A stretch of DNA of 64,000 nucleotides, filler included, from Asterionella formosa (taxonomy: Eukaryota): the NCBI GenBank assembly GCA_002256025.1. It is 12 parts of 12 records of this genome, joined end to end, with 100 filler letters (N's around TTAATTAATTAA, not from the genome) between each part and the next. Parts side by side here need not be neighbours in the genome. Positions count along the whole stretch, not along the records: positions 32,101 to 37,337 come from NKIB01013153.1; 11 more parts are not named here. One strand, 5' to 3'. The translations under genes and the position numbers were made by a program. Every line of letters begins with the position of its first letter. Position 1 is the first letter of the stretch. The notes under the pieces were generated by a model. It was not told the origin of the DNA, ran no database searches, and was given only the letters and a program-made list of their open reading frames with translations. Positions 1 to 64,000 of the stretch are shown here, piece by piece.

Positions 1-589
1 TATAGGGTTAGTGTTATATCATTTATATCAGAATTCAATAATGAGAGAACTCGACTAACCCTTATGTATTGTATACTTTGGTGTCGACTCAGAAGACGAG
101 CTGCACACAAAGAATAACTATTAAGCTCATATTATTCAACAAATACTACTACTTCTAGTTAGATACTCCACTTTGAATTCAAAAAGATTCCAATTAGCTA
201 AAATTAATAGTCATGCTGATGTACTGTCCTCTCAAGTTCTAGTGGTACCATTGATGAAGGATAACAACATACTAAATATCAAGACTCAGCCCTCTTTGTG
301 TATCCTTACAAGAAGCCAGGTCGATGTTTGGAGTTTTTCAACTAAGATATAATCAATTGATGTTCAGGGGAAGCTTGTTGATTGATTTCAGAAAATCCTG
401 TGATATGGCTAACACATATATCTTCAGTCCAGCAGATTCCTTACTTGCTCTCCTAGTACTGCTACAGAATATGCTTATAGATATCGTCTTGTCTGACTGG
501 ATAAGATTCTCCAAATCATAATCAATTTTGCTATCATCTTGGTGTTGCATGTGACTCAGCAAAATTTGTAGTTGCATAATGCCCTGATC

Positions 590-1050
590 AGTGTAGGTAT
601 CTGTGAATCCATAAGCACCCGCCTACTACTAAGGAAGCAAGGGGGGCCGAAAAATAATAACCTTTTTGTATGTGAATTGAATCCCATTCGTGGCAGTATT
701 GTGGGGAAGTAGGACTGATCTAGCTATTGTGGCGCACTCTTGTTGATTGAGGGTTGACCCACACAGAGGGTACTTCATAGCGGGTCACATCATCACCCTG
801 TATGCTAACATAACTTCGTTCCGTTTAAGAGTAGATGCTGATATGTTTTGGCTCATAGTCCTGTCTTTCTATATCAGGTAAGCCATCTCATTGTTGTTGT
901 TGCCATTGGAGCTAGCCTTGCCCCGAGGTTACGTGGTTCCATGCTTGAGTTTTTTTGTGGGATGACAGAGAATATCTGCTATTGATGACCGGATGACAAT
1001 GCTATCTCTACGTTCATGTCTTGTGGATGTTTGAGAATCATCTCATCATG
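590..1050 (-). mobile_element. Degenerate non-LTR (LINE, Ambal-like) fragment from just after the RT domain
   Basis: The minus strand reads PAMKYPLCG and, frameshifted, PTILPRMGFNSHTK, like the post-RT region of protist LINEs; broken reading frames. Confidence 0.4.
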
Positions 1051-1299
1051 TAACAGCTCCCATTCCATTACTACATAAAAGCATCTTCTATTGCCAGTGC
1101 GCAACCTGTTGTATATAGCAACTGCTCCCAATATTCTGTTTCTTGCATTGAATTGGAGAGCTCCTGAAGGTCCCCGCTGTCTAGAGCTAGCAGTAGGTTC
1201 GTGTCATCCACGTACGTTTTGGCTGTACGATTTTGTGTCCTGGTGCCATACCTACAACATGTCATGTTACAAAATCTGATTCGTTTCGTTCCCCAATTC

Positions 1300-1892
1300 G
1301 TCCTGGGTACACCACTAAAAAAAGGACAAATAAATAAGGCCATCTCCCAACAAAACGCTCTAGGTAATATAATGACACTAAGGGGGAGCAAAGAGCGGAG
1401 AGTGGAGAACAGGCAGAGATACACAGCCCAACGCAGGATCCAAGTCCGACACAACAAATCTGGAACCTATGGGTGAAAACGGCAATTTCACAACTCTGGA
1501 AAGTCACGGAGGGAGCATGGCATGAAAGGAACCAGGCAATAAACAATGGACAGAATAAATCGATATTACAATCAGAATACGATGAAAAAATTAAAAAAGT
1601 GTATCAACACAAAGGGGAAATCTCGAGTAGAGATGAGCACCTTTTTGGTACTCCTTTGGAGGATCTACTAAAACGAAGATTGGGAAAAGACCAGATTTTT
1701 GGAAAGAACCAAACACTTAGTCGCGGATTCAAAAGTATGGGCAGAGAAAGGTCAAAAATCAATAAGCTCCTCCTATCAACCAATACCCCCAGTTACGACA
1801 CAAACCAAGTAATAGCAATGACAAGAAATGGGGATATACAGAAAATCATTCACCCAATCAACACTCACCCTCCAATTCTCAAGCTGACATGA
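1300..1892 (+). mobile_element. Degenerate LINE (Ambal-like) ORF C-terminal fragment
   Basis: KAISQQNALG...RG...ISQLWKVTEGAWHERN matches the AI-QQ-xxG...LW...W-RN C-terminal pattern of these LINEs; frameshifted. Confidence 0.5.
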
Positions 1893-3942
1893 ACAGTGCA
1901 GTCAAAGGGAACCGATTCAAGATCAAAGCTACCACAAATGTTTTAATCCTACTTCTTCAAGAGGAGTTGAACACCCATGAAATGTTCCACCGCCCCACAG
2001 TACAAGGGCCATGGAGTGCAACGACGACAAACCTGGAAATAGACTAGAAAAAATGAGCTATAAATACGATTAATATATATACTTTGAACAACAAGGCAAA
2101 CAAATAGATTTTGGCGATAGCTGTCAATCGTCAATCCTGTCAAACCTTTTTGTCGCAATGAAGCAAGTGGTTGCTTTACGATTCAATGGTATACTGGAGT
2201 GTACCAGGTATCCCCATCAATTGTGCTCGAAATGACTGCCCTCCCCCTTTTCACAATTCGCATGTACATACATATCATGTTGGCCCATCTCTTAGATGTG
2301 ATTTTGTTTACCACTTCTAGCAGTCCTTACACTATAAATCCTGATTTTTAAACAGATGAGTGCGAATTGCATGTTATGATACAAGTTAAAGTATTTCTTT
2401 GCAATGAAAATTTGAACTAGTATCTAGACTCAACAAAATCGTGATATTATTCACGTTCACACTTGCAACCAATGAAGTCCTCTAGTAGTTCAAAGACATC
2501 TTTGTTTCGGTTCCTTGAAGCATGATTGATTTCATTTCGATAATTTGTGTTTATAATAGCAAACATTCCTATTGCAATAATGTCGAAGATGCACCAGGAT
2601 AAAACAAGTGGAATTCTTTTTGAGTCCAGGATCGATATTTTTAGTAATTAGAAACCAAGACATTCTATGTCTATGTTGCGATGAATTGGGATGCTTCTTT
2701 GTTGTCATATGATTTTAGATGCTCAATTATCATTGTATAAGCAAGTCAAATCATATTGAAATGATCAAAATTACTTTAGAAATCATGAAAGAGCAAGATC
2801 AGATAGACTGCTAACAAATAGCTCACAATATTGCAAAGTGTAAAGTGAAATAAGTTTTCAGCTTTGGTGATCTTGAAATTAAGATCTGTGATATTCTCAA
2901 CGAATGTTATAACGAGCGAACGTTGAGCTATTGTCGTCCATAAAAAATCGGCATTTTCTACCGACTCCAAAATGTCGGAATCAGAACCACATAGCGCCGA
3001 AACGTCATCATCTGAATCCGAGTCTTGTGATCCAATATTTAGTCGGAAAATTTCCAGCACCAAAAATTCCATTGTATGTGCGCGCAATATTATATATGTA
3101 CTGATTGGCTATTGCGAAATATTTTCCACCGTGTGATTGTGCGAGGAATCGCAAACCCACACCGGCCGCATTGGATACACATGAATAACATTTCCTTGGG
3201 TGTACCGGTAGGCCAGTATCATATCTACTTTGGGTACCAGTAGATGATCATCATTGAACATTATACGTGTACCAATCGTTGAGTGCACTTTCAAATATTT
3301 GCCGAACCGCAGGGTCATATCTAAGAAACAAAATCGTTGGTACATGTACATATAGCGATGTACAATGTCTATATATTTATTTAGCGAATTCGAAAAGGAA
3401 TCTATGTACGCATGCGCAAAATTCCACTGATTTGAATATTTCAAATGGAATCATGTCATTCCAAAATAGCTCATATAAATTCTTAGTTCTAGGGAATTTC
3501 GGCAACCCTAAGCAATATTTTATTTTTTGCCTTAGGGTTCACATGCAGCAACCCTAACATTTGCAATAATTGTATGAAAAATGTGAAAGAAGTCGATGAA
3601 TGCATTGTTGCAGGCGATGGTAAAAAAAGTCAATGGAAAGGAATGCCGAGATGTCTGGATGCAAAACAAAGCGACCAATGAGGCACTCTTGCTTATGAAT
3701 GTACCAGATATACCTAGTAATTTTCATAAAAACATTGTTAGCATAGGTACTTTTGTACGCAATGGTAAATGCAAACTTGGAATGAAGAAAAGCAAAATGA
3801 CTTCGAGAAAACAAGCCAAGCTGCAACGCTGAGTTTCAAACGTGATCATTCTGACATCTTCTTGTACTAGCTATTTCCAAGGAACTCGTAGAATTTGCCC
3901 AGTTAGGAGTGATATTTTTCTGCAGAGGTCATCACACCGAAA

Positions 3943-5258
3943 TTGACCAGTATGGCCATTAATGAATCTCACGCTACATATGGACATATTGGGGAAGCAG
4001 CGTTGTGGGTTACTTTGAAATTGCTTGGTATTATGATGACAGGTCTTATGTATTCATGTGAGGGATACACACTAGCCAAGGCTAAGGGAAAAAGTGTTCC
4101 TAAAGTGACTATGATCAAGGCTACTCAACCAGGCAAACGTTTATGCACAGATATCAGCGGTCTATATAAATAGTCGATTTTGGAAACGGCTATTGGATGC
4201 TTGTTGTTGATGACTACTCTTGAAAATTTTGGAATTTCTTTGTCAAGAAGAAGTCACAACTTGCTTCAAAGAATGACGATCTGTTGACTGCACTGAAGAC
4301 GGCTGAGTACGATACGAAGTTTCTCCGTTTCGACAATGCATGCGAAAATGTCTCAGGTTTGATGAAATTATTCAAATTGCGTTTACAGCATCCTATACGC
4401 CAAAACAGAATGGAATTGTTGAGATAAAGTGTGTAACCATTTGTCAACAAGCAATGGCAGCAATCTTTGCTGAAAAATTCAATGATGAATTTCAAGGTTT
4501 ACTTTGGGCAGAGGCAATCAACAACAACACAAGAATCACGAACATTGTGGCCACATCTAAAATGATGTAAAGGGTGCATATGAGGGGTTTTACTATAAAG
4601 TTCCAATGATTTACAATCATCTAATGCAGTTTAGTAGGATTGGATTGGTGAAAATCGGTGCAAAGAAGACAAATAAACTTGAAGAAAGCAAGGGCATTAA
4701 ATATGTGTGGTTGGTTATTATCATTATCATGCTGGAGACACATATCCAATGTTTAATCCTCAGACACGAAAGATTGTAATCAGTCAAAACATTTGCTGAG
4801 TTGATTAACATGGTCAAAAAGGAGGCCAATTGCAGGTTGGAAGGATTTCAATGTGGAAGGGGCCACAGAAATATTTCACATTCCAAGTGAGAATGACAAG
4901 CAGGACGAAGATGTTGTTCCTGTTGTGCCGCCTTTGCGGGATATTGTTCTGGAAACACTTGTTCCAATTGTGAACCAACTCAATTTCAGCTTTCCGAAGC
5001 AGTGATGAAGTTAGATGATGAGATCAATAAAGACGCTTCGAAGAAGGCAAAATTGGAACGAGAATTGAAATGCCTTGACGGTTGGAAAGAAGTTACTGGC
5101 AAATGTAGTGATTGGCGCAACTTCCAACTTGATGAGAAGTACAAAGGATCAATTGAAGAGATAGATTATTCTGAATTGGACAATCAAGATGATGATGAAT
5201 TGTTTCAAAGTGAAGAAGTCATAGAGAGGTTCTATGCTTCAGATCCTGGAGAGTCAAA
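3943..5258 (+). mobile_element. Decayed Ty1/Copia LTR retrotransposon pol (GAG-pre-integrase, integrase core, linker up to the RT start)
   Basis: HATYGHIGE...CEG zinc motif, TDISG, VVDDYS, RFDNACEN, YTPKQNGIVE, LWAEA, and SDPGE at the contig end; multiple stops and frameshifts. Confidence 0.85.
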
Positions 5259-5358
5259 NNNNNNNNNNNNNNNNNNNNNNNNNNNNNNNNNNNNNNNNNN
5301 NNTTAATTAATTAANNNNNNNNNNNNNNNNNNNNNNNNNNNNNNNNNNNNNNNNNNNN
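5259..5358. other. Artificial contig linker (N44-TTAATTAATTAA-N44); also at 10616, 15966, 21315, 26661, 32001, 37338, 42674, 48010, 53346 and 58681
   Basis: The same 100-nt spacer with six-frame stop codons recurs about every 5.3 kb; contig lengths fall steadily from 5258 to 5235. Confidence 0.98.
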
Positions 5359-5635
5359 CGGTACTGTTTTTTGAAATTTGTTTGCATCAATATTTTCTAC
5401 GTCTGTTAGAACAAATTATTTACTTGCAGACCATTCAAATGGTGTACTAAGTCACAACCCATTTGTATCATTATTTATACGAAAGTATTCTGGTAGCAAA
5501 TTGTTTAAGCCCCTTATTTGGGCGGGAGTTCTTCATGTGTACCGGTACATCATACGACAATAACATTTATCATATATATAGAGAGTACCAGTAGCAGGTA
5601 GGAAGTGATATACTGGGGGTACCAGGTATTAAGGG

Positions 5636-6072
5636 AGCAACAGAACACCATATGTTCATGACTGTTGCTACTGCAGTGGGACAGTAAATCATCATAGTTT
5701 AAGGATCATATGATCATAAAATTGAAAAAGGATAAAGGGGGTAGTAAGCGAGCTACAGAGCACCATATGTTCATGACTGTCGCTACTGCAGTGGGACATT
5801 AAATCATCGTAGTTTTAGGATTGTATGATCATAAAATTAAAAAAGAATAGTCGGAGTAGTAAGCAAGAAATAGAACACCATACGTTCATGACTGTTGCTA
5901 CTGCAGCGGGACAGTAAATCATCATAGTTTTAGGATTGTACGATCGTAAAATTGAAAGAGAGTAGTCGGAGTAGTAAGCAAGCAACAGAACACCATATGT
6001 TCATGACTGCTGCTACTGCAGCGGGACAGTAAATCATCATATTTTTAGGATTGTATAATCATATAATTGAAA
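5636..6072 (+). repeat. 115-bp tandem repeat, about 3.8 copies
   Basis: CACCATA(T/C)GTTCATGACTG starts at 5646, 5761, 5876 and 5991, an exact 115-bp period. Confidence 0.95.
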
Positions 6073-6160
6073 ACAAGATATGCTATTACTCAAACTCGGT
6101 TCTGATGTTGTGCATTATAATGTAAATAGCACTGTTGGTTTTATGGTATCATATCTAGAC

Positions 6161-6265
6161 AGAGAAGGTAAAGTCGCGTGTCCGTCAGTTATGTTCCATC
6201 AGATTTGAATAAGTCCAATGACAAGAGCACTTACCAATTTAGCTTTGTTTTGTTTTACATAGTTG
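6161..6265 (+). repeat. Dispersed direct repeat; second copy at 10501-10615
   Basis: AGAGAAGGTAAA...GTCCGTCAGTTATGTTCCATCAGA...GCACTTACCAATTT is near-identical at 6161 and 10501, with unrelated sequence upstream of each. Confidence 0.9.
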
Positions 6266-6430
6266 CTCTTTACTACGATATTTCTTTTCATGAAGCAGGC
6301 ATTGTTTGTTAACACGACGGAACGATTTCAAATATATTTGCCATGTATATAGTTATTAAGTTTGTAAATATATAAATATATCAAGTGTTGTACATTTATA
6401 AAAATCAAAGGCACTCTCAATATGGAACGT

Positions 6431-6633
6431 CTGGTATCCTACCAAGAAATTCGAATAAAGGAATCTAATAGAAACAATAGATAGAATAATGAAATATATG
6501 TAGTCAAAAAGGTTACTATTTAAGTTATAAGGGCATTTATCAAAATTATTAGATGATATAATGAAAAATTATGATCAGATGATCACAATCTTATGATGCA
6601 TCATGGAAATATGATATTTTTTATTTGTAGACG
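6431..6633 (+). mobile_element. Conserved terminus of an unclassified repeat element, copy 1
   Basis: About 200 bp homologous to 13311-13519 (+) and 26204-26411 (-); all end at TTTATTTGNAGACG. Confidence 0.8.
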
Positions 6634-8660
6634 TTCACAATACAATAAGCAAGCATTTCACAAATATTCTTACCTCAGATGAGTACTACAACACACTTCT
6701 GCATGAAATGACCAATTGTGGATCTCAACAGAGGCCAACTCACAAGATTGGCTTGACCAAGTAGCAACCTCATAATTCAAATGGTTTCATGCACGAATTG
6801 CAAAAATCCTGTGGAACAGCAAAGAAAAAACCTTCATAAATGTACCCATGTATGATGAATTGACACACCTTATCAATATTTTCACTGCACAGTGTCCCTT
6901 TAAATGGGAGGCACCACTTGGCCATCTTATCCCAAGATGCGCTGACTATGACTCCCTTGGCGATGCGTGCTTGAGAGGAGGAGGAGGTTTCTCCATTACC
7001 TTGATCTTTTGGTGGCAGATCACCTGGCCATTATCTCTCCAGCTTCGTACACTCTTGAACCTAAAGAGAAAGGATCCAGCCCTGCTATCCAGTAACTTGT
7101 TTGAGTATTTGAGCATAATTGTTAATCTGGCAGCGTGCATTGAAGCGATTGGACAAATACACAACAAGAACTCACCACCAGACCCTGTAGTCCAAATATG
7201 GACAGACAACACAGCAGCATCTGCATGGACCAGAAAATTTTCAAGTGGTACAGGAACCACAAACGAAAGCAAGTCCTTGGCAGGACTATTTTGTTACATC
7301 CTCATGCACTGGCGAATTGGTTTATCAGGCTCCTATACCAAGGGAGAGGAAAATGTTTTAGCTGACAAAATCTCCCGAACACTTGATCACACCCATTTTC
7401 AAATTGACTCACATTTTCATGTTGCTACCCAATCTCTCAAACAACAGATTCCCGAGATCCAAGGCTTGAGGTGTTTCCGACCAAGTCCCAAGTTACTCAA
7501 GCTCCTGAACTCCGCGCTCTCTACTGGATCTGTAATTATTCCCACAACCAAAATTCAGCTAGGACAGCTCAGTCACATGTAAGACATTCCATGAAATATT
7601 GCAGACAAAAACAGATTGACCCTTACCTGAAAACATACTTCCAACACCAACGCAACATCCAGATGGCTCTCTATGCCCAACACCTTCTTGCCCTTGGAAA
7701 CACAATCCATGGCACATTGTTGGAACGAGACACAATTGACGGATACACCTGTCATGTTGCCCAACACTTACTAAACCATTTCCGATAGTTAATTGTCAAT
7801 GACGCAAAAATTCTCCTCAATCCTTGGATCACCTCTCAACACACAGGACTTTGCTATGATTTGCAAAAAATCCTTGAGGAAATCACTCAATGGGAACACA
7901 GGCCCCAAAAAGCAAACCCTTTTACCAAAGAAATGCTTAATATCCTCTGCAAACAAGCACGAAAAGAATCCAACCCAAACAGCCTCACCGCATCCTTGGC
8001 TGATTGGCTAACCCTGGCCCTGTGCACTGGTTTACGCTAGTCTGAATATTGCCAACACTCAACACATACAAACAGGGGCACAATAGCTTACAACAATGAC
8101 AATGAGCCAAAGGCATTCTTAGCACAAGAATTTTGTTTCTTTGTCACCAATGAACACACAATCTCTGCAACACAAGCCATCATCATATTATCGCCGTTCA
8201 ATATCTCCAAAATTGAAATAACCTTGCGACGTCAAAAAAATTCAGAAGTTGATCAAACCCGCAACCTAGTAAGAGATGACAACCATCCTAAACATTGCCC
8301 AATCCACTCTATCCCTCGAATTTTTGTCCGAGCAAAAGACCATCACATACCCCCACTACACCCACTCTGTACATACACCATGGTGGATTGTCATCTAACC
8401 TCCACAGTAAAACTCATCAATGACCTGGAAATACGAGAAAAGATGAAAACTTAGCAAGCATTGTACAAAAAGTCAATGAACCCCTTGACCTAGCAAAATA
8501 CTCAACTCACTCTGCACGAGTAGGCGCTTATGTTCTTCTGTTCCTGGCCCACAAGCCAAAAGACATCATCCAATACTGCCTTCATTGGAAGAGTGACTCT
8601 TGGAAAGAATACCTCTGGCACCTCCCAGCAATGGCCCAACAACAAGTCTCAGCCATTAAT
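6634..8660 (+). mobile_element. 5'-truncated, decayed tyrosine-recombinase (DIRS/Ngaro-type) retrotransposon: RNase H then YR
   Basis: RNase H motifs GDAC...GGG, SNLFEY, WTDN, GEENVLADKISR (ORF 6848-7582). Then YR motifs across frameshifts: TGLR*SEY, RQKN, YSTHSARVGA, HWKSDSWKEYL. Confidence 0.85.
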
Positions 8661-11600
8661 AGCACCACTACATACTCCAATGTGAAAGACTCCGGTTGTA
8701 TCCCACCTCTACCCACCGGAACAATGGCAACGCATGTAGTCAGTGTAAAAAATAAGCAACACAGCCCATTGAAATCGCGTTTATTTGCTCAGTACGCTCC
8801 ACCTCCACGACGATGTACCGTTCCGCTATAACCCTTATTCAACGACGCCCTTTCATTCCATCAAAACAACAACAAAACCAACGAACGCCGACATCAAACA
8901 ACCAGTGTACCGGTAGTATAGGCATACCACTCCATCTGCCGGACGCACATCACGGGTGGCGGGTGTATTACACATATTATAATAGTGCCTTGTACACAGA
9001 TTACCTGGTACCGGTATGCCGATTCCGACAAAGGACTGTCTGTGTATATAATATTTTATATACTACCAGGTACCAGGTACCGGCATCTATCACCGATACA
9101 TACAAATGCCTCATAGATGTGGCTACTTATCGGTTGAGACACCATACCAGTCACCATATGCATAGCATGCAACACGGTAGACAAATATACCCACAATATC
9201 CGTCAGATGCCGTACACACATGTGTTAACGGCCTTAACGGAGGTCGAAGGGGAGTGGGGGAGGGGGTGTACAGCAGATACTACTGTTGCGCAAATCCCAC
9301 GGTAGAATTAACAGATTACCCACAGTAAACCACAGCATAGTACCAGGTACCCCTCTCACACAAACAATCATCAAGCGGCCAACTATCACGCTACGCTTAC
9401 TTGGGACAGGTACCAGGGCTTGTACGCATACACCGTACCAGGTACCATCACACAGCATAGTCCTCACTACACTCGAACACATTGCTTGTCCGCATTATTA
9501 CATGGACGAGTTTTCGAGCCTCAAAGGCGCGACTAGATATTTAGCCTGCCTTTGATACTGGCGAGTACTAAGCTAAAAGCTTCGTTTCTCCCATACTCAG
9601 ATATAGCATTGTCAACTCTTATTAGGCAATTTCTACTACCCGTAGTCTAGTACAACTTCCGTACTGCTCTATACTTTTGTCCCGCGTGTACAAGCGTGAG
9701 GATTGAAGACAATGCATGTGAATTCCCATGAATTCTCCTAAATAACATGAAAGAACGGACGCGATGGGCCAGGAGACACCTACACCATAAGAAATAAACC
9801 TCGCTAATCGAATCGAAGGAGTCGAAGAGATAGTAATATAGTGACCATGTGACTGCTAAGTTCCAGCTTTAGAGTTGAATCGAACAACCAAGGAGTTGCC
9901 AGCTGAAGTAAGGGAGAATCAGCTCAACTCTATGCTATCATGTGAATTGTTTCATCATAAATCTATCTCAAACATGATCATAATTCTAATCACAAGAATT
10001 GTTCAAAAAGGATTGGAATGGAACATAATTTAATTAAGAAATTTAACAATGATATTTCTGTTTCGACAGCTACCCAAGGACAGTTTCTCTCCTCACCATT
10101 CGTCTAAGTGTATACTCCTGTCTCGCCCTTTCCTTCCTCTATTCTGAATCTTGTGCCAAGCAGTGCCTTACTTATGTTGCGTCTCTTTCCCTGCTGTTAG
10201 TGTCATTCTAAACTCGCCAACTATTCCGTTGTTTGATCGGCTTTATTGTCCTAGGCAGTGACAGTACCAATGAGAAGGTACAACTTGTTAGCTAGACATG
10301 TTAAACTGACACAACATCACGCCATTCCATCGTATCATCTTGCTTGCTTCACTTACCACAGCCAAATCAAAGCAAATGATGCATAAGTCTGTAATAGCAG
10401 TAAGTTGTCAGTAGCTAAATTCTAGAATAGGTAAGTATCAAGTTGCTTTCCAATGTTGCCGAATAAAACTTACCGATTCATTTTCGTTACCTTAACTTTG
10501 AGAGAAGGTAAAATGGCGTGTCCGTCAGTTATGTTCCATCAGAAGTGAATAAGTCCAATGACAAGAGCACTTACCAATTTTGCTTTGTTTTGTTTTGTTT
10601 TACTTTACATTGGTGNNNNNNNNNNNNNNNNNNNNNNNNNNNNNNNNNNNNNNNNNNNNTTAATTAATTAANNNNNNNNNNNNNNNNNNNNNNNNNNNNN
10701 NNNNNNNNNNNNNNNATCAATTTTGATTATACATAATTCAAATATATACAATGCATGATGAGTTCATAGTTTTCCACGACCTGTTGAGTTTTTTCAATTT
10801 TTGTTGTGTCAATTCTTGTACCTACAAGTCAGTGGCTGATTTAATTAAGCCCCTTAATAAACGGGAGTCATCACCAATTTTTCAAATGGTCGAAATCATA
10901 CATTTATGTATATAGACATATTGACCAAAATTCATATGGCCTACCGGTAGTCCTGTATAATTGCTGGTAATTACTTCCATCATGGAAATACCACAATAGT
11001 GCAGCGGAATACTGAATATGCTCATGTGTTTAGGATCATTTGATCATATTTTTAAGATCGATTGATCCTGATTCTTGAAAATAAATGTTGATCGTTCATT
11101 TTCTCATCAACGACACCGTTTATCATATGATCAATATGTTATGATCAAAGGTATAGGATAAACGAATCTAAATTCATTGATTAAAGATCATAGTTTATAC
11201 CGGAGTAGTTGCTCATGCGTGCAACCCCTTCCTCCCCCTGTATACAGTACGGAAGTGATAACCCCCAAGCTACCAAATTTTTATGTCTTGTAAGAATTAT
11301 CGCAGCATGCATGCATACATGACTCCTAATGGTATATACAATGCGGGAGTGATGACCACCAGACTACCAATCCTATAGTAGGTCCTGTAGAATTATCGCA
11401 ATATGGATGCATATCTAATGAAAGGGCGGGAGGAGTGATCCATGCACCTGTATAGTATGAAATAAGGAAATGATCAAATATGGCTAGTCTACACAAGGAG
11501 CAGTGCATCATATATGCCCTGCTGTTGTTATTTTAATTCCTATGAAATCTCGCTCTTGATCTGTTCTGCGCTTTTTCGCCACAATTGTTTTCATTGGCTG

Positions 11601-13099
11601 TTTCACTGGACAGCATTCGAATTGATTGTGATTTGAACGAAGCAATGATCAAAGTCCATCCCATTGGAGAATGGTGAGTCTTACAACTAATTATCAGCCA
11701 GTCATGGACTGTATTTTGTGCACCCTCGCTCGTTGTGTTTGTACTTGACTTGGCAGCTGTCAGCCAAGAGCAGCCATGGCATGTCACCATTTATTGTCAA
11801 TACAAGTTTCGAATGCGTTCAGCTATGATATCTTTTGCTCCCCCCTCCTAAACACTATCTCACCACCCTTGTCGTAGATTTTTCTTTATCCTTTGGCTTC
11901 ACAGGCCCAGGTTACTCAATGCCTTCATCTGCAAGGAGTTCAGCCAAGCAGGTCCACGTTGGCGTCAAGAAAACCTCAACCCCGATTTTCCTCACATGCT
12001 CCACCCATTGACTTCTTCATTGATGAAGTCGAAGTAGCTATTCTGACGACATCAGGTGGCGCAGGCTTGTGTATAGATTGATGATGCTGAAAGCATTGCT
12101 TCCTTTTCCGGTAGGTATCTATTTGTCAACATTGTTTGGTTCAATCCATTCTTGTTCCTGCAAGGAGACCAGAAGCAATTATCCCTTTACTTCTCCTCCC
12201 AAGAACCTTCATTTCTCTTTCACAATTGTCCTGATGATGTTTGCAGAGCACCATTTTTAGTTCCCTTTTGATTTTTCCACTGGTTTCGATCCCTTTTGCA
12301 TTCAAGTCAAGAAACAAGCAACTCATTGAGATTTCTTGAGAGTTTTTTTCAGTCAACAGATCATGGCGGCTGTTCTCCATTTTCTGTAGCAAGTGACATT
12401 CAAGAAGGGTCTGGGATCATTGGGAAGAAAATTAGTAGGATTCTCTGTGTTTCCCCCGCCCATTTGGCAGCCATTCTACCATTGCTTCCTCTCACCAATC
12501 AATACTAGCTAGTATAGCTAATGAAAACCGTAATTAGCTAGATGAAATGTGACTTCCGGTTTCTAATATTTTACATTGTTGCACTACTGAAACTTGAATC
12601 CATAAATGGGCATTCAACTTGTGCTTCTTGCATTTTTGCAGTATAGACTGGCTGGTGTTTGATAGGCCAAAGTGTCTCGCTTTTCATGAACATCGACAAG
12701 GTACTAGTGCTTTTGTCGAGGTTTGTGTCTAAATCCAACTGCTGCCATCCATTGAAATATTCCAGATACATCCAAGAATACGCTCCTTTCTTCAAAGGTA
12801 CGGAACTAGTACAATGACAAAGAAAATCTAATGAGACATGAAAATTATGAAACCAGAATCACTCTGTTACTATAAATAGACGGCACAGTCTAATGCTTCG
12901 TTGTGCATATCGCCTGCTATGCTGCTTTTCAATTCTAGATGTATTACGTTCTTGTTAGAGAGACGATGTTACGGAGAAGTAGATTGTGCTGTTCTATAAT
13001 GGATGTTGTTGTTTAGCTATGATTGAGGTTGTAACACTGACCGATGCTCTGGTGACAAACCGGAAATATTCGTCTTTTGTGATGAGCCATTTCGTTTTC

Positions 13100-13519
13100 A
13101 TTGGATTTCTTTTCAAACTCTTAACGGATTGCATAGTACAAACATACTGTGCAATGTAGATGATGATTCATCGAAGACATATGATGGCTTGAACGACAAA
13201 TGAAGATTTTACCACAAAATCTCGTTCCTCTCGACATGGCTGCTTTGTCGTTGTTGCAAGAATCAGAGTGAGGACTGGAGAGGATGATGAGCCAAACCAC
13301 ATTACTTTCACTGGTACATTCTCCTACCAAAAAAATTTAAATAAAGGAACCTAAAAGAAACAATAAATATAATAATTGAATTTCCATAGTCAAAAGGGTT
13401 ACTATTTAAATTACAAGGGCATTTATCACAATTATTAGATGATAAAACGAAAAATTATGATCAGATGATCATAATCCTATGATGCATCATGGAAATATGA
13501 TGGTTTTTATTTGCAGACG
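13100..13519 (+). mobile_element. Conserved terminus of the unclassified repeat element, copy 2
   Basis: Homologous to 6431-6633 and, over a longer stretch, to 26204-26660 (-). Confidence 0.75.
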
Positions 13520-15262
13520 CCACTACCCCTGATCCCCCACTGCGTAGCCCCGTTCCATCACTGAGGGTGCCCAGTACGCCAACAACATCCACCATCCACC
13601 TTATCCCTGATCCTGATGCCCGTACACCTCTCCCGGTCCCTCCAGTCATCGCTGGCAATGTCGAACCATTGAGGGTGTTTAACCCTAACCCTACCCCTAC
13701 CCCTACCAGCCAGAGTGTTGATAACCCTACCCCTAACCCTCACCCTGCTGACAACCCTAACCCTAAGTCCCCTACTGCCAGTGGCCCCACGCTCATTCCA
13801 ACACCCCCTCGCTCCTATCGAGATGCTGTTGTGCTGCCCAGTCCTCCTCCACCTTCCATTCCGGTCACATACGATACTACCACTGCGCCCAAGAGCCGCT
13901 GTTGCCGTAAAAACACACCACATGCTGGTCTTCCCCACACCCATTCTTTGCTTGCCAACCTTGCTCTGCCTCTCTGCCCCTCCTATCACCAGTGCTACTC
14001 CCCTGGTCACTGATTTTTGTTTCCATGGCACTGCTATCAACCCTGACAATGGCAAAATTGCTAACTATAAGGAATTATTGACTTGCAGCACTGCTCCCCT
14101 GTGGGCCACTGCCAACAGCTTGGAAATTGGCTGGTTATTTCAGGGCTTGGGACCCCATTCCGCCATGCCAACGGGGACTAATTGCTGTTTTTTCGTTCAT
14201 AAACACAACATGCCCGCACACAAACGCGCCACTTATATCCGCATTGTGTGTGCCAATCGCCCTGAAAAAACCATTCCCCAACGCGTTCGTTGGACTGCTG
14301 GGGGCGATCGTGTGATTTACACTGGCAATGTTAGCACCAAGACTGCTGATCTCACTACTGCAAAATGTTTGTTTAACAGCACCATCAGTATCCCCAATGG
14401 CCGCTTCATGACTCTGGATTTATCTGATTTTTGTCGACTTCTTGCCCCTGCCGATCATGAATACGTGCTCATCCCTATATGGATGATTCCCTCACGCATC
14501 AAAACCCTCTACAGCCTATCTACCAAAATCATTGATTGGCACGTCTACGCCGAAATTCGCCTCGGCATGTATGCGCTGCCTCAGGCTGGTAAACTTGCCA
14601 ATTTTCAACTTGCCCAGTTTTTGCTCCTGCATAATTACCTCCCCTGCCCAGTCACCCCTGGCTTATGGATGGATACCACCAGTGATCTCATGTTTTTGCT
14701 TGTTGTTGATGACTTTGGCGTACGTTACACCAAACGTAGTGACGTGGAACGTCTTGTCACCACTTTATGCACCAAATACCATCTCGCAACTGATTGGACT
14801 GGCTCCCGTTACATTGGCCTTATGCTGATGTGGGACTATGAACACTGCACTATTGACCTCACTATTATGCCTGGCTAGCTACATTGTTCGTGCCCTACTA
14901 CAACGATTCACCCACTCCACTCCAACACACCCGCAACATGCCCCCCATGCCTGGACTGCACCTAGTTATGGCGCTCGACAGCAATTTGTTGTTCCTGATG
15001 TCACTCCCGTCCTTGACCTTCATGATTAAAAACATGTGCAGGAGGTTCTTGGTAGTACCACCTTACTGTATTATGCCCATGCTATTGACTTTACTATGTT
15101 ACCTGCCCTTGGTACAGTGGCTACACAACAAGCAACCCCCACTGTGGCCACCTTAACTGCTACAGTATTTCTCACCTTCTCAACTATTGTGCCACCCATC
15201 CTGAAGCCACACTCCAATATACAGCCAGTGACATGGTCCTACATGTTGAAAGCGATGCCTCC
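13520..15262 (+). mobile_element. Decayed CoDi-type Ty1/Copia retrotransposon: Pro-rich linker and reverse transcriptase, cut at the RNase H start
   Basis: ATYIRIVCANRPEK, RVRWTAGGDR, TADLTTAK, FMTLDLSDF, GMYALPQAG, LVVDDFGV, ending at ESDAS; internal stops. Confidence 0.9.
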
Positions 15263-16299
15263 TAGACAATTTCAACAATGCACTTAATCTGAATGGAGGA
15301 TAATGGACTACTACCGCAAAAGTCAAAATCTCCTGGGACTCTATTGCATTCATGCATTGGTGTCAATGGCTGATTCACATGGATGGAGGAGAACACACAC
15401 ACAAGGTTAAGTTCAAGACATGTAGATAATGACTACTGGCTGATTAAATTGAATTCGCTCATGTGGTATATTCTTACAAGCAAAATCATAGAATGAACAT
15501 TGAATTTGAGTTATCCTCATCCCCAAGTCTTCATCCTCGGAAGCTCTTAATGTTAAAGAAACTGTCAACAATGTCGTCATTGTGCTTGCTTGAATGGTAT
15601 CCAACATTGCATTGCCCTCATTATGGGTCAACATTGTCATCATTGATCATGATGGTCATCGACATAGTCTGCATTTTGTGATGATGTGTAGCTTTCTTAT
15701 CTCGACAATGAAAAGTTGTTTCAAAATTTTCCTTTCCTATTACGGGTACCAACAGAAAATGCTGTTTTGGATTCTTCAATGATGCGTTTTATGCCAACAG
15801 CTTGCTTACTATCCTTCGTTTTAGTAAGAGGGAGATTTACTTTGCTTGATCCAGAAACAGGAATCTCGCTCTCCTTGGATAGAGTTTTACGGAGGCTAGG
15901 AAGGCCAGGAGATGGTTGCTTGATAACAAGATTATCAGTTGCCTTCATTATTGAGTAATGTTATTNNNNNNNNNNNNNNNNNNNNNNNNNNNNNNNNNNN
16001 NNNNNNNNNTTAATTAATTAANNNNNNNNNNNNNNNNNNNNNNNNNNNNNNNNNNNNNNNNNNNNGTGGCAACAAGAATTCCAAACCTCCTTTCTCCACC
16101 AATTTAAGGCCGATTTCTATCCAGCATAGTATTCGATGTCCACGAGAGCAATACCGTCATGGCGAATGGCGATATTCTCAGAATGAACATATTTTGATTC
16201 AATTTGTCATCAGGATATGAAATAAATATTCGTTGCTTGTGGACTGATCATTAGTACTTTGGCAACAAAACTTCCATACCTGCTTTCTCCACCAATTTA

Positions 16300-17010
16300 C
16301 AGCTGCTCATCCTTCTCTTCTTTTTCTATATTGTACTTGCTAGAGTTATCGCTGTAGACTATTTGTAGCAGCTCCGAAAATGAGAAGGCCATCGTGGCAC
16401 ATCTCAATTTTGACTCACTACGGCGACCTGCAAGGTTAAAATATGCAACAGCTGTTTCTTAACGATTTTACGAATTCAATTGTTGTCAGCTACTCATCCT
16501 CTGGTTCTTTTTCTATATTGTACTTGCTAGAGTTATCGCTGTAGACTATTTGTAGCAGCTCCGAAAAGGAGAAGGCCATTGTGGCACATCTCAATTTTGA
16601 CTCACTACGGCGACATGCAAGGTTAAAATATGCAACAGCTGTTTCTTAACGATTTTACGAATTCAATTGTTGTCAGCTACTCATCCTCTGGTTCTTTTTC
16701 TATATTGCACTTGCTAGAGTTATCGCTGTAGACTATTTGTAGCAGATCCGAAAAGGAGACGACCATTGAGGCACATCTCAATTTAGAATCACTAAGGAAA
16801 CATGCATTGAATATTTAAAATATGCAACAGCTGTTTCTTAACGAATTTACGGATTCAATTGTTGTCAGCTACTCATCCTCTGGTTCTTTTTCTATATTGT
16901 ACTTGCTAGAGTTATTGCTGTAGTCTATTTGTAGCTGCTCCGAAACGGATAAGGCCATTGTGGCACATCTCAATTTCGATTCACTACGGAGACATGCAAT
17001 GCTTAAAAAC
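16300..17010 (+). repeat. 187-192-bp tandem repeat, about 3.8 copies
   Basis: TAGAGTTAT(C/T)GCTGTAG at 16341, 16528, 16715 and 16907. Confidence 0.95.
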
Positions 17011-17397
17011 GATGCTCAACAAGTACCAACGGTGCTTTATTTCTAATCTGGCAGGCTATTGTAATCTCTACAATCAATAATGACTAAACAATGTGTCTAC
17101 AACATCAACTACTACTACTATTACGTGTGCTGAATTCTACAGTGTGAATCTTCCTCTTGCATGTGTTATTCTTTGCCAGTTCAGATCAAAGTAATATGTC
17201 AGAGCAGAAAAAAAAAAGTGAATCGGAATTGGCGACTCTTTCGTTCATATATGGTGAAAGCAGCATAATATTGCGGCGGAGCAGCATAATTTCGCTTTTA
17301 TACTGTCGCGATGGCTAGTTGGTCAACATATATTGTCACGAACACACATAATTATTCGATAAGTGAAATAAATTTTTGTTTAACCCGAATAAATAAG

Positions 17398-17538
17398 GGA
17401 AAAAGTAGCATAATATTTCTAAAAAGTGACATAATATTTTAGAAAAGTAACATAATATTTAAAAAAGGTAGCATAATATTTTAAAAAAGTAGCATAAATA
17501 CGTCACTTTAGACATAAATTCGAAAAAGTGACGTAAAC
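17398..17538 (+). repeat. Minisatellite of about 20-22 bp (AAAAAGTAGCATAATATTTT-like), 6-7 copies
   Basis: AAAAAGT(A/G)(G/A)CATAA units repeat back to back. Confidence 0.85.
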
Positions 17539-17556
17539 AGCGTCTTAGATGTACTT

Positions 17557-18056
17557 CCATGGCACACTTCCCACAGAAATTGGATTCTTGACAAGTCTCA
17601 CTTATCTAGATTTGTCAATCAATACTTTCACTAGCAAACTTCCCACAGAGACTGGACTCTTGACAAGTCTCACTTATCTATACTTATACTCCAATACTTT
17701 CAATACCAAACTTCCCACAGAGATTGACTCTTGACAAGTCTCAATTATCTAGATTTGTCTGACAATTCTTTCAATGGCACACTTCCCACAGAGATTGGAC
17801 TCTTGACAAGTCTCAATGTTCTAGATTTTTCTTACAGTACTTTCAATGGCACACTTTCCACAGAGATTGGCTTTTTGACAAGTCTCAATTATCTAGATTT
17901 GTCTGACAATTCTTTCAATGGCACACTTCTCTCCAGAGATTGGACTCTTGACAAGTCTCAATAATCTATATTTGTTCTCCAATACTTTCAATGGCACACT
18001 TCCCACAGAGATTGGACTCTTGACAAGTCTCATTCATCTAGATCTGTCTGACAATA
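17557..18056 (+). pseudogene. Leucine-rich repeat array fragment (24-aa/72-nt units, about 7 copies), frameshifted
   Basis: GTLPTEIGLLTSLxxLxLxxNxF repeats split over three ORFs by indels near 17727 and 17930. Confidence 0.9.
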
Positions 18057-18605
18057 ATACAATCCCGTATTGCCTGGTTCCAACCTTTGTCTTGTTGATT
18101 TATAAAGGCTCTAAAGGTTGTATACCCTATGGTGTTGCTTGGAGGTGGAATATCATCCTACCACAGAACTATCCCTTCCGTGACCCACTTCTCAATTACA
18201 GATCTAAATTTATTCACGACATAGGACATGTAAATCTTCCGGCATTTACCACAGACCATATCTCTTCCCATGCTTTGCTCCTTGATGAGTGATTATGTGG
18301 GCACCTGACAACGAGCACACCTTGTTGGACACCGGCCATCATGGTGTTTCTCATACTTCCCCCTGTTGTTTCATTGTTGCAAACAAATCGAATTCCAGTT
18401 TGAAAAGCGTCATCCGTTGCGAAATGCCTGCTCAATGTCTTGCCAGCCAATCCACCATTTCGAAGATTCTCTTGGTATCCCATCCATTCCGAGCGCATAT
18501 ATGTTGTTCTAAAGAACCCTGATAACTAGCTTCTCGTATTGCCATTGAAATGTGACCCGTGATCCACTGACCTTGAACAAACAAAGTTGCTCTGTGTCTT
18601 GGAGG
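18057..18605 (-). mobile_element. LINE (Ambal-like) fragment from the post-RNase H, Cys-rich region
   Basis: ITGHISMAIREA...HICARNGW...FEMVDW, followed by a degenerate CPH motif. Confidence 0.55.
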
Positions 18606-19230
18606 TAGAATATCGATCACGTAAAGATGCCACTGAATAAATGGATGATAACAAATTTTTTTGAAAGAAAAAATCTTCAAGTCTTGGTATATCTTGAGCA
18701 GCAGTGTATGGCGTGAATTCTTCACTTGTCAATTTTTCATCAAAATTGCTTTTCGTAATTTGTGCCTTTCTCATTTTTACAGTCTTCAGCAATCTTTTGA
18801 CATGGCCAGACATTAGTACTTCCTTGAGTATGTTGTTGCATCCTCCATCCCGTTGTTGTGCATGCAAATCTAGGATGGCTGATCGATATTGATTGAGTAC
18901 ACTATATCCAATTGGCTTGTCTGAAATCCAATCAGTGTTGGAAATTACAGATTCATAATCATCCTTTGAAAATTGTTCTTCCACAGGTTTACATTGACCT
19001 GGTCATCCTCTGGGTTGCTGATGACTTCTTGATTGATACCATAAAAAGCCAAAGAACTTTTCTTCTGTCACTGTTGTAGATGGGATGCCATCCATCTCGG
19101 ACGAAAAGGCATAACGAGAAAAATCAAGGAATTCTGCCATTTTTCTTCTATGGGCAAGAATGGTGTTTTCCGGACGACCAGCCTTATCGTCTGCTGCAAC
19201 CTGTTTTCTTGAGCTGCGAATTTTCCACTT
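18606..19230 (-). mobile_element. Crypton/Ndc10-like tyrosine recombinase, N-terminal fragment
   Basis: RPENT..A...K..EF, VTEEK...FL.YQ, IGYSVLNQYRSAILDL, ending at SLRDR just before the expected catalytic Arg region; frameshifted. Confidence 0.6.
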
Positions 19231-19650
19231 GTGTATGACATGCTTAAATTGGAATAAATGATGTTGGTAATTTGAGAGGAGGTTGTTTAGATTATGTGGT
19301 AACGAATTCAATTCAATTGAAGAAGGGATGAGACAGGCAAAGAAGAACGAGAGTTTGGTTTTGGTTGTAACAAGATGATGATAACAGCGAAATTACATTC
19401 ATGATCACTGCCTGTGTAAACGGTGCTACTTGATTGCTAGTGCACTAGCTGTCACTACGGGTATAATTTTCTATCCAACAACAAAAATGCCGGTATTACC
19501 TGGTACCCTTGTACCAGGTATACTCCACATAACATACCGATAATAATGCGTCGTAACTGTACATGATATAAAAGAGAGGTGAGGGTTGGATATTTTAACA
19601 CGTCCAGACTTGCCACACAAAATGAAGTCTGACGCGTGGTTTGAATATAA

Positions 19651-21314
19651 TACTACCACTTAAAAACTGTAAGCCACCGCTACGGCCACTTTTGAACTGT
19701 AAGCCACCGCTAAACGGAGTAAACGCACGGTTTGTACTTATTTTACAAGATACGCTATTTATTGTGACGAACGAGTTGTTCAGATTTATTTAGCGAGTAA
19801 ATACTTTCGTACTTGTATTGTTGCATTGTGTACATTGTTAATTAGGTATTATCGCCCAAAGGTTGCTGTCGACGTGAAATTGCGAAAATTGGATATTTTC
19901 ACGTTTACTCGATTGAGCAAGGATCACCTTTTATATACGTATTCAGCTATACTAATATTCCTCCGCTAGATAACTAATTTAGTATCCTCTAAATATGAAT
20001 ACTACTTCTGGTTCGTCCCTCTTTCAGCCATCAACTGCAACCATGGTGTCTACATTGACACCTGACTGGCCCTACTTAAACTCAACTCTTGAATGCTGAT
20101 GGCAGCTTTGCCTTGTTATTTCCCAGCAATCTCATTCATAATTCATATGAAATTGTCGAGGAGCAGGAAAAAGATGACAACAATGAAGGTGTGAGTGAGC
20201 ATTATGATAGTCAGTTTACAATGGGCACTTTGGCATATGAAACTGGAAACAATGGTGTGCTTACCTGGGGAAGTTTGGAGGCAAATACAAACACAACGAA
20301 AACAAACAAGGAGGACATGAGTAGTACAACTGTAAAACTGTTGGTGGACGGCCCAAAGGTGCCACCATTGCTGCCACCATTACCCAGATGCAAAATGCAT
20401 TGATTGAAGCAACAGATGAGTACTACATGAATAAAATGCTAGAGAGCAAAAACAACAACAAACGTACCTCCAAAGGAACAATTTCTTTGATCATTGATGC
20501 TGCCAAGGAAAGGAATGGAATACCTGCAAATTCTGCCACACCAAACAAGAAAGCAATTTATGAACAAGGATGGTATCCCCTGAACTATAATGTCTTGCTT
20601 CACCCTGAGATTCAACTAACCCAACTACGACACAACAGAACATCAATGCGCCCACAGAGACTGCCACTTTCCCTCCTGATGAGTTAAACCTCCAAACTGG
20701 CTTTGCTGGAACAATTGTTGGAAGAATTAACGAGTTTTGCAAATGCGAGGATGTGCGAAATGGAATCGACCGGGAGGCCCAAGCTAGAGAGAGAAGGGAG
20801 ACAGCGGATTCACACATTGAGGGACACAAGAAGAGGATAACAGCAGCAGGACTACTGGCCTCTGCACAAACCTTTGCCCTTGGGCCAAATATTCTTGCTG
20901 CTACACTGGAACAGAAGCGAATTTCAGACATTGTCATTAGTACAAAAGAAACAAAAAGGCAACAAGAATTCAATACACTTCGCGGAAAAGTACTTCCATT
21001 GAAGGAACAGAACAAAACAAAAGAACAGATGTCTGTGCCAGATGTGAAATTAATGGTGCGTTAGTACAAACAATCAGGTGATACTCCGGTTCCACAAACA
21101 ATGCAAGCTCTGATTACAAGATTCGATGACACCAATCACCGTGGTGACCAGCAGCCGCCATTCCCTCTCCATGCACCTCCTATTGCTGTGGTTGTTGTTA
21201 CTGCACCTCCTCCTGTTGCTATTCCCTCTCCTTCTACAACTGCTACTGCCGATCCACCATTCCGTGATGAAGTTTGAGACTCCGCAAGCAAGTAATTGGA
21301 TGCAAAGAAGCTCG
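19651..21314 (+). mobile_element. Internally deleted DDE (pogo/Tc5-like) transposon remnant
   Basis: Duplicated subterminal-like motif CCACTT...AACTGTAAGCCACCGCTA (19656-19712); fragments KKAIYEQGWYPLNYNVLLHPEI and KRITAAGLL...ALG resemble C-termini of protist DDE transposases. Confidence 0.45.
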
Positions 21315-21434
21315 NNNNNNNNNNNNNNNNNNNNNNNNNNNNNNNNNNNNNNNNNNNNTTAATTAATTAANNNNNNNNNNNNNNNNNNNNNNNNNNNNNN
21401 NNNNNNNNNNNNNNCCACCATCAGTTAGAAAACA

Positions 21435-23643
21435 ATGAAGGTTTGGTTCCAGTTGTTTCTTGGAAACGCAGGACTATTGCCAGTTTATGTCACGTTGAAG
21501 AAGAATGATGTCATTGCTGACTTGATGGAAGCTGTGAAGATCAAATGTGGTGACAATCTTCAAGGTGTTTCCTCAGCGCAGCTCCGTGTGTACCCAACTG
21601 GAACTCAAGTGCCGGTCCCTGAGGGAGCTGATGATCCAACCTTGGATCCTGGAGGTCCGGTTGTTCATCTGAATTGGGGGACTAGCGACGACACTGCGTT
21701 TGTGATCGTGGTCATCCAACCTGATATTGGTACGTGTTTTGATCTCATGGAATACCTTCTATTGTATTGTAGGTCACAGCTCCTAAAACTCACGTATCAT
21801 TTCGTATCATCTATCCCATACAAATACTCGCTACTGTTGAAAAGACCAAGGAGCGACGAAACGCCAGAAACAAAATGATGAGCAGAAGGAAGCCTCGACC
21901 TTAATATTGCTTATAAAGGAGAAGCTCAACGTTCATTTCAAGCGCTTGAAGGTTGATCAGGAAAAGCGAATCGTTCCACAGACAATGCATATCTACAAGA
22001 TTGATCGAAACGAGCTTCCTTTTGAACCTACTTTATCTGATTCTGACGATTCTTTACCTCCTTCTGATCCCATTGTGCCCGTCTTTTCCCCCGAAGATAG
22101 TTACTGGATGACAGGGCTCCAAAAAGTGCGGTTTAATGATTGCAAGAGACGGGGAATCTTATATCGGCCTGAAATTGTGAAGGATATGATGAAAGCGGTT
22201 GAAGATGCCTTCAATATAGGTGGTCCGGCTGGAATCATGATTAAGGGACCGCAGGGAATTGGCAAGTCGCACTCACTTGTTAACTTGATTCGTAAGCTAC
22301 AATATGACAGTAGCTGCAAGTACCTCGTAACTGTCATTCCAGACTGTCAAAAATGGAACGACATTAACCATTTGTACACTGCGATCTGCAGTTCATTTGG
22401 TACTTCATTATCGGCTCTCTCATGGTCGAGCAGCCCAGGTTCGGTTTCGCAAGAGGAACACCTCAAAACCTTTGTCAATGCGATTGACTTGATTCTTCGA
22501 CGCATGAAGAAGAAATGGGTTCTGGTATTCGATCAGATCGACAGATTGTTTACTCGATTCGCGTCAGTGGATGTCAAAGATCTGCGGTCGCTTCCCTTTC
22601 CCTTTAAGATCATCAATGATATCATGCAGGGAGACCACATTGTCTCCATTGTTTCCGCTTCAGCAAACAACGAGATTGCTTACAAGGAAAGACATCAAGG
22701 TTTTGAGGAATACAATCACCCTTGCAAGATGGATTTGGGAGAAATATGTGCAGCCTTTGAAGTAGTGGCTACACAAAATGACCACGAAAGGATCTTGGAG
22801 GTGACTGGTGGGGTACCCTGGCAGGTGAAGAAATTGATTTCCTTTAACTTTTCTGTCGATGATTATGAAGAGGCTGAATTGTGCATAATCCTAGCGTCCC
22901 TTGACAATTTGAAAGAAACGAAATCGAAAACGAAATTCGATCGTTTCACCACATCTGCTGTTGCTTGTGTTTTGTCAACTACAGGTGATCCAATAGAATA
23001 TGACAGGAAATATTCAATTTCTGGTAAGGGGAAGAAGGCTTATGACTATCAGCCTTTGTTTCCTGTGGTGATAGTAGCCTATCGACGATACTTTTGGAAT
23101 GAGATACTGGAATTTGTCCACACACACGAGGAACAACTTTTGAAAGTCTGCGCCAACCATGGTTTGACAAATAGTGCTTGTGGTCAGATTTTTGAACTCC
23201 TTGTGATCAGTCGCTGCTCACTCAATGCAGATGTTTCTTGGGAGGGATTTCTTTTGAAGGAATGCAATCTCATTGAAACTTTTCGCTTCAACAAATTGCC
23301 TGAAGTCATGGTAAAAGATGGAATGTATGTACCCCAAAACTGCAACTTTCCTGCGATTGATCTGATCTGGAAGCATGGCAAAAGTGTATGTGGTGTTCAG
23401 GTACATACTTCTGATCACAATGATGTCTTGGAAAATTTTAGAGCAATGTGTGTTGAAGCTAATTGGGGTATTGAATTTGAAATGATTTATTTGCTTTTTT
23501 TAAGTCCTGATCAAAGAATTGCTGATTCTGCTCAACGCTTTATCCCTGAAATCCAGGTTTCAATCACAGTTGTTGCACTATGCATAAGCAGCATACCGTG
23601 TCTCAGCACTCTACAATGGCCAAAACAAACTACTGGTAATTAA
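21435..23643 (+). CDS. Crinkler/RHS-type protein: N-terminal ubiquitin-like header, P-loop NTPase, PD-(D/E)xK restriction-endonuclease domain; 2 exons (21435-21729, 21845-23643), about 697 aa
   Basis: VIADLMEAVK...SAQLRVYP header; a phase-1 GTACGT...AAG intron joins the two ORFs in frame; Walker A GPQGIGKS; Walker B WVLVFDQ; C-terminal YVPQNCNFPAIDLI...VQV. Confidence 0.8.
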
Positions 23644-23699
23644 AAAAGTTTTGTTTTATCAATATTTTGGGTTAGGAATGTGAATATGTCTTCCAGTCA

Positions 23700-24130
23700 T
23701 CATCCTTTTATAGTATTGTGCACCACTCAACACTTCTTGGCTGGGTATGGTAGGAAGCACTCAACACCTCTTTGCTGGGCATGGTAAGACTAAACCTATA
23801 GTCATTATACCACTTGACAATGTAGTGATCTACTGAAAAACTGATTCTGAAGGTGAGAGGCAGCTGACTCAAGTAAGAAAATGTAGATCCAATAACATTG
23901 GCCATTGTGGTTGGCATGCATCATTACTGATGCTCTTGACATAGACAATGAATTCCATAGCTGTGTTATGATCTGAATGGAGAATCCCTGATATTTGTCC
24001 CTCTCCTGATCCCATGAAATATCTTCTATGCTAGAGAAACAAAGCTCGCCTTAGTTGAAATAGACAAGACAAATGAATCTTGTTTGTGTCTCCAAATTAG
24101 CCCAGTCATGAGCTTTTTGGGTCTAGTCAT
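23700..24130 (-). mobile_element. Possible highly decayed retroelement pol fragment
   Basis: Only weak Copia-like residues in broken frames. Confidence 0.25.
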
Positions 24131-24728
24131 GAACATATGAACATGAATCAATCTTTACTACTTATATATGTATCAATCTTTGAGTCTTGTCATTAACATG
24201 AGTCAATTCACTCATATATGACTTAGTTTTGTTTTTTTGGTTTCCTAAAAATTAATTCTATAAGCTCATTTTATTTGGAATTACCAATAGAGTCAGATCT
24301 ATCCAATAACATTTTCCTAAAATCACCATGATCCTGCAATCCACTGCCTAGCACCTTCATTGCTGAGTATGTATATCTCCTTTCAGGTTAATCTACAACT
24401 TCTCTTTCAAGTGTTTACAAGTCCAAAACATTTATACCTGTGGTTTCTTCAGTTGGTTTATCCTGCTCCTTTGTTCCCAGAGCCATTTTCTAAAATCAGT
24501 TCTTTTTCTTGTTCTAGTGACAGTGTCACAAACTACATTGCATTTTCTTTCATTGTTTCCTGGTATTGCCCCTCAATAAAATTGCCTGGTCCTTATTTTT
24601 CTTGTCTTTCATTTCTTAATTACCCAGTATTGCCCACAGAGGCAGTTGCCCAATCAATTTTTACTTTTCTTCACTCTCTTCTTTTATCACTGCTTTCTTA
24701 TCTTTCCCATACACTCCCACTTCCTTAC

Positions 24729-26203
24729 AATGTCAGTATCCACTACCAATACTGCTATTCTACCTACCAAGTTTGGCCAAGTGACCACTGGTACTGTTGT
24801 CAAATGGTACTCTGGTGGGAAACTGAATGATGACTTGACTATCACCAAGAAACCCATGTGGTCTCCTTACCAGATCCGTTCAGATGATTCCAGGGACATC
24901 AAGACTGCATTTGAATTTTTTACTCAAAAACAAGAAAAGGTATACAATGGCCCAAATGGTGACCCTAAAAACAATCTCACTCTTGCCCAGCTCTGCACTC
25001 TTATTTACAATGATGCAGAGACTGGCGGTGTGGACATTTTTCTCTATGCCCCTAACAATTCTGGGAAAGTTTGGTGTATGACCAGACACCATACTCGACT
25101 TACTTTTGAAGAGACAAAGATATATGTTGATCATTGTATTTGTCTTATGACATTCACACCAGACATTGACACTAAAACTGGAAATCCCACAGCTGATTTG
25201 TCTCTCACCAAGTCACCTCAGATTTATGATGATCAGGCATTGGATGATTCTTCCCACCTCTGGTGTCTGAATGTATCCTACATCTCCCCAAACCTCCTAA
25301 CAGGTTGCTCTCCTTGAACGTCTTGAAGAGTATGGGAATCGTGGTCCAGCCCTTCTCCTCTGTATGGCTTTAATGGATGAAGTCACCTCTGGTTCACCTT
25401 AGGCAATTAATAGCATCTTGGAAATTTTTAAGAAAGTCCAACTTTCTGATTACCCCAGCAAAAATGTCCGCCTCACAGTCCATGATATTCAAACTTCATT
25501 TAAACTACTAAAGAGTGGACAGTGTCTTCCTATCACTGCCTCCAGCATTGTTGCTACCAAGCTCCTACTCTGTCAAGTTGAGGAATTTTGTGCTGTGTTC
25601 TATACAATTTCTGTCAAGATTGATACTGAAGAATGGGTTCTCATGGATAAAGATAATGCTGCCCTTGTCAAATTCCACTACTAAAGATTGGACAGTGTCT
25701 TCCTATCACTGCCTCCAGCATTGTTGCTACCAAGATCCTACTCTGTCAAGTTGAGGAATTTTGTGCTGTGTTCTATACAATTTCTGTCAAGATTGATACT
25801 GAAGAACGGGGTCTCATGAGTAAAGATAATGCTGCCCTTGTCAAATCCAGGCTACACCAAGTGGTGTGAAGACACTTCTTGATATGGCACTCACGCAGTA
25901 CAAAAGTCTCATGGACAAAGGATGATGGCCACCTTCCCAAACCATTCCCAAGAAGCAGTCAGATTCCCTACCAGATGCATTCCAAAGATGAATTTTTCAG
26001 TTTAGTTTTGGCATCCATTCCAATAGTGTTGTTAATTCAATGTCTCCATCTGACTTGGACTTACACTTTCACCTCTCCTCTCTTGTCTCATCTGATTTGG
26101 GTCTTCCTCAGACTCCTACTGCACAGTGTTTGTGCTCCCACTCTGAATCAATGGCACATTATGACTGCCCAACTGTCTTTCTCATCAATGAAGGACCTCC
26201 CTT
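24729..26203 (+). mobile_element. Decayed retrotransposon gag-like region (probably Copia) with an internal 172-bp tandem duplication
   Basis: Broken ORFs (WYSGGKL...PYQIR; LSDYPSKNV); 25504-25675 is repeated at 25676-25848. Confidence 0.5.
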
Positions 26204-26660
26204 CGTCTCCAAATAAAAACCATCATATTTCCATGATGCATCATAGGATTATGATCATCTGATCATAATTTTTCGTTATATCATCTAATAATTGTGATAA
26301 ATGCCCTCGTAATTTAAATAGTAACCCTTTTGACTGCATATATTTAATTATTATATGTATTGTTTCTATTTGATTCCTGTATTCGAATTTCTTGGTAGGA
26401 TAATGTACCAGTTCAAGTAATGTAATTTGGCTCGTCATTTCCATCCGCCCCTCATCACTCCGATTTTTGCAACAACAACGAAATACTAGCAATGACAAGC
26501 GGAATGAATGTTTGCGATAACGTCTTCAATTTTTTGGTCAAGTGATCTTTATATCTTCGAGTAATCGTCATGTGCAGTGAACCTTTGTTCATAATCATTC
26601 AATTAAGAGTTTACAGGAGAGAAGAAACCATTCGAACTCGTAATGTTTCCGCACACAGCG
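26204..26660 (-). mobile_element. Conserved terminus of the unclassified repeat element, copy 3
   Basis: Reverse complement matches 13100-13519 and 6431-6633. Confidence 0.8.
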
Positions 26661-26760
26661 NNNNNNNNNNNNNNNNNNNNNNNNNNNNNNNNNNNNNNNN
26701 NNNNTTAATTAATTAANNNNNNNNNNNNNNNNNNNNNNNNNNNNNNNNNNNNNNNNNNNN

Positions 26761-27078
26761 CGTTTCAGTCGGGTATTTCGTTGCGTCGTTATTCATGAGC
26801 CATGTCATCCGCGCTCCACAAGTGATGCCATCTGCGTATTTGTTCCAGCCTTGTTCCGTACAGTATAGACAGTTGCAGTGCCGAGGAACTGTTGGCTGCT
26901 TGGTGGGTTGCTTCGTCGGCGTTGCAAGGCGTCGTGTTGAGAACTGCGATTTTTCTGCCGCCACGAGTCTGCTTTCAATTTGCTTATCCTCCCTTTCCAT
27001 GGAAGATCCAGACAGATTCCCAGCAGCAATAATGGAAGGAAGGACAATGTACCAGATAACGTAAAGCAGGAGCTTCAT
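26761..27078 (-). CDS. Secreted protein N-terminus with PT repeats and a small Cys-rich module (partial, runs off the contig)
   Basis: Signal peptide MKLLLYVIWYIVLPSIIAA, PTKQPTKQPT, CNCLYCT...W...A.GITCGARMTWL. Confidence 0.7.
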
Positions 27079-27249
27079 GATGGTGTGAATCGTTCAATAG
27101 TAAAATCAGAATTATTGACTTGATGTGAAGATCTCGCTAAGGTGATGGGCAACGAAAACGATTGCAAAAGGGGTAACAAGATGAAGACGATGATGAAAAG
27201 AAATAGTGAAAGATGTAAAAATTATGAAGTTGACAACAGAAAGGAATCA

Positions 27250-27520
27250 AGGTTGCAGCCCCGGCTTAACCCTAGTTAGCAAAAAAATCGCTAGGGTTGT
27301 AAAATTGACGTGAAACAGGGAATTGTTTGTTTCTGTGTATTCCCATGAAGCAAGGATCTGTTTGAAAGTTTAAACCAAGTTGAAAATGGCACCACATTGA
27401 TAGAATTCCATTTCAAAAAGAATGAACCTAGGTTGACACTAAAGTATACAATAGGTGTTAGTCGAGCTCTCTCCTGATAGAGTTCTGATATGATCTATGC
27501 TTTCCCTCAATCAAACACAC
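27250..27520 (+). mobile_element. Dispersed repeat, probable DNA-transposon end; related to 56322-56480 (+) and to 20-90 (-)
   Basis: AGGTTGC(A/G)GCCC...TAACCCTAGTT...CTAGGGTTG is shared with 56322; 27430-27495 is reverse-complementary to the start of the window. Confidence 0.6.
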
Positions 27521-28384
27521 TCGACTAAGAAGTCTCAAGAAATCAAGGATAGTGGCACTGCACTCGAAGGGTATGCATGTTGGCCTCCACGCATTCGAGA
27601 CATGCTTCACAGCGCTTGCTTGGTTGCATCAGATTGCTGAACGTCCAAGCCTTGAAGAGATTTGTAACATTATTCATTTGCAAATTGAGGAGTTCATTGG
27701 AAGCAACTCGACAAAAGAATCAAAAACAAATGCAAGAAACTCACATACAACATCGACTGGAGAGATTCGATCTGGCTCAGCAGTGCATATTGCTATTCGA
27801 ACGTTTTCGCTTTGTCCCTTGTCCACACAGTCAAGAAAGCAGTCCTTGAGCCCATTCCCATTGCTGGTATCTGGATGAGGTCCATGCTAAATTAATTTAA
27901 TCGCGCTTATAAGAAATGCCTTTGTTCAACCCTAGTAGTTTTGACAAAACAATTGTACTCTCATCACCTTCTGGTGGTCGAAACAAGTTTATTTTGCCAC
28001 GATACCCGCTACTGAGTCAATGGACGAGTATGGATGAACAAACCAGATGTTCGAAGTTCACATACTTTGCTGGTTGATGAATATCTAGTTTCAAGAAAAG
28101 CAGCTAGACTAAAACAATAAATATGCAAACCTTGAAGAGGTGACCACATATTCTAGGAGTAAAATAGTGTTGATGTGTTTGATTGATACTTAATCCATGT
28201 TGGACTCTCCATTACAAACCTACCCCAAGTATCAAGAAAATACCCCAAGTATCAAGAAAATCATGCTTTATAGTGGTTCTGGTTTTAGCAGGCTGTTCCC
28301 TGGGTTGTCACGACAAGCACAGATTATCTGGATGAAACCGCCATGACACTGAAAACTTGCCTTGTCCACCAGGAGCTCTACAAT

Positions 28385-28783
28385 CTACTCCACAATCTTA
28401 ATATTTTCATACGGCGCATGACCCAAATCCAGCATGGGAGACCAGATACCCTGAATAGATGGTGTCGCTGTTATAACAGGCTGATCCAACTTTTTGATCT
28501 TGCGTCCCGACGAATTGAATAGCATGTTCATGGCCTTACGGAGCCACGAAATATCTTCATTCTTGACCCCGATTTGTTTGGAAGGTCCCGTGAGGTATTC
28601 TCCTTGAACATAAGGGTGTTTCCCGTTTCTCACCAATACGTCAACTTGCACCGAAGGATGGGCTGCCGCCCATTCAAGAACCTTTCCAGAGGTGAGAAAT
28701 TCTCGAACGTGTTTTGAGGAACCTCCGTGCTCGCAGTAAACGATTTTGAGCTTCGTGAGTTGAAAGACGCCGCGAGTTGCCAT
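28385..28783 (-). CDS. MRPL43: Mitochondrial large-subunit ribosomal protein mL43 (L51/S25/CI-B8 family), 132 aa
   Basis: MATRGVFQLTKLKIVYCEHGGSS...R.FL...RNGKHPYVQGEY...SG...TPSIQGIW. Confidence 0.9.
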   Translation of the reverse strand: MATRGVFQLTKLKIVYCEHGGSSKHVREFLTSGKVLEWAAAHPSVQVDVLVRNGKHPYVQGEYLTGPSKQIGVKNEDISWLRKAMNMLFNSSGRKIKKLDQPVITATPSIQGIWSPMLDLGHAPYENIKIVE

Positions 28784-29374
28784 TCTTGAGAAGTTGTGTT
28801 TATAAAGGAACAAATAAAGAGCTGAATAATAAGAGCGGACAATGAAAAGCGGAAGAAAGCAAACTGATGATGGCTGTATGATGTAAAATGAACTCAAGAC
28901 GATGATCGAGTGACGGGATATCAAATGATAGTGTACGGTATAATACGGTATGATATTCATACCGGGATATGCGGTGATCATCTTTCTAAATATTGTGTGT
29001 ATTTATTTGTACAGGGATTGCCGGTGAATACAATTAGAACCCGGAGGTTCTTTATCATGGTTTGCTTTTTATTTTCTGGTACTGATAGACTGGTACCGCC
29101 TCTGCAACTTGCGGAAAAAATTAGCTTTAGCTTTGTTTTCCTGAAAGTAAAAACCGTCTTTTACCGCAACTCCATTGGTATAGATGCATACTAAATGTAC
29201 TTAATACATACTATTTACCGGTACATCACAATTACCTATACCAGCTGCCCCTTGAGAAAATCCGATAAAACACGTTTTTGACTTAGAAAGGATTCAGCTA
29301 AATATCTCAACTAACGGACCTTCCTTGGTATAGTCCGTACGTCCATCCTCTTAGAATTATGAATAAAGGTACTA

Positions 29375-30021
29375 CAGTTTACTTCATTGTCCTGGACCCC
29401 CCAATCTAAACTGCCGTGACTGAATTTGACTGATTTTACTTAAGGGGGGGCCCAGGACAATGAAAAGATTTCCCTTATAATGGACCTAAGTAAATTTCTT
29501 TATTTCTACAGGATAGTGCAAATTTTTCTAAGACGTATTACCGGTAATTTGACAATTATTTCCGTCTTGTGAAAAATGAGAGAGTTCTTCACCTCGCAAG
29601 AAAAACGCGACTTCATGTTGTTATCGGCGATCTCAATTTTCGTTGTCATTATTAGTGTTATTACTTTACTTCTTTTACGATTGTATTTTCCATGTCGTTC
29701 TTAATACAGGTAGCAAGTAGCAAAGCGTCGTTCTCTATTTTCGTGGAGATAATTCGTATTTTCGTCATGGTCAAGTTGCGACAACATCATAAAGGATTCT
29801 CCAGCTGCTCACAGCCACTACCTGTCGTCTCTTGTGTTTTGTCTGTACAAATGAATCGCAAAATGGTTGCTAAATTATTATATACTAGTGGGACAAAAAG
29901 AATCATAGCACGTTACTTTGTCTATGACAAGAAAATTATTGGGTGTTTGGTTCCACCTCGAGAAAAATGTACAGGGGGGTTCAGCAACCATAGGGGGGGT
30001 CCAGGACAATGAAGTATACGT
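29375..30021. mobile_element. MITE of about 650 bp, Tc1/mariner-pogo type
   Basis: Imperfect ~27-bp TIRs (CAGTTTACTTCATTGTCCTGGACCCCCC / GGGGGGGTCCAGGACAATGAAGTATACGT), each flanked by TA; an extra inverted TIR copy near 29444-29464. Confidence 0.75.
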
Positions 30022-30293
30022 TAGGTACCGGTACTATACTATACTACTGTACCATATAGTGAGTACATATTACAGTACCGTCATGAATTTGATTGCTCGT
30101 CCGCCCCGCCGTTTCGAATGAATTCATTCGTTGCTGGCATCATGCATCATGATGCAGCCTTTATCATTGAATACACGGTAAACGGTACACATGGTGCCAG
30201 GTACATAATACCGGTACCAGTACCTTTGTCTAAAACAAGCAACTCTTTATTTGTTCGTTTCAATTCAATTTACCGGTAATTGGTAGCACCAGC

Positions 30294-31471
30294 ATGAGCT
30301 TTCAAGACGTCGGTAAACCGGGCAGTCGTCCGAATCGGTCGCATCTAACGACACAGCCCACCATTCCAGAAGCCTCGACGTCGATCTCCAAGACCGGACC
30401 ATCACTGGCTCAAGTCAGTGATGGAATTCTTCAATATCAGGTAACGAATCGCGTGTGGAAATTTTGATCTGATATGGATCTTGATGCGTTACTTTGCTGG
30501 TTCGATTGTCCTCTACCTTTGGCTTGCTTCATCTTATCTCACACTCTATACGTTTAATGAATGACGATACAGCGCAATGTGGGAATCTTGGAACGGATTA
30601 GTCGCATGGTTGGAACGAAAGCGGATGGACCAGAGTTGGAATTGCAGTAAGTTATAAAGCAGTTTTCTCGTCATTTATTTTCCGTCTTTGTTAACAGCCG
30701 CACACACTCCATCACTGACCCAGAAATTATCCTATAAATACATAAAAACAGATACAATACTCAAGTTGACGTGCTAACGCAACTCGGGGACAAGCTGGAA
30801 ACACAACTAGCTCTCCAAGAGAAGCAGCTAGAGGCACTGCCTCGGACCGAAGCCGCAAAACAAAGGGCCACGCATATTAAGTTGGTGAAAGACTTTCGTC
30901 GCGTTGAATCCACATTTAAAAATATCACATTGGAAACGAGACGAAACAGAGCAAGGCAAAGTGAGCAAGTCAAAAATACTTCTACGGACGAACCTCTCAT
31001 GACGGAGGTCGAAGGAGATCGGATGCATTTGGAACTTCAGTTGCAACAAGAGGTTAGTTGCTATTTCATTCAATTCCACAGATTTTTCAGGTCGGATCAA
31101 TGGCCTCCTGTAGAATTATTCTAACGTGCCTTTTCAATTGACTCTTGACAGAAACTTAATCAGGAAATTATGAGAGAACGAGAGGAAGAAATTCGCAATA
31201 TCAATCGCGGAATGCACCAGGTCAATGAAATTTACAAGGTAAGCACACGTTGTCATTTTGGTTTGCATTTCTAATCTCAATGGAGGAGAAGCTGACCCAC
31301 AGAAATCGTATGGATTCACAGGATCTAGCTCACATTGTTGGGTCACAGCAAGAGAAAGTCGATCAAATTGAAAATCAAATGGAACAATCCAAAGCAAACG
31401 CAGAGCAAGGTTTAAGCCACATTCAAAAGGCAAATCTAAAGGCATCGCAATCTCAGTGTTTAATATCTTAG
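30294..31471 (+). CDS. Syntaxin (Qa-SNARE, STX7/12-SYP2-like), 5 exons (30294-30440, 30573-30646, 30752-31052, 31152-31238, 31322-31471), 252 aa, C-terminal CaaX
   Basis: MSFQD start; KLVKDF in the Habc region; SNARE motif EREEEIRNI...VNEIYKDLAHIVGSQQEKVDQIE; four GT-AG introns keep the frame; ends QSQCLIS*. Confidence 0.88.
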
Positions 31472-31654
31472 AAGACATTCCATTAGAAATGAAGACGGGG
31501 ATTTTGCGAAACCAGAAACCGAGGGCTCCTTGACGTCTATTTTCTAGAACAAATTAACAAAAATCTTTAAACTGCTTAAAACCAGCAATTAGTCTTAGCT
31601 CCAGGTTATTTCTGCACTGAAACACGATTTGTCAGGAATGATTCAAATCCATGT

Positions 31655-32000
31655 CTAGCCCGGTCGCACTATTGACTGCTGCTCGTTATCGGCGGGACCT
31701 TCCGTGACATCGCCCCCTGTCTCGCCTGCAAACCCTTCCAACTCGTTGTCAGACTCCGTCAATACGATGCCATTGTCATTACGAACATCAGAATTTTCGT
31801 TTCCTTCTTTATCGAGTGGGTCAATGACAAAGTCTCTCCGACAACACGGGCATAGAGACCCTGCAAGTTGTTTCATGAGCCACTTTTCCATGCAGGCCGT
31901 ATGAAAACAATGTTCGCAAAGTGGATTAGACGACCAAACAACGTCATCACCAATTTTGTAGGATGAAATACAAATTGCACATTCGCCGGCTACATCTCGT
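31655..32000 (-). CDS. RING-H2 finger protein, C-terminal part
   Basis: CAIC...CEHCFHTACMEKWL...CPCCR. Confidence 0.85.
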
Positions 32001-32261
32001 NNNNNNNNNNNNNNNNNNNNNNNNNNNNNNNNNNNNNNNNNNNNTTAATTAATTAANNNNNNNNNNNNNNNNNNNNNNNNNNNNNNNNNNNNNNNNNNNN
32101 ATTGATTCCTTCCAGTCCAGACTAATATGTACTGTGGAGTTTTTCATGTTGTGACTGATACATGACTAAATATAACGAGTTAAATTTTTAATCCTTATGT
32201 ATAGCCCTTTTATTCGGGAGAAAATTTACTATCTCATGATGTATATAAAGTTGAAGTAAAA

Positions 32262-32621
32262 GGGAATGGCTTAGTGGTTTAGCACATTGTCTTTGAACTG
32301 AGGTTGTGAGGTTCGATTCCCGCAATTTTTTAGAATCAATTGTTTGGTTCAACTCCCACACTCTTAACCATGCCGTACAGTTTTGCCTGGTGTGCAAGAA
32401 ATAGTGGGTTGCCTCCCTACAAGCAGCTTGTGTCGCCCTCCGAGGCAGACGGAGTTTCCCCTAACGCTGCTGCTAAGATGATCACCTTTTGCGAAAGGTG
32501 GTTGGGGACTCACCTATGCTAACAAAACTAGGAAAGCACAGGTCTTGTTGGCAGGTAGTACAATGACAGACTTGCCTAGAAAGAGGGGAGTACGAATGGG
32601 CTTTAAAACATACTAACTTTT
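32262..32621 (+). mobile_element. tRNA-derived SINE, copy A, with target-site duplication
   Basis: A box TGGCTTAGTGG, B box GGTTCGATTCC; flanked by TAAAGTTGAAG(T/G)AAAA at 32246-32261 and 32622-32637; homologous copies in two other contigs. Confidence 0.85.
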
Positions 32622-32983
32622 TAAAGTTGAAGGAAAAAGAAACTATGGTTTTCATAATGGGCCTCAAACAGAGACTGAAATCAGCCGAATGAGCTGGAAA
32701 GAACCTGATAATACAATATGAAACATGATGTGTATGCATTGTTAGGCTTTCAACACAGAAAGTTGCCTCACATGGTCCCTGCACCTGCCTGGAAAATAGT
32801 AATCTGCTATAACAACAGTGCATACCAACCATCGGAGTTGAAATATGAAGGTATCAATACTAATTGTCACAATGTATGATGGAATCCTAAGCTTGGCAAA
32901 GTTTGCAACAAACAACATACATATAGCCAAAAATATAAATTACGGTCTAATCAAAAAACTTTGAGCTGTCAAGTATGAAACTT

Positions 32984-34526
32984 TTATGATTGTTTCGGTC
33001 TTTTCGTGGATTCATCAGTGGCTGCAGTAGTCGTTGTTCGCTTTTTCCTCTCTTCGCTTTCAGACACCTGCCCAAGGGAGTTCATGTCTGCCACGAGGGA
33101 TCGAAGTGAAGAGGTGGTCTTGCTTTCAACTGACATGGTGAGGGCTACATTTGCACCAGCGGGAGGTCGTCGAACCTCTTTCCGCTCTGGAATGCCTTCA
33201 TCGTTCGCCGAGTCCATTACTTGCTCATTAAGGCGGTGAATCATATTGATAAAGAGGCGCTCATCTTCGTAAAGCCCTTCTTTTCCTTCTTTCAGCAAAA
33301 GGTCAGAGACTTGTTCATACAGTTCCTCACATCGGTTAATCATTTCAAGAATGACGGGGTAACTGGTAAAGTTAGCGTTGTTGACCACGTTCGCCATGAA
33401 TGCATTTCGTGTATTGAATCCAGTGACCTTGTCGTGCTTCTTGAGAATTTTAGAAAAGGAGCAGTAGGTCATGATTGCAAAGGTCTCCAAAAGTAAGAGG
33501 TCCTTATACAGTCGATAGAGGGATTTGGCTAAGAGAGACCATTTTTCGTTGACCATGATTGAATTGGGCTTCTTCATAATCTCCATTCCCTCTCTCACTC
33601 GCTCCTCCCTAATTATAAACTCCTCTTGTGCCTTATTAAAAAAGTGTGTTGCCTTCTTGAACTCGGCGTGAATCAATTTGAAGAACGCAACTTCCCCTGG
33701 AGATTGCCCAATGGCTTTCACGCTATTGCTCGAATCAACGATATTAATTGTCTCAACTGCAGCTTTGAAGTCTTCGTGTTGCACAAAACTGTCGTCCCCT
33801 AAGTCTGCTTGCTTTCGTTTCTTCTCCGTTGTTTTGTCACCATGTTGTTGCTTCGCCGAAACAACGGAGGCGGCAGACGATTCAACGGAGGAAGGGGAGC
33901 CTGGTCGGGATTTTTCATTGGATTCTGACCTTGCTCGTTGCGCCGGTCTCAAAGCATCGTCAGCGGGAACTAATGAAGGGAGTTCCTTAATCAATTTCTA
34001 TAAGACAGGATTAGGAAACAGCTGTTAGTGAGAAATAAATGCATAAGTCATTTATCATCGTGAGTTACAATCACATGTTGGAATGATCAAGCAACAAGGG
34101 CACAAAATTCAATCTGTCTTGTGAATGATGAATCAAAGCGAATCTTTAAAATGTTAATAATTCACAAACCATCATATCGGAACATACAATATATCCGAAT
34201 GATGTAGATAGAGAAGGCGAAATAAACAGAAACCAACTTGATGTACTCCGAACAATGTCGCCGACAATTCCTCAGAACCCGGTGAAATGAATCTGAGGTG
34301 AAAATATGATTGTATACGTAAAAAAATTATGTGCGTAATATTCACGGCAAATGTCAATCGATGAATCTACAGCGGTGAATGACAATGAGAAGGTCAACAA
34401 TGAAGGAATCATTACTGATTCTCAACCGCTGTATCTCACCTTCAACATTTTGTAATTGGTCCAGTAAGGCGCCCATTCAGGATCGGAGATCTCAACGACT
34501 CGTTGTAGGTTTTTGCAGAACTTCAT
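32984..34526 (-). CDS. Stand-alone SPX-domain protein (phosphate/inositol pyrophosphate sensor), 2 exons (34440-34526, 32984-33997), 366 aa
   Basis: MKFCKNL...W..Y..NYKMLKKLIK; FFKLIHAEFKK; FSKILKKHDK lysine cluster; GT-AG intron at 33998-34439. Confidence 0.92.
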
Positions 34527-36354
34527 TGTGTTGAATGACGCATTGAAATGCTACTCAAAAGAATGTTTCATCAAGCAACAACCTTTTGTGCGTGTGATGA
34601 TGTCTCGAGAAATACCGGTTTATAAGCTCAAAGGGTGTTCTCGTGTTGCGGTACCAGGATACCAGGCATAACCGGACAGGTAGTGTACTTATCAGTCATA
34701 TGTACGGCAAAGACGAGAGTGGCCACACAATTACAATCGCGCTTGATGAAGCATCATCTTGTACGTACTTTTTGTTTAGACGGAACAGTACCAGGTAGTA
34801 GACCCACCCTACCGGTACTGGTGTGCTGATGTCGACATGTGGACATGGTATGTAGGCATCCTGTATTGCACTCCTACATATCAGGGTACCACCGAAACCT
34901 TGTAAAATTTATGTACATTGTGTACTGAAATTTTTTTTTGATGTACGTGGAATGTTGACTATAAACCAATTCAAGGCCCGGTAATCGAGCTATTTAACTT
35001 AATCTTTTAAAGTTGAAAACGTGTTGTACGGGACTTCACACTCCGAATTTTAGGTCAAATGGACACCTAAAAATGGTCGGTACGAAATGTGCACACGAGA
35101 ACGACTTCTACCTCGGGCGGACCACACCCATCCATACCTAATACAGAAAGTACTGATAATACGTTGCAGGGTAGAGCAGATGACAAAAAATATTGTAGCT
35201 ATAGTATACACACAATATGTAAATTATGACTCACTATCACTTCATTTCAACCTCAACCAAATGATAGAATGTAGACGAAATGAATAGCTAGCTATAAGAA
35301 GTGTCAGTACTACTTGTTCTGTTGAAAATTGCTGACAACATTCAACAATCGTGGCCTGATTCTTCGGTTGACTGCTTGAACCAAATTAATTCCTTTGTTC
35401 ATTTCAATAACTACTAGTAACAATTCAATAGCATCAAAATTTCAAAATCAGAGTTTCGATGTTAACATTGTGATCTTTAATAGTAGATTTATCCATACTG
35501 CTAGCTAGTTTGAATAATCTTGCACATTGTGAGTTTAGCTTCATGCACTCCTTGCATCACTGATGAAGCCTCAATGATAGGCTTATGGAGTGAGTTCAAT
35601 CATCTCTTAATTCCATCAAAGAATCAAGTTATTTGTGTGAATTTTTAACTACCCGACCTGCTTTATCAGCTTGCAACAAATGGTGGACCCTCAATGACAA
35701 ATTTGATTGACATGGTGCGTGATAGAGAATCCAGAAAGATTAATTCAATTCAACAATCAAAAATGCGCCAGAGTTTAAAACTTGAAATCGGTGAATAATA
35801 GACGAACACAGTCGAAGAGTTTTTCTAGCAATAAGAACAGGGTGGTTAATCGATGATAGCGGGCAATCAATTGTGCTTGAATTGGCGACAAAAACAAAGA
35901 AGTATGACTCTATACTAGGCATGGACGGTAAACAGAATAAATCAGACGACTACATAATCAAATGAACATTTTCATGGCTGTCATGATATCTAGTCATCAA
36001 CATTCTATTTTAAAATCACATCCACACATGCAACGAGCTGCTGTTAGAATTGTGGTCGCATTACCAACATGCAACTACTATCACAAGATACTACAACCCA
36101 ATTTTGCTGCATACTAGCTAGTATTTCAGAGATTGACGAGCCAGCATGGACTTGAGTTAATTGCTGCGATAGTCGATCGTCGCCTCATACAAATGAGCAC
36201 ATCCGTAGCTAGCAATGACAAAGGTGAGCCGTGGCAAACTGTAGACCAATCATATGGTTCCGCAATATTTAATGACAAGGACAAAGAAAAGTTCATGCTG
36301 ACAAGATTCTACACCACACCGGTGCATACTGACATGTATGTATACGCATCCAAA

Positions 36355-36437
36355 AGGTACCAGGTACCAGGTACCTGGTACCTTGTACCATTATTACTAG
36401 TGCAGGTACCAGGTACCTGGTACCTTGTACCGGTATT
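36355..36437. repeat. GGTACCA/GGTACCT heptamer cluster, duplicated
   Basis: CAGGTACCAGGTACCTGGTACCTTGTACC occurs twice. Confidence 0.8.
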
Positions 36438-36899
36438 AGGACACCATAGTATCATAGTAAGTCATCATACCTACCGTCCAGTATAATTCTCTATTTATCT
36501 ACTGGTACATGAATGCTCCATGTCAGGTGCATATCAGCTACCTGGTACCGGTACATTGGTTTTCTCAAAATCATGTGTTGATTGAGCTTGAACACTGTTG
36601 CTAACATCAAGTCCTTTCAAAATTTCAGCAAAACATTGTGAAAAGTCACAGCCACTGAAATTGGCCGTGTCACAGACATTCTTGCCAACCAGTGACAATG
36701 TCAAATCCATGGAGACAGAGTCATTGGGATCACTGCTGCTATTAAGGGTCAAGTCATACATGGATTCCACAACAGCACGGAATCTACTGCTACTACTGGC
36801 TGCCACATCCATGTGCTCTTGGACAATAGTTGTGCACCTGCGGATACTGTTGCTGGTGTCTGGCATAATGGGATCAAAATCAATCCCAAAAACGGTTTC

Positions 36900-37337
36900 A
36901 TATCCAGAAATATCAGTTTTGGCCCAACCACATTGACGATTCAGATTTGAATTAGCTTCTTCAGGGTATTTGGTTCAGTTTGGACGGCGTTTTCCCTTTT
37001 GAACTTCACTTGCAAGTACACTGTTCATTACACGTTTCACAAGTCTGTTGATGATTTCGACTGAACCCTGATCACTGGGCTTTCGGGGCCTACCAGTGAC
37101 TGTCAGTATTGTTTGATTCCACCTTTTCAACATACCCACTGCTTGTTCAGCTATGAACTCAGAACCATTATCAGTGTGAAAGATGTGCGGATATCCAATC
37201 AATCCAAAGAGACGAGACTTTAATTCAAAGCAGACATACTTTGCATTTTTCTTTGGAATAGCTCTTAAATAGCATAAGCCAGTGAAGTGATCCTTCACAA
37301 ACATAATCCATCGCATTACCTGACCATAAACATTGCG
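36900..37337 (-). mobile_element. Retroviral-like integrase core (Ginger2/TDD or KRBA2-like transposase) fragment
   Basis: KDHFTG..YLRAIPKK, GYPHIFHTDNGSEF, GRPRKPSDQGSVE..N; premature stop at 36975. Confidence 0.8.
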
Positions 37338-37437
37338 NNNNNNNNNNNNNNNNNNNNNNNNNNNNNNNNNNNNNNNNNNNNTTAATTAATTAANNNNNNN
37401 NNNNNNNNNNNNNNNNNNNNNNNNNNNNNNNNNNNNN

Positions 37438-38058
37438 ACAAACTCTCCCAAAAATTCCCCAACAGCCGCACCCACATCGGTTCCAACAAACTCGCCAACA
37501 ATTTCCCCAACTGCCAATCCCACCAGGGTTCCAACAAAAACTCCCACAAATTCCCCAACTGTCGCTCCCACCAGGGTTCCGACAAACTCTCCCACAAATT
37601 CCCCAACAGCCGCACCCACATCGGTTCCAACAAACTCGCCAACAATTTCCCCAACTGCCACTCCCACCAGGTTTCCAACAAAAACTCCCACAAATTCCCC
37701 AACTGTCGCTCCCACCAGGGTTCCGACAAAGTCTCCCACAAATTCCCCAAAAGCCGCGCCCACATCGGTTCCAACAAACTCGCCAACAATTTCCCCAACC
37801 GCCACTCCCACCAGGGTTCCAACAAAAACTCCCACCAAAGCCCCGACGAAAGCTCCCACCAAATCCCCAATGAAAACTACAACCAAATCCCCGACGAAAG
37901 CCACAACTAGATCCCCAACAAAGGTTCCAACCAATCCCCCCACTAGCACTCGAACAAGTGTGTCAACAAGCGCTCCCACTAAATCCCCTGCTACTTCTCA
38001 AGCAAGTCTGGCAACAAAAGCTTCCCTAATAAAGAAACCCACAGTTCGCCCACAATAG
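37438..38058 (+). CDS. C-terminus of a Pro/Thr-rich (xxPT repeat) mucin-like protein, partial
   Basis: Open frame from the contig start of SPT/APT/VPT tetrapeptides; 144-bp higher-order period (37462, 37606, 37750). Confidence 0.75.
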   Translation, partial: TNSPKNSPTAAPTSVPTNSPTISPTANPTRVPTKTPTNSPTVAPTRVPTNSPTNSPTAAPTSVPTNSPTISPTATPTRFPTKTPTNSPTVAPTRVPTKSPTNSPKAAPTSVPTNSPTISPTATPTRVPTKTPTKAPTKAPTKSPMKTTTKSPTKATTRSPTKVPTNPPTSTRTSVSTSAPTKSPATSQASLATKASLIKKPTVRPQ

Positions 38059-38849
38059 ATCCCAAGGGTATTTTCAGAATAACGAACAGACTCGGAAATA
38101 AACGTTTTTTCAATGACTCAATAACAGTTGCTGTCAAGTCAGGTCCACTTCTGTTCAATCACTAGTTTGTGAGCCGAAAGAAAAACTTTAAATGACAAGT
38201 ATCTATCATACCTCCACCTGTGCAAAACCTGTGATATTTGTGGTACTGCACTAATCCCACCATGTAGTCTACCTGCATGAGATACTAGGTCATTTGGCAA
38301 ATTTCCATACATGCAATATTATTTCTGGGTTTTGGTCTGAAAATGATGGTTGGTATTAGTTTTTGTCTCACCAATGATTTTATAGGCTTAATCAGCCATA
38401 CCACTTTTGGGTCCCTTGCCAATGTGGTATCAGGGATATAGCAAAGTTCACATTCATTGTCACTGATAAATGTGAGTACACCGTCATCACACTAATATTG
38501 CACCAACTAAAATTTATTTTGTTTCTGGTTGAAAATCAACATCAGCCCAACATGAAAACACTGCTGCAATCAATTTGCCTCAAATACTGACATTTAAAAC
38601 ATTCAAATTTTACCCTCACACCACTTTCACTTGCCTACTTTTCATATGATAGTTATAGTTGTGGCTTTAGAGGCGGTGGTGGTCATAGCTTTAGTTGTTG
38701 ATGGAACAAATCAATAGTTCTATTTGTATCCCTTTTACTAAAGGACGAATATTTTCTTCCATCATAGTTTCATTATATCTTATGCCATTTTAAAGTAAAA
38801 TCTTTAATTTTTTCTCTCATAGCATTCATACTATGATATATCAGACCAG

Positions 38850-39183
38850 AAATTGGCTGAGTAATAAAGCATGTTGCTTTATCTTTGATCTGAACTTGTG
38901 TAGTTTGATACTCGCAATGTTTTTGAGACACATTTGTTGGGTTCGACTCCCACACTCCATACTATCCTGCACAGTCTTGCCTAGCGTGCAAGAAATATTG
39001 GGTTGCCCCCTAAGCAGCTTGTGCCACATTCCTAGGCAGTCGGAATTTCCCCTAGCTAAAGCTTCAGCTAAGACGCTCAGCCCCTTGTCACAAAAGATGG
39101 TCAGGGACTCATTGTCGCTAACAAACTAGGGAAGCACAGGTCTTGTCAGCAAGTAGCACAATGAAATACTTGACTAGAAAAAG
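38850..39183 (+). mobile_element. tRNA-derived SINE, copy C (diverged)
   Basis: Shares GTTCGACTCCCACACTCC, GCAAGAAATA.TGGGTTGCC, AAGCAGCTTGTG and CTAGGGAAGCACAGGTCTTGT with copies A and B. Confidence 0.8.
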
Positions 39184-39289
39184 TGAATGTGTGAAGGAGC
39201 TTAACCAAACTAAGGTGTTGAAAGCAACGCATGAGCCAGCTGTCAATTGCAGTGTTAAATTTAAGTTCTTATCATCAATAAACAGTCCG

Positions 39290-39540
39290 ATCGGATTTGA
39301 TAGCAGAAGAGAACATTGGAGTACGGGAGGATTTTGGTGTGAGTAGGTCGGCTAGGAGAGGAGTTACCACCCATGCTAAAAACATTGGTGTGGCAGAACA
39401 TGTGCTGCAAGCCAACAATAGGTGGCTGGCAGAAAGAAGAGAGTGCAAAGCGAAGCTGACCATGGTTGACGATGCAGGATTATTACACAGATGTTAAACA
39501 GAATTTGCCTATGTTGCTAAATTTTTCGGCTCCACTTTAA
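39290..39540 (+). mobile_element. Tyrosine recombinase C-terminal fragment (DIRS/Crypton-like)
   Basis: EDFGVSRSARRGVTTHAKN.GV...NRW...M...YYTD pattern. Confidence 0.6.
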
Positions 39541-40635
39541 GTAACACAGCAAGGAGTGGATAGGCAGGTAGACAGAGGGGAGAAAGAGAAGTTATACTTG
39601 GAAAGACACCAAATGATGAGCTTCACAGGGCGTTGGTCGTAGGGACATCAACAGTCAGGCCAAGCCTTACTGGCACCTAAAGAAACATTTGATTTATATG
39701 GGCATGATGGTGGAACAGAATCACTTTGTTTATCTTTAATCCGAGATGACAGTTGTCAGTTGGGATCTGGTCTTTGCAAATACAGATGAAACCAATTTGG
39801 CTATAAGGTCACGAGCTAATGGTTAAAGGTTAGATCCTGTTTAACTGCATTTTTTATGGTGCTACAAAATTGGTTTGAAAAAATCAGGTCGAAGGAGTTG
39901 ATCTCATTATGATGATAGTGACATGAAGGAAAAAGGGAAATGAGGTAGACAAACCCCCAACGTAATACTTAGGTGGAAATGAGAGTCGATGATGTGGATA
40001 TGACTTGTTTTTGGATAGTATTTATCGTCTGATGCACACTGTTTTTAACTGCCAATAACCTGTCAACTCTAGTGTTTAAAATGCACAAATGAAACACAAC
40101 ACCATAGCTAAATAATTACATACCAGTGTCAACGAGGAGGACCAACAGAATTTATAGGACGTTACTTTTTTCTGTCCAGAAGATTATTATGGGTGTTGCT
40201 TTGGTACCCTGGTACCACATCGAAGAAATGTACTGTTCAGGAGGGGGCCAGCAACCTCAGACGAAGAAGGCAGATACGGCAAAACACGTTTGCTAACTAT
40301 CTCGATTACCGTACCTTCCACAGGGGGCCAGCAAAATGAATTAGCGGTATACGGGTTTCCGTGCTAATTTGGATCACGCCCAATATGTCCAGTGATCAGT
40401 CAACAACAATGAAAGCTGCCGTTACTGATGATGTTGTTGCTGAGTGAAACCCTGGTTATTACTGATGAAATGTTTGATCTGATTCTTTTGAAACATATGA
40501 ATATGACACCGAATTAGTTTTTGTCGTAGCTAGTTTTACTTAGAAGCTGAAAGTTCCACACTATTAGACTACACATACACCTATTTTTCTCATGCAGTGG
40601 AATGAACAGTCGCTCGATGTTGATTCTGCAAAGCA

Positions 40636-42673
40636 CTACATCACCCACGAGAGGATTATATCGATTCCAGAAAAGATTAGTAAACATAAGAGCACAGGAA
40701 GCAGTAATAAGGTCGTCACAGCGGCATGCTGTTCAAGGCACCATTCGCCTAAGTGATGAGGTCCATCAATCCAGCTGGACTTGCCATTCTCGGCGTACGT
40801 TTCCTGGCTTACACCAAAAATGCGGAACCAGACGCGATGCGGCGCTTGAGAAGCGTGTGCCAACCACTGATAACTGAACGGCGTTCTCCAGCCTCCAAGA
40901 ACAAGATGGTCGGAACCCTGGAAGGCAATATAGTTTGAAGATATGATGTTGCTCACAATTATTGTTCCTGACGCAGTGAAAGGAGCGTAGACTCCGTTGC
41001 GACCAACAGTCTGAATGGCTTCAACGGCAACATGTTCTCCGGTGAACGTTTGCAGATTGTCTCCAACTGTAACATCAGAAGCAGGAATAAACTGACCGTC
41101 AACTTTCAGCATGTGATCGAACGAGATTTCAATGCCGGAAGGAAGGAACCGCAGAAAGACAGCTTCAACAGTTTCGTGACGATGACCAAAGCTGTAAACT
41201 GTTTCGAATTCTCCAGCTGCACCGAGAACCTCATCGCCTAGCTGTAGATCTTTCATAAATACGGTGCCTTTGTCTTTCACTACCACTGTGGTTTCTCCTG
41301 AAAAGCATAGTTGGAAAGGAAAGGTTGGTGTGCTTGGAGAACCTGGTGCAGGAGTCGGAGCTGGCGTGACTATTGATGAGGGTGCAACAGTTGTAGATAT
41401 ATTAGTTGATTCGAAGAAGCCATATGATTGACCTGTCTTGACGACGACGTTGTTCAAATACAGTTTGTACGATCCAGGAGGCTGAAGTCCGTCACCTTGG
41501 GAATCAAAAATAGTGAAAGTGAACTGCTGATTAATGGGAAGGCAAATATCGTGAACAATTGTTTTTCCACTGAAGGAGCCGTCGATCGAATTCAAGTAGC
41601 CATTTCTCACAGGGTTTATGTATAGGTTGGGCCCTTTTAGTTCCCAGCTTACTTCTCCAGCATAGCGGTCGAGATTTAGTTCAATTTTCAGTAACATGCT
41701 GTCTGATGCGCAGCGTTCGTTCATTTTGCGATATAGCGACCAAACGATGAACATGCGTTGGATCTGACCAGCAGTGAACTCTTCCAAGCATGGATCATCG
41801 GTGTAATCCATGTAGTTGTTAATAGGATCGATACCAGGTTGACCAGGGCATGAGTCCCTTCCAATTGGACACTTGGCACTATAGCTTGCCTGCTGGGGCG
41901 TATCGCCAACAAAGTCACCCAAGTTATTTGAATCACAGGAATTGCCTTCAAATGTGTGGTACAACCCAAGCCAATGGCCCACTTCATGAGTCATTGTTTT
42001 TCCAAGATTGCAGCAAGACGAAGAACCCCCTGGGACAGTGTTGATGTCAATGAATACCCCATCCGGTGCATTGAACTTTGACAAATTATTTCCAGTATTG
42101 AATAGCTCAGGAAAGCGAGACCAAGAGCCCCCTCTGGTCTTGCTGCCAAAGTACGCCATTAAACTCTCCGGTCCACCTGCCTTGTACAGAGTTCCAACAG
42201 TGTAGTCGGCGTTTGTCATATTAAGAAAGTATTCATCATTGACAACATATTTTGTTCCCATTAAATAAAATAGGAAAGGTGTAGCAGCAAAGTCCTCATT
42301 CAATACTTGCATTTGCGCATCAACGACGGTAGTATCCATTTCAGAGGGCTTGCCATTGGAAGGCTGGAATCTGTTTGGTTTGGTTGGGAGTGGACAAGGT
42401 GCAGGTGAGTGATACGGTAGTAGTAGCAGACATTTCACGTTGGAAACTCACATGACAAAGTAAGTCGGTATAACGATGGTTTGCGCGTCGGGTAAGCCAT
42501 TTGTCGATCGTCTATTCGCAAACGTTTCAATCTCCTTGTTGAGTTTAGCGGTTTCTTCAGGAGCAGGAGAGTCAGTGATGCAGCGCCCCGAGTGACTATG
42601 GGTGTAATTGTTGTTACTAACATCGCTTGAAGCAACGCCAAGGGCCATCAAAGCCAACAGTAAAAGGGATGGA
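40636..42673 (-). CDS. Secreted M43 (pappalysin/ulilysin-like) zinc metalloprotease fused to a Hedgehog-type Hint domain; intron 42371-42451; start lies beyond the contig edge
   Basis: THEVGHWLGLYHTF, Met-turn NNYMDY, PT linker, Hint CFSGETTV...MKDLQLGD.V...SFDH...GVYAPFT.SGTIIV, hydrophobic C-terminus. Confidence 0.9.
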
Positions 42674-43159
42674 NNNNNNNNNNNNNNNNNNNNNNNNNNN
42701 NNNNNNNNNNNNNNNNNTTAATTAATTAANNNNNNNNNNNNNNNNNNNNNNNNNNNNNNNNNNNNNNNNNNNNTACCGGTAACTCGGCTAGCGTTTTATT
42801 GAAGTATTATTATATCTACATCCGGCCTTATTAGTGTAGTACATTGACCCTATTTACAGGTATACCGGTATATACAGGCATACTCTCTTTGCTTGAATGG
42901 GTATGTACAAGTATTATGTCTACAGCAAGATTCTCGGCAAAAAATGTAAAATGATGCTTGCTTCGTGGCGCCAATAGATATATACAGGTTATATGAGTAT
43001 AACGGTATACAAGCTATATTATTACAGAAAACCTCACAATCATGGGGATGCAAGTATATTTACCCCTGTTCGTCCTGTTCAAATTGCACTCCAAGTAAGC
43101 ACGGAATATTTAGCAAACAGCTGACAACACACGGTATCAATGAACGGCAACGCTAAATC

Positions 43160-44968
43160 ATGAGGGACGGAAGTAACAAGACAACGCGGGGCGACTGGGA
43201 TTCCTACAGAAAGCTTAAGTGGACAGACATTCCGATTGAATCCAATACGCACATAGCAGTGTCCAATCCAAACGTACCTCTTCCTTCTGGCTTGACTATC
43301 ACACCTTCTTTCCTGACAATAACAGATGAAGAAGCCATTTTAAAAGAGATAGATCAACAGGATTGTTGGGTCTGGGAAGGCTTTGAACAGCGAAGGCGGG
43401 TGCAGAGACATCGAGTGACTAGCGATGAACTACCACCAAATCTTAAGGAACTGGTGGGGAGATTGATACAAGTGACTTCATTTGTACCTACTCAAATAAT
43501 AGTGGAAGAATTTCCTTTTTCTATCCCGTTGCAACAACTCTCGACCAACATATGTACTACTTTCGAAAGTAGTCCACAGTCGTACCGTGAAGGTAGCTTT
43601 GTGGTACAGTTGCCACTAGTCCATCCGGCTTTGCAGCACATCAATCGACCGAAAGATCTCACACCTGATTGCTGGCATTTGCTAACTCCCGATCATTGGA
43701 CTTACATACGCATGCAACCTGGCAGTTTTCTTGCGAAGCAAGGTGCCGCCTTGGAAGAATGGCGCTCGCAAGTATCACGACCGGGGGATGCAGACGAAGG
43801 ATCTCGTGTTTTGGTGGTCAAGCTTCACAACCTTTTGGAAGACGAGCCACTCATTCCCACCCTCCCATCTCGACCAACAGCACCCATGCCTCCAATGAAG
43901 GATTTGTTGACCATAGTGGTCACCACGTCGCCTATTCAATCCCATCCATCAACTGAACTTCTCGAACGCACGTTCGAGACCTTTCGCCTTGCTGGAGATG
44001 AGTTTATCAAGTGTCACAAAGTTATAGTCTGTGATGGATGCCGTGTAGTGGAACACGAAAAGGTGGTCTCCAAGAAGCACGCTAATGACCGGCAAAAATT
44101 GAGGTCTGGCATTGCCACTTTGAAGCAAGCAGATAACTACTTAGCATTCAAGCAAGCCCTCAAGAAAATCTGTCGAGACGCACCCGAAGATTCACCATTT
44201 ACCAACTCAGAAGTGGAAGAACTAGAATCGAGGCATGGGTATGGTTTTGCGCTCCGACATGCGCTCCGACATTGTGTGTCCACACCATATGTTTGTGTTA
44301 TTCAACATGATCGTACTTTTATGCGAAAGACACCTGTTCAAGAAACATTGCATTCCATGTTGATGTCTCAGGGTCACATCAAATACGTTAGCATGAGTAT
44401 GCGATCGAATCTCATGTACCGCGATATTTTTGTGAGCAAATATGGAAGGCCTGCATTTGATCAAATGATTCCCTTGATTCTTCGACCGTCAGAACTTCTC
44501 CTTGATGCTAGTCAATATGGACCCGACTCAGCATCGACACAGAGTATGAAAATGGAGACAGACAAGCTGACTAGTAACTTGCAATCCAATGTACAGACAT
44601 ATCGGGGGAGTTCTCAGTATTCGCTAGAACAAGATTGGCTGAAGGAGAACCCAGTACCATCTGGAAAGCATCAGCTCAGCCTCACTCCCACAATATTTTG
44701 GTATGACAATACACACATTTGCGAAACAGCCCACTATCGAGATTTTATCTACCATGATCAATTCAAAATGGTGAACCATGGTGGCTTTGTTGAAGAAAGT
44801 GTAAGTCCCATTATTGTGAAGAGTGTGGAACGATTGGGATTTGCCCGAGGACACAATCGCTTTGGTTGTTATATTTTAGACGACCACAGTGGCTTTTTCT
44901 TTACTGGGCATTTGGATGGAGGCAACTACATGACACAGATGCAGAGGAAGGAACGATTTTGGTGCTAG
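43160..44968 (+). CDS. 602-aa fusion: AlkB-like 2OG-Fe(II) fold (metal ligands apparently lost) and a GT-A/GT2-like glycosyltransferase domain
   Basis: GL.I.P.FLT..DEEAIL.EID...W...RRRVQ and P.Q.IV.E AlkB-type N-terminus; LTIVVTTSP, VIVCDG, GFALRHAL..VSTPYVCVIQHD GT-A pattern. Confidence 0.7.
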   Translation: MRDGSNKTTRGDWDSYRKLKWTDIPIESNTHIAVSNPNVPLPSGLTITPSFLTITDEEAILKEIDQQDCWVWEGFEQRRRVQRHRVTSDELPPNLKELVGRLIQVTSFVPTQIIVEEFPFSIPLQQLSTNICTTFESSPQSYREGSFVVQLPLVHPALQHINRPKDLTPDCWHLLTPDHWTYIRMQPGSFLAKQGAALEEWRSQVSRPGDADEGSRVLVVKLHNLLEDEPLIPTLPSRPTAPMPPMKDLLTIVVTTSPIQSHPSTELLERTFETFRLAGDEFIKCHKVIVCDGCRVVEHEKVVSKKHANDRQKLRSGIATLKQADNYLAFKQALKKICRDAPEDSPFTNSEVEELESRHGYGFALRHALRHCVSTPYVCVIQHDRTFMRKTPVQETLHSMLMSQGHIKYVSMSMRSNLMYRDIFVSKYGRPAFDQMIPLILRPSELLLDASQYGPDSASTQSMKMETDKLTSNLQSNVQTYRGSSQYSLEQDWLKENPVPSGKHQLSLTPTIFWYDNTHICETAHYRDFIYHDQFKMVNHGGFVEESVSPIIVKSVERLGFARGHNRFGCYILDDHSGFFFTGHLDGGNYMTQMQRKERFWC

Positions 44969-46908
44969 TTTATATTGGAATAATCCTAGAATAGTACATA
45001 AATAGTTCATGTATAAAGGATGGTGCAATCATTCCTCCATTGACCTGCTTTGCTTTGTTCAAGCTTAAAACTATTGTCAATAGAAAATCTGCTGAAGGGA
45101 AAACCAAGGGAGGTTGGAGACTGCCTTCAAGTATTCTTGTGTTCCAGATGGTGAAGGCTTTGTAATAGGTTGACTATATTATGGGTGTCAGGTAGGCAAT
45201 TCCCAACCCAGCTAGTGGTGAGCTTTTTGCCACTGATTGTCCATTCACCAATTGAAAACATATTTGGGATAGTTCATATTTTTTATGCAGTGGCCAACTG
45301 CCCTTCATATAAAACATGAAATTAAATGTTTCATATGTTCCAGTTTTTCGAGTATACAATGCTGCAATTGCCAATCATATGAAAATACATATGTTTTGGT
45401 TATTTCATATAATAATGTTTGTATATTCCTATGATATTGTTTTACTGATTCAATAGTGTTAAATAGCCCCTAGTAGATGAGGCTGCTGAATTGGAGTGCT
45501 AATTATTAATGAGTTGAATACATAAGATAGTTTAATATAGATTTGCTTGCCATTTACTTATGGTTGGCCTGCCGAAACTTGAGCGAGAAAACGATGAGCA
45601 TATTGGTACAAACAAGCAATTTTCCATAAAGTGACAATGGCATTTCTATTTTTACTATGCTCATCATAACCCATTATTCCCAGATCGATGCAAACTTTTT
45701 CATCGAAAATTCGCTTGCATGATTTGCCAGATTTGCTAGATGCTGATGAATCAGGTGATGATTCAAAAATGAAATATATCAATCATTTTTATAGCGCCTT
45801 TACCCTAGCCTATTTCTATATTTGGCATTGTTGCGCTCCATGGCCCATAGAGAGGTGGGTTCGTGGTGGAAGTTTGTTGGTGGTCACTACCTTGAGTAGG
45901 ATTGTATTGGTAAAAAAATTGCTAGCTGCAGTCTTGTACTATCCTATCCAAGTAGCCGAGTGGTTCATGTCGCTCAGCCAGGGAATTGGATTCAAAGTAT
46001 GGATTGTTTGTAATCCGGTTGCTTGAGCCACACCTAAGTGTTTACAAGTGGAGCAGATATTGATCACTAGCCATGTGTCATCCGCAATTCGTGAATCAAG
46101 TTACCGCACAGCATTTACGGATTATTTAAGTAAAAAACAATGGACAGGGAACTAAACATATCTTAAGTTTCGTGGATTGGAAAATCATGCCAACGGCCGG
46201 TGCAAAATTAGAAAGACAACAGAAATTGACGATTTTCAGATTGGAATTTGATCTACTGGCAATAATGAGTGAGTCCACGAAAAAATTCCAAACCCGCATA
46301 TAGATGGAAGGTGCCCTGGGTGTGGCAGGTTCAACGAAGATTTCAATCATGTAGTTCAATGTCAACACACATCGACAGAACTCAAAAAATCCTGAGTGAA
46401 ATTGAGGGGAGCACTCAGCTAGGGGAGGTCGCTCATACATGACTATCATAGTATGTTCTTCAAATGTTTAGCATGGGCATGGACCAGTGTTTCTCCGCAA
46501 GCCCAGTCAGGTGGCAGGGTTCCACGCCAGATCCGGATGACTTGGTGAGACATGACAACTCATGTTTGAATCTTTTCTGAATGAACAAGGCATTGGATGA
46601 GACCAGCTTCTCCACGGCCGTGTCAGCGCTAATTGGGGCAGGGGTAATGTAACTTACCGCTGCGTGACTGAAGATCAATATAGTACTAGGATATGTAGGC
46701 CTTAGTATAGATTTTCTTTTGCATTTAATAATTAGGAGTAAAAAATTGTGACGCATACAAAATTGATGCAAACTCTTTGATATATATATATCTATATTGC
46801 CCTCCACTCATTTCCCCTCAAAAGGTATGTAACATCGATCTGTTGTCGTCGTTCATGTTAGTTGATTTTGCTCCTTGCTTCTTATTAGCTTCGTTGCTCT
46901 GTTGTTTG

Positions 46909-47240
46909 CTATGTTAAATTGTAGATATAGGTTGCCTTGCAGAAAATTGTGTCAAAATTGAGGGCACAGCGGTGTGTTTTGAATTGTTTTACAAGCTTCT
47001 CAATGCTGATGGGTTCCGCTTCATGTGTTGTTGTGACAACTTTGGCGTCCATCCTGTCATCTTGCTGTTTGTCAAGATTTTTCCAAACCTTGAAGTATGC
47101 ACATATATATTGTCTTGCTTGCCTTAAGAAATGTCTAATCCTTTTTGTTGTTAACACTTTGTCTGTCGACATGCTCTCTTGCACCACAGACCTGGAGTTC
47201 TCTTTACCCTTTTTCCCCTTCAGAGAAACCCGACTTATAT
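46909..47240 (-). mobile_element. DDE transposase C-terminal fragment (non-autonomous DNA transposon remnant)
   Basis: RIRHF.RQARQYICAY...IEKLVKQFKTHRCALNFD resembles C-termini of protist Tc1/IS630-like transposases. Confidence 0.55.
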
Positions 47241-48722
47241 TTAATTTCAAAATGACCTACTCAAGATTCCATAAAAATACTAACTACGAGAATTAGAAAG
47301 TACATGATAGTCAGTACATAATTATACCTTGAGGTATTTTCTTGCATTTCGAGGTGATCCCCCATCTCCGAAATTAATATCGCTCAAGTTTTCTGATTTG
47401 CTTGTACATAAGATAGAAATAATTATTTAATAAATGTTATTACGCTAGGCATCGCGGACTCAAAACTGTCGCTACTTTGGTAATATCTTAAAAGCTGAGC
47501 AAACGACGACGAAAACAAGTTCTAGCGGCAATTTCTAATTTTTGTCGTCAATATTGGTGCAAAAAAATTATTATTGACCGGTTACCTCGTCTATGTTAGG
47601 CTTGATATATGTACGAAATAGCAATAGTTGATTGTTATTTTTCGTTGAGATATTCTGTCCGATAATTCCGTCATGGTCAGGATGGAGTTGCTGTCTTTGC
47701 GTCCCCCTACAACGGTACAGAACAACATCGCTCAGTACAAATCAAATTTACTCACCGGTATGTATGTAGCTATGTGAAACATATGTAATATTCCGGTATA
47801 TATATTCGTATAATTTGAAGTGGTCACCAATAGTCCTACGTATGGATATGAAACGATGCATGCATATATAGGGAGTACAGTACCCTGGTACTTACCATGG
47901 GCAGAGCGGTGCAGCCCAACATGTCTGTGATGGATGTGGTGGACACCTTGTATGTGAATTACGTACACGTAGACGTAGATGTTTACTACCGATACTACCG
48001 GTAGTACGANNNNNNNNNNNNNNNNNNNNNNNNNNNNNNNNNNNNNNNNNNNNTTAATTAATTAANNNNNNNNNNNNNNNNNNNNNNNNNNNNNNNNNNN
48101 NNNNNNNNNACCAGGTACCAAATTGTCTGTGGCCCAATGTTCGGTACGTGTACCAGGTAACAGGTGCATTTCGTCCTCACATTCATAGAATCGGCCAGAG
48201 GTCGGTGAAAGTACTGGAAGGCAGTGTACGGTACTCGGAGTACCTGGTATTGCAGTATTGGACACTGATACCGCTCCAGACGCAGTGTTCGTATTCGGTA
48301 CTGTATATCAGTACACATACCAGCAAGTTGCGGTCATTTTACTGAAATTGATGACGTGAACAAGAAGGATACCGGTAGGCGATTTTTTGCACAGAAAACG
48401 TCATCAATTCACTCTTTTACTTGCTCTAGATTACCTGGTACTGGTACCGGTAGTACCGGTGACAGTACTCATTCAAAGCACGTACCGGTACTCCTATTTT
48501 ACTGTATGTACCTGAGAATGGAGTGTGAGTGACGGTTCAAACTATGGGGAAAACTAGGCTAAATATCTCAGCTTACAGGACCCGCCTTGTCCTAATTCCA
48601 AGTATCAGCATGGTCCTGGTACCTGGTATCATCCCGGTAAAAATTCTTGCAAACGCCCACTTTGCTTTCCATTTTTGCTGTGCCTTGTCCTCGATTTGTC
48701 CCACTGCCGAGCATTAAATAGT

Positions 48723-49481
48723 ATGCTGGCCGACGACGACGTCGGCGACGCTGCCGAGAACGATGTCTATCTCCAGATGATTGACTTTAAGTCGCTTCGA
48801 GCGCCCGATGGGCTAGAGACGGCAATTTCTGTCCAATGGGAGGGTCATGTCCTTTTGCTCTCTACACTCCTCGAAGAGGACGACTTGGCGCCGTTATTTG
48901 CTGGTGCGCAATGGGCTGGGACGCGAGTTTGGCATGCAGCCATTGCTATGGTAAAGTATCTTGTGGAGAATTACAGAAATTACCTAACGAGACCCGACTG
49001 TCAGTTGTTAGAATTGGGGTGTGGACTAGGTGTTCCTGGCATGCTTTGTCACGCATTGTATCATACCAAGACGTACGTGACGGATCAAGAGAGCCTTTTG
49101 AGCCAACTGCGGAAGAATATTCATCATAACTTTGGCGATAAATCGGACCTACACGCGAAAGCTCTGGATTGGTCCTGCGAAGCAGTTCGCGACTTGGTCC
49201 TCGAAACAGGTCCATTCGATATTTGTATCAACTGCGATTGTGTTTATGAACCACTTTATGGAGACTCGTGGAAGAGGCTTGCCGATGTTATGGAAGAATT
49301 GTTGCGGGTGAAACCCACGACAGTCATGCTAACATGCTGTGAAAGGAGGAATGAGGATTCTATCGACAATTTTCGGACGAAATTGGAAGCATCCGAGTAC
49401 ATTTCATCCGTGGAGACCGTCTGGACCGATCTAGAATTCAATATTGAGATATATCTTGCGAGAGGTGTGATCAGACAGTAA
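48723..49481 (+). CDS. Family-16 (METTL21-like) SAM-dependent protein methyltransferase, 252 aa
   Basis: GTRVWHAA, LLELGCGLGVPG, VTDQ, LDW, DCVYEP, ERR motifs. Confidence 0.92.
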   Translation: MLADDDVGDAAENDVYLQMIDFKSLRAPDGLETAISVQWEGHVLLLSTLLEEDDLAPLFAGAQWAGTRVWHAAIAMVKYLVENYRNYLTRPDCQLLELGCGLGVPGMLCHALYHTKTYVTDQESLLSQLRKNIHHNFGDKSDLHAKALDWSCEAVRDLVLETGPFDICINCDCVYEPLYGDSWKRLADVMEELLRVKPTTVMLTCCERRNEDSIDNFRTKLEASEYISSVETVWTDLEFNIEIYLARGVIRQ

Positions 49482-49907
49482 GCCATAAGGAGAATCATAG
49501 TCAGGAGGTGAACACGTTTTAGTTTTCAACAACATGTCCTTGTGAATATTTGGCACAATAATTACCATCAAATGCGGACATGAAACCTAGCACCACACTT
49601 TTCTTTGTTAGGTCCTCTTAAACCTGATTCAAATCATTCACATGTATACTGGTGGTTGTAATGAATAAAAAATCATATACTGGATGAGCTTCATCAGGGG
49701 ACAATCTACCCACTCACTCGCTGTTCTTCTTGCCTCTAGCTAGCAATAGAGAGAAGCTGATGAGCGATTGTTTGCTGGGGACAAGTGACAATGTGTTGAG
49801 AATTTGTAAGGGAAGTCACATGGTTATGTGCCATGATTTGGACTTTTACAACTCATGAGTAGATGCATGAGATTCAAAAAACAAAAGGCAAGAGAAGCCC
49901 AATTTTG

Positions 49908-50185
49908 GAGATTTCAGGAATGTCCATACATTTCCTGAAGTTTGCTGACATTTCCTTGTTTCCTTGTTAGGTTTCCTTACATTTCCTGAAAGTTATATTT
50001 CCTGAAAGTCATGGGCATTTCCTGAGACCTGAAGTTTGCTGACATTTCCTTATGTTTCCTTAGGTTTCCTTACATTTCCTGAAAGTTATATTTCCTGAAA
50101 GTCATAGGCATTTCCTGAAAGTCCTAGTCTTTTCCTGAAATTCATAGGAATTTCCTGAAAGTCATGATGATTTCCTGAAAGTCAA
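49908..50185 (+). repeat. Degenerate minisatellite built on ATTTCCTGAAAGTC
   Basis: About a dozen TTTCCTGA(A) cores at short spacing. Confidence 0.85.
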
Positions 50186-52507
50186 AGTCATATGCTGTGT
50201 GTTCTCTCGTTTTTGCCAATAGAAGAATTCTGCTATTTATTTCGTTGAACCATGCTATGTGTAGAAGACGCTTTTTATAAAAAATGAATAAGTCCCTGTC
50301 CAGCAACACATTGTCTGTTTCAATAAAATGACTGCAACTTGCTGGTAAACTCTGGATCAGAGGCAAAACCATCTCTAAATTACTGGTAGGGGGTTCATAT
50401 CATTTTGTATTTTGTGTCACTTCATTTGAAAAGGCAATAAGCAATGGCTATACTTGCTTTGAACCGAAAATACTTGTACCTAGTAGAGTATAGTATATAT
50501 AAGGAGTATTCCTGACTAGCTTGTTTTCAAGCTATTGCTATTTTTACTTTGATAACAGCATGGTGTTTGCCTTGTTCTGGTTGACATAAAATGTGCTATT
50601 CTTGACAATCAGGTTGTTCAATTTAGATCATTATAGGTATTTGTGTTTCTAAAAGTAGCAAGCAGATCGAACCATCTGATCCTCCCCAATACATATGCAC
50701 ACCTGCATCAAAAGGGAACAACACCTGCATTGGTGGGCGGTAATATCTATAAAAATTATCTTCATAAATTAAATAGAACCATTTTTTCTATGCCTATTCA
50801 AATTGTATTTGTATTCTTTCCATTTTGTTCCTGCATTCAAGTTTCCTCAAAGGATCATGTACTTGCAAACATAATGGATTCTTTGGTTCATCATCATCAC
50901 TTCCTCCATTTTTCGCTTTGCTGACTTCAGCACTCAAACAGTGATGTCAATTTAAATGATTATCTTATAAAATTTTCTCAGAACTTCATGATGTGATTGC
51001 TTTCTCATTATCATGCCATAGTGAATTGAATGTTTGTAAACATTCTGTGATGATTCCTCCAAGAATTCATGTGACAACCAAATGGTGCCACTGTCTGCAC
51101 ATGTCATAAAAAGTCAGTTATCCAACAATCGTCGCCACATTTAACAACATGACAACATCAATCAATTCATAACCACATTTATTGAATGTCCTTCTACTGC
51201 TTGACTGGGGTGTGTGGATGACAGAAAGACAGGTCTGGTTGTACTGTACATTTAAATAAACTGATACTGATTGGGTCCATTGTTTGGGCACAAGTGCGGC
51301 CGACTATTGGATTGCGTTAAGGTACTATAAAATTTAACTGATTTGTCTGGGATTGAAGTCTTGAAATGTTCAATTAGGTGAGAGCATGGTTGTTCTTGGT
51401 AAACTCGATATGCGGCTATAAGAGTGACTGATATGACCGTGGAAGTATGACCGGAGTGTCTGGTAACTCCATCTGCTAAATGAATCGCCACCTGCTGAGT
51501 TCAGGACTCTGCCACTGCATCGACCTGTTCTAAATTTTAATGTGCCGCCTGCTTGGGAGATGGTGGAGAGGGGACTACCAGTATGTCCTAGAACTATTTA
51601 TGAAAAAAGATATCTCAGCCATGTACCCAATTATGAATTCTCGAGTTACTTAGGCAATTGCAGGTGACAGATATAGCAGCGATATGGCATGAAAAAGGCA
51701 CCAAATAAATCGAATGCGATTTTTTAATGTAACAATAAATCCTCAAAACATGGGGTTAATCCGTGTTCTTGCCAACGTTTTGTCAATGGCTCTTTCAACA
51801 AATATCTTTGGACAAACTATTTGCTATAAACTTGTTATATCTAATGTTATAGCCTAAAAGTGCACATTCTCATTAGGAGGGGGGGGAGGGGGTGAAATTG
51901 TCATATTCAATATATTGGCATTTGGCAGGGGAGAAACATTTTTGTTTCTTGTTCAGTGGGTCACAGCAGCTTTAAGTAGTAGTACTGGGATTCGTGGTAT
52001 TATGGTACTGGTAGCTAGTACATTAACAATCAGAGCTGTCAAGCTACTGCAGGAAGTAGTTTAGCCTCCTCCTTGACAGGATGTCCAGGTCAATGATATT
52101 TTGGAAGAATGCTTGTAAAACAAGTGAGCATATACAGCACACAATTAATTGGGATGGGAAAACATTGTGACATCGAAATATTTGGCTTTCAATGTCAGAA
52201 GTGGGAATGAAATTACCTACTGTTTCACTTATGATTAATGAAACAAAAGAATAATATCATGGTTCGATGGTTTGCTCATAGAGATGACCATGGGAGTAAA
52301 TGAAGCCAACAACCATGATGGTTCCTAAACCAAAACTCATGCAATCCACACTTTTGGGTTTCTTCTTCAATCGGAGAATCGGTAGGGGTAAAAAGAGATT
52401 AATCTACCGGGTTAAAAAATCATGATGGTCATTTTTCATTATTTTCAATACCTGATAGAGTATTCTTCTTCATGAGAGCAAAACAAATATGTGGAAAAAC
52501 AACTGCC

Positions 52508-53345
52508 CTATTTCATTGATATTCTTCCTCTTTTCATTGCTCTTCTTGCTTCTTTTGCTGATCTTTTAACTTCTTTTGCTAGCCTTTTTCGTTCGTTTGC
52601 TGATCGTTTTACTCCTTTTTCTAATCTTTTTACTCCTCTCATTGATTGTCTCTTGTTCGTTTTCTTTATTATTTTCCGTGTTCCTTTCTGTTTAACTAAA
52701 TCCATTGCTGCATACTGTGACAAAACTGGAAAACCCACCCCTCTCGTACTTTTGATTCTTGATGGTCTTAAAAGATCGTTGAATTTTGGCTGACCACGGC
52801 ATACACCACCAGTTGGATGAATGGGTGCATTGTTTGCATCAAGTCCATATATTCCAGATTGTGGCAACAAACTATGAACTTTCCGAATCAGCTCAGGGAG
52901 TGTCACATGGTGAGCATATATATGTCGGTTACAAAATTCTCGAAGCACACTGTCGCTGACATTAATTCTGTCAGTGGAGTGCATATATGCGGTTGTGTAC
53001 TGTTGTTGAGCGTCAATCCGGTCTTGGTCATCCCAAACAGTAATATTCATGAGCCGGTGCCAAAATCCAAACAATGACGCAAACGTCGTTTTTCTCCCAC
53101 GGAGAGCATACTCTTGGATGACAAGGAATGTGTCGATAATGTCACGAGAAAACAGCATAAAGTTTTCATCCGCTTGTTGAAACCCATCAAGACACCAGTA
53201 TTTACCCCAGAAAAATGCAGCCTTGGGAGCTTGGTGGATGAGGTCATCTATCAGTTTATGAGTACATAGATATCCGTCGTCGTCGATTTGTAGCAGGTAC
53301 CGGAAGTTATAGTGATTGACTGCATATTTCATTTGCCAAAACGCA
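52508..53345 (-). CDS. GT31-like galactosyltransferase, C-terminal part, with a basic heptad-repeat tail
   Basis: YAVNHYNFRYLLQIDDDGYLC DxD motif; tail GVKRLEK-GVKRSAN-ERKRLAK-EVKRSAK. Confidence 0.75.
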
Positions 53346-53445
53346 NNNNNNNNNNNNNNNNNNNNNNNNNNNNNNNNNNNNNNNNNNNNTTAATTAATTA
53401 ANNNNNNNNNNNNNNNNNNNNNNNNNNNNNNNNNNNNNNNNNNNN

Positions 53446-53665
53446 GATCCAACAAGGAATCAATCTTGGCCTGCCAGGTTGAATTGCCATTGGTGTTCTC
53501 AAAATCTTCGTCGAGAGAATCAGCAAATGCGGTAAACGGATTATCCTTCTGCTGCTGTGAAACCTTGAGGTGGGTGGAGATAAACCTCGGGCGCTGCGTG
53601 GTAAAGGCGGATGTTGCGCCATGGACCATCAGGAAAGCACTAACGGCGAGCTTCATTGGATCCAT
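53446..53665 (-). CDS. N-terminus of a probable plastid-targeted protein (bipartite presequence), partial
   Basis: Signal peptide followed by ATSA-F-TT (ASAFAP-type cleavage motif) and a Thr/Arg-rich transit peptide. Confidence 0.7.
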
Positions 53666-54419
53666 TCACTTTTTTTTCGTTAACAGTCAAATGGAACGAA
53701 TTCTATCTCTTTCTCGCCTCTTATAGTTGTGCCGCTGATGAAATGAATGGCAGATGCGGATACTTTCTCCGGAATAGGTCCAGTCTTGCAATACTTGTAC
53801 TACCGGGGAGCGGTTTCTGATTTCGTTGAGGAATTTCTGGGATTTACTGATACACCGCGGCCGGCTTCGCAACTTATTTTTAGCCTCATCTACTATTCTA
53901 TGCAAGCAGCAGCATCATTACATACTGGTACATATTATGTATGATAGATAACTGTATACCCGGTATATAAAATGTACGCTTAGTATTATGGTACCAGTAC
54001 TCTACGGTACCTGGTACCAGGTACCAGGTACCATCGTGTCACAGCCATGGAAAGAAATTTCAGGCGGCGGAGAAAAAAAAAAGCAATTGGCGAATCAAAA
54101 GAGAGAGAATCATTTATTCTTTGCGGGTGACTTGAGGTTGAACTCCGATCCTCGATTATCCCCAGCCTTAAAATTGTGGGTTGGGCGATTTCCATGTAGA
54201 CAAGCAAAATGGCTGGAAGGTCCGGTAATCAGCGAATTGCATATGCACTATACTAAAAATTCCATGTAGCGGTTTCAATCTACCGGTACTTCATTCGAAG
54301 TCTGACCAGCTCACCAATTCCGAAATGATGAAAAATCTTAAAATATTTCCATTTATTTATATTACCTGTAACCATTATAAAGTTTCAAATGGAATAGCAC
54401 TGCCACCTTTCACAGCAGA

Positions 54420-54970
54420 ATCGCTGACTACCAACTTCAACTTGCTGACTGCAGACTTCTTGTTGCTAACTGCTAACTTGATTTTGCTGAAAAGAATTTG
54501 AAATATTTGCTGACTGCTGACTTCATTTGCTGACTACTGACATGCAGTCACTGACTGCTAACTTCAACATGCTGACATCAAGCAACCTACTTTGAACACA
54601 GGAAGAGACCAACTACCAGTACAGGTGTACAAATTGTGTTTACTTTTCATATTTAAATAACAATGGAAACCCATCTTTTCATTGTTGGGATACTCAAAGC
54701 AATGCCTTCTACGTTCATACTATTGGGAGTAACACAGAGGTACCTGGTACTCCATACATGATAAAAACTGTGAAATAGACATTGATGCCTGAAAAAATCA
54801 TTGATATCTACTTCTTCATATTGCTACCACTATGTACTATTGTAAAAATGCTGACTTCAACTTGCTAACTACTGACCGTGGACTCCGTTTCGCTGACTGC
54901 TGACTTGATTTGCTGAAAATTTGAAAAAAATGGCTGACTGCTGACATGAAATCGCTGACTGCTGCCTTCA
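54420..54970 (+). repeat. Two blocks of GCTGACT(GCT) short repeats (54420-54580 and 54848-54970)
   Basis: Repeated GCTGACTGCTGACTT units; the blocks are related to each other. Confidence 0.75.
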
Positions 54971-55503
54971 AGTTCATTGTCAAGCATTCAAATAATGCAC
55001 AACACACCATATAATTATTGAAACATTATCCTATGATTTACAGTCTTTCATCATATATCTATCTTAACATGATCGTAATTCTAATCAAAGTGTCTGTTGA
55101 AAATATGCTGAAATAGACAACAATTTTTTATAATTAGAAATCATTTCTAATTTTCAACCTACTAACCGCCTTTTCGCCATCCTTACACTAAGCCACCACC
55201 TCTGCTTGTTCTTTGATTCCTGCAGCTTGATTTTGACGCCTCTGGTTCACTGGCTGTGCCTTTCCCTTACTCCCACAGTTCTCACGTCGAATGCTAAAAA
55301 AGCAACCTCCTTTCTTCAAAGCCAAAGTGTATTTTAGTTCTGGTACGCATATGATAAGCAACTAATGACCAGCTTCCTATAGTGGATATTGTACCAGTCA
55401 ACCCAGGAAAATGTTGTATGTGCATCCAGTGTGGCCAGTGTGGGTATGTAGGACCTCGCGAACCGGGCCAATCAAATGGTGGTAAGCAAGAACAAAAAGA
55501 GAG

Positions 55504-55883
55504 AAAAAAGTTATTATGTTTTATAACCCATTTGTACTCCCCTATTTTAGGCAAGTTTTTCATTGTGCTACTAGCTAGTACCTACCAACAAGACCTGTGC
55601 TTCCCTAGTTTTGTTAGCGTAGGTAAGTCACCAACCAACTTTCAGGAAAGATGATGGTCTTAGCCGCAGTGTTAGGGGAAACTCCGATCGCCTAGGAAGG
55701 CGGCACAAGCTGCTTGTAGGGGGGGGGCAACCCACTATTTCTTGCGCACCAGGCAAGACAGTGCGGTACAGTAAGGAGTGTGGGAGTTGATACCAACAAT
55801 TGATTCTAAAAGAAATTGCGGGAATCGAACCTCACAACCTCAAATCAAAGGCAACGTGCTAAAAAAACACTAAGCCATTCCCT
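55504..55883 (-). mobile_element. tRNA-derived SINE, copy B
   Basis: Reverse complement is colinear with copy A from GGGAATGGCTTAGTG to TAACTTTT. Confidence 0.85.
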
Positions 55884-55943
55884 CAAATAATGGCAAGTAA
55901 TTCAATTTGACAAATCAAAATATTGTAGTAAAGGGGGCAACTT

Positions 55944-56070
55944 TTGTCGAGAAAGTGAATAAGGAAGTTCGGTTTTTTACTAGTGTTCCAAAAAAACCGT
56001 TTGAGTCGGTGAAATACACTATTTACAGCATATTTTAAAGACCGAAGTTCCTTTCTGTACTTTCTCGACA
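55944..56070. repeat. Short inverted repeat (arms about 30 bp), MITE-like
   Basis: TGTCGAGAAAGT...AAGGAAGTTCGGT versus ACCGAAGTTCCTT...ACTTTCTCGACA. Confidence 0.7.
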
Positions 56071-57540
56071 GATCCTATATCTTGCCATACAGAGTTGTCC
56101 TATGCTACCCATTCTTTGACCAATCATGACTGTCTTTCTAAAAATAGCTAAGCATATGGAAAGGCTCAGGCATCCAATGTCGGAAGCTCCGAGTAGCGAT
56201 ATACATATTTATTTTGTACTTGAAAAGTGTGTGTTTTATTAGTCTGAATCAATATTTGTTTTTAACCCTACCTTGAGGGAGGGGTTCAAATGCAGGAATC
56301 TTAAGAAGTAGAGTACCAGTTAAGGTTGCGGCCCTGGCGTAACCCTAGTTTGCAAAAAACACTGCTAGGGTTGAAAAAATGGCAGGGAACAAGGAATTTA
56401 CTTCTATGAATTCCCATGATTTGAATGTTGAATATTTGAATTAAAAAGGAATCGGCGCCAGATTGATAGAGTTCCATTTAAACAAACAAAAATGATATTT
56501 ATACATAGTTATTATATCTACATTGCTGTATTTTGACATAATTTTGCTTCATGCCAAAACACATATATAAACCAGGAGTATGCAATATGTATGCGCATGA
56601 TTCTTGTTCAAACAAAAGAAATGATGTCATTTATACGGTTATATTGAATCTACGTTGCTATATGTAGTTTCAATACTTTCGTTACTCTACAACCAAAGGC
56701 ATATACCGGTATTTAAATCAGTGCCGGAGTACGTACAGATTTTACATATCGGTATGTAGTACATCTAATACATGTGGTTCAAGTGTGGCTGGTGTAACTT
56801 TACAAGACCATGATACTTCAGCGAATCTTGAGCAGGTGAGTAAATTCAATTTAACCAATCAGGACATGTATAGTGACACGGGAACTTTCCCTCTGGAGTC
56901 TTTTCTGACAGAGAAATATTCAGGAAAAGTACCTGCGCAAGACTCTAAGTCTACATGAACGTTTTTGCATGTACTAATTCCGATTCCAAATATTTTGGTG
57001 ACTGTTGAAAAAGCCGATCGGATCGACTTTTTGATGGATGATTGCTCTACATCTACGGGATTTCATGAAGTATAAAATAAATAACCGAGTACCCTACTAA
57101 AACCATCAGGAGTCAACTTCTGGAGAGAAGTGGCAGTTATGTATCATAGATTTTTTGAAAAGCTTCGTAGCCCCTTTTTTTGCGGCAGTTACGAATCTTT
57201 GATACATACCTGCCACTTCTCTCCAGAAATGAGGTCCTTTCCATATCTGAATATAGATCATACCCCTAAGTCGAGCAATGACTGTCTCTAACAAGCAAAG
57301 TGGTCGTATTGGTGAACGCTAATTTTTCCTTCAACTATTTTATTTAGTTGTATGTACTGTGTAGATTGAAGTACATCATAAAATTATTTTGGGAAAAAAC
57401 AGACCTTGCGATGTTTTACTGAAATTAATAACCTGACGCAGGGCAGGTGTATGGAAAACATCATCAATGCACTCTTTGAAATCATCTGTATGCATGGTGA
57501 TCACCTTTTAGGTTTTATGCTAGTTTATTCTTCAAAACAG

Positions 57541-57766
57541 GGAAACGTCAAGAAAATGACAATGACTGGGGCAATAGAGGGGCGGTCCAAAGCAAAAGTA
57601 AGCAAATCTTGCTTGCTTTATTCTCTCGAAATCGTTCATCACTTCCGGCTGAAGTGATGAAAATAGCGCAAGCAAGATTTGCTTACTTTTGCTTTGGACA
57701 ACCCCTCTATTGCCCCAGTCATTGTCATTTTCTTTTTTGAGCCTTTTGCCACGTTTTGACGTTTCC
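57541..57766. repeat. Long near-perfect inverted repeat (foldback)
   Basis: 67-bp arms at 57550-57616 and 57668-57734; inner hairpin TTCATCACTTC-CGGCT-GAAGTGATGAA; outer 11-bp pairing. Confidence 0.92.
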
Positions 57767-59237
57767 ATGTTTAGACGAAATAATAATTTATGCCCAAGAC
57801 AAGTTGTGATACCGGGTACTCAAAAAGAGACTTGACGACGTTCTCTATTTAGTCTTTTGGAGCGCCTGTCCTGCCTCACGTTGTCCATTTCAGCAAAATG
57901 ACCGCAACTTCCTTCGTGTTAGCAGGTACATCGTTAGTCAACATCATTGGTGGGATAGCAAATTGCCATTGAAATACAACACATATCTACTGGTATACGC
58001 TATGTAAAATAGATTTCTTAGGAACAGCAGCGATTCGGTTTTGATCTCGCAAAAGTCACCAACTACAGGGAAACTATGTGCCGGTATACCGGAATATGAC
58101 TGTAATTTGTTAAACCGAGTCATTCCTCTGCCTAGGAGATATTTATTCAGTCAGTATTATGGTGATCTTCTTAAGTGTGGAACAAGATGTAATTATTCGC
58201 TATGAAGTTATTTATACATACATATATATAATATATATATTCAACTACCGGTAGGCGACCCTGGTATCGGGAGTGTCTATGACTATTCAAGATAAATTAA
58301 TCTGCCTGGGCGGTATCCTCAGTTCTACCTTTACCATTGGTGTCAGTCAAGTCACGATTGTTCGCTCACAACCGTCCTCGTTTCGATTTGCTAAATATAT
58401 ATCTTGGATAAGAATGTACATCAGCAGATGTACGTACCGCTAATTCTGTTGCAGAATTGTCGTACATAAGTCACTATTTCGTTGTTTGATACTTTAGCTT
58501 GCTTGGATCGAGTTAAAGCGTTCAACATCAACGGAGAGAACATCTCAACCTCTAACCACATTCATTTAGCACAACAACAACACATTGCTTATCACGGCGA
58601 ACTTTACCATGTCCACAAAATACAATTCTTCTGTGAGTTCCAACACACTTGATGAGCCTCCTCCCCTGACATTGAAAGATNNNNNNNNNNNNNNNNNNNN
58701 NNNNNNNNNNNNNNNNNNNNNNNNTTAATTAATTAANNNNNNNNNNNNNNNNNNNNNNNNNNNNNNNNNNNNNNNNNNNNGATTTTTCTGTAGTTATACC
58801 GATTTTTTTCTATTGTTGGTGTTGCTTGGCTAATAGCTCAACCATGAAGCGGAATTTCGCTCTCCAATGCTTTACAAGACATGCCGGATTTTCTGGAAGA
58901 TTCCCACACATAGCAGTATGCTTGCAAGCTAGACCAGTTACCGGTATACTGGCAAGATTTTGGAACAGAATGGTATTTGGAATATAGAATGACAGTATCC
59001 AATACTGCAGTATACTTTCACCGACCTCTGGTCTACATGGTGGTAAACTTCGATACTATTTAGTGCTATCAGGGGTGGTACCATCAGGTAATAATACAAA
59101 ACATAGACTACCGGTAGATTCATATTTTGTACTATGCTTGCATCCATCAGATAGATCCCTGACGAGACTTCACAACTTCGCTCTCAGTCTTTTGTCAACT
59201 GACATTGAAGTTGAAACGAAAATAAATCAAAATAAAT

Positions 59238-60303
59238 ATGATCCCAATGCACACAGTAACAGAGGAAGTTACAGTGACTACACCGATCCAGGAGCAGCAC
59301 GACGATAATCTGGTATCATGGGGAATTCTTTGGGGTGGATATCTGATCGCTGCGATTGCTTGTGCATATCAAGTCGTTTTAGATCGAAAGGCTGCAAGAA
59401 CGTTAGCCGACATTGAGCAAGGAACTGGAGAAGCCAGCAGTGGCGATACAACGCGAGCGATGGTAAGATTTTATTTTGACGTTGCATCAGTCCCTCTCTT
59501 GTCGTATCATTTACTCTCTGACTGCTCGGCCCTGTTATTTCTTTCTTTAGTTTTATAAACTGCTCCTCTTCGCCTTGCTATCTCGAGTCGCCCTTATACC
59601 AGTTTTGATCTCGGGTGCTGAATTCACCATTCAATTCTTTGCTGACACGTTCGGATACTTGTCGTTTGCATCTGCGTGGGTGTTGCTGGTTTCCTTTTTT
59701 GTGCAGTTGGTGGGAACTGCTTCTGGTGCTCTTATTTATACCGGACCATCTATTGTCATGCAAGTGACCGGATACGCCGTGTATGCTATCCTCTGTGTCA
59801 CCTACTTTTGGAATGATGCAGCGAGCATCTTACTTTTTGCTCTACTTTGCTGCATTTATGCAGCTCTCTTTGCAACGTTGATTTACTTTGGACCGCGGCT
59901 CTTGACGATCTTGCGGCCCTCCCTAGTCCGACGCTCTGGCTTGGCCTTACGATTGATTGCATCTTGTGTGATTTGTATCTTTGTTTTTGCGTCAAGGACA
60001 GTTTTTTTGGCCCGCATGGTGGTGGATCCGCCCAAACATGAATCTTGGTGGTGGAATTACGGATGCTTGGAGCTGCTTCCAAGTGTTTCGTTGCTGATAA
60101 TGATGCACCCCAATCGACAGCCCAAGTCGCCACCAGCGGGAACTCCGCCAACTTTGATTGGGAAGACTGCTGAAGGTCAGATCATTCAAAGGAACTTGTC
60201 GTCAAATAGTATGAAAAGGAGTGTCGAGAATGGACCATTGATGAGGTATGGCCCACAGTATGGGTCAACTGATGCCTCAGTGCAGCAAGGGTCTGTGTCA
60301 TAG
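59238..60303 (+). CDS. Multi-pass membrane protein, THH1/TOM1/TOM3 (DUF1084)-like, 2 exons (59238-59462, 59551-60303), 325 aa
   Basis: About 7 hydrophobic segments; phase-0 GTAAG...TTTAG intron; F.SAWVLLVSFF and YGCLELLPS motifs. Confidence 0.75.
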
Positions 60304-62829
60304 TGGGGATAATAAGTGACTTACTAGAAGACTTGGCAGCTTGATGGCACCCAGCATCGACTTTGTTTTAGAAGAATTCGAAACAGACTACCAGTTATTG
60401 AAACCAGTTCGCTCTGAATATAAAGATGAGAGACATCAGAGAGGTTGGTGATGAGTTTCCTTCTAGGTGCCTACATGATACCCCATTCCAAGACATGGGC
60501 TAATTTAGTCCCTCAGTTTGAATCTCATTTCTTTAGTTTCACTCGTCAGTGAACAAAGCAAAGGCACTCTGCTCATTGTAGTGCCTGGTGGACCATTACA
60601 TAATACAATGGTATACAGGTAGTCTAGTCTATTGGTCACTGATACCTGGTACTCCCTCTGGGCGAAAACAACTGTTTCAATTTGCAGTGACTCAAGTGCT
60701 GAGTAGCTTAATGGTAAGTTTAGGACAGGAGGTTGTTCAGTATATTTTCTATGGTTGTTACATTTACATTGGCCATGCCACAGGATATTTAATGGCACCA
60801 GTCATCAAAACGAGCATACCATTGTATTCTTCCTTTCCATCATTGCTACTTTTGCGGTTGTGCATATCATAATTGAAGACAAGTGACCATTGTTCAACTG
60901 TTATATCCTCCTTCATATGCATGTTGAGAATAGATGATTTGAAAAAAATAGGCCCTCATGCATGTACATTTGCTTTGCTCGAGATGGCCTTATCTAAGTG
61001 AAAATGGAAAAAGTCCAAAACCTTTTTTGTATAGTAGTTGCCAATTTTGAATTAACCACATAGATATTATACATGGATATGTAGCGTAGAGCAAGGCACA
61101 GATGAGGGCAATTAAGCCGGAGAAAATCCTAGGAGTCAAAATGGCCCTCGAGAAATTGTAAGAATTGATGCAATTGTCTTCGCCTAGAGGGAGTCGTTAG
61201 TGATGAACTCAAAACACAAAAGGACAGTTGTGAAGGAAATCGATGAACTAAGTAATTTGTGAGTGAGTGGACTGGCTAGGGTTAGCTTGCTTGATTAGGT
61301 TCTGGGTAATTTGGCGGAGAAACCCGGAGGATGACGATGGGTTTATCAACAGTCGTACCAGGTACCAAGGTAGTCTAGCACCTGGAGTTCTAGTAGTGCT
61401 GGTACTGGTATCATATTATTTGCCCTAGGGCGGGTTGTCAGGATTAACGTAGGTTCTTGTTGTGAATTGGTAATTATGAGCTTAACGATTAGTGTATCTA
61501 TATGCATATTACTAGCTCATATTAATAGAAATCACGGGGGACTCCCAAGGGCAATATTATGTCAAGGGTACATTCTAGGTGTCAAGAGTGCTACTAGGAG
61601 CTTTTTAGACTCTATCGAGAACCATTGATTCTCTTGTACTGACAAATCCCTCCTCCTAAGCTTGTTTAGAATAGGTGGTGGCAAAACAGGAGCCTCATGT
61701 GTCTCCATTTGTTTGCTTGAGGTGGCCAAAAGCCAAAATCGGGAAAAACCAAAAATGTTTTTTTGAAATGTAGATGGCAATTTTAAATTTTCTGCACCTA
61801 TATCATATACATAGGTTGATAGCTTATTGGATGGCAAGCAATAAGGCAAGAATTGAGCCAGAGAATGGTAGGAGTGCGTCAAAATGGCACCAGAGAAATA
61901 TAAAGTTTTGCAATCACATGGAGCTGTTGTGGTGTACAAATAGGTTTTGGATGCTGTGACTAACAACATGTTTTGTTTTTCAGACTGAATTTTTTTTAAA
62001 TATTAATCTCCTAGTCTATCTCTCCTCCTGACTTACTAGCTGCTCCAAGAGATTAGGGTTTCTTTGGTGATGCACCAGTGGAATGAGATCTCGCTCACAT
62101 CAATAACTTGCTGGTAAGCATTTTCTTGGTGCCTTTACATACAAGACTACCAATTTTCATTTAGGAAATAAATATCAATGCACGAGACGGGTCATTTGAC
62201 ATATTGATTGATGTACTATTAAATCTTCGGGACTGTAATAAGAGCATCATCTCCACCGCATCGACCAAATACCAAAGCCAATTGCAGTTGAAAATATCAA
62301 TACACGTCACTTGGTCGAGTATTTTTTATCAATAGTCGAATTTTTCATGCTTTTTCCCACCACATCGACCAAATCCTAGAATAGTCAAATCTCGCGCCGA
62401 AACTTTTGGCGAATAGAAATTGCACTAGAATGTTGTTGCATGTGTATCATTTTATTGGTAAGGGGGGGGCGGGGTAAGATAGCGACTGATCAGATGAAGA
62501 CCGCTCCTACACTTCCGTACATAACGGTTATACATATACAGGAAGAAAACGAGAAAAGGCAACCGAAGGAGGAGGCGGAGGATCAAAGGAAGTCGCTTGG
62601 CTAGTCTGTACCTGTAGTTTTTTGAATATTAGTAGCATCACATTTCCTGTAAATTCCTTATCCTTACGCAGCTAGTACTACGCCTATCTAAACTGCCCAT
62701 CAAAAACTAATATGACTATGCATTTGTATATTGGTATTCTAGAATAGAAAAACCCTTCCGTTTTCCAATTAGCTAGAGTGATACTTTTCTAATCAATCAT
62801 ACAAGCATCGACATGTAATCTATATTATT

Positions 62830-63200
62830 GTTCCTTCATTTGGAATCATCTATTACATCAAAATCATCGGCGATGTGCAAGCCTTTAATGTTACTTTTCA
62901 AGCTAGCAACAACGTCAACAGATACTCCAATGGAATTAAATTGGGTGGCGTCTTTAAAGAAAATAATGACCTTCAAATCTTTGAGGGGTATGCCAAGGGC
63001 TGTCTCTTTGGTGCTGATTTTAAGTCTTTTATGAAGTAGGTACTGTATCGCAACCTCCAGTGCCTGCTACGCCATTGCCTACCAAAGCCCCAACGCCCGT
63101 GCCTGCTACACCATTGCCTACCAAGGTGCCAGTGGTGGATGACAGGTGGGACATTGGAGTACTGGAAGCACTTGAATTATTGAGATGCAATTGGATCACA
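62830..63200 (-). pseudogene. Possible disrupted gene fragment around a short 36-bp PT-type repeat (strand uncertain)
   Basis: GTGCCTGCTAC(G/A)CCATTGCCTACCAA is duplicated at 63060 and 63099; no long ORF. Confidence 0.25.
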
Positions 63201-64000
63201 CCTAATCCCTCCTTCACTTTGTTCCTTAAACGACATTGCCTTTATTGGCGTGAAGCCCTTTGTTAAATGGCGCAACTCCTCTCTTGGATAATTTTTTGAA
63301 TTCTTCAGCTGATTAATCAACCATCGACACTGTAAATTGTTTTACAATATACCCATGGCATTACTTCATATAATGCTGAGCAAACTTGAGCATAATGTTG
63401 ATCTGCAGGCAAGGGAAGGAGATATCAATACTAGCCAGGGACATGTAGCAGTCTTCCAATGATGACACATCATCATGGTACATGAGGAACAATGCTGCCT
63501 TGACAAAACTCGCACATCGCTATCGATTGTTGCTCTTGACAGTGACAAAATAATCCAACTTTGGTCTTGTCTGAAACGGAGGATGAATCGTCCTCGTTGG
63601 CTGCTGCTCCTACTCATGTGGCATCCTGCTTTGACGCCAATGGATGACGATATCTTATTGGGATTGGGACTGTCAAAGACTTGAAGGACAACATTCAGCA
63701 AGATATCATATTTTATGCATGAGATTGTTTTATAGATAGCTGCCAGTATTATTCAAAGGTATTTGTACTTAAGTTTATTATTTGTCTACATCAAGAGAGT
63801 AAAGTAAATGTGTATTGTAAGCCTTTGTGGATCAATTAAACAGTTGATGTTATGTTGCCGGTGCAAGCCATAATCTAGACCAATAGAAACGATTCCTTTG
63901 TTTGGCTACGGTCTGACTCTAATCGACCAAATACCTGATATTTGGTCAATAAGGGGGTCATCCTCAATCAAGACCAAAGCATATTTGGTCTTGGTTGATG

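Follow-up and report, generated by a model that had tools for sequence, protein, structure and literature searches.

A tRNA-headed SINE family in the diatom Asterionella formosa and its resemblance to the 3′ end of a resident LINE

The window, that is, the whole 64,000-nucleotide stretch of DNA analysed here, joins 12 unrelated contigs of about 5.2 kb, with N spacers between them, from an assembly of 68.4 Mb in 15,436 contigs. Three different contigs each hold one copy of a tRNA-headed SINE, labelled A, B and C (Table 1), as an earlier note on this DNA had proposed. BLAST aligns copy A with copy C at 83% identity over 380 nt (E 7e-110) and with copy B at 76% over 341 nt (E 2e-58). The coordinates given in the note hold to within 1 nt for copies A and C, and copy B ends at 39213 rather than 39183; the boxes of copy A, its second B-box-like motif and its 15/16 duplication are as the note described them. 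The last A of the left duplication of copy A may be the first base of the element. No duplication was seen around copies B or C on inspection of their flanks, and ARAGORN found no tRNA genes in the whole window. A locus 100% identical to copy A (L001) was considered as a new insertion and rejected, because its flanks are also identical (161/161 and 1500/1500) and the same locus has been assembled twice.

Table 1. Features of the SINE copies and of LINE-related sequence, in window coordinates
Feature	Position	Strand	Remarks
SINE copy A, full length	32262-32621	+	start 32261/32262; ~9% from family consensus
SINE copy B	38854-39213	+	older; ~17% from consensus
SINE copy C, full length	55505-55883	-	
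Left target-site duplication, copy A	32246-32261	+	16 bp, starts with TA
Right target-site duplication, copy A	32622-32637	+	15/16 identical to left
tRNA-like head, copy A	32262-32325	+	A box 32267-32277, B box 32310-32320
Internal T run, copy A	32326-32331	+	T6; family mode T7; position of tRNA acceptor stem 3′ strand
Second B-box/T-arm motif, copy A	32347-32357	+	
Body, copy A	32360-32549	+	common to older subfamily
LINE-like tail, copy A	32550-32617	+	includes GAAA-loop hairpin 32575-32586
Terminal T run, copy A	32618-32621	+	runs on into first T of right duplication
LINE 3′ end, decayed	1965-2085	+	last ~70 nt resemble SINE tail
LINE C-terminal ORF piece	1368-1892	+	directly 5′ of LINE end; 28% identity, E 6e-6 to L338
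RT piece, YVDD motif, same LINE group	533-1229	-	inverted relative to LINE 3′ end
Second LINE 3′ end, 5′-truncated, same family	45771-45894	-	
Family B piece, decayed, headless	51207-51341	+	

An SPX-domain gene (32984–33997) lies on the opposite strand to copy A and ends about 350 bp downstream of it. The window also encodes mitochondrial ribosomal protein L43, the legible organism names among 120 listed hits being those of diatoms only, and a frame (40636–42447) in which a metalloprotease-like HEXXH region precedes a Hint-like domain. The sequencing runs that contain this DNA are freshwater and algal ones, and we take the host to be a freshwater diatom. Other repeats include an RNase H-like frame (6776–7582), whose motif we take to be that of a DIRS-type retrotransposon, a Copia-type reverse transcriptase piece (13673–14878) and another dispersed repeat of about 400 bp (26204–26612, 13115–13519 and 6435–6633; 80–91% identical). 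Tandem repeat arrays occupy 16300–17008, 5625–6073, 17543–18056 and 37438–37988, the last of which encodes a PT-rich low-complexity protein.

Searching the genome with copy A gave at least 41 near-full-length matches (best 40 of 745 candidates scored). Across 30 fetched loci, similarity begins at one GGGAATGG and stops at one short T run, and the flanks are unrelated. Eighty further stretches were added, 79 of them from the first 100 of 130 matches to a 20-mer of the body and one from the copy-A search. Removal of repeated sites and of copies near contig ends left 66 distinct full-length copies, a sample biased towards well-preserved ones. Target-site duplications (score ≥9) flank 46 of the 66, compared with 0 of 518 mismatched flank pairs; in an earlier set, 19 of 29 copies had a duplication score of at least 8, where the maximum among 810 mismatched flank pairs was 7. 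The duplications are 10–19 bp long (mode 16) and perfect in 20 of 46 cases. Of the 46, 42 open with T, against an expected 59% if T's of the tail were absorbed (p 1e-6); 26 start with TA and 13 with TT. For copy A itself, two paralogous loci (L291 and L305) carry the older repeat that hosts it with the target site single and empty.

The long, variable duplications and the empty sites of copy A bear out the LINE-type insertion proposed in the earlier note. A genome search of the kind that it suggested recovers both copies and duplications and, in the fetched loci, no larger common element, and the T-rich 3′ end that it described is a short terminal T run at a fixed position. The family has the features of a SINE2/tRNA element, being a short dispersed non-coding repeat with a tRNA-like 5′ region, variable duplications and a simple-sequence 3′ end, and we regard it as almost certainly a genuine SINE.

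Not all matches are complete. The 80 anchored matches comprise 58 with head and young tail, 12 that are headless with a tail, 6 at a contig edge, 1 with the old tail and 3 that are tailless. The 26 listed 5′-truncated copies have no convincing duplication (best score 7), which leaves truncation at insertion unsupported, and several 5′-truncated copies are internal deletions or later damage. Rearranged copies were also encountered. At L012:861–1601 two SINE copies lie head to tail with a 16-bp duplication present three times; since these copies differ at 48 of 358 sites, a second insertion at the same site is likelier than duplication. At L119 and L240, SINE 3′ halves are arranged head-to-head or as a fold-back.

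Copies lie 3.1–20.6% from the consensus and none is closer than 3.1%. Their CpG sites diverge by 0.207 as against 0.054 elsewhere, about fourfold faster, as expected for methylated dead copies that decay neutrally. Judged from these divergences, none is very recent and recent activity is not evident.

The body 20-mer has 130 exact matches on both strands (control 0). It is present in 13/29 and 12/27 sampled copies, a carriage rate that together with the 130 matches implies at least about 290 copies, and four distinct hits among 308 kb of loci that had been retrieved for unrelated purposes correspond to about 900. We put the probable copy number at roughly 300–900, or 0.15–0.5% of the assembly. 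First-look candidates numbered 745 for the whole query, 411 for the head and 283 for the tail. The high copy number claimed in the earlier note therefore stands at the level of hundreds, which were counted, and not at the approximately 3000 to which the window's three copies per 63 kb would extrapolate. DNA-run depth on the element is hundreds-fold above that of the flank, a measure that is no copy number. A metagenome scan returned one locus (L332), a headless near-consensus copy, and neither a partner LINE nor a SINE from other species.

Two relatives accompany the family described so far (family A). An older subfamily has the first 297 nt or so in common with it at about 90% and differs in the last 65 nt or so; its copies are 8–18% diverged and 6 of 10 have duplications. 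Sister family B, of about 235 bp, has the same head and another body, with at least 42 matches (704 candidates) and duplications in 20 of 23 copies. We infer from these relationships that the family may have spread in waves with tail exchange. Neither relative figures in the earlier note, nor do the internal T run and the LINE-like tail described below. At two unrelated loci (L127 and L115, - strand), one inverted-repeat-rich sequence of about 85 bp is joined to the SINE 3′ half at consensus nt 170, either as a chimeric subfamily or through capture by another repeat.

The head of copy A scores 16.1 bits with the Rfam tRNA model, under the cut-off of 29. We compared the heads with 47 distinct tRNA sequences of the assembly, none of them tRNA-Gln (Rfam search, best 63 of 3876 candidates), labelled as organellar or nuclear by judgement from contig context. 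For family A the best values were 58 for organellar Ala, 56 for Gly and 54.5 for Asp, followed by nuclear Ala(AGC) at 54 and Arg(CCT) at 53, a result that alone is not decisive. The older subfamily head gave 64 and 60 for Ala against 54.5 for the next isotype, and that of family B gave 65 for Ala(AGC) against 49 for the next non-Ala. The family B head also closes a seven-pair acceptor stem, the 3′ strand of which equals that of the host tRNA-Ala(AGC). A pattern search for tRNA-Gln found none. By way of the older subfamily and family B, the head is best explained as a putative decayed tRNA-Ala, within a comparison set that holds no tRNA-Gln. The tRNA-like head and its boxes were correctly recognized in the earlier note; its derivation from tRNA-Gln(UUG) is disfavoured, Ala fitting better in that same Gln-free set. 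In the consensus the second T-arm motif is identical to the first T-arm region at 19 of 27 positions and probably arose when part of that region was duplicated.

When 665 kb of SINE-masked loci were searched with a profile built from family A tails, the top match was a non-SINE LINE end (E 6e-4; best reversed control 0.17). Both LINE ends in the window match the tail (shuffle p ≤0.002) and are paired with each other by window self-BLAST. Seven such ends were collected, to which the last 85 nt of copy A are 57–65% identical (69–85 columns). Their last bases are AT repeats, which agrees with the TA or TT starts of the SINE duplications, and no duplications were found around the seven ends themselves. 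A profile of five LINE ends, partly circular in that three of them were found with a profile containing two SINE-found ends, matches the tail in 32 of 66 family A copies, in none of 10 of the older subfamily, none of 23 of family B and no reversed controls. The family B tail matches the end of L338 (E 5e-6; best control 3), which represents a different type of end within this LINE group.

L338 is a decayed but collinear LINE with reverse transcriptase (RT) motifs (QG..SP and YVDD), RNase H-like motifs, a C-terminal region and a 3′ end, and both the RT piece and the C-terminal ORF piece of the window are homologous to it; the RT and RNase H assignments and the name Ambal-like are our own reading. 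Pfam and PDB searches with the LINE pieces of the window and the L338 ORFs recognized neither RT nor RNase H and gave one chance propeller hit. A 535-aa homologue (P0244; 52% over 61 residues) falls in the Atlas with RVT_1 clusters (0.96) and a diatom cluster (0.94). Ambal elements have a divergent RT followed by an RNase H-like domain, and the partner LINE resembles them as a diatom LINE with a divergent RT and then RNase H-like motifs (L338), a likeness of domain layout. A homologue search with the LINE C-terminal piece returned none, and an intact partner LINE was not found.

The comparison with resident LINE ends that the earlier note proposed indicates that the SINE tail, about 65 nt long, is homologous to the 3′ terminus of a decayed RT/RNase H-type LINE residing in this genome, which makes the two a candidate pair. 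Because tail identity is just 57–65%, the actual partner is related to the LINE ends found but is none of them. The link from RT to LINE end is collinear for family B. For family A it is indirect, through the C-terminal ORF (E 6e-6 to L338), because the RT piece in the window is inverted against the LINE end. This stretch (533–2085), with its RT part on the - strand and its C-terminal part and 3′ end on the + strand, has the look of either twin priming, in which the 5′ part is inverted on insertion, or two pieces lying side by side. At five loci (L271, L277, L286, L230 and L275) a variant of the family A tail has a different last 12 nt or so and is nearer to the LINE ends.

An RVT_1 search of the genome (best 150 of 224 candidates scored) missed this divergent LINE group altogether. 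Its matches were Gypsy elements, telomerase and a single young APE-RT LINE with one ORF, and among the same 150 no RTE-type partner was identified. Twenty weaker RT hits are mostly Gypsy-type, with one L1-like and three in which our scan showed no motif, and none matches the family A consensus. A Pfam endonuclease search of the genome returned nothing, the known LINE included, and is uninformative. The young APE-RT LINE (L064, L106 and L183–L201) has a single ORF of about 1475 aa with a C-terminal CCHC-like motif, a GC content of 55–57% and a poly(A) end. It was found only in contigs under about 3.3 kb and with self-nested junctions; its 3′ UTR has a T-arm/B-box-like hairpin, and those of its relatives that carry a name belong to brown algae and a chytrid. 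Downstream of one young LINE end (L193, - strand) are a few telomere-like CCCTAA units, which may hint at subtelomeric insertion. A 1058-aa open frame at L103:2333–5507 (- strand) is telomerase reverse transcriptase-like. The 642-bp contig L166, with a frame that we take to resemble mammalian L1 reverse transcriptase, is probably assembly contamination.

Directly behind the head the family carries a T run, of at least 5 T in 55 of 66 copies and at least 6 T in 44 of 66, which is present in both subfamilies and sits where family B keeps an Ala-like acceptor strand. The base after runs of at least 6 T is G or A in 43 of 44 copies. Following 25 nuclear tRNA genes, the first run of at least 4 T is T4 in 14, T5 in 5, T6 in 5 and T8 in 1; the internal run is longer than that of 19 of the 25 (T4–T5), and longer than the 3′ run of the element itself. 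Head-only copies were found at 0 of 30 loci (30 of 40 head-query matches, a few of them the same site twice), all of which continue into the body. SINE pieces occur within longer RNA contigs, which give neither ends nor levels, and no free transcript of about 360 nt was seen among them; of the 4 RNA runs covered, out of 24 listed, one is rich in heads. In family B the head is followed by an internal T5 run and then C. All three tails have a TATAA-like motif 12–17 nt before the final T run. Deletions between the B-box motifs take out the internal T run at L112:1261–1584, L303 and L323.

We think it probable that this is a stringent-type tRNA-derived SINE moved by the decayed RT/RNase H-type LINE through their common tail. 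Pol III would transcribe a few master copies from the internal A and B boxes, and part of the transcripts would read through the internal T6–T7 and finish with U at the final T run. The protein of the LINE would bind the LINE-derived tail and nick AT-rich DNA before a T, whereupon the terminal U of the RNA would pair with the 3′ A of the target and target-primed reverse transcription would proceed in place. Short transcripts stopping at the internal run would be without a tail and go uncopied. The simplest account of the T run is that termination leaks and that the reverse transcriptase depends on the tail and so passes over short RNAs.

The T run could also be taken at face value, with Pol III stopping at T6–T7 and the copied RNA being cut at the head (RNase P-type) from a Pol II transcript of a few master loci. 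The frequency of the run in both subfamilies, without the weakening C that follows it in molluscs (PMC4758252), would fit such processing, as would the SINE pieces inside longer RNA contigs and the acceptor-like stem that the head can still form, either through G-U pairs or with the duplicated part of the T arm. However, Pol III leaves just such a 3′ end, fixed in a short T run and lacking poly(A), the A and B boxes are intact in all three families, and internal T runs have a precedent (PMC4758252); we consider processing from Pol II RNA unlikely. Another explanation keeps Pol III but makes the SINE a relaxed one, moved via its U tail by the young poly(A) APE-RT LINE (or any LINE), so that the tail resemblance would be a functionless relic. 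Among the non-LTR elements found, that LINE alone is intact (at least 102 matches, nearly all at 93–100%; relative P0001, 1475 aa), but none of the three tails resembles its 3′ UTR (p 0.14, 0.17 and 0.73), which ends in poly(A), and its copies differ from one another by about 1%, whereas the SINE copies are at least 3.1% from their consensus. Priming by a U tail should moreover give head-only copies, of which none was seen at the 30 loci. This explanation we hold to be quite improbable.

It is very hard to credit that the copies are retrocopies of a functional structured RNA or of a ribozyme-bearing element, even though several hairpins can be drawn and the earlier note described conserved hairpins. 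The body folds like its shuffles (z -0.33, no excess), and four stems diverge by 0.047–0.078 against 0.047 elsewhere, as fast as the rest. Two details of the hairpins named in the note differ in these copies: TAGGT of the ACCTA...TAGGT stem is absent from copies A and B, and in place of the TCTTGC arm copy A has TTTTGC. A match to a known ncRNA, which the note named as grounds for abandoning the SINE reading, was not found; Rfam, run on copy A and a younger copy, gave no family near cut-off and no ribozyme. An HDV-like pattern occurs also in 18/100 shuffles and fails in the older subfamily, and hammerhead and RNase P/MRP readings are unsupported by the Rfam and fold checks. The GAAA-loop stem in the tail has two variants that differ by a paired change (15 versus 19 copies, 4 mixed, n=66), which would favour a structured RNA, but this change is one subfamily event; the same hairpin is imperfect in the LINE ends. 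Body nt 100–295 has no match in the 665 kb of SINE-masked loci. That the element is a solo LTR, a MITE or a piece of something larger is barely conceivable: although the L127 and L115 loci have about 85 bp of another repeat ahead of a truncated copy, similarity stops sharply at both ends with unrelated flanks, and duplications that are long and variable (10–19 bp) are unlike those of LTR or DNA transposons.

Beyond the stringent pairing itself, a more far-reaching possibility, which we offer tentatively and think doubtful, is a diatom SINE superfamily with one tRNA-Ala head and at least three bodies or tails that depends on Ambal-like RNase H LINEs, spread in two waves and had masters that all carried T6–T7. 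If true, either Pol III of diatoms transcribes past runs at which the yeast and animal enzymes stop, or Pol II RNA is processed in a tRNA-like manner, and a short head-only RNA could be an abundant by-product. The stringent pairing would extend the SINE-LINE model to diatoms and provide a handle on a poorly known LINE group, and the internal T run makes Pol III termination in diatoms directly testable. In practice the copies should be masked as repeats and might serve as insertion markers; the mechanism is one already known.

Unicellular eukaryotes were long believed to contain few SINEs (PMC5859163, PMC7466962). Among diatoms, putative SINEs are mentioned for Phaeodactylum (13 copies, 1454 bp; PMC5859163) and in the genome papers of Cyclotella (PMC7466962) and Pleurosigma (PMC12803021). 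In the sections of these papers that we drew on, they are pipeline categories without head origin, duplications or partner, and our comparison with them is by description only (PMC5859163, PMC7466962, PMC12803021). The consulted sections of the open literature contain no described diatom SINE family or diatom SINE-LINE pair; the repeat tables of PMC5859163 and PMC7466962 may bear on this. SINEs of this design are familiar from animals and plants and hardly described from diatoms, and in the same sections we did not find the pairing of a SINE with an RNase H-bearing, Ambal-like LINE in print. Ambal is a Repbase clade of non-LTR retrotransposons (PMC5753468), and LINE/Ambal is abundant in Pleurosigma (PMC12803021).

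Mollusc Vhc and Snail SINEs likewise have an internal potential Pol III terminator (PMC4758252), which there is T4–T5 followed by C, a weak context, whereas here it is T6–T7 with G or A as the next base. Au-like SINEs of plants, which RTE LINEs mobilize, also have a short T tail and duplications that begin with T (PMC6007223), but their T stretch at P-10 is absent here (0.37 against a background of 0.36). In family A, though not in family B, T is mildly in excess at P-21 to -17 (0.50, rotation p 0.001). Duplications in animal RTE elements are mostly ≤13 bp, compared with 15–19 bp here (PMC6007223). Stringent SINE-LINE pairs include tobacco TS with an RTE element and Chlamydomonas SINEX-3 with L1-1_CR (PMC3747384). 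The present pair differs from these, as far as the cited account describes them, in its diatom host, its RT/RNase H-type partner, a tail that is 57–65% identical rather than near-identical, its internal T6–T7, and a SINE that ends in T where the LINE ends in AT repeats. It agrees with them in the tRNA-like head with A and B boxes, the non-coding body, the LINE-like 3′ end, the long and variable duplications and the exchanged tails (PMC3747384).
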